Assembly: GCA_048772705.1 (NCBI GenBank)
Contig: JBLWGC010000082.1
Span: 186,001 to 250,000, forward strand
DNA length: 64,000 nt
Source of the DNA: Leidyana gryllorum EB-2025a
Lineage: Eukaryota; Protista; Apicomplexa
Direction of reading: 5' to 3'
Shown here: piece by piece, positions 1 to 64,000 of the stretch
How positions within the stretch are numbered: the first letter of the stretch is position 1
Layout: each line of letters begins with the position of its first letter
Notes under the pieces: generated by a model
Databases searched by the model: none
Told to the model about the DNA's origin: nothing
What the model saw: only the letters and a program-made list of their open reading frames with translations
Position numbers and translations under genes: made by a program

Positions 1-128
1 TCAAGAAGCCAAAATTGCAGCAGGAGACAGGAGGTGAAGAGATTGTCGTCGAATGCGATCAACAGAAAGACCCACGGGAGATAGGGGAGTTGATTAATTG
101 GGCATGGGACAGCACTTGCTTTCATTGA
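1..128 (+). CDS. 3' end of a gene entering from the left edge (unknown product)
   Basis: Frame from position 3 is open (KKPKLQQETGGEEIVVECDQ...WAWDSTCFH) to TGA at 126-128, followed by low-complexity GA/GT-rich sequence. No family motif. Confidence 0.3.
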   Translation, partial: KKPKLQQETGGEEIVVECDQQKDPREIGELINWAWDSTCFH

Positions 129-344
129 GGGGTGATATGCATTGCCCCCAAATATAGCCAGCTTATATTGAGCAGGCACAACAGGGGTTTCCGGAGCAGA
201 AGGACAAGGGGGAAGAGTGGAGTGAGTGAGTGTGTTGTGTGTGTGTGTGTGGAATGGGAGGGGAGAGAGGCACAGAGGGGGGCGAAGAGACAGAGGAGGG
301 ATAAAAAGAGTAGCGTTCCCTGTTGGAAAACGCTGTGTAATTGC

Positions 345-2442
345 TCATGGATCGAACGCCACATCGCTTATAAATCGCCATCGTTCAAGGGCTTGCTCGA
401 TCTCTACCCCTCCCAGTAAACTCCGGATGAATCGCCATAACTCATGCTCATCCACGAGACCACACCGCCGTCGTACAATCGTCTCACGCTTTTCTTTCTG
501 CTGCCTCGTCAAAGATGCCCAGTCATTTGAGCACAAGAGTAATAAGAACAATGCCAATAGGTAGCGCTCTTCCGACGGTTGAATTGTCGTTGCAATCTGC
601 CAACAAACACGAATGACGTTGATATCCTTCCGGTCACAACGACCAATTCCAACTTACATTGTTCAAACAGAATGTGTGAACCAACTGACGCAGATCAGTC
701 ACTAGGGGTGCCAGACCGGCTGGTAGTGCGACGGCCGATATGTGTGTGAGTAATGCTTGGCGCCAGGCGACCTGACGCGGCACCTGCTCCATTGTCTGAA
801 GGAAATATTTTGATTGCATCGTGTTTGCTATACAGCACACGCCTGTGTGCTTTCGATCGAGGTCACAGGTTCACGTACGGATGCAATATCGCAGCACACA
901 CCTACGCGTGCCATGTTCGACATTTGGTCGAGGTTGGTAAGCCGATACTCTCAAACCTACCAAACCCCGCAGGCAACGAGCGTAGCACGGCTGACATTGT
1001 TCATCACAGCAGACCACACCTCCTAACAGGGATCAATTGATGATGCAGAGGTACGGTCGCGGTAACAGCTGGGTATATGGAGGACTTACCAGATCACCGG
1101 CGGCAAGCGGATCATAAAAGTCGTCATCAGACTCTGCCGTTGTAGATGCTTCATTGCCCCCAGGCGGCGGGGGCTGTTCGTCTTCACGGTCACCGAGTAG
1201 AAAGGACGTGGTGCTCAATGTCGTCCAAGAGACCATCCAGGACATTACAGACTGCCAAGGATTGTTTAGGGTCAGATTGATGTCATCGGGTTCTAATAGG
1301 GTCTCCAGCCCGCCGGGCACAGCCTCGCGAGGAGTCGACTCCTCGTCCCCCGCAGGCTTGGTGTCCGGGCCAAAACTGATTGACTTCTGTTTACGTTGTC
1401 GTGTTGAGCTCGAAGTCAATATGGAACGCAATCTTCGAGGGCTTCCCAGAGCGGTACTGTGTGAATCGGTTCTTCGCGTGAGGTTGCTTTCAGAATTGCA
1501 ATACATTTGGTGACCTGGGGGCCTGGTTTCACTCGAAGCCACTGTATCTGTCGTCAGTCCCGAAGAGCCCAGTGTTCCCGCCCCGTTGCCATTTCCACCG
1601 AGTGATGAGGTATAGCTAAAGAATGTTATCCCTTCTTCGTCTTGCGCCGAGAAGGGAGCAGGAAGAGTAGGATCATTTATACTGCCCGGGTAACTGTCGG
1701 CGCTCTTGAAGGAGGAGCAACTGTCAAATCGGTACTTCCGAGACGTGGGTTCGAAGTCCAGCTCATCTTTCGTTGCAATGGAACTTCTTCCTCCATCTTT
1801 GTCCCATTCCTGATCAGTTGTCTTATTCTGGGAGAGCTCCCACGGCAGCGGGACCTCTTGCACAAGCGGTTCCTCCTCGGGAGTGGGGTGGAGGTGGGGC
1901 ATCGAACCCCCCTCGGCCAAATACGCATCGACTAGACTCCTCGGAGGTACTCTGTAGAAGGAGGGTTCGCTTGTAGTCGTGGCACGAACCGCCAAAAACG
2001 CCTCCAGGCACGACGCTCTGCACAAAGAACTGGGATTAGGGGGCAGTAGTCGAAAGAACGGCCGATCAAAGTACTCACTCAAATACATCAGCGTCAATGT
2101 CCCGGCGTTCCATGATGATAGCAAGGTGGCTCAAGCTGCAAGTCCCATTGTCAAAAGCTTCGCTACTTCCTCCCCGACTCACCTCCTCTCATGACCAAAG
2201 ATGGTACGTCCACAGCCAACATATCCGCACTTATTCAACGAAGCGCGGTTGATGGCTATCTCGTCCCAGTCTTGAGAACAAAGAAAGTCTACGACCCATC
2301 CTCTTGCTAGCGCTAGTTCGGCGCCTCTCAAAGCCTTATCCGCTTCGATGAGCCGTTCACACAGGAAATGTCGTAGTCTATCGCGATGCAATCTTGTCTC
2401 GCGTTCACGTACTCTCCATGCGGATTCTCGGCCTTCTGCCAT
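345..2442 (-). CDS. RPAP2: Rtr1/RPAP2-like RNA polymerase II CTD phosphatase (spliced)
   Basis: Removing two GTGAG...CAG introns (about 2182-2136 and 2079-2031) joins DWDEIAINRASLNKCGYVGC to DVFDSLCRASCLEAF, matching the Rtr1/RPAP2 zinc-finger layout (ER..CGY..C ... FCS..C). Long Ser/acidic middle region. The 3' exons and stop are approximate. Confidence 0.65.
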
Positions 2443-2499
2443 TGCATGTCCCAAAATAATTCGTCTGAACCTGAAATCTAACCTCAAAGAAGAAACACA

Positions 2500-3288
2500 C
2501 TAGTGCCTTCTTCTGATCTCCCAAACACTCAGAAGTTCACCCGGGACTCTTCGTTCTCTCAAACAATTCGCTTCCCACAGACCGCAGTCCTCCACGTACT
2601 CCTTTACCAACCGCTGCGGTTTATTCCGAGCCTCCATCAGCAATAAGCACCTTCCATTTGGCGTCAGCATGTTCTGTGAACCCTTTATGAATGGGGAAGG
2701 AGCGGGAAGGAAGGGGGAAGGAACCCCCCTTCCCCCGACTATCACCGTCGTCGTACCTTTATGTTCTGTAAAAAGGGGATAGTCACTTCGTTCCCGTCCT
2801 CTCCGCCTGCCCAGGCCCGATCGACCGAGTCTCGCTCGACGGGGAGTGCGTCCGAGGGGACATATGGCTGAGACCCTTTTGGAGCCGCCCTGGCTGTGTT
2901 TCATTGAACTCACGGGGTTGAAGACGACGAGATCGTAGAGTGGAGCGGGTCTGAACGGCCCAAACAAGCTGCCCTGAATGGCTTCGCCAGAGGTTTGGAG
3001 CTTATTGAGTGTGAGTGTTCTTGAGGTTTGTGTGATTGCGTGGCTGGAGATGTCTACAGCGTGCACGAAGCCCTTAGTCGCTCTTTGGGCCAAGACGGCG
3101 GTGACAACACCGTGTCCGGGTCTGTGTGGCGTGGAGTGGCCCCAAACGAGCAGCAGAACCTACCCGACTTCTAGTGCGAGATGGACGGAGGGCCAGTGTA
3201 TGGTTTCTAGAGCGTCTAAGACCAGAAAGGTATCATCGGAAGGCTGATAGACCTGGTCTCTAGAGCTGAGGTCCCAGACGGGTAGCAT
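2500..3288 (-). CDS. N6AMT1: eRF1 glutamine methyltransferase (HemK2/Mtq2 family)
   Basis: VYQPSDDTFLVLDAL, spliced LEVGPGHG SAM motif, spliced VFNP|PY, AWAGGEDG and RRVPGELLSV. Three short introns. Confidence 0.9.
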
Positions 3289-3345
3289 TTTTGGCTTTTA
3301 TGTGTTCACTTGGTGCACCACAACCATATCATTCATGTATGACAT

Positions 3346-4219
3346 TTAGAAGCACTTTCGGTGGACAATGTTGGCGCCTTCCTCGCGGTAGTCTTCGGCG
3401 TTGATGTACATGGTATCGAAGGTACTCAACGAGGCCAGGATGGAGCCACCGATCCAGACAGAGTACTTACGCTCGGGAGGAGCGATGACTTTGACCTTTT
3501 GGGAACTGGGAGCCATCTTGACGACTTCACGTTCCAGACGGATGTTGACATTGTCTACGAGAGTGGTACCGCCAGACATGACAATGTTGGAGTAGAGGGC
3601 GGTTCTGGTATCGATATCACACTTCATGATGGAGTTGAAGACCTCGAAGTGGATCCCCTCCATTTCCTTCTGGACCAACTTGGGCTGGAAGAGCACCTCG
3701 GGGCACTCGAAACGAGGACGGTTGACCTCGATGATGTTACCGTCGGGGAGTTCGTATTGGCGGTTGATGTCCTCGAAGCCGTCGGCGCTGCCGAGACGTT
3801 CGAGCTCGGCTTCAAAGTCGTCAGCGACGTAGCAGAGTTTCTCCTTGACGTCTCTGACGATTTCAAACTCGGCGGACGAGGTGAAGGGGTAACCAGCGAG
3901 GGTCAGGAGACTCTGCATGGTGGCGGTGAGATCGCGTCCGGCGAGATCGAGACGGTTGATGGAGGTGGGCATGGCGAACCCTTCGTAGATGGGGACAGTG
4001 TGGGACACACCATCACCACTATCCAGGACGATACCGGTGGTACGACCGGAGGCGTACAGGGAGAGTACGGCCTGGATGGCGACGTAGACGCCGGGGGCTG
4101 CGAAGGTGTCGAACATCATTTGAACCATGCGCTCTCTGTTGGTCTTGGGGTTCATCGGGGCTTCTGTGAGGAGAATGGGGTGTTCCTCGGGGGCTCTGCG
4201 GAGTTCATCGTAGAAAGTA

Positions 4220-4252
<33 letters not shown>

Positions 4253-4494
4253 GAGATGACGCCGTGTTCAATAGGGTACTTGAGGGAGAGGACACCTCGC
4301 TTGGCCTGTGCTTCGTGTCCAATATAGAAGTCCTTCTTCTCGACGCCAGCCATAACGCCGACGAGTTTGGGGACACCCACAATGGAGGGGAAAACAGAGC
4401 AGGGGGCATCATCTCCAGCTATTCCAGCCTTAACTTGACCGGAACCGTTGTCCACCACAAGGGCGGGAGCGGTCTCTCCGTGTTCCATCGACAT
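3346..4494 (-). CDS. ACT: Actin, divergent isoform, intronless CDS
   Basis: [74 protein letters not shown] and terminal HRKCF. Start is ATG 4494 or 4488. Confidence 0.97.
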
Positions 4495-4588
4495 GCTATC
4501 TTGATGATTCTTCTCTTCTTGGTATGCAACGTGTGCCAAGACCCCTCACATTGAGGTACATGCAACACATTATTCTATTTTTTCACCA

Positions 4589-5410
4589 ATGGAAGTTCAC
4601 CAGTTGGCAGAGAAGCTCTTAAACGCACTCGTGTGTGGTGCCGAGACGGCTGGAGTTTCTGCCGACGCCCTCGGTGAGATTGCAAGAAGGGGATGCGGCT
4701 CCGAACCCGACCTCTGCCGTCTCTCAATTGACCTCCGAGGCGATGTACAATCTCTCGGCCAAATAGCCGAAGCAATCTCCCGTTGCCGAACACACGTTCA
4801 ACGCAATCTCTCGTCGCTTTTAGTAATGCAGGCGCAAATGCAAAGATGCCGCTCCTCCATAGAACAAGAAATACAACACCTCAGGGTTAGTGCAAATCCG
4901 ACTCCCTCAACCCCCAACGCCGTAGCACAGAAAGCGCCCCTGGACAATCTCGAGGCCCTCTTTACTGAAATACAACTCCCCGAAGACCAGAGACCCTGGA
5001 CCGACCCCCAACAAATCGCCCAACTCATCACTGCCGAAGCCCAAGCCAGAGAAGCCAAAGTCACGCTACTAACTCAAGTCGAAAAGAGACACGAAGAGGT
5101 CAGTCCTCCCTATCCAACTTGGCCGGCCTAACCAACGTAACTTGTCCACCACAGGTCGTCAACACACTCAATGCTTTGAAAACCATTGAATCTAAACTGC
5201 TCCCAGCACTCCGTAAGTACCAAACAACAATCAATGTCTATCGACCTGTCGCTCGCTCGCTGCTATGACGACGAGGGGTACTCCCTTTTCCTTTTCCCTT
5301 TCCCCCTCTCGCCCACTCACGTTCCCCTCTTGGCAGAGCCAGCGGCGTCCGCGTTGGAGAAAGTGTTGTCTTCCCGGTTCACTGAGGGTGCCACTTCGTC
5401 GACTCTGTAG
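4589..5410 (+). CDS. THO complex subunit 5-like (FmiP/Thoc5 coiled-coil domain)
   Basis: Introns 5099-5154 and 5213-5336 give a helical protein (SIEQEIQHL...DPQQIAQLITAEAQAREAK...KLLPALQPAASALEKVL) that resembles the THOC5 N-terminal domain. Stop TAG 5408-5410. Confidence 0.5.
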
Positions 5411-5443
5411 TAGTGTGAGTGATAGCTGGTCAACGGAAAAATT

Positions 5444-7147
5444 ATGGCGGGAGAACAAGCGAAGGTGGTGGGGGGCGAGGCTTCAAAGTTAGTCTTGGCA
5501 GCACCACCAACGGTCAAGGTGGGTCACTCAGTGCGAGAGCGAAAGGCTGTTCAAATGACAGTGTGGTTCAGAAACCGTGCCGAAAATGGCAGTTGACTGG
5601 AATGGAGGGGCCTTATGGTGTCTGGCGACCCGAAGGGTACCAGCCACATCACGAAGATCCCTCACTCAACCCTTCAGTCAAAGAACGATACTCAGAATAT
5701 ATGTACACTGATGACGAATATATAGCGCATATCGCTGGAACCGACCACGCATGGAGTCGTGAAGAAACAGACTATCTCATGCAACTCGCACTTGATATGA
5801 GTCTAAAATGGCCATGCATACAAGACGCTTATACTTGGCCGCCTCCAATGCCCCGCAAACCGGGACAAGTCACACCCCGAGACCCCTCCGTCGATTTCCT
5901 CGAACTCGCCGATTCCGAGGACTCAGACTACCCAGACGATCTCCCCTCCTCCTCAAAACGCACCATCGAGCAATTGAAAGAACGATTCTACAAGATATGC
6001 AGAATAGTCTATCTCGCGCGACAAAATGCTGCCTCCCAAGAAATGGACGAGTTGGCCCCACCCTTGCCGCTCCCCGCACAACTCGACTTTGAGTGAGCTC
6101 AAAACCAACACACAACACCATCTCTCCCTCCTCTCCTCAGCCCCGCGTATGAGACCCGACGCAAAGAGGAAGCAGAGGCGCGGTACCAAGTCGACTCTGA
6201 GATCACTAGTCGCGAAAAGGCTCTCCGCGAAGCGGTTCTCAAATTACAAAACGCATTGAAAAGCTATGATCGGGATGGCGAATGGCCAGCCACACTTCCA
6301 ATCGACCCATTCTCGCCTGACCTTCTACCGGGTAAGTGACAATTTGCATTGTGCACACATGAGGCTTGCTCTTCGCGCGGATTCTCGTGCAACTGGGCTT
6401 GTGCACTGTGCACAGGTCAAAGTGCGCAGGTCAATCTGCAGAGTGATTACCAATTCCGCCCTCAACTTCACCACCATTTCACCACTTGACCACTTGACCA
6501 CTTCAGATACGAACGGGGAGTTTGTTCATCAGCACCTATCGGCGATCACGCAGTCTCTGCTGCCGGCTGTGAATCTGACAAGCGCGATGGGGAAGCAGAA
6601 GGGATGTTGGTTGATCTCCCAGGCGTTGAAGATGCCGATCGAGAGTATGATTGGGAGCGCATTGGCTGACCCTCGGAAGCAGGTGGGTCGGGGTGCGTCG
6701 AGTTCGGTGTCCGGGCGTCCGACGGACTCGAGTGGGCCTAATCTGAAGGAGGTGGCGGACGGGAGTTTGGGTATTCTGAAAGGAATGCTGAAGGAATGGA
6801 GCAATGATCCGGAGGAGGATAACCCGCGGACGTATTTTGCGTCTCAAAACTTCCTTCCTCCAGTGAACACTCGGCAATGTTTCGAGGCTTACGTGTGGGT
6901 TTGAGTGGCTGTGTGCGCCTCCGATATTCTCCTTGGCTGTCAGAGCTTTGAAGGTGGACGCTGTGGTGTGTTACCAACTGCAAAAGCACAAAGATCGAAC
7001 TCAGGAGGTGAGAGGGGTGGTGTTGCGAGCTATCTACTATGTGTCTTAGCTGTACCAACAATGGGTGACCAAACTGCAAGAGCTGCGGCGAGTGGTGCGA
7101 AGTGCACGACGAGGCCAGCAAAGAGGGAGCACTACAGCTGCCAATGA
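5444..7147 (+). CDS. SWC4: SWC4/EAF2/DMAP1 SANT-domain subunit of NuA4/SWR1
   Basis: YTDDEYIAHIAGTDHAWSREETDYLMQLALDMSLKWPCIQDAY...RTIEQLKERFYKICR is the DMAP1-type SANT domain. ATG 5444 is joined through a short intron. C-terminal exons are approximate. Confidence 0.8.
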
Positions 7148-7310
7148 CCGATGGAAAACAGGGGGCGGCGGCACGAGCAAAACGGGCGCTGCTTCGTCCT
7201 CGGCAGTCCCAGTGAGGCCACGTTGAGGTTGAGATTGGGAGATTGAGAGAGGCTGAGATATGTATGGCGTGCCAGCCACCAAGTATCGATCGATTGGTGC
7301 ATCGTCACAG

Positions 7311-9305
7311 TCAGTCTATCGCAGCGGAGATTGTGTCCAGGAATCGGGCTGTGTGATGGAGATTCTCGAGTTGAAATGGACGCGGACGGCTCACCAGCAT
7401 AGACACGCGGGCTTACGCACGAAATCCCTTTCGAATCGCTGGTAACGGATTTGAAGGCGTGCTCCAAACGCTTCTTGGAGGTCCACCGAGTGAAGACATC
7501 GATCACTCCACAAAAGTATATGGCTTTCCCGTCGGTCGAAAGCATTCCCTCAGCATTCAGCTGACCGAGAGACACAAACAAATGTAAATGGGACCGGCCG
7601 GCCACCTCACTCACCCAGGGGGCTACCGTGCTATCTTTACGCACCCCGGCTGTCGGGGAATCTCCTTCGGAACACGAAGAGTCCCGATGTTCGCCCTGGA
7701 TCGTCGACGGGAGATTCGCGATCGCCATACTGGGGGGGATGTCCACCGCTGACCCGTTCTGATAACCACCGAAGCCGCCGGCATCTCTCAGCTTACTGGA
7801 AGGAAGACTCCGAACGTGAATTCCGAACAGAAGAGAATAGTCCAGAACGTCTTGAGCGCACAGGAACTCGACATCATTTTTCAAAGCCATAAGGAATCGA
7901 GCTTTAAGGGGTCCCAGTCGGATTCTTTCTCCAACCTGCTTGAAATCTAAATCCTTCAGAGCAGCTGTGGGATCCAAGTCCTTGAGTGTCCGCCCCGCCG
8001 GAACCGCACTGCGTCCGACCCAACTGCCTTTCAGATCATACCTGAAAGGACCGCAGAGGCAAACACGGTGAATTAACTCATGGCGCAGAGGCAAACACGG
8101 TGATTAATTATATGGCGCAGAGGCAAACACGGTAATTATCGCGCGCCACACACGACACAAAGAGAAATGGCGCTTACCGACGATGCAGCATTACGGGCGT
8201 GTGGAAGACATTGCCCATTACCACAAAATATAGCTGTTTCGAAGCGTTACGTCGCTTACTGGTCTTCAGCCTTATGGCATGGAATCCATGAAACCTGTGT
8301 GTGGTGTGCGTCAAAGGTCAAAGAAACTCAAATATCGCTCGCCCCCGACCTGGTTATAAGCGTCTCGGGGTGGTTCATGACAAATTCGAAATAGTTGCGT
8401 AGGATGGACCGGAAGAATCGTGCAGCCTCCTTTGTCATCTGGGACGACAAAGCTTTAGGGCAACACACGATGGATTATCCTACTCACCGTCTTTACGAGG
8501 AATCTTCCGTCTGCCGTGTAGTAGAATAGCGCTCCAGATTTTCCTTCACTACACAACTCAGACATTGATGACAGATTTCCCAACACCATATTTCCCTTTC
8601 AAACCGAGTTCACTCGGATCATTGAGCGTTGAACCCGTCTCACCACTAATTGCTCGGGTCCCACAGATCTCAGATACTCCGCGCTTTGCAGTCCTGCGGA
8701 TTCCCTCAGTTTGCGGAAAACCATTGGAGCGTAATCTATGAATCGAACAGCCGACTGCAAAGCAACTCAAAGATCGCCGGCACGGAGACTCACATAGTTA
8801 TAACGGCTCAACTTGTCAATGACATTCGAAGCTCGAGGAAGGATAGAGAACTTCTCGCGCATCAAAAAATCATAAGACTCAACGGTACGCGCCGGCTCGA
8901 AGCTGGCTCGAGCCGCCGCTATTCGCAATCCAACCATCATATTGAGAACCATATTCCAGGACTCATGTCCAAAGTGAACCACGAGACCTCGTGGCCCAGA
9001 GTCCAACAATCTGTTGACAACGAATGGGCACCGGGGCACCGGAGAAACCTACTTGGCCTCGAATCTGCGACGTTTGGTGTGGGGCACCGCCCGTTTGTGT
9101 CGATGCTCTTGAGATTCTTCCCTCAGCTGCCGAAAGTTGGCAGGATTTGTATACATCCGCTGTCTCAAGACGTCTTGAGAGGGTTGACTGCAGCGAAGTG
9201 TCTTTGATGAACGAACCCGTTGACAGATTAGTTCGACTCACAGATCGTCGCTGTAGGATGACGGCAACGTCCACACTCGAGGGCCTGAAGGGGGCAATTC
9301 GGCGT

Positions 9306-9348
<43 letters not shown>

Positions 9349-12127
9349 CGTGGTGGGGGATAGGGCAGGACGGGGCGCTTACGATCATAGCTTGCGACTG
9401 TGCGTCGTTGGGGTCGGAACTCGAGAGTGCTCTCTGAGAGTCTGGTGTCTGCGAGAGATCCGGCGGCTGTGGCCAAGATAGCGTCATCGAGCCAAAGCAA
9501 TAAACGTTCAATTAGAGGTACGGCCATTTGTTCATTTCGCTCAGCTTGCGCGAGCGTTCGTCTGTGAGCCGCGGAGGCGTCTATGGAGCCTCTGGCTGTG
9601 TTGACGATAGCGGAGACGGATCTCTTGCTGGAGTAGAGGGAGCCTTGTCGGCGGCTGTGAATGCTCATTGTGGCGCGACCTCCGCTGGAGGGCGGCTGCA
9701 CTCGGTGTAAATTGGCATCGATCGCAGTCGGTTTGTTGCCGGTTGCGAATGGAGGCGAGTCCACTGCCGGCATGAGGGGACTGGGGGGCGACCGGGAGAG
9801 ATTTATGGGGTCCTGTTTGACCACACGGCGGACCCCGCGAGTGGGCGAGCTATTGAGGGGTTTGGATGAGGGCGTACCACTGTCGAGTGGTGACTGCGAG
9901 GAGGAGTTTGAGGTTATCGGGAGCCCAGGAACGATCATTGACGACGCCTTCCGGTTGTCTATGGAAGAAGGGCGGAACTCTGGGGGCGAAATTGAAGTGT
10001 CAAGTTGTGGAGGTCGTCAGCGTCAGCGTCGCACTCACCCGTATCGGCTAAATCAGAGACTGGTTGACAACAACAATTAGCCAATTTGAACCTTCTCGCG
10101 GGAACGCGAGGTCTCAGAGGAGTGCTTAAAGATTGCAGTTTGGGCGGTGAAGCGGTGGCGGGGTGTGAGTGATCGGAAGCTGAGCCAGCGGGAGAGTCTT
10201 TGTGCGTCGGGCCGCCGCGAAGACCTCCAATATCACGAAGTCTGCGAGCGGAGCCGCGCCCCGGGAACACTGATGAGGAGTTGGGCTGTTGTGGTGGATT
10301 TTCTATCAGAGAGTGAGTGGTGATGTCCTCGCCGGCAGCCGTATAGTTCGGCTGCCCCATGTCAACGGAAGATCTGTCCCCCCCGGCCGTCGGGACGGAC
10401 AGAGATGACGACGAGGCTGACGACTCGTCATTATACTCGTCCACGGGGGGAACGGCACCACCCCTTCTGTGCAATAAGGAGCTGCGCTCCTCCAAGGCGG
10501 CGTCGTTCAGACGACTGCTGAGTGACCGGGCGGGGATGAGGGGAGGTGACTTGGCGTGAGTTGGGGAATTGAAGAAACGTTTTGGGGGCGAAGATCCGAG
10601 TGTTCTCAACCGCTTTCGACTAAAAGTCGATGAACTCGACGAGCTGCTGTCCTCGTCACTATTGCGGTGCATCTCTCCTCCGGGCGATGAGGGTCCGGGC
10701 GGCGCTATGTCGGCCCCGCCCGTAGTCCCGAGAACTGTATATATCATCTGCAGAGGGTCATCGATGGGTGTATCCGGGTTGGAGGGCGCTAAATCCGCCA
10801 CACGCTTCCGTAACAAAGTCGACTTGAGAGCCGCCAAACTCTCACGGAGCGCGACTAATTGTTCAAGTGTGGGTGTCCGGGTGTTATTGGTAGTCAGATT
10901 CAAGTTGCCGCAGTTACTGACATCCCCTTTGTTGTGGACTCCGGCGGGGTCGATGGTGGTCCAACCCCCATCGGTGTGTCGCATCGACGGATCGCTGTCC
11001 CGTTGGACATCGTCGCCTCCGCCGCCTGAGGTCACGGACCCTTTGCGAGCCGACTCGATGAGAGGGGCTGGTCGAGTGATGCCTCCTCCTCCTCCAGCGC
11101 GCACATCAGCCCGACTTCTTAGCGCCTCTGGACTGAGATATACGTCCGGCAGGGGCGAGGGGGGGCCGTTGTGGTAGCCGTGGGCTCGCGGCAAAACCCC
11201 CAATAGCGAGAGAAACTCGGCGTTGGTGGTAACAGCGGATTTGAAACTGCCCATATGAGAAGGTATTGTGACGTTCATTCATCCACCCACCCCTCTCACT
11301 CACTCAGCCAGAGAAAGTCGCGAATGGCCCTCACAGTCCACCGAATGTGCGACTCTGCTAAATATATTCCCGATGAGCTCCGGACTCAGAGCTCCACGTC
11401 TCGTTTCTCCAACCAGCTGCTCTCGTGTGGTCTGTAGACTCTTGACGACCAATGCGAATTCAGGCAGAGTCAACTGATTCTCAACCTCCGCCCAGTCGTA
11501 CCCGAGCATCTCCTCTAACGTAGAAGTGGAGTGCACATCATAGGATAGGGAGGAATGAGTCTTTCTGCTCTCGCGCACCATACTGGCGGCAGCGGTGGGT
11601 GTGCGGCGAATCCGGCAGCAGGAAGAGTGATCTTCCCGGTTAAAGGCGTAAAGTTGTTCCCAGCGCGCCTGCAGACCCCCCGAGTCTGTGACTGGCTGCC
11701 ACAGCGGAGTCAGCTGCGGTTTGACTGCCCCACTGGGCTTCAGGATGCGGTACGATAGCGATAAGCGCTCGTCGTCGGAGCCCGTGATCATAATGGCGAC
11801 GCTCGATCCCCACTCGAGAAAGTCGAGCACGTCGTCGTTGAGCCAATCAAAGGCTCCAAAGAGGCGTTGGCACAGAAAACTGTCATCCAGCAGAGCCAAC
11901 ATCCCGAGAGAGGTCTTGAAACGCGCGTAGTTGATGAACCCATTGGGTGCCAGACGACGAAAGCGGGTATAGAGTAACGCACATACCTGCTGGTCCAGAT
12001 TAGTGAGGCGATTAATCTCGCGCAAAAGTCTTCTGGGCGGCTCTTCAGGTAATAAAGGAGTGTTCTGTGTTGGCCTGCAGCATCCTGACGTAGCGGGAAT
12101 TGTTTGAATTGCCGCAGGCCGCAGCAT
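7311..12127 (-). CDS. PIP5K: Phosphatidylinositol-4-phosphate 5-kinase with N-terminal NCS/calcineurin-B-like EF-hand domain
   Basis: N-terminal EF-hand region (CQRLFGAFDWLNDDVLDFLEW...GSDDERLSLSYRIL), long low-complexity linker, then PIPK motifs HFGHESWNMVLNMMVGLR, EGKSGALFYYTADGRFLVKT, RYDLKGS, LDYSLLFGIH and GVIDVF. Spliced stop TGA at 7313-7311. Confidence 0.85.
8052..8137. repeat. Intronic minisatellite, about 2.7 copies of a 32-bp unit
   Basis: CGCAGAGGCAAACACGGT starts at 8052, 8084 and 8116 (period 32), inside a PIP5K intron. Confidence 0.9.
9309..9345. repeat. (GT)n microsatellite in a PIP5K intron
   Basis: About 18 perfect GT units. Shorter (GT)/(CA) tracts lie near 232-251, 46694-46714 and 48771-48786. 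Confidence 0.95.
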
Positions 12128-12151
12128 CAGGCAGCAAAAAGTTTGACTTGT

Positions 12152-13426
12152 ATGTTATTGGTTCGAGTACTCAGCCTCGGACTCCTGGGCTGCGTGGCAG
12201 CATGGGACTCCGATGGACACAGTGCTATCGGTATGACGGTCATGTCAGGCATCAAAGGAGAAGCTCTGGCACAGCTCAAGAGATTGCTGCAAGGCAAAGA
12301 TGTTGTAGATGTCGCAAGCTGGTCTCACTCGGTCATTAGAAAGTACCCCGCTGTCGAGACTATCTTCTTTCAGCCACAAGAACGTGACCTCTCTCTCAGA
12401 GTAAATTGCTCCGAGTTTGATGCTAATAAACCCTGTCCCCAAGGCCAGTGTTTGGTCAACGCCGCCAAACACTTCTACACACAGCTCATCGGCAGAGCAG
12501 ATCTCGCCCCCGAGTTCAAGATGCCCGTCAATCTCAAGTTCACTGACACTGACAACATGAAATTCCTCATCGCTGTCCTCGCGGAAATGCACAGCCCAAT
12601 GCAGTTCGGCTACACAGACAACAATATGGGACGCGATACCGAGATTCACTTCGCCGATGCTGGAAGGGTCAAACAGACCACTCTCTATGACTACTGGGAT
12701 CACGAACTCGTCCAGAAAACCATCAGAGATCGACCAAACTTCTGGTACTCTGGCTGGACACACCAAAACAATCTCGGCCGCGCCTTCTACGAAAAGGAAG
12801 CCAACGCTTGGAACAAAGCTACCGCTGAAGAACGACTCGAGATACTCGAAAAATGGGCCGCAGAGACCTTTCACGCCCTCTGCTCGCGAGTACAGAGGAA
12901 ACAGATCGCCGGAGGCGACGCTATCGATATGGGCAAAGAAGCAGATGAGCGCAGCTTGCTAATCCCAGACAAGTTTGCCTACACTGCAGCCCACATCTTC
13001 ATGGACTTTGAGTTTTTGAAGACCAAAATACTCACTGCCGGTATTCGTGCATCCATTGTCCTCAACTCTATTCTGGCGTCCCGAGATGCCAAACGGCTCC
13101 GTCAAGGCTCTGGAGTGAAGGTCTCACTTCGTAAGTCCCCCCACACACACTGTGTGCTATAACGTGTCTCCGCGACAATGATCGTAGATAAGGTCGAAAC
13201 GATACAAACGCCGGTTGACGCACACAGCTGGGCTCGAATGACCAGAAATCTGAGCATTAATCTCGTTATCATCGGACTGGTTGTGGTAAGCGACTCCTTG
13301 GCTCTGACGACCATTCAATCTGTGCCCCCCTTTCAGGGTGTGTTTCTAATGTTTGTCAAGTACACGTCTGGAGTGACTCAAAAGCAGCCGGGCGAGTCGA
13401 TGACGGTCCGAAAAGAGAAAGCGTGA
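12152..13426 (+). CDS. S1/P1 nuclease-family protein with signal peptide and C-terminal TM helix, degenerate active site
   Basis: Signal peptide MLLVRVLSLGLLGCVAA followed by W-D-S-D-G-H (S1/P1 N-terminus), C..G.CLV.A, KFLI...MHSP, LY..WD and AGIRAS.VLN. Hydrophobic segment near the C-terminus. Confidence 0.8.
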
Positions 13427-13625
13427 TGCGGCCTGCACCCTTGTAGATTTGAACGCAAAGCCTGGCGTCCATCCTTTCCCGCCACGCCAGAGAGGCAGGC
13501 AGGCAGGCGGGCAGAGACAGTAGCAGCGGCAGAGACAGTAGCAGCTTCTCAGCTCGGCCACTTGGCTGGCGGTATAACTATCTTGACAGTGCGTGGAGGA
13601 CCGATATATTAGGTTGGGAGCTATC

Positions 13626-15180
13626 CTATCTGTCTCGGAGAGAGGCTATGGGCGGGGCGCCTCCAGTGCCCTCTGCCATTGTGTCGTCGTCATCGTCGTA
13701 ATTCGCGTCCTCTTCCCAAATCTTGATACTCTTATCACATTCTCCGGTGATCAGACGAGTCTCGGACTGATCAAATTTGACTGCAAAGATTGCGTTCTCT
13801 GATGCGAGACTTCCCGGTTGGGGGATTGTCTCGAGGGTTTGGAACCGTTTGCCGCTCCGCCAGTCCCAGAAGTGCAAATGGCCACTGTCACTGCCGGCGA
13901 CTACCACGGCAGACTCTGGATCGTCCTTGATGGCTACACTATTTATAATGGATTTGCAGGGAGCCAAATCGCGCTCGTAGGCCGCGTGTTCACCCTTCCA
14001 TATCTGCAGAAAGTGGGTTGAGACATTGTGCTGTGCGGCGGGCGTACCTTTAGAGCGTCTCCGGCAGCCGAGAGGAAAGTATAGAGACGGGGGTGGACGG
14101 CCAGAGAGCGGATGCATTTACTGTGGTGGGTAAGGACGGTTGCACAGCGTCCCGCTCTGAGGTCCCACGTCCGGATGGTATTGTCAGCACTCCCAGAGAT
14201 GAGTTGGGGCTCGATGGATTGGCTCGCGAGACTAAAGATGGTGCTCGAGTGGCCACTGAAACAGTGTATCATGTCGCGTGTCCGAATGTCCCACAGTCGG
14301 ACGGCCGCGTCTCTTCCACCACTCGCGAGGACATCCACGGACGGGTGCAGAGTCAAACTGTATACACCACTGAGGTGTCCGTGGTAGTGTCGGACGACCT
14401 TGTTGGCCTCGAGATCCCAACACTTTACAGTGTTGTCTTCCCCACAGGAGAAGAGATAGGGGTGTCTTTGGGATATTACGAGGCCTCGGACGTTATGGAT
14501 GTGACCCGTTAAAGTCAATTTGAGAGTGCCGGTCGCTAAGTCCCATATCTTAATTAGCCTATCATTGCCTCCGGAAACGAACCACTCATTCGAGGGATCA
14601 ACGTCCAGACACCGAACCCATCCCGTATGACCAGCGATTACTCGTTTCAACTTCCATTTTGGGTGAAACACGGCATCTGGAGCTTTTGCAGCTTTAGCAA
14701 AGGTCAAATGAGACAGCAAGTCGCTGGCTTTACTGCGGGGAATACCCACGGGCGCCGCTGTCTCTTCAGACCGCGCCAGTACCCCCTTGGAGGGCTTATC
14801 AGCGATCATCGACGGCGGTGGCCCGCCCAACAGGCCGCCCGGGGCAGTTGAAAGAACGGCAGCATCAGCCGCACTTGAGGGATAGGTGTCCAGGAGCTCG
14901 ACCACCTGGTTGGCAAAATGTTGGCTTGGCATCGAGTGCTTACGGCTGCGGTAGTGAAGGATTTATCAGCTTTCTCTCTGTCCTTCTGAACGACCGATGT
15001 GCCATTCAACTTGGCCTTTTTGAGCATATCCCCATGGAGGCTCTCGACCCGCTGTTTTATGCTTTCGATATCCCCGTGCGTAGGCGGGGTCGGAAGACCT
15101 CTGTTGTTACGGAACAGAGATAAAGTCGCCTTGAGCTCATCTTGAGCTGCCTCAAGCGCGGGTCTTGAAGCCGTGGCCAT
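13626..15180 (-). CDS. PRP46: Pleiotropic regulator 1 / Prp46 WD40 splicing factor
   Basis: [60 protein letters not shown] and [33 protein letters not shown]. Confidence 0.95.
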
Positions 15181-15252
15181 TGAAGGGGAAAAAAATTACC
15201 AAGTTGCCATTGATGTGAGGCTGACTTTGTCGAGCCGACGGAAAACAGAATC

Positions 15253-16313
15253 ATGGGGTTACTACTGCCTGTGGAGATGACTGAAGAGGAGTCGTTGCAG
15301 CAGGTAAAGGACGAGTCGTCGTCGTCCTTCGCGAGCGAAGAAACTTCCTCACCTATAAGACGCACCAGCGCCGCCGACGGCCGCGCGAATCTAAAGCGGG
15401 CTTTGGTTCGAGTCAAAGATGAAGGTACTGGGGAAGAGAGGGCATTGGTCATTAGCAACGCGGATAATGCAGACAACTTGACAGTTTGGGATGTGGTCAT
15501 GATGAATCGGCGCTCTGTGGAGCGGAAGAAGCGCTTAAAAACAGAGCCTTCCGCCATCCCCGCCATAGATAAAGCAGTGCAGCTAAACGAGTTGCGAGAA
15601 TCCGGAGCCTCAGAGGATTTGATGGCTATGTTTCTCGACAACCCGTCTGAAACTCGCCACCCAGCCGCAGCCACGACTACAGCACCACAGGCGTTCGGTG
15701 AGTGATCGATCGTTTTCAATATCATTTCAATTTCCTCTTTCGCGCCGCAGAATCCCTCTTCGCGCTGCCTTTAGAGGTTGATCGCGCTGTAGTGGATCCG
15801 CTTGGAGTCTTTGTGGAGAACGATTGCAAACAACGTCTTCCGGCATTCGAGGGTGCCTATAAGAAGACGAAAGCTCGAAAGTGGACTGAGGGGGAAACCA
15901 GAAAGTTCTACGAGGCAATTAGTCGGGTGGGAGAGGACATGTCGATGATTGCGTCGTTCTTCCCGCATGTGGACTATAAGGACGTAGTTAGGAAGTACAA
16001 TAGAGAAAGGCGTACGAACCCCTCAGCTATAGACGACGCAGCCGCGGCAGCCGCTCGGCGACCGATGTACAGTGTCGCAGAGTACGAAGAAGCTCACGGC
16101 AAGAAGCTCGATATGGAGACCATAACGAAAAATCGCAAACTCTTCGAATATGCGAAAGGAGGCTGCGATGACGATGGATCGGTACCATTAGACGCCGATT
16201 TGGAATTCCTCTCCGGTGTTAATGTTGACGCCCCGTCACCAGATGGGACCGACAACGCCACCGATTCGTCGCACCATAATACCAATGTGTTCGATAGCTT
16301 GTTTGTTGGGTGA
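15253..16313 (+). CDS. BDP1: TFIIIB subunit B'' (Bdp1) SANT-domain protein
   Basis: RKWTEGETRKFYEAISRVGEDMSMIASFFPH....DVVRKYNRERRTNPSAID matches the Bdp1 SANT signature. One intron starts at 15698. Confidence 0.8.
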
Positions 16314-16321
16314 TTTTTGCA

Positions 16322-19300
16322 ATGCGTGTGGTCGGCGACATACCCTCCTGGATCGATGAGCAGCTTGGCAACCACCTTAAACATAAACAAAACGCACCTT
16401 TGACTGATTTGCTAACAGCAGTAACAGCCGTCTATGATGAGCTCGAAGAAGAGATGTGTGGCCTCGAGACGCAGGCCGATGCCCAATTGACCAGTTTAGT
16501 CGGATTCTGCCAACAGCTTATATCTGGCGAACCCAAGGGCGCTATCGAGAACGATAGTCACCACCTAATCAGCATCAACACTCTCGAAAAGGACGCTGCC
16601 GATGCCATCAAACTGGTCGATACCGCTCTCAAACCCTGCGCCGCCACCACTTCCGATCGGAATCTCGAAGTTCTGGCTTCCACTGACGCCGCACTCAGAC
16701 TACTCAAACAAACCGAACGCACTCTCCGCAACGTTCGCGATTGGGATGTCAAAGTCCGAGAAGTCGAACGGTGGCTCACCCGAACCGGTGACGAAATGGC
16801 CAATCACAACTTCCTCGACAAAGTCGACCCCGAGAGTCTCAAGTCTCACATTGCTGAACTCGGAGGTCTCAAGGAATCTGTCGTCACTGTTGAGAACTTC
16901 TTCGCCAGTTCGACCCGTAAACAGACCGTCGTTCGTCTCCTAAACAGATTCCGGAGCCTCTTACACTCGGTGAGTCGCTCAACCACCTTCCCCTCCCCCC
17001 CAATCACCAGCAGCTCCTGATGCAAGTCGGCCAGAGACTGTGCGCCGCAAAAGAGAATACCTCTCCGGACTCACGCTGGGGATCGCTGTTGTCTATACTC
17101 TTTGACGGCTTTGTCGTCGCCTCGGGGCCCTCCGGCTTGACCGAGGCAGTCACCATACTGACCCGCACGATGTGCGCTGCGTGGTTCCTGCCGAGGCTCA
17201 AAAGTCTATGGGGCCAACACTGCCACGAGAACGTCGATATCCCGCCCTGTCTGGCTGAGTTTGAAGCAATGTTCCCTCACCATCACTCCCCACCCGAAAT
17301 GAGCGCCACGGGACCCTGGTGGGGATGCCTCGCTCAAGCAGTGAACGATCTGCGAGAGGAGCTGACTCGGGTAAGTGCACACAGAGAACGAAAACTGTTC
17401 TATGACACGCCGCCCTGCAGCACAAGAGCGCTGTGGATCTATGTGCCTACAATGTCGTGCGATGCTTCATTCACAATGGGCTGACCGAAGAGAGTGTGGA
17501 ATCCTTTGAGGTCATCACAACAGGGCGCCCGCAGATGGCGCGCTCGTCGACAGCTGATCCATTACAAGCGGGATATGAGGAAGACAGAATGGTGGCTCAA
17601 CTGGTCTCAATCGCCACCTGCAGCCTGCAACAACGGCTTCTTCGCTTGTCGTTGCTGACACTCTGTCGTTGTGTTGTCGCCACCGTGGAACGAATTCCAA
17701 TCGAGGCACTGAGTTGTGCCGGTTCGGGGAAAGATGAGCTCTCTGATAGACTCGCGGTGAGTTGGACGACGACGTTCCATTGTGTAACAGTTGGGGAACG
17801 GTGCCCTGCCCACACGTGTGTGTGTTCGATCGATCTATTGGTGTCTCCTGGGTGTCGATAATGACAGCTTTCCGTGCAGATGACGATACGGTTCTATCAC
17901 GGCTTCATGAGTATCATTCAAGACGAGTCTGTAGACCCAATGTTCGATCAGCCACCCGAGGCTCAGGTGCTGATGGCCTTCAAGCTGCGGCCTCAAATTG
18001 CTGCATTGTGTTTGCCAAAGCAGCGGGAGGAGTTATGTGAGGAAGAAGAGGTGGTTTCGTTCCCAGAGGGGCGGCCAGTATTGTGTGCTCCTGTGCTGCT
18101 GAAGCACATTGCTCAACTGTCGGTGGCTGTGGCGCAAGAGCGTTTGAGTTCAAAGGTGTTTGTGTCTCTTCAGGAGATCGAGAAGCTGTTTGACGGTGAG
18201 CACGGAACGGGATGACCGAAAAGTATATCATTCGGCTGCACCACCACAGATCGGTGTACACCGAACCTCGGGACCAATGCCGTTATACACTTGGAGAAGC
18301 AGGTGGTGACCTTTGTGAGTATGATGACGGAGAATGATCTGAAACTATGGCGGCCCAAAGTTGAAGACTCGGAACAGCTGTATTGGCAGGACGTATTGGG
18401 CCTAGTGAGGGGGGTAATCGTAGAGAGTGCCAACTTTTTCTTGGCAGCGTTCGTGAGCCAAATTCGCACCGAGTTTCTCCTGCCATTCGAGCAACATTTG
18501 AGAACCGCTCAAGAGGCCGGAATCGGTATTGGAGACAATCGGTTAATTCAAGCCGCACTGCAGTTCCTCGATTTGACGACGGGTCTGCGGAAGCGATTGG
18601 AGGGCATTGTGTTGGCTGTTGGGAACGCGTTGCCCGCTTCACGGACCCCCGGCGAGCCTTCTCCCGGTGTGGTGGCGGCGTTGAGTGGGAGAAAGTGGAA
18701 GTGGGGGGGTGTCATGAGCTCGGGAGCGTTGTCTGTGGCGACTCCGAGCTTACAGATCCCACACGCTGAGCTTCTGAAATTACAGAGCGGCGCGAGAGGC
18801 TGCGCGACGGCGATATCGACCTTTGAGATCCGGAAGGAGCTGAAAGGGTACCACGAATACCTAATGGCCGCCCATAGCGCCGAGGCCGAACAGACGTTTA
18901 TTCAAGTTTTGGATTCGGCTCCGTCGCTGGCAGAGGGGCTCCAGCTGTTGGCCTGCAGTCCGGGGTTGGAGCACCTGTCCCTCCAGACGTCGCCGCCCGT
19001 GGGTAAAGCTCTGGGCGCCTGTATGGCTCTGTTGGGCCCTCTCTTTGTGTTTTCTGACGAGGACGAGGTGGCGCAGGAGATTGAATTCGTTATTCTGCCT
19101 TCCATTCTGATTCTGACCGCGAGTCAATTCTTACAGGAAGTTCACGAGGTACGCCGCTCTGCGTTTCGATCAATTTGGGGGACTCTTCGCAGGTGGAAAG
19201 GCTCGGATCGACGTCGATGTGGTTAGTGGCGGTGGACGTTCATCACACATTGTTGAGTTTGCGAACATTGGGTTCGCATATTCTGTTGGATGAGAGAGTG

Positions 19301-19570
19301 CCGAAATCGTTTGCGGCTGCGCAGGAGACTGCTGAGCGGCTGTTTGGTGTGGGTACTCAGCTGTGTTTACTGCGTAAGAAGCTATTGGAGGTTCTGTGTG
19401 AGATTGCTCCTTTCCGCGCGACCGGTGTGGATGCTGGGGCGTTGGGTTCTTTGATCTCGTCTGATGAACAGGAGATCAACGAATTGATCCCTCGTCTGAC
19501 GCGGTCGGCGGGTGCGGAGAGTATTGAGAGTAAATACGCAGAGTGGATAGCGATGAAGCTCGATTCGTGA
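16322..19570 (+). CDS. COG7-like Golgi tethering subunit (multi-exon, helical)
   Basis: N-terminus DIPSWID...LEVLASTDAALRLLKQTERTLRNVRDWDVKVREVE resembles the COG7 N-terminal coiled coil. A chain of + strand ORFs is linked by GT-AG introns. Confidence 0.5.
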
Positions 19571-19621
19571 CGAATGGCGTTTTCCATCTGTGAAAACCGT
19601 GGCTAAAATTTGATACATATA

Positions 19622-20736
19622 ATGCCGACTCCTCAATGCCAAGGATGTCTTGAAGCTCTCCCGAGGGTTAGACGGTCCGCCAACAGAGAGGCGTTGTGCA
19701 TTGAATGCTTTGCCAAAGCATTTGAAGACGAAGTCTATACTGTCTGCCAACGTTATAAACTGTTTAGGAGAGGCGACCGCGTGGCCATTGGGGTCTCAGG
19801 CGGAAAAGGTGCGTTTGGGCACCGAAGACTCCTTCTCACATCTCCGTCTGCACGCAGATTCATCAGCGCTCCTCCACTGTTTGGTATCGATAAATGAGCG
19901 CTACGATATGGGTTTGGACATCCGGATGCTCGCCATCGACGAAGGGATCAAAGGATATAGAGACGACTCGTTAGAGTGTGTGCACAGAGCCCAGGCGCGG
20001 TACCAATTGCCTCTCACCGTTCTCTCCTACACCGATTTGTATCGGGGATGGACAATGGACAATATTGTAGCCACTCTGGGCACTAAGAGCACTTGCACAC
20101 ACTGTGGGATTTTGAGGCGGCAGGCGCTCGAGAAGGGCGCTGTCGACGTGCGAGCCGACGTGATGGCCACCGGCCACAATGCGGACGACAGCATAGAGAC
20201 GCTGTTGATGAACTGTAAGTGGCAGAAATGCGGGTGGGGGCGGTCACATTGTGTTCTCAGTTTTACGTGGAGACTTGGTGAGGCTCAAAGCGTGCAGCGG
20301 AGTGAGCACCGGTGCTGGGCGCGAAGGGGAGGGGGAGGGAAAGGGGGAGGGAGACGACGACGGGAAATCAGAGGACGCAGGAAGATCAGGCGACCACAAG
20401 ATGAGGCGAGTGAAGCCTTTCTACTTTAGCTATGAGAAAGAAGTGGTGCTGTATTGTCATTTCCTCAAGCTGGACTACTTTTCGACGGAGTGTACATATA
20501 GTCCGAACGCGTATAGAGGTGAAGTGAGAGCGTTGGTGAAGAAGTTAGAGGCCCGAAATCCAAAGTTGATCCGAAAGGCACTGTACAGTGCGGAACAAGT
20601 TTTGGCTTTGAATAGACGGGACGTTGTGACTCGGTCTCAGACAGTGAACTGTGTTGAGTGTGGAATGATCAATACCACTCCGTTGTGCAAAGCCTGTGAG
20701 CTCCTTAACAAACTCGATCACGCGGCAGCACTGTGA
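19622..20736 (+). CDS. CTU1: Cytoplasmic tRNA 2-thiolation protein 1 (Ncs6/Ctu1)
   Basis: CxxC N-terminus, spliced PP-loop VSGGK|[51 protein letters not shown] and C-terminal CxxC...CKAC. Confidence 0.95.
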
Positions 20737-20808
20737 AGGAACGAAAGTTCTGTCTCCTGTATTAGCCAAAAAAAACGCCAGACTTTTTCGTCAGCACCGA
20801 GTTCAACC

Positions 20809-21577
20809 ATGGGTCGCCGTCCAGCACGTTGCTACAGATACTGCAAGAACAAGCCGTACCCCAAGTCTCGGTTCTGTCGTGGTGTCCCCGACCCCAAGAT
20901 CCGTATCTACGATGTAGGCAGAAAGAAGGCTGATGTTGATGAGTTCCCCGCCGTTGTTCACCTCGTCTCTGACGAGTACGAGCAGATTTCCTCCGAGGCT
21001 CTCGAGGCTGCCCGTGTCTGTGCCAACAAGGTAACCTTAAAACTGCACCGCTCTGCCACTCACAATCCTTCCCTTCTCAGTACATGGTCAAGTTCTGCGG
21101 TCGTGATAACTTCCATATGAGGATCCGTGTCCATCCCTACCACGTTCTGCGTATCAACAAAATGCTTTCATGTGCCGGTGCTGATAGGTAAGCCGCTCGC
21201 CAAACCACTCACTTTGCCATTTCCACCCCCCCAACAGACTTCAGACCGGTATGAGAGGTGCTTTCGGCAAGCCCAACGGTGTTGTGGCCCGGGTCAACAT
21301 TGGCCAGATCCTCGTCTCCATCAGAACCCGTGAGGACAGAGTCAACCACGCCGTGGCTGCTCTCACTCGCGCCAAGTACAAGTTCCCTGGCCGCCAGCGT
21401 GTCTTCACCTCCACCAAGTGGGGCTTCACTCCCTACGAGCGTGAGGACTACCTCAAGTACCAGGAGGAGGGCCGCATCATGTCTGATGGTGTCAGCTGCA
21501 AGCTCATCACCCACAAGGGTCCGTTGGCCAAGACCTTCCCCGAGGCCGCTCGCATCGACATCGCTGACCTCGAGTAA
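20809..21577 (+). CDS. RPL10: 60S ribosomal protein L10 (uL16)
   Basis: [46 protein letters not shown]|[13 protein letters not shown]. Two introns. Confidence 0.98.
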
Positions 21578-21753
21578 ACATACAAAGCACCTGTCTCTGT
21601 GTGTGCGCGCGTGCGTGCGTGGTACGGTTGTGCTCGTGTGTTACTTAAACAACAACTAGCGCTAAACCCCCTCTGGGGTAGAACTCGGTAGCTATTCGAC
21701 TAATTCACGACACAAAAAAAGCCCCCTGCCACGGCATAATAACGCCCGCCTCC

Positions 21754-22800
21754 TCAGCCCCTACAACAGTGATGCACCTCAGCTGCAAGAGCCCGTCGCT
21801 CGTCAGCCGGTAAAGCCATATACGCCTCTATCCTCAAAGGGTCCGTTCCAGACTCATATTCTACCTGCGCTTTCCCCACTTTCTCACGCCGCTCTTCGAG
21901 GAACACCTGCAGACACTGCAGTAAAGTCTGACCCTTCGGCGGCGGCTGTTGAGACTTTTGCAGAAACTCGTTTCGGGCAACGAGATCAATCTCCTCCCGT
22001 CGTCTGCGCAGCTCGTTGATCTTCTCTACCGTCCTAATTAATAGCTGCAAACGTTCCTCAGCGCTCGGCTCCGGCTTCCCCGCCTCCTGATTTGAGATTG
22101 CAATTGCGAGCTTCCGCCCAAACCCTCGCGCTCGGACACTCCTGAAGTCCTTGAGTCTCTCCAGGAGGGGGTTCTCTGAGAGAAGCTTCCTTTCATTGTT
22201 CTCATCGCACTTAAGTTTTTCAATCGCCTCCCATTCCACGCGTTTCCCCTTCTTATTCTTCAGTAACCAGTTAAAATAGGCGTCAAACTGCCGCTCCCAC
22301 AGCTCCGGGAAAGCTATGTCTGTTGGATGTGGCGGGCGCGGAGGAACGGGTATACCGAGTGGGTATGCCATCTGTGTATTGTGGTTACAGCAATCACCTA
22401 CAGACGACCAGATTTGTCGATTAAATGACCCTTCCAAGGAAAACAGTCCAGCATAGGATTCACCCACCATCATCGCCAACAGTGTAGGACTGGCAGTAAA
22501 CAATGTGGACTTATCTGCTTTCGATGAGCGTACCCAAGCATTCGTTACCACGCTGTATCCTCGGCCTGCCACCCGTCGCTACGATGCGGCTTTGGGCTGT
22601 CAAAAACATGGACTGTCTCCAAAGATTGACGCACTCCTCCTAAAGCACAACTTTGATCAAGCTGCATTAACTCCGAAAGCGGAGGGAGGTGTCCTTTGGC
22701 AATCGATCCGTCCGCTTGGGCGTCAGCCGTCACCTCGCTAAGGTCTATTGCTGATGTGCTGAGGACACCGAGATGCATCTTGTGAAAAGGATATTACAGT
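21754..22800 (-). CDS. Hypothetical protein with helical/coiled-coil C-terminus; 5' exons unresolved
   Basis: 272-aa ORF with natural composition fills the gap between RPL10 and RPS17. No recognised motif. Confidence 0.5.
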
Positions 22801-23268
22801 GTGGTGTGCGTGCGGGAGACACGGGTGGTGTACCGTATGGGCATTTTGGCACCCAGAGGATCACTTGATCGTGGGAACCACCGGTTGACCTCTGTTCGCC
22901 CCGAATAATGCAATATTCATGTCCTGCTTACGATACACCTAGTCGGTTGCCTGATGCCGAGCGGGCACATACCCTCCATTGTGGCTGCCAAGGTGCTCAG
23001 ATGGCACACAGTAGGAGATGTCATTGAATTGAATGGCACCAGTAAACATGGGCAGTGTGTTATGTGCAGATTTTGGAGCGCTTTTGCACAACTTTGGTGC
23101 AAAGTTCGCTTGGAGTGCCCGCAGCGGGCCGAGGTATCTTGGCCCTGTCCACCGACTTTTACAGTCGAGACGCGGGATAAGGATGGAGCAGTGGATTATT
23201 TGTACCGCCTATGAAGCCATGGCTATGTTTTAGTCCACCACCACGCAACACACACTGAGGTAGTAGAT

Positions 23269-23681
23269 CTACTGGGTCAACTCTCGAACGTTGATGTTGA
23301 GTTCGAGGGCCTTGAGCATCTCTATGGTGTCCTTATCGGTAGTGATGGGACCATCGGCCTCAGTGACAGAGCGCTCAGGCATCATATCCTGTCTTCTCTC
23401 ACGTTCAGCTTCCTGGAGGCTGATAGAGATACCGCGGACGGAACCGTTCTTGAAGCGTTTCATCAGGTGGGTAACGAAGCCGCCGATTTTGTTGCGGAGG
23501 CGCTTGGAGGGAATCTGAGCGACCTCTTCGCAAATCTTCTTATTGATTTGGAAGTCACCAGTCAACTTCTGGTAGTACTTCTCGACAATCTGCCTGGCGG
23601 CACGCTTCACAGTCTTGGTTCTAACACGGCCCTAGGAGGACATTACAAGTTTGAGAAGTGGGTGGGGTGGGCGCTTACCAT
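23269..23681 (-). CDS. RPS17: 40S ribosomal protein S17 (eS17)
   Basis: ATG|GTAAG intron, then [20 protein letters not shown]...[19 protein letters not shown]...[15 protein letters not shown]. Confidence 0.97.
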
Positions 23682-23882
23682 GTTGACTCAATGACGGACC
23701 CTCAGGGGAGCGACGCAAAAAAAGTTTGGTATCCTCCCTATCATTTTGGCCGGGACAATACAGCCGTCTTGAGTTGGTACATTCATATATGAGTCTGTCT
23801 GCCTGAATGGTTTAAGACTATATCTCTACGTGTGTCTTCTAACTGTATAGTGGTGATGGCACGCCTAGTTGAAAACTTTGCC

Positions 23883-26950
<3,068 letters not shown>

Positions 26951-27155
26951 GCCCGCGGGCGTATTACTCTACCGAAACACACATTTGCCGCCCTCCGATA
27001 CACAACTGAATCTCACCATCGGTTGTTGAGGCATATTACCATATGCAGAAGCTTGACCTGGTCCTGGGGGCATCATTGTTTGCTGAGGATAGCCCAGGTG
27101 GGTAGCCATGGCTCACGTGGACACCAAATCTTTTTGTTCTTTCCTCCACACTAAC

Positions 27156-28961
27156 TCACTTCGCCGCCGCCCCAACTCCCGCTACGCCCCGCAAAATCTC
27201 CTCAGCTGTCTGTAAGGCTATAGTTTGGTTCCGCCAAGTGCACTGTGGCAGCTCCAAGTATCCCTCCTGACACCAGAGCCGCCGACCTTTCAGGTTTCGC
27301 CGTTTTCTCTCCAACCGAAATCGAGCCTGCAGATTAACGCTCTACTCACAAACGAGTCCCATGAAAACCCCTCTCACGTTATGGATAGCACAATCCTCCC
27401 ACGCCAGATTGTGCGAAGTCGACTGAACCTCTTCGTGTGCATCCAGCACGCGGTTCAGAATCTGCTCCACTTCGTCATAAAAGTCCTCCCGGTTATCCAA
27501 TCTGACAATACTGTTATTCACACATAGACATCTAACTTACAAGTCATCATGAACAACCTCGAGACCCGTAATGACCAATGAAATATACTTGTCCAATTCG
27601 GCTACGTCATCGGCGCGGCAGGCGGAATGCAGTCGACAAGGAACAGGTTGATCTTCGTCCCCAAAGTGTGTCACATTGATTCCAAACGACGCATCAATTA
27701 AATATAATTCTGAAGGCTGTAAATCCACAACCCACACCATCTCGTCTGGATCGGCTTCTGCAGCCTTTACCAAACCTTCGCCCAATTCATCTCGCAACAC
27801 TGGACGCAAAGAACGACGGATAAACAGCATCGTGTTATCGTCATAGCGTTGCAGCATCGCGTCCCAGGCGTCAGACACTTCTGAGATCGGAGTCGCCCGA
27901 AACATCAGATTGTTGGGATGCAAGTCGCAATGTGCCAAACCCGTCGAATGCAATTCTTCTGCCTTCCTCACAATCTCCCAGCCCATGCGAGAAAGCTGTT
28001 CGAGAGACATGTGGTCTCACATTGAACACAACAAACACGTGTGCTCACCGTGGTCAGCCGCCAAACAAAGTCTTCTTTGTGGTTGATGGCCAAATCATCG
28101 TCTTTCACCCACTTGAGTAGTTCCCGCATGAGTTCTTGAGCAGCTTTTCTGGCCGTATAAGGTCCTAGATGTTCCATCAAATATGCCTCTGGGAGCAAGA
28201 AGTGCTTCTGCTCCAGATTCCTACTATGGTCCGGCCCACCTTTGTGACACCAAAACGTGTCATTCTTGGTCACATCTTGGACTGAGAGGATAGCCGGCCC
28301 AAATCCCGTGGCAGCAAAGAGGTTCACACCTGTTTCCATGAGACGGCTGTTCGAAGGTGTTCGGGCCGGACTCACGTTCAAGTTCAGCGTCCCATCCCGA
28401 TACGCCTTGGGCGCGTAGGTGCTGATCAAATGAGACTTCGTGATCTGCTTTGCGGATGAGAGCGATTTTGATAAAGACCTACGACAGTCGGTGGGTCAGT
28501 ATAGAATTTGGTGGTGTACTATGGTGTTGGATTACCCTTATGGCTTTGGTGTCATTGTATAGGTGGGATTCTGAGCACTGTGGCTGTCCATCAACGAGGG
28601 GACAATTTCTATAGACTTGAGTTCCGTACTTTTCGGCTGCGTTCGAGAGCGCGCGACATAGAAAAGGGTTTCAGCTTGATGACTCACGATCATTGTACAA
28701 AGTTGCACCTACACCCTGGTCCTCTATAAGGTGATAGACTCGAATGGCTGGACTTACGGCGCCGAAGCTTCCTGCGCGTATGTCCAATTCCGGAGGTGCT
28801 ACCGTTGGTGAGTCGGCGGCGTCCTCGGCGTCGACGAGGAGGGTATCACACTCGAGGAAGGGTTGAGAGCAGATGTTGGTTAGTTTCTCGACGAGGGAGG
28901 GGTCGGGGACTTTAGCGTTTGTCAGCAGGATGATTGGGATTGTTGTTAGGGGCCACCGCAT
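27156..28961 (-). CDS. Atypical protein-kinase-like protein, copy 2 (probably secreted)
   Basis: Hydrophobic N-terminus MRWPLTTIPIILLTNA, Gly loop RAGSFGA, ATGFGPAIL, YLMEHLG, catalytic LAHCDLHPNNL, YLIDASFG, VPCRLHSACRADDV and Cys-containing C-terminal exons. Confidence 0.65.
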
Positions 28962-31001
28962 CTCGTTCCCCCAAAAGTCTTTGCAGGCGACGTCGAGCGG
29001 TAAGTCTGGAGGGTCTCGTTCTAACTGGCTGGACCTGTTTGAATCCCAAAACTTCCCTCTGGTACCGATTGATTAGCTGTCGTCCTTTGAGGGCGGCTTG
29101 GATCTGAGATTTGTAGGAGCAGCGGGGCAGTTGGTGATGGGCGGATTGGCAGAACTGATGTCTATCAGTCCAGCCCTCGAACCGAGTTTGCTCTTTGGTC
29201 TTGCGGAACTCGACCTGAGAAGAGATTCCGATGTTTGCCGTCTGAGCGCCGATCACACTTACCGCCTGATAGATGCAATCCGCGTACTCTGGATTATGCG
29301 CCCGGTCCTGGAACGTTTTCCTCCAAAAGTCAATCGTGTCGGCCAGCAGTTTGCGCACGGCTGGGTTGACTAAGGGCCCACTGTGAACCTCTCTGTTGCA
29401 AAGTAGAGTAGTTTTCGAATTCTCACCGCGACACCTCACACTCACTTGTCGTACCACCCGCTCGCGCTTCTCAGCAAGTGCTCTACGCCTTTATTGAATT
29501 CGTACACATCGTCCTGGCGGCAGGCAGAGTAGGAACGACAGGGCACGTCTATGTCGTCCACGGACGGGCTCGCGAGCACTTTGGTCAGAGGAACGGCGAA
29601 AGTAGTGTCGATGAACCAGAAGTTTGTGGTGTCAAATGCAACAACGTCCACTGTGTAGGGCGGTGACATCCGGTGTGGTTGGTAACTATCTAATGAATCT
29701 GGAATCAATACCATCCCGCTTCCATTGTGCTGATGGTACATTGTGTCCACATATGTCTTGAGCACCTGGGCATTTTCTAACTGCGTAGATCTCGGAGTAA
29801 TGATAATGTTCCCTTTATGTGCGTCGCAATGGGTCAACTGACGTCCCCACAATTCGTTCAACAGAGCCAAATTCACCTCCAGCAAACGGCTCAGATACAG
29901 AAATCGACCCCGAATGAAACGAAACTTGTCCTCTGCCGAACCCCGACTCGATGGTGATGCCTCCTCAACCTCGTTCGCCGGAGGGAAGAAAGTCTTAGAC
30001 AGATCAGATATCAAATGATTCAACACCTCGTGCAGATTCCAACGACCCAAATTACGCATTATCAACTTCTCTGAAACAGACACACATAATAATGACGTGG
30101 CCGGGAGAAGGAGACACGAACATACAAACACAGGCCAGATTGATGAATGAATGTCCCTCAGCGTGGTGTGTGACGTCGATTAACTCACCATGAACAATAG
30201 GAATCTGTTGTCCTGAGGCTCGATCGAGGAGCACCAGGACGTCGGGTCCGAAACCGCTGTGGGCCCATTGAAGTGCTCCTAGGAGAGAGAGGTGTAGTTG
30301 GAGGGGAGGGCTCTATTTGGTGGTCAAGTCTCACTGGTTGATTCCACGACGAAGGGTGGGAAGCCGCCGCGTTGAATCATAGGATCGTAGGCCAACTCGT
30401 GTGCGAGTTTCTCCATAGCCCCGTATTTGATAAATACACGCACCGATGACTCAGTGACTGCGTTGGCGGGCGTGCAACTATATTCTGCGTACATCGGAGA
30501 GCAATTCTGGTGCACAGCTACATTGTGCTGCGCCGCGACTGCGGAAAAGAGTCTTGTGTGTTCAAGTGATGGGGCGACGTACGAGGGACATCGATGATCG
30601 CCGGGATAACCTGAGCACATCAGCACTGATTATAGACAGGTTGAGTAAAGATTGTGACTCACGACGCCAAAGGCACCTCCTTTGTGATCCACACTCTGTG
30701 TGGCGGGGTCAACTGAGTGTTGTATTCAGTTGGGAAGTATGATCACGATACCTTGACAAGTTATGTAAGGGACGTCGCAGATTTCGATAACATGTAGCAA
30801 GAGTTCTGAGTAGGGTGAAGCTGACTCTTAGGGAACGAGATGCACTCGTCGTAATTACCTTGACGTAAAGCTGCATTTTTCTGTTGTTGACGGTCTGTGG
30901 AGGAGGGATATCGTAAATTGGTTGATATATCTGGACTGACTGGGGCGTGCAGCAGGGACAAGCAGCAAACCAACTGCGGCGCAGAGCAGAACCCGGAACA
31001 T
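28912..31001 (-). CDS. Atypical protein-kinase-like protein, copy 1 (signal peptide)
   Basis: Signal peptide MFRVLLCAAVGLLLVPA, KGGAFGV, VRVFIK, AHSGFGPDVL, LIMRNLG, LTHCDAHKGNI, WFIDTTFA and VPCRSYSACRQDDV. Confidence 0.65.
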
Positions 31002-31024
31002 GTCGTGTGTGTGTGGGTGCGCCT

Positions 31025-32379
31025 TCACCGGATCCGAGGTCGCGGATCCGTTGGGAGACCTGCTACTTCACCCTGCCGGGCATACATGCGAGCTAGACCC
31101 GGATGGACTTGACACGCAGGCAGAGGCGTAGAGGAGGCGGGCTGGTAATCCCACTCGTATTCCCACCGCGGGGGCCAGTTGAGGTCATTGGAGTCCACGC
31201 TCTTGCGTACGACGGGAGGTGGCGTAAAAGGAGGAGGAGGTAGGGCGGTCGTCGGTGGCAACGGAGGCCTCTCTTTGACAGCAGCAGTGGTGACGGGAGG
31301 AGGAGCAGCAGCAGCACCCGCTGATGTGTGACTGTTATTCGGGCGAGGGTAGGCGGCCGGGCGTCGGCCGTTGGGGTTTGAGCGCCAGCTGAGTTGTTGT
31401 TGTTGCTGTTCGCGTTCGCGTTCGCGGTCTCGATCGCGGTCTCGGTCTCGACCAGACTGTTGATAACGCCATATAGCAAAAGCGACCTGGGCGTTGAAAC
31501 TGCTGTTCTCATTATTAGTACCAGTTGGACCTTGTTCTCGCCGCCGCTGGGGACGTGCGGCCTTTGGGGGCTGCTGGGCAGGAAGGGGAGGTGGAGGGGC
31601 TTGGGTTTGCTTCTCCGCCGGCGCAGTTTTGGCCTCCTCCACCGCCTCTTTCTTGGGGGGGTTCGGAAACGGCGCCCACGATGCGGGATGCACTTTGAAC
31701 AGCATGGGATTGTTGTGATTAGCACTAGTGGTATTGAAGAGTCCATGGCCTCCCATGGCGCCGATAGCGGCTGCGGTATTGGATAACTTCACTTGACTCT
31801 CCGGTGAATTATTCTCATTGGGCGACCACATTCGGTCAATTCGGCTGCTGCTACACGCGTCGCCCCCACTCAATAAGGCGCCTAACCGCCCAGACGACGA
31901 AGAAGTGGACGTCACTCCTCCTCCATTGTCCTTACGCTTCTTCGCCGCTTCAGCTGCTTCACCCAATGTAGGACCCACGGTCGCAGACTGCCGCGTCTCT
32001 ACAGCCAACAGTTCTTCGTCAGGCGTCGTCGCAGCCGCCGCCGATGCAGCCATCGGGTCCTTCACGACCAACGACCACGGTTTATTCATCGCTGCCTTGG
32101 AGGCCGCCCGCTGCGAACTCGAAGAAGGCTTCGCAGCCGCCTTTTTACCCACCCCCAACAGCGCTACCAGGGAAGGGGCATTCGCTGCTGGCTTCGCCGC
32201 TGCTGAGGGTGCCACATTCAGCCTCCCTAGAATCTTCCGAGACCCGAACTGCTGACTGCCGCTATTACTTGAGCAGAGTAGGCCCTCATCCATGTGCTTC
32301 TCCCACCTAGCGGGCTTACAAGACACTCGAAAATTTGTGTCAATGGACAGACAATAATCTCAACTTGATCATCGTCCAT
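31025..32379 (-). CDS. Low-complexity Ala/Pro/Ser-rich hypothetical protein with an RD/RE tract
   Basis: 433-aa ORF. Probable first exon MDDDQVEIIVCPLTQIFECL joined in phase 0 by a GTAAG...CAG intron (32319-32252). Alternative start is ATG 32293. Confidence 0.55.
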
Positions 32380-33208
32380 GTCATCGCCACCACTACCCTT
32401 TCTCGACGCAATCCGCCAACGCGGCAGCGCACCGCCCTCTGCCAATCGCCCTGACAAACCACGCACTACCCCAACCACCCCACAACAACAGTCATCAAAG
32501 TCGGTGCCCACTCAACCACAACCCGTCATCTCTCATACCCCCAAACCCCTCAACAAGACTGATGGCCCACCAAATAAAACACCCGCTCCCAACGATGCTA
32601 CATCCGCTCTGATGGCCGCAATCAGAGCTGGCACACCGCAACTCAAACCCGCAGGCTCCGCTGCCAAAGCCCAACGCGTCGCAGAAATAAGAGAGCAGAA
32701 CAAGGCCCCGATCGCTCGAGTTCCCACCCAAACACCGCACCTAAACTCACCCCAACCACTCGCACGGAGTCGAACCAAGAACAATATATTGCACAACAAA
32801 TCCTCCGGCGTTGCCGCACGACCACAATCACCCCCTGAACCTGTTCGCGCACCCCCGCCGCCGCCGCCACCACCGCCGCCGCCGCCCGCTGCTGCGCGAT
32901 CCACTCCACCACCAACCCCCAAAGAGGTCCATACACTCCGGGAAACGCCACGTACTGTCCAAAAGTCACCCTCGTACACGCCCCCCACCGCCCGGAGCTC
33001 AGGCCCGCCTTCTACTGATCCTACTCGTACTACCACCTCGCCCAACTCAGCTCAGCAGTCGGGCTCATCCACCAACCGGCCGCCCCCGTCCTCGGCACGG
33101 GTCGCCCAAGCTGGACTTCAACTGCATAAAAGTGGTAAATACCAGGTGATTGTCGATGCTCAGAAACTGAGAGTTGCCTTTCAAAGACTCACTTGCAAGT
33201 ACGCATAA
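32378..33208 (+). CDS. WH2-motif and polyproline protein (verprolin/WIP-like actin regulator)
   Basis: SALMAAIRAGTPQLKPA fits the WH2 consensus (amphipathic helix plus LKxx). A second partial motif PFLDAIRQRG and a poly-Pro tract are present. Confidence 0.6.
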   Translation: MSSPPLPFLDAIRQRGSAPPSANRPDKPRTTPTTPQQQSSKSVPTQPQPVISHTPKPLNKTDGPPNKTPAPNDATSALMAAIRAGTPQLKPAGSAAKAQRVAEIREQNKAPIARVPTQTPHLNSPQPLARSRTKNNILHNKSSGVAARPQSPPEPVRAPPPPPPPPPPPPAAARSTPPPTPKEVHTLRETPRTVQKSPSYTPPTARSSGPPSTDPTRTTTSPNSAQQSGSSTNRPPPSSARVAQAGLQLHKSGKYQVIVDAQKLRVAFQRLTCKYA

Positions 33209-33324
33209 TTCTAACTAATCAATCAAGCGAATCCAAGACCCAAGTCGAAGTCTTGATATATACAAATCACGTTTATGCTTACTTGAGAACATCAGCAATG
33301 AAAAAGCACTTTATTCAATATATA

Positions 33325-36300
33325 TCAAACCATGAGGTATCGAGACAGACGAGCAGTGAATAAAGCTCTCTGACAACGAACAAACTTGAATGACCCCAAA
33401 AGTCAAGTATACAACTGTACCTGTAAGTGGAGGTCTGCGTGACTGCCGCTTATACGGCGAAAAATCGACTCAACTTCACTCCGCTTCATCTGTATTGATG
33501 GATGTGTATCCCACGTCTGTCGATCAACCATGGCGATCTTACCGTGGGCATAAATATCTGTGCTGTGTCCCACACGTCGTCCACTATTATGTACCCTTTC
33601 CGCGCAGTCTGCGTCATCATCCATTTGTTGCAAGAAGCACTATACCACACGCGAAAGACTCACATCCAAAGCCTCAAACAGCCGTTCGGCATCTGACTCC
33701 ACCTCGCGAATTGTGCTTTCCGCTTCATCTGAAGAAGCACCAGAGATCATATACGGAAACTTTGCCTCAAAAGCGACGCGGTGCGGTCCATGTGCGAGAG
33801 GAGCAACTTGCTTGTGCGCCTGAGAGAAGACTTCTCTCATAAGCTGGCCGACACATAGGACGCCCGCGTCGTTGGGCTTGTGTGGTGACTCTCTGACCGC
33901 TCGGATGATTGCCTCCAAATGAATGAATGAAAGAATGGCCCAAACACTCTCTCTTCTTCCATCTCAAGGAAACAACCAATGCATCAGCGGCGCCGCTGCT
34001 GCTACAACGTCGATCTGTTGTCATATTCTCTGTGAATGTCCTGTCCACACTCGATCAACAGATCTCAGCGTTCCCGAATACGGTCAATCTAGTCGTCACA
34101 TCTCGTACCCGCGTCAATTGCTCGCTCGCACCGCCACACAGTATCGAATTGGAAGTTTCACGTACCTGATAATCGATCTCCTATCTCCGTGTTAGTGAGC
34201 ACGAGGTTGACAAAGTCCCCGAAGGTCAGGAAATTGTTCAAACCGTTCAGATCTATTCCGTCCACGTGTCCTTTGTGGAAGCGACGAGCGCCCTTCACCC
34301 GGATGGAGAGCGCGCGGAGTGCTTCCGGTACATCTCCCCTCAGCATCACTCCAGGAACCTCTTGTCCTACGCCCATCGTCAGCTCAAATTTTGCGAGCAT
34401 GACAAATGCAAGCCGAATCGGATCCGACTGAGCCTTAGGGAGACGACTGAACTCTTCCTGGGCGCGCTCGTACAGCATGTTCATCTGTGCAGATCGATCA
34501 CGTCGCAGCCGGGTACGGCTAAGAAGAGTGTTCCAGAAATTTGTATCGACCACCCAGGTACGCCGCTCATACTCTGAAAATGCCAATGAAATGTCGTACC
34601 CAAACACCTAACTGACTGACCTTCTCGAAGCTCTTTTAGCTTTTCAGAATCCACGTTGTACTCGACACTTGATGCAACAGCGAAGCGCTCGATCGTCTTG
34701 GACCAGAGAATGAAACAGGAGATCACAAGCCCGGCAATCGGAGCGACAAAGTAGATTCCATATACTCCCCACGTCTCTGCGGACCCTCGAGTGCTGTTAA
34801 AACAAGTGACGGTGCACAATGTGACTGTTGGGCGTCTCACCCGGCAGTTGCCGTCACAAGGACACCCGAAATGAAAGCTGCGAGTCCTGCAAGCCATAGT
34901 TGCATCATCCGCAAGAAGAAGCGCGGCTTGCTCATCGGAAACATAGCGGTGAGAGGACCGACAAGCTTTCCCCTCAGGTTGCGATTCACAACCTCTTGAT
35001 CATCTAACTGTGTGCGGAGAAATGCATTAGCTCGAGACCATCCTTCGCGTGCCGAATCATCGAGCTCAAGTGGCTTCGATTCCAACGTTTCCAGCAATTT
35101 AGGCTGAGATAAGCGTTGTGACAATATGGCCAAGAAGAAGAGTGGTCACCTCTTTGAGGAGTAACTCGATATTCCCAGGATTCGGACAGATTCTATGGAA
35201 TATGCTGGAGCTAATGAAGTGAAAGACTATACTTCCAACTGTCAAATACACCCCAAGCAAAGACTGAAAAGGAAGAGAAAGTTAACGGAGTGGGAAATGT
35301 GTACTAAATGGAAGACGAAATAAGCCCGCCATATGATCATCAAAGCAGCGAAGGAGATTTTTGCCGCCTCTGGGGAGTCGGGGTCAATCCACTTACCAGA
35401 GCAACCAAGAACCACATCCCGGTGATAGTCTGATCGAGTATGAAGATCTCTCTCGATGCTAAAATGTATCGAAACTTACCAGCAACGGGCGTAACAGGAA
35501 CACCAGAAATGTTAGTGCGACCAACGTTGACGCGGGCAGCTCGATTGTTTCGACCTAGGAAGTATTTTATCTCTTGGGATTACAGTGTGATATTCTCACT
35601 ATCAGCTCCGATGTCGCTTCGGAAAGATATTCCGCGAAGACTGCACTGGCTGCGTCTGATCTGGCCCGGGCGAAGAGAGTGGAGAGGCCGTCTCCGAATC
35701 CTTTGAAACGATACCGCAAGCCAATGAACGTTAGCACCCTTCGCATTGATAAGGCACTTTTGCCCACTTCTGCGAACATGATGTCGTCCAAGTCATCGTA
35801 CACGTCGTGACCAGCAAGATTTGAGGCCGCTGATGCCATAGATTTGCTGTGAGACAGTTGCCTTCGTTGGGAATTAAGTGGTATCGAGAAGACGGAATGC
35901 CTCACTGAGATGCTTCGCCGCTGTTATTGGAGCCAAGGAGCAGATTGGTCAGTCGTGACTTGTTAGCCTAGCACTCGTAGTGAAAGAGATTGACAGTGGA
36001 CACTCTCACCAAGTGTTCATAACTGCGATACCGTTTCACCATATTGATCAGGACGCCCAGAAGAAGAGCTGACGTTGGATAGGTGTCTACCGACACGAAT
36101 GAGATATATAATACTCACCACTCTCACAAATGAAAGTTAACATCACCACAAAGACAAAGATGTGGGCAAACTCGAAGATCTCCTTGAGCATTGTCGGAGG
36201 AGGAATGTACATGCCCAGGTGTTGACCCTCGGCCAGTGCTGCCTGTTATTAGTGCCGTGACATGTACTACTCTGTGTGCGCAGTCAGCGGGTACCTCTTC

Positions 36301-37551
36301 AGTTTCAGACATATGAAGGAAACGATCATTCAGTTGCTGCACTATGCCAGCTGAAGTTGACACAATACAAATTAAGTATCTCTCAAACACTCACTGTTGC
36401 ACGCCGTTAGAAGCAAAATGGTGATGAAGCTGATCTGTACGATTGCTGAGCACTGGGTTCCTTCTCACCCTAAAACAGCTAGCTCCTTGCAGACAGCGTT
36501 AATTAGCTTTGTCCCGACTTGCAGTCGGTAGTGATTGCAAAGATGTATGGCACCCAGTATCAACGATTCCAGCACGATTGAGGTCAGAATAAAGTTCATT
36601 AGTAGGAGGAACGCTAAAGTCGATTTCCGCTGCAGCAAAAGTACCTAGCTTGGCAGGCATCTTACCCTTTCATATTCCACAGGCGTCGCTGGAGGCTCTA
36701 CTAAAGCAACGGCGGACTGAATGAGGTTAATGACATTCATCGCACGCGTGTGCTAAGGGATTACTACTAAGGTCAAACATCAAGCACTCTTTGGCCTTGT
36801 CCTTGGAATGGTACGAAGGAATGCGGTTCGGCGGTGCCACTGTCTCGGCGAAAGCTCGCGAAAAACGGAGCCGCAGTCTGTGCAGGGTTTAATCCCTGCG
36901 TCCACCACCCGCTCGGGCCTGCGGTTGGCTGGCAAGAGAGGCAGATCTGCAGGCGCTCCAAAATGCACAGCCTCCCTCCCTTACTGCTCACCTTGTAAAG
37001 CTTCCAAGAATGTTGAGCTGTGAGGATCATGGTGCCTAGGCAGGTCGCCAAGTAAGCCCCTAAAACGATATTCCAGCTGGTGCTGGTTTCAGGCACCTTG
37101 ACAGCTGGATCAGCGTCAGGTGGAGCTACTAAGCCAGTGAAGAGAAAGCTGATGCTCATTAGCACATCCACTCCCATAAATACGGCCCCGAAAACAGTGG
37201 CGATGAAGAAGACAACCTGTGCGCGCGCAGATTTCCTTTAGTGTTCGATGAGCATAGCATACCACCAGCTTCGTTTTGAAGATTGTTTTATCGTGAATTG
37301 CATACCATGCGATCCCTATCGTTAGTAGTTGCAGAAAGATCCTGCATACGCATGTGTAGATGCGCAATTCAACTAGGAACGTTTACCAGAACTGGCCCAA
37401 TAGGATGAGCGGAGTTAGTAAGCATAGCTCTGCTATGCACAGGCGACGTAGAGTGTTAGCCTCCTCCTTCAACACACTCAACCATAGACAGTATGTTACG
37501 TACCCGCGCCGTATCATTGGGGATCACATCAGGACTATTTAAGTCCGACAT
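33325..37551 (-). CDS. MLO-like multi-pass membrane protein with C-terminal EF-hand-like domains (many exons)
   Basis: Spliced SIVLESLI...LINAVCKELAVLG|FITILL (MLO ELMLLGFISLLL), FEFAHIFVFVV (MLO LHIFIF), FAEYLSEATSELIV and KPRFFLRMMQL. Then helix-loop-helix segments such as IDLNGLNNFLTFGDFV. Extra N-terminal TM helices. Ends are approximate. Confidence 0.65.
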
Positions 37552-37607
37552 TATGTAGTATCGAACGTGTTTGCTAGTCAACCAGACTGCACAAAAAGCA
37601 CCTTCGG

Positions 37608-39473
37608 ATGACGAAAAGCTCTGCCTATGAGAGCTTACGTCGGGAAGTCTTCAGCAGCTTCCAAAAGGACCAAACTGAGCGACTTCACGTGGCAGAAGCC
37701 TTAAACGAAACTACACGCCTCCAAGAACACATCACATGTGTGAGTATTTTATTTTGATCATTAATTGGATCGGTACCCATTCAGGCTCAATCTGACATCG
37801 TCAATTCCAACCAGATTGCTGCAAACCATGCTGGGGAGCTCGAAAGGATGTCCGGGCAACTGGCCTTCATTGATCGAGCACATAATGTTATTGCGAGTGT
37901 TGCGGTATATCTACGGACGGTACAAGAAGGACTGGACAAGACCAGAGATTTAGAAGTACGTCGATGAAAAGCTTGATTGCTACATAGATCGTACAGGCTC
38001 GTTTGGCTACTGCCAAAACGTCTTATAACGCCATGGCCACGCGATTGAATGAATGTGTTACGGCTTTGAGCGCATCCAATCAGCAGCAGTAAGTCAGCGT
38101 CGTTCTCTGGTAGATGACGATCATACAGCCGGGAAGTCACTAAGGCTATCGTAGCCCTTACTTCGGCTTTGGAGAGTTTGGACGTTGAGATTGCATTGAA
38201 ATCAGAGGAGTTGGTGGCCTCTAAAGAACGTCTCGAGGTGGCTTCCACTATCGCTGCACGGGAGCACGAAGAGTATTTACACGTCTGTGTCAAATGGGAA
38301 TCGGTGAAAGAAAAGGACGGCGTCCTTATTCAGCATGAAGCCGAGCTGCGTGAGATGATTGACTCATTGATTGTCAGCGAAAGGCAACTACATCGACGGG
38401 TACAAGCTGTGGAGAACTTGATGGAGCGGAAGCTCCCTGCAGCCCAGAAAGCGATTGCTCAGCTACGAGAAGCGGCAGAACTCGAGAGGTCACGGATGTC
38501 GTGTCGTCGAAGTCACCAGGCCACTCTTGACTCTCTGCGGGAGGAGGAGCGTTGTCGCCAAAGCAAGATCAACGAGCTGACTGAGCAACGTTCGCAACTG
38601 CATGACAGTAATGAACGGAGTGCTGCTTGTCGGAAGCAGGCCGAGGCGAACTTGGAGCCTCTGCTGAGCAGACTTGCTGTGGTGAAGCAGAAGTGTACTG
38701 AGTTGCAAAGTGATCTCGACGATGTTGCGGCGGCGGCTGCCAAATTCTCGCGAGAAGCTGAGGATCATGAGAAGGAGCTTGGGGAGAAGACTCGCTTGCA
38801 TCAAGTGGGCCACAACGAGATCGATCGCGCTCGGAGCCGACTTCGTGATACTGAGATGTGCGTCGCAGAGCTCAACAGAGAAACTGAACGGCGGCGGAAA
38901 GCAAGACAAGCAGCATTAGAAGCTCATGAACGAGAAATCTCGGAGATCCGTGAAGCACGAGAGGCCAAACGTGCTGCTGCTGCGGAAGCTACCAAGGAGA
39001 TGAAGGCCGCGTACGACCGGATTCGCCATTGTCCCCTGACCTCCGAGCAGATCACCAACCAGGCACATGCCCTAAAGGCGACTGTTCATCCGGCTTTACG
39101 TCATCGTCTGAACGAGATAGCCAATCAGACAGAGGACACCGAGAGGTCATGTTCCGAGATCCAGACGCTCCTTGCCAGCGATGATGACACCCGGACAGGG
39201 TCTGATCCGGTGGAGAAGAGCTCGCGTTCCTCGGAATTGCGGGCCGCACAGCAGCAGTTCGAGTCCTGTCAAGCAAGTGCTCGCAACCGAGCAAAGATGG
39301 CGCTAGCCAGTCACCGAGTGGACCTGCAGGTCCAATCTCTGACCTCCAAGGAGGCAGCCACTATTACCAAGCTGTTGGATGTACAGCACGAGCGCCAGCA
39401 GCAGAGAAATGCTATGGTGGAGGCGAAGCAACGCGAGATTGATGCCCGTTTGAATGCTACGAACAACCGTTGA
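37608..39473 (+). CDS. Long coiled-coil protein of unknown function
   Basis: 434-aa E/R/A/Q-rich heptad ORF plus upstream spliced exons from ATG 37608. Confidence 0.7.
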
Positions 39474-39530
39474 CTAATGAAGGGAAGGTGCAGTGGTTGG
39501 TAATCGAGCACCTTGTTTTGAGTCTGTGCA

Positions 39531-40301
39531 ATGGACGACGATCACAGAATTACTCGTAAGCAGACGATCGGTCTGCCGAAGCGGCAGACCACGGAGGATG
39601 AGCAGTTTGTTGGGTCACCTCTGAACCCCAACGTACAGTCCGGGCGAGGGCGGCGGCAGAGCGGTCCATCATCGGAGGCTCTACGAACTCACTCTTCGAA
39701 CGGGAGGAGTCTTTCGCAGTCACGAGAAGGCCGGCAGACAACTGGGAGCGAAGGGAGAATCTTTCCTGTAGGGTTGAGAAATGAGATGGCTATAGATATG
39801 GTTGGTGTAGGCTGAAGGTTATGACTACGAGTCAACGATAGTGTGTCGAGGTTTCCCAGAGGATGCGGATGAGGGTGCAGTAACGGATTTCTTCGGATGG
39901 TACGGCCCAGTAGTATACTGTGAGAGGTGAGAAAAGCGGTGTGCACTGTCATCGGGAAGGAGGAGATGAGCGGAGGGGAAGAGGGTTCGATCAAACTGGT
40001 TTGGAAATGCGATGCTCTCTGTTTGAGAAGCAGAGGCCTCTTCTACAGCAGCTCATCGACTCACTTCCAGGCGGTCGACACACTCAAAAACGACGGCTAT
40101 GATAGACTGAGAGTGGACAACGGGTCTGAGGTGGTCTTCCTTGTGACATTCGCTAGTCGAGAGCAGGTGGCAGCACTTCTTGATCGGAAGCTGATCTATT
40201 GGGGAGGCGGGAAGGCTTCGGGGTATGAGGTGAAGGTTCGCGTTTCTGATCCTCCTGCTACCTTCATGGAGAGCATCATACAATGGGTGGGTGGGGAATA
40301 A
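39531..40301 (+). CDS. Hypothetical protein, possibly with a degenerate RRM-like C-terminal domain
   Basis: Two + strand ORFs separated by an intron-like segment. FLVTFASREQVAALL is RRM-like. Confidence 0.45.
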
Positions 40302-40346
40302 TACATATGTGTGTAACGCGTGGCGCAGTTCGGTGGTTGACGTGGT

Positions 40347-41519
40347 TCAGCACAAATAGTGTCCATGATGGTGATGGAGATGGTGATAGTGGAGTCGCGG
40401 ATCCTCAACGGCGCGCGAGCGATTGGTAGTAATAAGTCGGCTGGAGCATTCGGGAGGGGGCAGGCGAGTGGTGGAGCGAACCAAATCTCCACCACAATGA
40501 ACACACGGCACACTGCGCCTGTGTCTGGTACTGTGGCTTCCGCTGAGGTAGAGGGAGTCACTGGCTCCTCCTCCACCGCAGCATCCACTGCGCGAGTGGT
40601 AGTACATACTGGGCTGTGGGCACATTCCCGCGGGTGCGCCGCCACATCCATAGCATCCGCCTTGGGCCTCGAGGGCGGGCAGCATTTGGCCGGAGCAATG
40701 CATATGGGGCTGGCATCTGCGGGGGGAATAGGCCCCGTTTGATGTGGCGCTGCCAATCTTGGGGATGGGCGGCAGCCGTGCAGGATCCGGAGGCGCGGCC
40801 ATAGACGCGGTCCTGTGATGGTCCTGCTGATTAGACGTGTTCATGACGGAGGCGGCAGGGAAAGAGGGGGTTTGCGGATTGCTTCCGGCCCCAAAGGAGG
40901 GTGGCCCGTGGTACTGCGACACTCTGTTCGGGGACATAAAGACTCATTCTGGCGTCCTTGGCGACCTTACCGGTTCGACGGAGTCCCTTCTTCCGGTTGA
41001 TGGGATCCATCGTGATGTGTCACTGTCAAACGCAGGGTGCCGCCGGGCTTTCCGCTCTTGCGCGTCAGCTGCAGTGTATGTACGTGTGTGGTGGTGTGTG
41101 GCCGTTCTCACTCACTGGAATATCACCACTGAACTTTCCCTGGGAGATGACCTGATGAAGCGAAAAGTCGCCCGACGCTATGGTATCGTCAGATCTAAGG
41201 GCTGTGATGAATGCGCTGCAATTTTGATGTGCGTGTGCATACGTAAAAGTTTCCTTATTGCAGACTGTGAGTTTGAGGCTAGCCTCATCATGATAATTGA
41301 CAGTGAAGCTATGCTCCCATTTTGGATTGGATCCGCCGCTTCTGGCCACCTTAGTCTTATGTTTCTTCGAGCCGAGTTGCAGAATGACGTAAGGGTCCTG
41401 ATGATGCGTACAAAGAAGCGGCCGGTGGGTCAGTAGCGTACCAATCGGTTCAGCAATCCTTTTCCTTTGAGTCCTCTAGCGTCATGGATCGTGACTTGGA
41501 GGATTGGTCCAACTGGCAT
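40347..41519 (-). CDS. C2-domain protein with Pro/Cys/His-rich tail
   Basis: LQVTIHDARGL...DPYVILQLG...KTKV..GGSNPKWEHSF...DDTIASG are classic C2 motifs. Confidence 0.85.
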
Positions 41520-41553
41520 TTATGATGTCGGACGATTTCTGTGCAGTTGGGAC

Positions 41554-43717
41554 TCAATAAAAGGAGCATTCAGTACACATCCAGGCGGAGTCTATATCGG
41601 GGACACAGTAATTGGCAGACAAATAACAAGCGTATCCACAGATATGGTTAGCGTTGAATTGAAGCGGCCCTGGGAGTTTGAGTTGACTCAAATCCACCGA
41701 CATTGGATTCAATTTAATCCCTATACTCCCCCATTCACTTTCGGCAAACTTTGGGTTCAGAATGTCCAATACCTCATACGGTATCTCTATCATATTGACG
41801 TGATCGGCATACTGATCTCGACCTTCACCAAAGTTTCCAAAGTTATTTCTCGAGTCGCATCGCGGCAAACCGTGTTGATTAGCGCACGGCAGATTTGGCA
41901 CTGCGTCCAGCTCCACAACCCAAGTCCGGGTGTTCACCAGCTGTTCCAATAAAGACGCTGCTGCCTCGTTCAGTGATCTCGCCGGTGCAAAGGTAACCAG
42001 ATCAACTTTTGCTTGTCCTGCGAAGGTCACGGCCAAAGCCAAGGCCGCCACATTTGCCATCCCTCCACCGAGCGAGTGGCCCGTAACCATCAAATGTGGC
42101 TTCTTACACTCATTATTCGACCACTCCCGTACCAATCGGGCTTCCACTGGGGGCAGAATGGGAGCTAACAGCTCCAGAAAACCCGAGTGAACCAGAACTG
42201 AGCTGTCGTGCGGCAGAGGCGAGAGCCCTGTAGTAAAATCCTTGCGCCATTCATAGTCTGTCGCTGTCCCCCGTAGCACCAGCACTATCTCACAAGGGTC
42301 GTCGACTCCTTGCAGCAGAAATCCAGACGACATACTCGTGCTGTTGGTCACCGATTGAGTATTCGAAGCTGTTTTGAGAGTGTGTGTGTGTGCATGTCTC
42401 CGGTGGCGTCACCTGCCCTCCCGCCTACCTGGCTGGTTCAGTCGTATGTCCTCCATGATGTCATAGCCGGGCAAGAGCTGTTTCGGGTTCGGGTGTTCCA
42501 TACTGCACAGACTCTGTTCATTGGCCCAGGAACTCGCACCGAAAACAGCCCTCAACAGCCAATACGACAGGCGCCCCTCTTTCTGTACCTGCAGCAGAGT
42601 GGCGTCGTCATCTGGGCTGTCGAGGTGGGTGTCGATGGTCAAACCCGTAGCTCCGGGATCCTCCTCCTTCAACAGGTTCCCCTGAGTACACTTCACCATA
42701 GGCACTGAGGCTCCCACTGCTCCTTTGCAGGAGGGCGCTACTCCTTCGGCGCATCCCAGGACTGTCGGAGGAGACGTTTTTCGGGAGACATTTGGGGGTA
42801 TGTCACTCACATTCGCCAAGAAGGGTCATTGTCGCACAGCTGTAGAGAGTCGCTATTTCGTCGTCATCTTCAGCAACGAGATTGTCGGCAGCGGTACATA
42901 GGAGAGAGCCCAGATTACGCATTGGAGACTTGAGGGCTGCCGTGAGACCCGTAATTTCGGGGTACTCGAAAAGTCCCTTGAGAATAGTTTTGATCATCGG
43001 AGATCTGAGGTAATCACTGAAGGCTTCCCGATCTTCTTTAAACTCTTTATTGAACTGATTTCCCACAAAATTAAGGCCTCCCAGCAGTTTGTCCAGCACA
43101 CTGGAGATCGCATTGGTAGTGTCTTTGTCGGCAAAATCATCATTCACAGCTACTGAGGAACGAGCGAGAAATCTGTCCGTGAACGGTGTCTCTCCGCTCG
43201 GTGTCTCTCCGCTCAATGTCACAGCCGTGGCATTCTGTAAGAGAGATTGTAGCCCTTTGAGCTTATTCAGTCCCATCGAGGACGACCCCACGATACCGTG
43301 AACGTCCCATTGCAGATTTTCGTTCAACTGATTGACGTGATGAGTGAGATTTCCCAAAACTTCCTCGAGATTACTCGCGCTGCTAATGTCATTCATAGCG
43401 CTCACTGCGGCAGCGCTCAGACGCCGCTTGGTGCTGGTCGACGACAGGGCGGAGGAAATCGAATTCTTCACCACCCCAAACAACACATCATTCACTGTGC
43501 GGGGAGTCATAACCTCCTGATACAGTTCCATCAGGGTCCGAACATTGAGAATATTCGCTGGTTCACTGGTGAAGCCATCAGATAGCCCGAGGCTTCTTTC
43601 AAATGCAGTGCCGACCCCCAAGGCACATATAGGTGAGGGGGGCCGGTGTTCGAAAAGTGTTCGGGGAATACCAACGAAACCATAACACCCTGTCCATAAT
43701 AAGGATGAAAACCGCAT
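41554..43717 (-). CDS. Class 3 lipase with long N-terminal extension (probably secreted)
   Basis: IVLVLRGT, VHSGFL, VTGHSLGGGMA (GxSxG), VTFAPAR and DAVPNLP. Joined through introns to the upstream ORF starting MRFSSLLWTGCYG. Confidence 0.85.
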
Positions 43718-43730
43718 ATGGGGCTCAAAA

Positions 43731-45350
43731 ATGACCAATTTGTGGCTGCTCGCTTGGGCACTGGCAGCCGCAGCGGCCGAGAAATCGGAACCAACCACTA
43801 CTGATTTCCAGGATGTACTAGAAATACACCGACTACCTAATGGAGGCGCCCATTTTAGAGCTGTCACGGAATGGGACACCACTGTCTTCAGCGATTTACC
43901 CTATCTAACGCAACTAGTCTTCACATCTGGCTTCGCAAGAGCCTACGCAACACTCACGCAAGGCCGACGCTTCCACGAAGAATGGAACACGCAGCCCACC
44001 CGGGGCCAGGGCTTTTTTGTCTATGAGGCAGAATTGTCGGCAAACGACAACAAATATGAATTCGAACGCGATGTCAATAGGACCTTCCTTATATTCGAAG
44101 CCATGACTGGGGCGCCCGTTTCCGAGTCCGTCGTTACACCTCTAAGCCTCGACACAGACAATAAGTGAGCTTGCGTGCTGCTTGGTGCAGATCTTTTGTC
44201 GTCAAATGATGACTCTGGGATGCGACAATCATCCCTGACTGCCACTTTGAGTTGTTGACGGCTTCAGGTTGCGCGTGGGGGCCCGAACACACGAAGATCG
44301 ATTGTGTACGAACACAATGACTAAACTATATAGAACGCTCAGTTGTCGATCCACGGTTAGTGTGGCTGTCAACATCTACAATTTCCATTTGATGATCGTT
44401 TCAGAGCGGAGTTGTACCAGGTGTTGGTCGTTATTTGCATTTGGGGGAGTTCAGAGGAGTCAAAATACTTATTGAAGGTCGGGCCGATGAGCGCGCCCAC
44501 GTGCGGTTTGGGGTCGAGTTGACATTGAGGGAAGCTCACGAGGACAGGATCCAAGATATTATCAATTTCCCTCCCTGTGCGGCTGCAGCACACACCTACG
44601 TGGTTGAGCACACCGCGAATGGCACGGTGACTGCGCGAGAGCGGTTGTGGGACGGGTCCTTCGAGGTACTGCCCGAGATACCGGCCGTGGCTGTGAATCA
44701 ACAGGCGATTGGTCCTGCGTCACACGTGCGAAGGTTGCAGCACCCTTTGGGGGCCTCCGTGCGACGTCTTTCTGACGCCTCCTATTCGAAGATTCAGTCG
44801 GCAACGGGCGTCAAGAGTCGGTGAGTGCGAGGGCGGCACTGGATATCTGTCACTTTGCTTTGGCGTCAGATTGTTTGATCGGCTCCCGAGTTGGGCGCGT
44901 CCACATCGGCTGCGAAGCGAGGCGAGATATGGCGAGTGCGTCAAAAGTGTTGAAGTCGGTACGATCGAGAGAAAGAGAGGTCATCCGAGTTGGATGCTGG
45001 AAGCTGACATTGTCAAAAGCTCAGAGGACGAGGGGGAGTGTTACCTCCAAGTTCCTCTGCGTCACAAGTTTCCGCAGTGGTCGAATTATATCTGGACGAC
45101 GGTGGGAGGGTTTGACACCGATGCATCGTGGCTGGTTGAGGACACGGCACAGGTGGCTTCGGTGTCTGGAAGCCATCCGGACGCGTGGCTTTTGGCTCCG
45201 TTCATTGATATCTGTAAGCATTAAGCATTTCACACCCCCCCCTGGACACACTATTTCGCAGCGGCGTTCTTCAACATTGTAGCTATTTCGTGTCTGAGCA
45301 TTATGCTGCTGTACAGTCGGACTGTGAAGACGCTGATTACGGTCACTTAG
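43731..45350 (+). CDS. PIGT: GPI transamidase subunit PIG-T/Gpi16
   Basis: Signal peptide, DVLEIHRLPNG, TLTQGR, EDRLCTNTMTKLYRTLSC (PIG-T EVVCTENLTPWKKLLPC) and C-terminal FNIVAISCL TM. Stop TAG 45348-45350. Confidence 0.7.
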
Positions 45351-47149
45351 GCGCGCTGGAATTTTCTGTTGCTGTGGGAGGGCTTATGCCTTCGCTCGAG
45401 CAGCTCTCGGTATTGACAGGAACTGCTGCTGATAGACAGATCATTTCGTCATCCTCCTCCTCGTCGTCCTCCTCTTCCCGAGGCAACGGTCTTTTCCGCC
45501 CTCTGCCGCCAGCGTTCTCTTTTTTTCCTTCGCTTGGATCAACATGTTTCTCCTCAGCGGGGGACAGTCTGTTGTTGTCGCCTCCCTCTTCGCTCTCACT
45601 TTCACTCTCCTCATCGTCGTCGCCTTCGTTATCTGCACCCCCGTCTCCGTCTCGATCTTCATCTCCCTCGCTGTCGTCCTCTTCCTCACTCTCCCCGTCC
45701 TCTTCCTCACTTTCGCCGTCCGGCCGCACCCCGACTCCATTGTCTTCGGACGAGTTGTCGTCATCTTCGTCTTCGTAATCGTCGTCGTCTGCCTCTTCGT
45801 TATCACTGTGGGTCCGTTGGTCGTCTTCGCTCTCGTTGGCGAACCGTTTATTTGAGGCCAAATTGGGACTGGTGTCTGGCGTTGGACACGCCCAGAGCTC
45901 GTCTAACCGCCGTTGCCTCTCTCGCTCGTCCAAACAGCTCCATATGAATATCCATCTGCCCCTTGAGTGATCGAGACGCTTTGATTGACCGAAACGCTCA
46001 CCGTGCCTGTCTCCCGGCCATCATCGTGAGCATTTTCCAATATGGCAGTCTCCACCCCGTTCGAGCGTGTGCTTCCAGTGTTTTGGCGCTCTCCTTCTTG
46101 GCCACCATCGAGGTATAGTATCTGTCGGTGGCACATAGCGTCCCGAAAAGCGGCTCAGCTTACATTGGCTCGCATCCCGGCAGGGGTTCCGGGCAGGGTC
46201 CGATCTGAGTCATCCGTGTGTGCAGGAGCAAACTCTCCTCCACCATACGGAGGATGAACTCCAAGTCTCCTCCAGCCACACTCAGCTCCGAAGACGTGCC
46301 GACGCGACGTCGTTTGGGGTGCTGTCCCACAGCACCCGGGTCGTAGAAGGGCGGATTGCACACAGTCAGAGTGGGGCTGAAAAGGGCGATGTTGGCGACT
46401 TGGCATCTCGCGCTTTTCGCTTCCCACTCACCGGTCATCTGGAGACAGAATTCCTCGAAGGAAACGACTCGGATCGGTCTGATGGACAATGCGTATCCGA
46501 TCTTGCAGAGAGTTGCTGGTGACTAGTTTCTGTGATAGGAAAGATGCGAGTTGGGCGCCGAAAAGTGGACTCCCGCTTACCTTTGCGTGGTTACAGGCGT
46601 CCTGGTCGATATCCGAGCCGATACAGCGCCAACCAAACTCCGCGTGAATAAGAAAAGGAAATACGCAGGTCGCCCCCACGCCTCTGCGAGATGGTGTGTG
46701 TGTGTGTGCGTGTGTAGGAGAGCGCTCACATGTCCACCACGAGTATATCGAGGGATTCGAGGGCCTCTTTTTCATTGAAAACTACTTTGCCCTCGAGGAG
46801 TACATCAGCGACCGAATGGATATAATTGGCTCTGCCGGGGAGAGGTGGTACGAGATGTTTGGCAGGACAATCCTGAGGCGGCGGGCGGGGTTATTGAAAT
46901 TGGATATATGTATAGTTCGTGTGTACCCATTTGAGGTTGTATTTGACCTTGAAGGTAGCACGAGTGAGGGCTCGGAGGGCGGCTGGTCTCTCATCTTCGA
47001 TTGTAACTCCAGTTCCTGTGCTCCTCCGTTTCAAACTGGGTTGGTGGGTTTGTGGCGTGGCAGGGCGGGGCTTACTATGGGCGGAGCTGACGGTCGGACT
47101 GGGCGAGTAGCTCGAAGTCTAGTTTTTGGAGTTCATTGCGGGGATGCAT
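45343..47149 (-). CDS. METTL16: METTL16/RlmF-family m6A methyltransferase with acidic C-terminal tail
   Basis: MHPRN..LDFELLA, GVGATCVFP, IGSDID, CNPPFY, GGDLEFILRMVEES, YTSMVAKK and spliced GRQAR|WIFIWS. Confidence 0.88.
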
Positions 47150-47194
47150 TGAGCGGTTTTTGTTGGTTGTGGTTGTTGGTGGTTGGTTGGTTAC

Positions 47195-47686
47195 TTAATC
47201 AAAGTATGGATTGGACTTCCTAGCTGATGCTACAGTCTTGGTATACAGGGACTCGAGGTCATCATTGGCGGCTTTGGTGGCCTCGATAACCATCAACACG
47301 GAAGCTGGGCGATTGGATTTGCAGGCACCACCCAGCGCCTGTTTGGACCCGAGGTATCCATATACTACATCCTTCTCTTCGCAGAATACAGGAAGGTGGG
47401 CTATGATATCTATTGGGAAAACATCTGCTGCGAAGAAGACTATGCCCTTCTCCCCCTTCCGGAGGGCCTTGGTGACTTCGGCCACTCCCCGACGCAATAG
47501 CCGTGGGGCCTTCCCCTTGCTTTCCTTGGCTTTCACCCTTTGACTTTGTTCCTCCTCTATCGTTTTCCGGATCAGCTTCACTGACCTCTCCAGCAGCTTC
47601 CCGTCAAACAATGGTCGGGAAATGGGACTCAAGTACTCCACAACCTGAGGAGTGCCACTCTCACCGGACTTGTCCTTCTTCCCCAT
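47195..47686 (-). CDS. NHP2: H/ACA snoRNP protein Nhp2 (L7Ae family)
   Basis: SPISRPL, LRRGVAEVTKALRKGEKG, AADVFPIDIIAHLPVFCEE and SKQALGGAC.SNRP. Confidence 0.92.
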   Translation of the reverse strand: MGKKDKSGESGTPQVVEYLSPISRPLFDGKLLERSVKLIRKTIEEEQSQRVKAKESKGKAPRLLRRGVAEVTKALRKGEKGIVFFAADVFPIDIIAHLPVFCEEKDVVYGYLGSKQALGGACKSNRPASVLMVIEATKAANDDLESLYTKTVASARKSNPYFD

Positions 47687-47728
47687 AGTCAGCCAGAAAA
47701 AAATTATACTCACTATTCCCTCAGTAAT

Positions 47729-48747
47729 ATGAACATTCGGTATGCCAAGGGAGTCTGAGACCCTCCTCGACAACCATCACACAGTGATCTGTCATTTTTC
47801 TGGTCCCGCGGCCGCTCAAATAACGACGATGATGATCAAGACGAACAAAGCCCAAACCGCCAAGTCGAGTCCTACGCGGGCGGCGAGAAAAGGTGTGTAA
47901 CTGTTCCATCCTCCGCCGAGAACAAATACCTCCCCCAGCGGCATAGCGGTTGAACAGCCCCCCTCCGAGTCCACTGTCAATGTTGTCCTCTATCAAGACG
48001 GCTTTGTCATTGGAAATGGCCCCTTCCGTCCGTTGACCGATCCGGCTAATGAGGCTTTTGTCGCAAAGCTCAGAGCTCGGTACGCTCACACCCCGAGACC
48101 TCAATAACCCCCACGCAGAGAAGTCCCAGCCGAGCTTCGATCCTATGTCAAGGACGGTAAAGTCAATGTCACGCTCTCAGATCGCAGCTCCATAAAACAC
48201 GCCGATGACAACGGATCTGCCGCATTCAGTCACTCCGCTCCCTCGGAACCCGCGCCCTCTGTAAGCCTCAAACCCCTCCCACCAACTAACGCGCTAATCC
48301 CACGCTCAGTACAATTTGTTCGCCGGCGCTGGCCATTCCCTAGGCTCCTCCCAGACCACCGGCGGCGCTGGCCCCATTGATGTCTCCCAAGCAACGGTTC
48401 CAGTGGATCCAAATCAACCGACTACAACGCTCGGTTTCCGGTTCCACGATGGTAGGCCAACGGCAAACAATCACAATCACTCACTACCATCGCTACCAGG
48501 CACGCGCGCAACGCAGACATTCAACACAACTGCCACTCTGGCCGCTGTTAGGCAATACGTGAATGCGTAAGCCACAATCACCAGCCTCAAACCCACCTCA
48601 AATCCCACCCGCAGCGTGGCTCCGTTGCCCTCAGGCTACGAGCTCAGGTCTGGGGTCCCTCCCCGACCTATCACGACTCCGGACAGCCAAACCATAGAAC
48701 AATCCGGCCTCCAAAATGCTATCATCATTCAATCACGGTTAGGATAG
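47729..48747 (+). CDS. SHP1: p47/Shp1 (SEP + UBX) Cdc48 cofactor
   Basis: Spliced MNIRDLS...SYAGGEKS, LYQDGFVIGNGPFR, FAGAGHSLG, VDPNQPTTTL.FRFHDG, GVPPRP and LQNAIIIQ. Confidence 0.88.
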
Positions 48748-49586
48748 TAAATCAGCTCTCCGCTGGACAAACACACACACACACACGCATCGCTGATAGC
48801 GTGTGTGAGACTCTCATTTTAAGCGAAGCGAATCCTACAGAGTATTTGTATGTTAGATTGGTCAATTGAGTATATGTCAATCTCAAATGCTCTAACAAAC
48901 TGACTAACTAGTATTGCGCGAGGTGTTAAGGAATACAGGATACGAACAACATGCATCCATTATCAGAGTGCTCAGTCAGCAGACGGCCGACTAACCACCA
49001 GACACACGAATGACAATGACTAGACTCATATTACGATCTGAGAGGCCAGAGGATGGGTCCTTGTCGTCATAAGTGGTGTCTTCCCGCGAGCACGGCCCCC
49101 ATAGCAGTGATTGAGTAGCGTACTCTCAAACTGCTGGGGGGCTGCGATGTGTGTGTTGCTCACCAGCTAGCTAACTATGATACCGGCAATCATCAGCAGT
49201 GGTCCCGAATGTCGGGGACGATCTGATGTGTGCCGACATGGACAAATGTCAACAACGGTCATCTGAGTGATCATTTCTCACTCGACTTCCCAATGGCAAA
49301 TTATAACGATCGCGCTTTGCGACCGGAATTTCCCGAACGAGCGGAAAGGGTGAGCGTCGGCTGTTCTTCTACTGAACGTTTAGGAGTCCTGTGGATAATT
49401 GATTGTGTTTGCTTCGACACACACGGCGCGTGTGGCCTACTTTATGATGATGAGGCGCTCTCCCTCTCTCAGGGTAACAGACTGTGTCGCTTCGGCGACA
49501 CTTCGATATGCAGCAGATGCAGTGACCTCAGGAAAGAGGTGGGGGTATCCTAACATGAAGAAACTATTTAGACAAGTTACCATCGA

Positions 49587-52500
49587 TCAAAGGGGGCAGG
49601 AACCACAAAGACAGAAAGACTGTTCACATCGCTGACCGGCAGTCAGTGACTGTGACATTAAGAACGCAGGCTTACCTTGGCGATAGGGGTCGACGACAGC
49701 CCGCACAGGGAGAGCTCGACCATAGATGGGTGATTGCGGCCGCGACGGAGATCCGGTGGATGAAGCCACCCCCGAGCCCGTCCAGTAGCCAGGAGTTGTG
49801 GTGGCCGAAGGTGGTTGTACCATTTGTCCTTTGGCGAGTGGCCGTGGATGGACATATGGTGGGTAGCCGGGCATTCCACCCCAGCCGCCGCCTGGATACT
49901 CCTCGCGATGGTACCCACCAACACCAGCCCCATGGTCCATACTTGGCTGAGGGTCGCTTGGGCCTCCATATCCCGGATGGGGGGGTCCCATCCAGGGATG
50001 TACCGGCATGGGATAGTAGGCGCCGCTTGCGGGATCAAAGTGAGGCGGGGGCGGCACATGATGAGGTTGAGGGAATACCATGGGCATTCCGACACCGGGC
50101 ATCGGATTCATTGTCGGGTAGTGGTGGTGCATCTGAGGAGGCGCTCCGTATGACTGGGCGGGCATAGGAGGTGGGGGCGGCGGGGGCGGATATCCACCCT
50201 CCATCACGTAGTAAGGAACGCCCATCTGTCCACCCTCGTAGCCTCGAGGCGGCCCCATGCCGGGAGCGTACATCATGGATGGCCCCTGAGGACCAGAATA
50301 TTGTGCAGGATGGCCTCGGGACGGGGGTCTTCGAATCTGTGGTGTGGAGGTGACTGAGGCCGAGTTGGTGCCCCGTTGTTGCTGTCGCGGTGTGGGATTG
50401 GCGGGTACGCGGTGTGGTTGTCTTGAAGCGGCCGACGATGACCCGCCGCTCTCTTTGGCACTGACCTTTGCCATTGTCGTTGACGATTGGTTGCGTTGGC
50501 GGGCTCGTTGTTGGGATTGCGCGGCCGGTGGCTGATGTTGGTGGGCACCTTTGGTGGGGGGTGGTCGGTTTCTGGGGGCGGAAGAGGCGGAGATCATTGG
50601 AGATGGGGACTGAACGGCAGTTGCACTCGGAGGGTTGCGTGGGTTCGAAGGCTGCTGGGCGGTTCGTGGGACGGGTGGCAACTGATCAAAGTCTCCCAGG
50701 CGCGATCGTTTGGGGCACTGTTCCGCTGTCGGCGAGTCTCGTTGAACTTGTTTGCTGTTAGTGGCGGAACCGCTCGGGGGCGCTCCACGCTTCAGACCCC
50801 TTTCCAGCTGCGGATTCCGCTGCTTCGGGGAGTCTTCAACCACCGGATCCGGTCGAGCGCATACCGGAGAATCTTCAGACTTGACGTCCCCCCCGCGTGA
50901 CGCCGCCTGATACGCTCCCGTCGGTCTCCCGGGCTCGGCCAACAATGGAGGCAGCGAGGACGACACTTTTGCTCTCTCGGGCGCCTCCAGCAGAGGCGGC
51001 AGCGGCGAAGGCGCCGCTGTTCCCGTCGGGCCCTCCAGCAGAGGGGGGAGTGGTGGGGACGCGGCCGGCACGCCGTGAGTCGGCCCCTCCAGCAGAGGTG
51101 GCAGTGCGGCCGCTGGCAGTGGGACCTCCAGAAGGGGCGGCAGTGACGAAGACGACGGCGGTTTGTTGGTGGGGGCCGAGGTGGGGGCGGCGGAAGAATT
51201 GGGGACAGTATCCCTCGTCCTCGGCGGCGGCTGCTGCTGGAGGGGAGTTGCGTCGACCGTTGGGTCGCTGAGGTCGATTACGGTCGGAGGCAATTGGATC
51301 TCAACAGCCGTTGGCGGTGGCAGGGGCGGTGGGTCAGCGAGAGTGGCAGCAGCGGGGGTCGGAGGTGCAGCTGGGGCCGACGGTGCGACGGCGGGCGCGT
51401 TTGGGGGGCACAAGTCTGGTCTCTGGAAGGATTGGGTGGGGGCACGTGGTGATCCCCTAAGGGGTCTTCGAGATACGGCGACGTTGCGTCTTGAGGCAGA
51501 AGATCGGGTGGAGGTGGAGCCTGAGGTTGAGGTTGAAGAAGCGCTCGGCGCCGGGATTCTGTTGTTTCCGCGTTTACGTGTATTGGTGAGTTTCATTGAT
51601 GCTCGCGGTACAGTGGCTCCCAATCCATTTTTGATGTAAGTGAGATAAGTACGGTTGGGCACAATGGTGGCACCTTCGTGTGTGAGATTGACAGAGACTT
51701 GATCGGTGTTGGAGGTCATCAGTGTTGGATCATCGGGGTCTTTGTCCGGATTATTGAGACGAAGAACAGTGAGCAGAGTGTCGAGAGGGTGTCGATTGAG
51801 CGGTGTCGTCAACGCACTGTCCCAAGTGCTGACGAACATCTGCATCTTTTTGACCAACTTATCATCTTGCTGACGAGCCTCTTGAGGTTCGGGTTTGGTG
51901 ACTCTCTTGCGCTGTTGTGATCGGTCCGCAATTCGACGAGGTTCCGACGAGGTGACCAAACGTACTTTATTGTGAGCACTGCGACTATGCCGCACATAAG
52001 TGAACGCCGTCTGTATTGGGACTTTGGGGATGGCTACCTCGGGTTTCAGAACATTCCTCGGGAGGCCGCCTAAACAATCCGCGATCATTCTGGACCCCGG
52101 CTCCAATGCCATCTTTCCTTTCCTCCTCGTGGGATCCTCTTCGATCTTCAGAGCCTCAGGGCGGGGGGGTGGGGAGGTGCTGCTGCTCTCCAGGGGGGGA
52201 AGGGCGTCCTCGACGACGGGAGGTGGTTCCTGGGTCACTGCTGGGTTCTGTGAGTATATAGAAGGTGCAATACGAGCGTCATTCAAGGCCTGAATTGTGC
52301 TGGGCCTCACAGCAATTGATGGTTCGGTGCCCTCCACAGGAGATGGTGGAGGTACCGGGGGTAATTGAGTGTCCGTCATTCGGGCCGGTAAAGGTGGTGA
52401 TCTATGTGATGTGAAATTGGTTCCCATCTCTCCCGATTCGCGGGGTACATACGTTTTAGTCAAATCTCCGTGCGACGTTTCAGCATTATCTGACGGCGCT

Positions 52501-55500
52501 ACCGCTTTAGGCGGCGGCTGTTCTTGAGCACACACTATCGTTTCCTGCCGTGCGTGCGACGCTTCCGTGTAAGCCATCGACGGATCGGCATAGAACTGTT
52601 GTGGCGGAGGGGGCGGTGGTGGCTGCGCTTTCAGCTGCAGCTGCTGCTGTACGTCCGCGTGCTGCGGCGAAGGACGTTGCGGTGGCGGCTGTTGGGCAAA
52701 CTGAGCCGGCGGTGGCGGCTGCTGAGGCTGTTGTTGCTCGCGGTGGTTCACCATGTAGACTTGGAGTTGCGGTGGCATTATGGGGTGCGGGAAGAAGGGG
52801 GGTTGGCCGCTCTGATGCCTGGAGGGAGGCTGATAAGCCGCATACATTTGCGATATTGGATAGTCCTCCCAGGCTTTCTTGTGAATGCTCCATTTGGGAG
52901 GTGGCGGAAACTGTTTGACGTGCGGCGGCTCAGCGGTGGGGAGATACATCAAAGGATTGCGACTCTGCTGCATCCGTAGACTGTGGCGTGCGATATTGAT
53001 AAACGACTCCTCGTCCAACTCCAGGACATAGGGTCCTTTGGGATTCGAGGGCTCCTGAGTGTGCCTCAGAGCAGCGATAGTGATGAATCTGTAGTATGCC
53101 ACTGTGTCCAATAATTCTGGTTTGCACAGAAACTCCCCTTGGCACGTCTTATCGATCCCAATGTCAAACACCGGAATCGGCTCATTGTTCGCTTTGGCGC
53201 GGCTCGCCCGTAGAGCCGCCTCATTGATCAGCTTCAGACGGCCATAACTCCTCAGTAACACAATGGCAATGTGAACTGCCTTCTTGAATGCACTTCCGCT
53301 ACGCAAAGCCTCCACGTCTTCAACCATTGCTTCCGCTTCGTCACGCACACTCAGTGGAACCGTCTTATCCTCCCACATAAGCTTCTGAATCTCCGGCTCG
53401 GGAAACTCTGTGTCCGAGTGCGGCTCTATCGGGTGGTACCCTGGCGGAAGGGACACCTGGGACGCTGTCCAGGAAGCCACAGAAGGGGACACTGACGGCG
53501 GACCGGGCGGGTACATCCCAGCGGGCGCAACCTGCCCGCCGCCATAACCCTCCGTACACGCCTCGCCGGCATCAGCTGCCGGGGGAAACTCAGTCCACAA
53601 CGCTGCGGACTCCGCTGACGTTATCCCGACGACCGGCCACTGCCCATTCTGCTCGACGAAAGCGCTCTGGGCTCTGCACACCGACTATGAACTGCCCCTT
53701 CGTGCTGCAAACTTACTGCGGGTTGCCGGTCGGGACCTGGGGTTGTTGTGGTGGTCTCGGGTCCTGTTGCGTCGGTGGCGGCTGCTGCTGCTGATGCTGG
53801 GCGGCCTCAAAAGCTTCAACGTCCTTTAATCTGAAGATCAAACAGATCTCACCAACTGATCAGATCTTTTTCAATCCCACTTACAGATGTTCCAAAGCGG
53901 GCCGCTGACTCTCCAGACACAGCTCCAGACGGATCGCCGGGTCCACCATGTACTCCGCGCCGCTGAGTGTCCAAGTGTACAAACGGCGGAGGGCTCCGGC
54001 GGCTGCGTCGACTTCAAGGGGTGCCAGGGACTGTGGGAATATGGCTCGGACACATTGACTCCAGAGTGCGGTTGACTCGGAAGTCTTATCGCGGCCGCCC
54101 TGTGTGAGACACCAGATGAACATAGAGTAGTATTGGTACACTGTCATCTGGCCTGGCATCCCCGGGAAGGCTTCGGTTCCGATTTTGATGCCGAGGTGGG
54201 CGCAGCTATTGAAGAATTCCTGGCGTAGTCGGCCCATTGCACACTTATCGACCAGATTCTGGTAGTCTTCCGGGCGTTTGTACTCGAGTGTGGCGAGTGC
54301 GCGACATCGGAGAGGTAAGCACGGAATGATTGGTGATTTGGCAGCGATTACTTGGAGTATAAAGATGTTCATCGGGTACGTCGGACTCTCAACCAGCTGC
54401 CACGTCAAGGGAGGGTACGGGAACTCCTCGAGATTCTCCACATGAACCCACGACACACACTTGTCTGAGTTTTGGGAGTCTCTGGTTCGCCTCTGCCGCG
54501 TCTGTGTCATCGATCGTTGGGAGCGTAGCTGCGTGTTCGATTGGTTAAAGTTGTTGATGTTCAGAGCACACGAAAACTCGCCCGGGTAGGAGAACACGGG
54601 AAGCGGGATGGTGGAGTGTAAGTGCTCGTGCATTGAGTCCGGTCGACACACAGGAGCCACAGAACAAACAATGTACGGAGCATATTCACGGGGCACTGTA
54701 TGGTGTTGCATGGAGAGGAGGTCGACTTCCGTGAAGGGCGGTTGGGTACAGGCCATCGCGGGTAGGAATTCAGCATGCGCGCGGTAGTCTATGGGGTACT
54801 CTGTCGGATTGCTGCTGGACAGTTGCCGTCCAGACCCATACGGGTCCACAGTTCGATTTGACTGGGCGTTTTTGCCGATGGCGTGTCTGCGGCCCCCGTT
54901 GCCGCTCGAGTTGTTGCCACCCGAGTTTGCGTTTTGGGGGGCTCCGTAGATGGCGTCCAGATGCTCGTTGGTCACCATGCCAGGCTGATGAGGCCCAGCA
55001 GCAGCAGCGGTGTACCCATTGGAACCCATTGGTTGAGACGAAAGAGTTCCGGTTCCAGTGGGATACGATCCATTCATTGCGTACAGACCGGAAGAGTACA
55101 TATCGTTGTAGGCGCTCATATCACCGTACATCGAGACATTGGCAGAAGCTGTTGCAGCCGCAGGCGAGTAGGCAGTATTACTCACACTACCCGGGGCACT
55201 GCTGTGCGATGTGGCGCTATCGTATATGGTCGGGTCCCCATTCGAATACATTGACGAAGAATTCGGCTGGGATGGCATAGAGTAGGCGGAGTTGTCACCG
55301 AGATGCGACTGCTCTTCCAATACCGATAACGAGTCAATCGAGAAGGAGGCTGGCTGAGACATATAAAGCGAACAGTCTGCCGGCTCTAATTTGACAGTCG
55401 CAGACATCCCAGCAGGCGGCACTACAGCCTCCATCGCAATGTCCTCACTCGATAACGTGGTAGTAGTGGTCATCCGAGGACTGGCTGTCCCAACCATAGC

Positions 55501-55911
55501 CGCCGGCTTTGTGGGGGCAGTTACAGCTACAGGAGGCTCAGCTTCCGCTTTCCTTCTCATCTTAGTCGGAGGAGAGGCACATGACTCTGTCTGTATGGTT
55601 ACTCTGAGAGGCAGCTCACGACGCCCCTCTGTAGTTACGCCCAGTTGCAGTACAGCAGGCCACCCCTGCGAAGGTGTCCGCACCTTCAAAATACCATTCT
55701 CAATCACCGCCACAAGGTCGATCATCTTTGAGTCCGCCGTCAATTCACGGGTTCCCTGCGGCGTTAAGGTCATCAAGACAGCCGCCAGTTCGGTGCGATG
55801 CGCCGTCATAGCGTCGCGAATCTCTGCTGCTATTGTTAAGTCGCATGAATATTCTTTCAATGTCAGGTTGAACTCGTGGATCACTTCACGGCCCACAGCG
55901 TAAACTCGCAT
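49587..55911 (-). CDS. Very large (~2000 aa) Pro/Ser/Gln-rich protein of unknown function
   Basis: ORFs 53881-55911 and 49587-53681 join in frame through two GTAAG...CAG introns around a Gln/Pro-rich mini-exon. A further donor near 49676 leaves the true 3' end uncertain. Confidence 0.7.
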
Positions 55912-56010
55912 TCTCAGCTAATTTCCAACTAAACACCAAGAGTTCCTCACCTTTCAAGACTATTTTTTTCAAACACCCCTAACCCTACACCCCAAACTAG
56001 GGTTAACAGT

Positions 56011-56632
56011 ATGGCACTATCAATACGCCCAGCCGTCTGCGAAGACCTTTTCAGCATACAGAGATGCAATCTGGCCTGCCTCCCCGAGAACTATCAAGCG
56101 CAATTCTACTTCTTCCATCAACTATCCTGGCCAGCTTGCCTCTTTGCCGCTGAAGACTCCAATGCAGACATCGTTGGATATGTACTCAGCAAAATGTAAG
56201 TCCCAATCGTCGGAGATCACCCAAACATTCATCACACAGGGATGACGAATATACTGCTGGTGTCAAACCCAAGGGGCATATAACGAGTCTCGCTGTATTG
56301 CGATCACATAGACAGGCTGGCCTCGCCAGCGGTATCATGAAAGCTGCTCGTAAGTGCTAGAAGACTAAATGACGGACCCAACATACATTCGCCACCCATA
56401 GATGCCGCAATGCAAAGATCATATGACGGAGCTGGATCCAGTCTTCATGTGCGAGTGTCCAATCGAGCTGCATTCTCCTTGTACTGTGATGTTCTAAAGT
56501 ATTAGTAAGTCGAGAATGTCCTACACCCAATACAGATCTGCTCTACCCCACAGCGTCGCCCAAGTCGAAAGTAGCTACTATTCAGATGATGAAGATGCGT
56601 TTTCTATGCAAAAAGAATTCTTTCTCAAATGA
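56011..56632 (+). CDS. NAA10: N-terminal acetyltransferase A catalytic subunit Naa10/Ard1
   Basis: [59 protein letters not shown] and [11 protein letters not shown]. Three introns. TGA at 56630-56632. Confidence 0.95.
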
Positions 56633-57069
56633 TACCCTCTGCACCTGATAATGCTGAAACTAGGGCTCTGCAGGCCCGCCAAGATCGTACAGACTATCTC
56701 GGACATGTAGAAGCCTCCCTAGGCCGTGTCTTGGAGAGTACTGGCTCAATCATTGGGATGATTGGAGAAACCAATTATCAACGAATCATATTGGGGGAAG
56801 CAGCAGACACACAAGGCGAAGGCCAAGATGCTATGTGGGTTGGCGATCCAGCCAAAGACAGTGCAAAGCTACAAAATGAGATTGACGTCTTCCTAGAAGC
56901 TGTTGAAGGTGTATGTGCGAAATTGCACGAACAAATTGACAAGACCCCCGGACCCCGTCGCGTGCGCAGACCTGCATATCTGGATACACTCGCCTACGAA
57001 AACTTCAAAGAAGGCGTGGCCGTCCAGCGACGGATGCAAGCACGCCTGCGAGAAGTGTCTGAGCAGTAG
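56629..57069 (+). CDS. MED11: Mediator subunit Med11-like
   Basis: LGHVEASLGRVLESTG and LQNEIDVFLEAVEGVCAKLHEQI match the two Med11 helices. 146 aa, intronless. Confidence 0.6.
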   Translation: MIPSAPDNAETRALQARQDRTDYLGHVEASLGRVLESTGSIIGMIGETNYQRIILGEAADTQGEGQDAMWVGDPAKDSAKLQNEIDVFLEAVEGVCAKLHEQIDKTPGPRRVRRPAYLDTLAYENFKEGVAVQRRMQARLREVSEQ

Positions 57070-57112
57070 ACACACGTGTGCGTTTGTGTGTGTGGAGACA
57101 CCGGTACATGCT

Positions 57113-57688
57113 ATGGAGGTATTGAGCAGCCGAAACAATCATCCGGGGAGTTTTGTGAGAAGTTTGCGCAATCCATTCACCCCTGAGCACGCTAAAGACT
57201 ACTTCAGAAATCTTGGACAAGGTTTGAAGCTACTATGTGAAACCGCGCGCGCTGATCCTGCTGTAAGTTCATCGATTTGCCGGCGTGCTATACCCTTTTA
57301 GATCACTTTGGTACTCCTCATCCTTGCCATTATTTTCGCTGTCGTGGTTTGGCAAGGAATACAAGCCTCGATCGCCCATCTACATCAAGTGCGTATTGCT
57401 GCGCAGACGAAAAGTCAGAGCACAGACGGATCGGGACGCAAAGCCGCTCCCCGCCGAACAACACGAGCTACCGAACGGTAAGCAGTTCCTGGTGATGGTT
57501 TCGCACTCTTTTTCTGTAGTCGCGCGAAAACTGCTGACGATTCTCCCCCAAGGACTCGTTCGAGACCCACCCGCTCAAAATCGGGTTCTTTGGAGTCCGA
57601 GGTCGCTCCAAGTCCTCCGGAGCCAAGTACGGAGAAGACCCCAGCCAAAGCCAAGGCTAAGTCAAAAGCCCGAGCCAAGAGGGCGTGA
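57113..57688 (+). CDS. Small single-pass membrane protein with basic tail
   Basis: Two introns give ...ARADPA|ITLVLLILAIIFAVVVWQG...AKAKAKSKARAKRA*. Confidence 0.55.
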
Positions 57689-57779
57689 TGAAATATATCT
57701 ATGTGCATTCTCCACCTTTTGTTGCTGAAATGATTAGATGGTGCTTGTGATGAGAATTGAACAGCCACTTTTGTGAAGT

Positions 57780-60747
57780 ATGAATCCATCGACACCCTCA
57801 GGAGGTCAGGAGGGCAGTAGGCGTTTCCGGCGGAGAAACACAGGTGAGATCGGGGGTGTTGGCGTTGGGACGCAACTTGATCAGTGGACAACGTGAAACC
57901 CGTATGCACGGCTGTGGACACTGGTGTTAAGTCTGTAACGACTAAGAGTGGCGGAAGCATTGGGCATTTGTTCCGAGCTGTACGACATGTTCATCAACAA
58001 AGGGAGGCTTATCGATATGAGTTGAGTGTGGACAGGTTATCATTGCGAGTGCCGCGACCCAAGATGATTTGCTTGGAATGGCAGCGCGGTGAGTTGAGTT
58101 GGTGTGGTGTGGTGATATTGTGATCTATGGTTTGTAGGGCCAAACAAGGTATTATCCGAGCATTATCCGACATTGCACAAGAATGTGTGGCAATGCTCGT
58201 GGCCTGGAACACTTGAAATGAATGTTACTTTATTTACATCGGTGACATCGAAAGGGGAGAAGAAATATGCAACCAAGGAGACGACTATTCGTGTGAGGTT
58301 TTGCGAGAGCGTGTTATATGGTATGATTGCTCTTGACAGTTTCTTGATCAAGGTACTGCGAAAAGCAAGTCACCAGAACGGTTGGGGGAGGTTACGTTTG
58401 ACTTGTCTGAGGTGATATTAAGTAAAAAGCCGGTAGTGCAGGCGACATTACCCCTGACAAAATGCCTGGACCCCACTGTGAGACACGGTTGATTTGTGTC
58501 TGTGTATGGGACATGGTTATGTATTTATCAGGCACGTGTATCACTGAAGATCAGTGCGACGAAGCTGGACAATGACTGTGAGAGAGGGTTTATCGGTGGC
58601 GTGGGATGTCGGTTTCAGCTGCTGCAGGAGATGACATTACATGGTCGGGCGGAGAGGACGATCTCCGAACTGAGGACGAGACGATGGGTCGTATGACAAT
58701 CACCAACACGAACAACAATAATAATCGGATAAAGCCAGTGCCGAGTATGCCGATGATGGCAACGAGTCGTGGTCTGGATGACAGTGGTGGTCGTTTTGTT
58801 CAGAAGGAAAGTCAGCGGCCGTCGACAGACTCGTCGGGCGGCAAAGGAGGGGCTGTTGCAGTGGCGGGGTCCACAAAGTATTTGGAATCGCCTGCTTTAG
58901 CGGAGTTTCCTAATTCACCAAGTCAAGAACCATCGAGTGACGGAGCGAGGAGTCGATTGTCGCCGGGGTCTCGTACGGTCACTGAGCTACCGAAAGTACG
59001 GTTGGAGATTGAGCGGGCCCAACCCAAGTTGGGTGCGAGGTCCCTGACACCTGTGGCGCCAGGGATCTCGCGTAATGGTAGTTCCCAAGACATGCTATCT
59101 GCTCCTCCGACACAATTGGTGGGTGTAGCGTCTTTGGAGTGGTGCGAACTGAGGTGTTGGGTCGCAGGGATATGGACGTTCGACAACTGCCGCTGTCATC
59201 CCGCGTGATATTAACTCCGACCATTTCCCACAGACGCTTCCGTTATTGGGGGAGAGCTGTGGGTCGCGTGACTTACGAATTGACAACGGGCGGTTGCATC
59301 ATGTGTAAGAGAAACTGAAATTAATTTTCACTGCGAACCGCTCGCAGCCGCGAACGTTCCGATGGGTTTGATCGAATGGAAGCGGATCGCAGGAAACAGT
59401 CGGAAGCTTTATCCGATTTGACGGGACAATTAAGCGATAAAGAACGCCAGATCATTGAACGCGACAGAATGTTAATCGAGCGTGATCGCCAACTACTGGA
59501 AAAAGAGAAGCTGTTAGCCGATAAGGATAAACAGCTCGCCCAATCATTGAAACAAGTTGAGGAACTTCACGCTGCCCTGGAACGGCAGGCCGCCATGTTT
59601 GAGCTGGTGAGGTCGAAGCCGTCATCGGTCTTCTCGCACACCCTAATGATGCCTGCAGGACAAGGAGCGGTTGGTGTCTGAGTCTGTGGCTAAGCGGTCC
59701 TCGAACGCTGCGGGAGAGTCGGGCCGCGTGGCTCTGTTGGAGCGTCAATTGGCAGAAGTGAAGAAGGAATTGAGTCAAGCTCAGCATACTGATGTATCAA
59801 AGAAAGCGGCACACGACCGCTCCAAATTGACGGCGAAGATCCAGGAACTGCAAATGGAAAATCAAAATCTTCAAAGCCTTCTGGGACAACAGACAAGGGC
59901 GGGTGGTGAGCGTAAAGCCGTCAAGTAAGCCCTCCTATCTGATTAGAATCTCCACCACCTTCCTTCCTCAGAGACCGTTTAAGTTCGCCGACATCGCCGC
60001 ATCGTGCTTCCAGTGGGAGTTTGCCGCCCTCCAAGGGCGAATCTCGTAGCACAGACTCTTCCCCGCTGTCGCATCTCACTAGATCTGAACTCATATGCAA
60101 AGGTGAGACATTCCAATGGATGGTTCCCGCCAAATCCCGCCTTCAGTGCAACGATTGCAGCACGCATCAAGCAATGGAGGGGATACATCAGCGGTGGCCA
60201 TCGCCGATCTGGAAGAGCAGCTCGTTGATGTCAAAGTGAGGTTGGCGCAAGCAGAGACTGAAAAGGAGGAATTGGTAAGCCACCAAGCGATCCCGGCGTC
60301 CAGACAAACATTGTCCACAGATTGAGAAAGCCCGACGACGGATCGAAGCTTTGAAGACTACAACGACCGAATATGCTGCGATGGTTGATACTTTGGAGGT
60401 AAGAGGGAGACACACTCGCGTGCGTTTGCTCACTCTTCGCACTCGGTGTGGACACACAGAGGAAAGTGGCGGACTTGAAAGTGAAGTTGAGTGCGGCGGG
60501 AGGTAGTGATGGTGGCGCGGCTACTCCATCAGGAAGTAAAGAACGGGACAAGAAGAAATTACGACGCGCTAGCAGCGTCCAAAATGGGGAGCACGGCAAT
60601 GGCGCCATGAGCAAATGGAAAGGCGTGAAAACAACAACGGGGGTGAATGCGAAGAAGTTCCTGCGAGCTGCTTCTGCTACATTCACCGGCAGTGCCCAAC
60701 CCCATCATGGGGGCCCATCATCGGCAAAGGTGAAAAAGGAGGAGTAG
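57780..60747 (+). CDS. NT-type C2 (EEIG1/EHBP1) domain plus coiled-coil protein
   Basis: YELSVDRL...LEWQR|G, LEMNVTLF..KKYATKE, GEVTFDLSE, LPLTKC and VSLKIS form the NT-C2 pattern, followed by coiled-coil exons. Confidence 0.75.
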
Positions 60748-60758
60748 TGTTTTTGCGT

Positions 60759-62471
60759 ATGGGTTGCCTTGCAAAGTGGTCAAGTAAACTTCGGACGGGG
60801 AAAGCTCAGATGTGGGCTGTGGCCGTCATGGCCGGCACCGGGCCCGGATTCTATAACATTCTGTCAAGTGAGTAGCCACGTTTCTGCGTGTGTGCTGAGA
60901 CACACCCCCTACGCCCCACCATGTCGGCTGCTCGGCTAGCACAATTGAAATAGAGAAAGTGTGAGATATATTTGCTGTCATTTTAGGCTGGGCGGGATCG
61001 GACGGCCGGGTGTCGGAGGTTTCGAATGCGACCCTATATGCGGTATTTTCGTTGACAAGCTTCCTTGGTGGCCCTTTATGGTACATATTGAATACTAAGC
61101 GACTGGGGGTGTGGGGTCTGTGTTGTTATCCATTGTATGCGATTGGGCTGTACGCAGCGGATTACTGGAAGCAAGTATGGCTGGCGGTCATCTCCGGTAC
61201 TGTGAAATGAAGTGAATGTGTCGAACAACACTTCCTCCCGTTTAACAGGGCTTCTTCTGGGCGCGGGGGCTGGAGCGTTTTGGACGGCTCAGATGGTGAT
61301 TACTCTGGGCTACGCTCCAACTGCCCGGCGAGCCGAGTATGTGGCGTGGTCGTGGGCGGTGTTCAATGGTATTACTGTTCTTGGTGGTGTGGCAGTCTAC
61401 CTGAGTGCGGAGTATGGGGACGACATTTTTGACCAGGAGTATCTATGTTTAGCAATGGCGATGACCGCAACCGCCTGTTTCTCTTTCTTTGTCTTGTTGC
61501 CGTCCCACGAAGTCGCTATTGAGCCGGGACCCATCCCGATAGACTCAAGTTTTTCTGAACCCAGACGACATGACGATTCCACCAATGATCTAAAGCACTC
61601 CAATACTGGTCAATTGATCGCTGAGTTCCTCGCGGAAGAAGTCACCCTCGCTTTCAAAGTATTGAAGCTCCCGCAAATGCTGTTGATGACCCCTCTTTTC
61701 ATCGGAACTATCTGGTAAAGGCACACACATACACACACAGAGTAATCAAGACCCCAACCCAACGCCCCTCTCCCACCGCCTCTGTGGCAAGTTGTTGAAA
61801 CGTTTACGATCCGCAGGTACTATGTCTACAAGTTCAACTTTTTAGACAATCATCTGTTCACACCCCATTTTCATAGTCTTAACATGATCGTCTTCTGGAG
61901 TATGCAGATGGTCTCGGGATTACCTATGTGGTTACTGCTGGACAAAGCACGCTTGGATTTACGTAAACGTGCTGTCCTCGGAGTCCTGATGATCGCACTA
62001 CTCCAACTCTCAGACTGGGCGGCCTGTGTCCCTCTGCAGTACGGGTTCGATGGCGGAAGAGATAAAGATAGAGGCCAACCTAACCCCAAACTGGTCTTCG
62101 GCCACTCAAAGTCTGCCTATCCCATCACTGTACTCGCCTTCGGCGGCTTGGCCGATGGCGCTACACAAATATATGCTCAATGGTTCGTATCTGTCTTGTC
62201 ACAGGGCAACCTCAGACTAGCCGCTCGCTACGGCGGCTACTACAAGGCAATGCAATCAGCAGGTGCAGCCATAGCCTGGGGCATTGATCTCAGCGACGAT
62301 GTCACCTATCGTCTGCAAATGTGGATCAACATAGCACATTGCCTCCTGTCAATGCCACTAGCTCTCATTGCAGCCTTACACATGGGCAGACATGACGCCT
62401 ATGAAGGCGCATACAAAAGACCTTACAGCGAAGAAATGGATGTAATGCAACATCAACCTTTCTATCTCTAG
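60759..62471 (+). CDS. UNC-93-like MFS membrane protein
   Basis: GPGFYNILS, SNATLYAVF, LLGAGAGAFWTAQ, MLLMTPLF and ARYGGYYKAMQSAGAAIAW with many TM segments. Confidence 0.88.
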
Positions 62472-62932
62472 TTATAGATGATAAAGTATTCAGTGACTTA
62501 ATGTTCAGAAATGACCACTTTAGCATCTGACACCCCTAAACCGGACTTTACACCAGCATAAGTAATCGCGTGAGATTTCAAACGGTTCTCTGATTCGGAT
62601 GGGAATCGGGACTATTTTGCTTGCCATGCGCGCAAGTAAGAAGAGAGGATACATAGATTCATAACATGGATGTCATCAACACGCTGGCAGATTCAAAGGA
62701 CGGGAATACAAGGAATTTTGACTGTGACAAGAGATTGGGAATCACACTTGGGGAGAGGTAGGTGGAGAGGATCCGAGGACGACTGAAGAGAACCAACAGT
62801 GTCAGACAGAAGTATAGATGCGCTTCGTCTATCCGCTGTTGCAAACTGATACCAGACCGTCAGAGTTGAGAGTTTCAATGTCGACGAACTCCGAAAATCT
62901 TCATTGTTCGGTAATGATAGAGCCGCAGCAGA

Positions 62933-64000
62933 TCACACCAGCTCGAAGCTATTGAGCTGCTCAACTGCTGTGCGCACCTTCTGCCCAACAGCCTGCTGGT
63001 GACTCAAAGACAGGTTGCTAATAGTACTCAAAGCGCCGTCAAATCCGAGAGCCTCCACAGTTTTCTGGAGCTTGACAGCTTGGGGATCTTCCGGGTCTTT
63101 GTATAAGAGGGCGGCAGCGACACCTTGAATCAAATTTGAATGAGGTAAGTTCAACTCAATTGCGCCGCGAAGAGGCTTAATCAGACGGTCCTCCGGGGAA
63201 AGCTTTCTGATGGGCTCTCGACCGACACGAGTGACGTCGTCCACGATATGAGGGTTCGCATAACGTTTCAAGATCTTTTGGATGTAAGCTTCGTGGTCTG
63301 TGGGATTCAACCCGTAACGAGCTACCAGAACAGCACCGCTCTCCTGCATCGCACCCTCGACAACGGGGCGGATGCGATCGTCCAAAATAGCAGTCCGAAT
63401 CTCTTTGTGGCCATAGAGCTTGCCCAGGTAAGCACAAATTGCATGTCCAGTATTCACGGTCAGCAACTTCCGCTCAACGAAGGCGTCCAGCTTGTCAGTA
63501 AATATCATTTGGTCGATTTGAGGCAAGGGTCCTTTGAATTGCGTCTGGTCAACCACCCATTCACAAAAGTCTTCCACAGTGACTCCCAAGGGATCCTCCT
63601 CCTTGGCGGGTGGGACAATACGGTCAACAGCGCTGTCAACAAAACCAACGTTGGTGTTGGCCCATTCCTTTTCTTCGTCGTTGAGTTCGGCGAGCACGTA
63701 TTCGCGAAGCGTAGATGTTGCACGGATGGCGTTTTCGCAAGCTATAATGTTGATTGGAGTAGTCTTGCCCTTGTCCTTGCGTTCTTTGAGTCCTTTAGCA
63801 ATGGTTCCGGCAATCCGGGGAAGAATGCGCGGACCGACTGCAGTAGTAAGGATATCAGCGGCAACGATTTCGTCCAATACAGCATCCGTATTGCTTAAAA
63901 CAGCTCCTTCGATGTGAACAATGTCGATGTGCTCAGTGTCACCGACCACACGCACCGGGAACTGCTTGCGTCTTTGCAATTCCGTAATTAGCGGGGCCAC
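62933..64000 (-). CDS. mtlD: Mannitol-1-phosphate 5-dehydrogenase (5' end outside window)
   Basis: LTTAVGP, NIIACEN, FVDSAVDRIVP, VEDFCEW, ERKLLTVNTGHA, RYANP.IVDDVTRVGREPIRKL...DRLIKP. Confidence 0.95.
   Translation of the reverse strand: MAPLITELQRRKQFPVRVVGDTEHIDIVHIEGAVLSNTDAVLDEIVAADILTTAVGPRILPRIAGTIAKGLKERKDKGKTTPINIIACENAIRATSTLREYVLAELNDEEKEWANTNVGFVDSAVDRIVPPAKEEDPLGVTVEDFCEWVVDQTQFKGPLPQIDQMIFTDKLDAFVERKLLTVNTGHAICAYLGKLYGHKEIRTAILDDRIRPVVEGAMQESGAVLVARYGLNPTDHEAYIQKILKRYANPHIVDDVTRVGREPIRKLSPEDRLIKPLRGAIELNLPHSNLIQGVAAALLYKDPEDPQAVKLQKTVEALGFDGALSTISNLSLSHQQAVGQKVRTAVEQLNSFELV

Follow-up and report, generated by a model that had tools for sequence, protein, structure and literature searches.

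In the stretch of DNA analysed here (the window, 64,000 nucleotides, corresponding to positions 186001–250000 of contig 82, or C82, in a genome of 15.5 Mb that comprises 237 contigs with approximately 53% G+C), the last codon of one nuclear gene and the first codon of the next are fused into a four-base ATGA. The upstream gene is NAA10, the downstream gene is MED11-like, and the stop and start codons have three bases in common. Two observations are new: the ATGA is conserved for the NAA10–MED11 pair in a distant relative (locus L022), and a stop-to-start distance of −4 forms a sharp peak in 260 kb of the contig. The NAA10/MED11 pair most likely behaves as overlapping transcription units do in microsporidia and nucleomorphs, with a possible parallel in the polycistrons of Cryptosporidium, and only looks like a bacterial operon junction.

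NAA10 and a MED11-like gene share an ATGA

NAA10 is the catalytic subunit of NatA. Here its gene comprises four plus-strand exons, of which the first three give colinear matches, in order, over the GNAT core of NAA10/Ard1. Exon 1 (56011–56195) matches residues 2–60 of NAA10/Ard1 in a phmmer search of the PDB (E 6e-20); a word-index protein search with the same exon was blank. Exon 2 (56240–56349) matches NAA10 residues 68–93 (E 6.5e-5) and carries the acetyl-CoA motif RxxGxA as RQAGLA, with a match to Pfam Acetyltransf_1 at E 0.0019, while exon 3 (56402–56504) matches residues ~98–136 of Naa10/Ard1 (E 0.002–0.003). Every database search was performed exon by exon, and the joined model was used for the frame check only. 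Exon 4 (56554–56632, including the stop codon TGA at 56630–56632) is defined by the sequence, by local translation and by a tblastn match to exon 4 of L022. Local translation of the joined exons gives a product of 158 aa with the C-terminus ...KEFFLK followed by TGA, so that the reading of the initial annotation, in which the spliced frame ends FFLK-TGA at 56630–56632, is borne out.

The three introns all follow the pattern GTAAGT..AG and measure 44 nt (56196–56239), 52 nt (56350–56401) and 49 nt (56505–56553). RNA evidence for them comes from contigs of two small runs, X1 and X2, made from a relative that is 90–95% identical to the strain sequenced here. Introns 2 and 3 are supported as joints, at 56349>56402 (GT..AG) and 56504>56556, respectively, the latter with two substituted letters between its ends, which is equivalent to an acceptor at 56553/56554. 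Intron 1 is supported by a loose end in record 2 of X1, which runs over the joint of exons 1 and 2. Most of the NAA10 substitutions that separate this strain from the relative fall at third codon positions, so that NAA10, too, is subject to purifying selection.

The MED11-like coding sequence is a single plus-strand exon of 146 codons' worth of protein (146 aa, 56629–57069), supported by third-position substitutions, homologues and the Med11 HMM. Its ATG at 56629–56631 lies over the NAA10 stop codon, giving the ATGA at 56629–56632. In the MED11 frame there is a stop codon at 56590–56592 and no in-frame ATG from there to 56629, and the next in-frame Met is residue 44, which lies inside both the first predicted helix (H9–47) and the stretch aligned by Pfam (18–104). 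The ATG at 56629 is the sole possible start upstream of the conserved helices. We thus agree with the earlier reading on both points, namely that this is the only ATG upstream of the first Med11 helix and that the following Met falls within the conserved domain. An intergenic promoter for MED11 is impossible, as there is zero space between the genes. The stretch immediately upstream of the MED11 start is free of ATG for 20 nt here, and for 35 nt in L022.

A series of searches for signals at the junction gave negative results. The motif UGGGA is absent from the 100 nt upstream of the ATGA, both at this locus and in L022, the predicted RNA fold of the junction is less stable than that of shuffled sequences (z +0.88), and Rfam gave no match at the junction. 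By these three checks there is no structured or 18S-complementary element upstream of the viral TURBS type. No slippery heptamer or downstream structure was found at the junction. A search for a promoter motif upstream of 109 crude gene starts gave no positional signal, in a set that is contaminated by internal exons (GTGAGT is enriched).

A 9-mer, CCTACACCC, precedes the ATG of NAA10 by 27 nt (55984–55992) and occurs a second time within NAA10 intron 3, at 56520–56528, which is 109 nt ahead of the MED11 ATG. The window contains three copies where 0.33 would be expected. We considered CCTACACCC as a shared promoter element and rejected it, as elsewhere on the contig it shows no consistent placement before genes.

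The MED11-like ORF is a gene, and probably MED11

Between 56949 and 57048, all of the eight listed differences between the MED11-like frame and the relative fall at third codon positions. The probability of this by chance is (1/3)^8, which indicates that the frame is under purifying selection. Judged from this substitution pattern, the MED11-like ORF is a real gene.

Its identity was approached through profile, sequence and structure comparisons. The Pfam Med11 profile (PF10280) scores 14.8 bits against a gathering cut-off of 26.9, and is thus below threshold; in a scan of the whole genome (15.5 Mb) with the Med11 HMM, the ORF was the sole candidate, at 13.9 bits. An exhaustive phmmer search with the protein gave five small proteins of 116–128 aa (E 2e-8 to 5e-5), four of which also carry a sub-threshold Med11 signal. 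When a profile of six sequences was compared with the PDB, the top three matches were human and mouse MED11 (E 0.0014–0.006), covering the first helix only. An alignment search added only two further named gregarine transcriptome proteins, which EukProt labels Gregarina sp. (Poly) and Protomagalhaensia sp. (Gyna); on these names we take the genome to be that of a gregarine, an apicomplexan parasite. The AF2 model of the protein has three long helices at a pLDDT of 74, and structure rankings place Mediator head chains first or near first, with values that lie within the background for helical proteins (Foldseek E ~0.3, VIA Z 8.6–9.3). The PF06179 profile of Med22, with which Med11 forms a subcomplex of the Mediator head, had no match in the genome, in a scan where the control likewise matched nothing anywhere. 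A word-index protein search with the ORF was blank, exact-protein contig look-ups for the window's ORF and for P0002, P0005 and P0007 found nothing, and the ESM Atlas gave no usable match. Every sequence-based match points to Med11, and the gene is probably MED11, a label that rests on sub-threshold scores. The description "MED11-like" in the initial annotation therefore stands as far as the direction of all sequence-based matches is concerned, but is not carried by the Pfam score, at 14.8 bits against the cut-off of 26.9.

The junction is conserved in a distant relative

The closest homologue of the MED11-like protein, P0001, is encoded on a 27.9-kb Logan contig, at locus L022. There, NAA10 lies directly upstream of MED11 on the same strand, and its three introns occupy the same positions as here (exons at 1134–1318, 1352–1452, 1488–1590 and 1632–1725). 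The two genes again meet in an ATGA, at 1722–1725, where the NAA10 TGA (1723–1725) lies over the MED11 ATG (1722–1724). In the MED11 frame of L022 there is a stop codon only three codons upstream of this ATG, which makes it the sole possible start.

The two loci are well diverged, with MED11 ~35% identical and the NAA10 exons 55–72% identical (72% for exon 1). Measured from conserved anchors, the NAA10 tail of L022 is 15 nt longer and the MED11 N-terminus 18 nt shorter than here. Both length changes beside the ATGA are multiples of three, equivalent to indels of five and six codons. The simplest reading of this alignment is that one ancestral ATGA would have been kept while in-frame indels built up on both of its flanks. 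In the spliced contig of the near relative, no change is listed at 56629–56632 and the change at 56626 is silent, though four of the six differences in this piece are not itemised and so the ATGA is not proven for the near relative.

The adjacency of NAA10 and MED11 is not universal. At loci L023 and L024, from two other organisms, a Lys-rich gene lies upstream of MED11 and a SNU13-like L7Ae gene lies downstream. A metagenome scan using NAA10 exon 1 retrieved 10 NAA10 loci from other eukaryotes, all intronless and all lacking a MED11 neighbour. The orthologous junction between MED11 and the SNU13-like gene takes the form TAATG (−1) in L023 (1295–1299) and a 28-nt gap in L024 (707–740), and from the occurrence of −1 in one organism and +28 in the other it follows that an overlap and a gap can be interchangeable. 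The SNU13-like (L7Ae) gene that follows MED11 in L023 and L024 has one intron, and both genomes are compact.

Upstream of NAA10 in L022, at 1072–1080 and ~55 nt before the ATG, we see GCGCCAAA, which on the opposite strand reads as the E2F-type motif TTTGGCGC. This motif has been reported for Cryptosporidium promoters. No site of this kind is present in the NAA10 promoter of the locus studied here.

A distance of −4 is common on the contig

Stop-to-start distances were collected from C82:1–260000, which comprises the window and 196 kb of flanking sequence, represents 1.7% of the genome and carries no annotation. The stop of every coding-looking frame was paired with every first ATG of a coding-looking ORF, using a codon-usage score trained on long ORFs, and three settings were compared over distances of −40 to +120. 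At setting 1 there are 10 pairs at −4 and one at −1, against a mean of 0.48 at other distances. The corresponding values are 6, 1 and 0.43 at setting 2, and 4, 1 and 0.22 at setting 3; the −4 set behind these counts is not clean, in that at least one of its pairs is an artefact of an intron within a phosphatase-like gene, and a further two are a single duplicated pair. The −4 peak is nonetheless robust, despite the crude method and the small sample. In these 260 kb, −4 is the commonest short stop-to-start distance, about ten times as frequent as any single small positive gap, and small positive gaps of every size occur alongside the overlaps.

The premise that ATGA overlaps are rare in nuclear genes does not apply to this genome, given that −4 tops the short distances in the 260 kb. 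The check for an excess of −4 over chance that was suggested together with it, run on the same 260 kb, gave such an excess (4–10 pairs against means of ~0.2–0.5 elsewhere) and so leaves the idea of coupling unrefuted. An excess at −4 is also predicted by pure compaction.

At C82:36127 (L005:6127), a DnaJ-domain ORF starts in an ATGA on the stop codon of a proline-rich ORF, with the DnaJ profile beginning at residue 5. Another convincing −4 pair involves a dual-specificity phosphatase gene that ends on ATGA. A tandem duplication of ~1.7 kb at C82:106120–108768 (L012) contains the ATGA junction twice, with stops at 108069 and 106364, and neither ORF is found in Pfam. A TAATG (−1) at C82:257703–257705 (L021) precedes a gene with a weak cyclic-nucleotide-binding match, and marks the start of an operon-like run on the minus strand.

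Spacers are short and transcripts cross gene borders

Short GTAAGT..AG introns and intergenic gaps of tens of bases are those of a compact eukaryote. Around the junction, we see 99 nt in the head-to-head gap before NAA10, −4 between NAA10 and MED11, and 43 nt after MED11. The head-to-head gap (55912–56010) separates the ATG of a minus-strand gene at 55911 from the NAA10 ATG at 56011, and two promoters and two 5′ leaders must fit within it. Crude pairing over 260 kb of the contig shows that head-to-head gaps cluster at 86–100 nt. The gap before NAA10 is thus typical, which implies that a promoter and leader of ~50 nt are normal here. On the other side, the next same-strand gene (57113–57688, plus strand) encodes a small membrane protein of no family, with its ATG 43 nt past the MED11-like stop; an RNA joint at 57476>57519 supports its intron at 57477–57518, and its first intron was placed by eye only. 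Very short spacers are the general rule, both in these local gaps and in the distance histogram for 260 kb.

One spliced contig of the relative joins NAA10 exons 1–4 and extends 28 nt beyond the stop codon, as far as 56660. It is colinear over 56556–56660, with no joint, foreign letters or leader. As the NAA10 contig reaches 56660, mature NAA10 RNA includes the MED11 AUG. RNA coverage is then absent from 56660 to 56908, and no contig spans both ORFs. At the other end of MED11, 3′-end contigs from the two runs stop at 57132 and 57130, 61–63 nt past the MED11 stop, and thereby reach 18–20 nt into the next gene (ATG 57113). Positions 57130–57132 may mark a 3′ end or poly(A) site that overlaps the start of the neighbour. 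Transcripts of the relative therefore do extend into neighbouring genes, by 28 nt into MED11 and by 18–20 nt into the gene that follows it, and these brief border crossings look like short 3′ UTRs entering the neighbour. Addition of a spliced leader before MED11 was not seen in the one contig that covers 56556–56660.

Proposed overlapping transcription units and their alternatives

The explanation we favour, and to which we give about an even chance of being correct, is genome compaction with overlapping transcription units, in which each gene would have its own mRNA. Compaction would have pushed two unrelated nuclear genes, NAA10 and a diverged gene for Mediator subunit 11, together until the start of one overlapped the stop of the other, and ATGA would be the closest packing that leaves the amino acids of both proteins unconstrained. 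From then on it would be locked, since the MED11 start requires A, T and G and the NAA10 stop requires T, G and A. NAA10 transcripts would end within the MED11 coding region, and MED11 transcripts would begin in the final exon or final intron of NAA10, so that the MED11 leader would be very short. At 22 nt or less, this leader would avoid every upstream ATG, whereas with a longer one an 8-codon tail, MQKEFFLK, that ends on the shared TGA would be translated first. Bicistronic read-through RNAs, of the kind seen in Cryptosporidium, are probably made as well, but would not serve as the chief template for MED11.

Both the pile-up at −4 and the short distances of all sizes would be expected of a deletion-biased genome that meets a hard boundary. 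Also in favour of this reading are the promoters and leaders of ~50 nt that are normal here, the brevity with which the relative's RNA contigs cross gene borders, and the alternation of −1 and +28 at the junction of MED11 with the SNU13-like gene. As three of the four ATGA bases are locked by two genes and in-frame indels do not displace it, conservation of the junction would likewise follow from compaction alone. NatA and Mediator are not known to share any function for which a fixed stoichiometry would be needed. Their unrelated functions, together with the finding of no reinitiation element, argue against functional coupling of the bacterial type. Several observations count against overlapping units: the 20-nt ATG-free stretch (35 nt in L022) requires an unusually short leader; no promoter motif emerged from the noisy set of crude gene starts; the sole junction RNA is a spliced NAA10 contig running into MED11, which fits a bicistronic mRNA too; the ATGA has survived divergence to ~35% MED11 identity with indels on its flanks; −4 outnumbers any single small positive gap about tenfold; and the sister lineage Cryptosporidium makes transcripts of 2–4 genes.

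The main rival, which we consider rather unlikely, is a single spliced, capped NAA10–MED11 mRNA on which the ribosome would end at UGA and restart at the overlapping AUG, as a general mode of expression. The relative's spliced NAA10 contig is colinear through the ATGA into MED11, the ATGA is kept in L022 despite flank indels of five and six codons, and there is zero room for an intergenic promoter. A hint in the same direction comes from EukProt names, which put MED11 as ORF p3/p4 of 1.8-kb and 5.4-kb transcript contigs. The sharp −4 peak in 260 kb resembles that of prokaryotes, where it is tied to coupling (PMC6728339), and polycistronic mRNAs have been reported for Cryptosporidium parvum (PMC11761812). 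Reinitiation after a long ORF is, however, inefficient in eukaryotes without a dedicated upstream RNA element (PMC10275272), and none was found here. The contig passes the junction by only 28 nt before coverage is lost up to 56908, the functions of NAA10 and MED11 bear no relation to each other, small positive gaps separate many adjacent pairs, and the junction between MED11 and the SNU13-like gene is −1 in one organism and +28 in another. In its broadest form, the proposal would be that gregarines regularly rely on AUGA termination–reinitiation for translating the downstream gene of bicistronic nuclear mRNAs that are spliced and capped, with NAA10–MED11 conserved across genera and approximately one in ten same-strand junctions involved; this we regard as doubtful. 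The alternatives offered in the initial annotation, a bicistronic mRNA or a promoter buried in NAA10, remain as an either/or, upheld by the colinear contig and the lack of intergenic room, and neither of the two is singled out.

A variant that is decidedly improbable has a MED11-specific mRNA arising from within NAA10, such that the last 8–13 NAA10 codons would form a mini-uORF and a restart at the ATGA would tune MED11 output. Reinitiation with zero spacing is usually poor, which speaks against this arrangement, and Met 56606 is a conserved NAA10 residue whose presence needs no further explanation. In its favour, each of the two species has an in-frame ATG shortly before the shared TGA, at a distance of 8 codons here (56606) and 13 in L022 (1684), with no further ATG after it, and eukaryotes, apicomplexans among them, commonly reinitiate after short uORFs (cited in PMC11761812 and PMC10275272). 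It is very improbable indeed that the gene model is wrong, with an upstream exon spliced to MED11, a fusion to NAA10 by frameshift or splicing, or a trans-spliced leader. An AG does follow a pyrimidine-rich stretch at 56614–56615, and MED11 does lie in the −1 frame relative to NAA10. Against this, the MED11 frame is closed by a stop 12 codons upstream here and by one only three codons upstream in L022, homologues in transcriptomes and other genomes are free-standing proteins of 116–128 aa whose first residue is the corresponding Met, the RNA contig shows colinearity over 56556–56660 with no joint or foreign leader, no slippery heptamer or downstream structure is present, and apicomplexans have no known spliced leader (PMC11761812). 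On the strength of the upstream in-frame stops, the colinear RNA and the free-standing homologues, we rejected a frameshift fusion, an upstream exon and a spliced leader for MED11. The upstream spliced first exon that had been named as a possible refutation of the overlap is neither needed nor seen, given the in-frame stop and the colinear contig.

Comparison with known systems

Overlapping transcription units of microsporidia and nucleomorphs, discussed for Encephalitozoon in PMC3629993, resemble the present case in their tiny or negative spacers, in transcripts that enter neighbouring genes, in the lack of a spliced leader and in the unrelated functions of the neighbours. The gregarine pairs differ in that both genes may be spliced, in that the overlap is a precise sharing of stop and start over 4 nt that forms a peak in the distance distribution, and in that the overlap is conserved for the same pair across distant gregarines.

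Cryptosporidium parvum belongs to a sister lineage of gregarines and likewise has a compact genome. It produces capped, polyadenylated transcripts of 2–4 genes without trans-splicing (Xiao et al. 2025, PMC11761812), which co-exist with internal monocistronic RNAs. Its cistrons are separated by inter-ORF UTRs, whereas the gregarine NAA10 and MED11 overlap, as known here from the genome and from short contigs.

Prokaryotic ATGA and TGATG pairs (Huber et al. 2019, PMC6728339) show the identical arrangement and a genome-wide excess at −4, but the present pair is eukaryotic, nuclear and intron-containing, with unrelated functions and no visible operon logic. Viral termination–reinitiation, as in caliciviruses and influenza B, involves stop and start codons with shared bases (AUGA, UAAUG) after a long ORF, together with TURBS elements (PMC10275272); the gregarine junction, in contrast, has no UGGGA-type motif or stable upstream structure.

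If the ATGA reflects only packing, it represents a documented case of how far an intron-bearing nuclear genome can be compressed, and indicates that promoters and leaders of ~50 nt inside the coding sequence of a neighbour can suffice. If ribosomes do restart at AUGA, routine stop/start coupling would, with gregarines, be known for the first time from a cellular eukaryote, and this would bear on how the downstream ORFs of Cryptosporidium polycistronic RNAs are translated. The conserved NAA10–MED11 junction and the −4 peak together offer a clean test case for ribosome restart at a shared stop/start in apicomplexans. For gregarine annotation, overlaps of 4 nt are to be expected, and such genes should be neither merged nor truncated.

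Other ORFs of the window

Long ORFs of 359–439 aa at 9962–11278, 31028–32326, 38169–39470 and 42806–43882 are without any Pfam family, which suggests that much of the proteome of this lineage is unrecognisable by sequence. The minus-strand ORF at 62933–63997 is intronless and has strong mannitol dehydrogenase domains, with E 2e-42 for each half.
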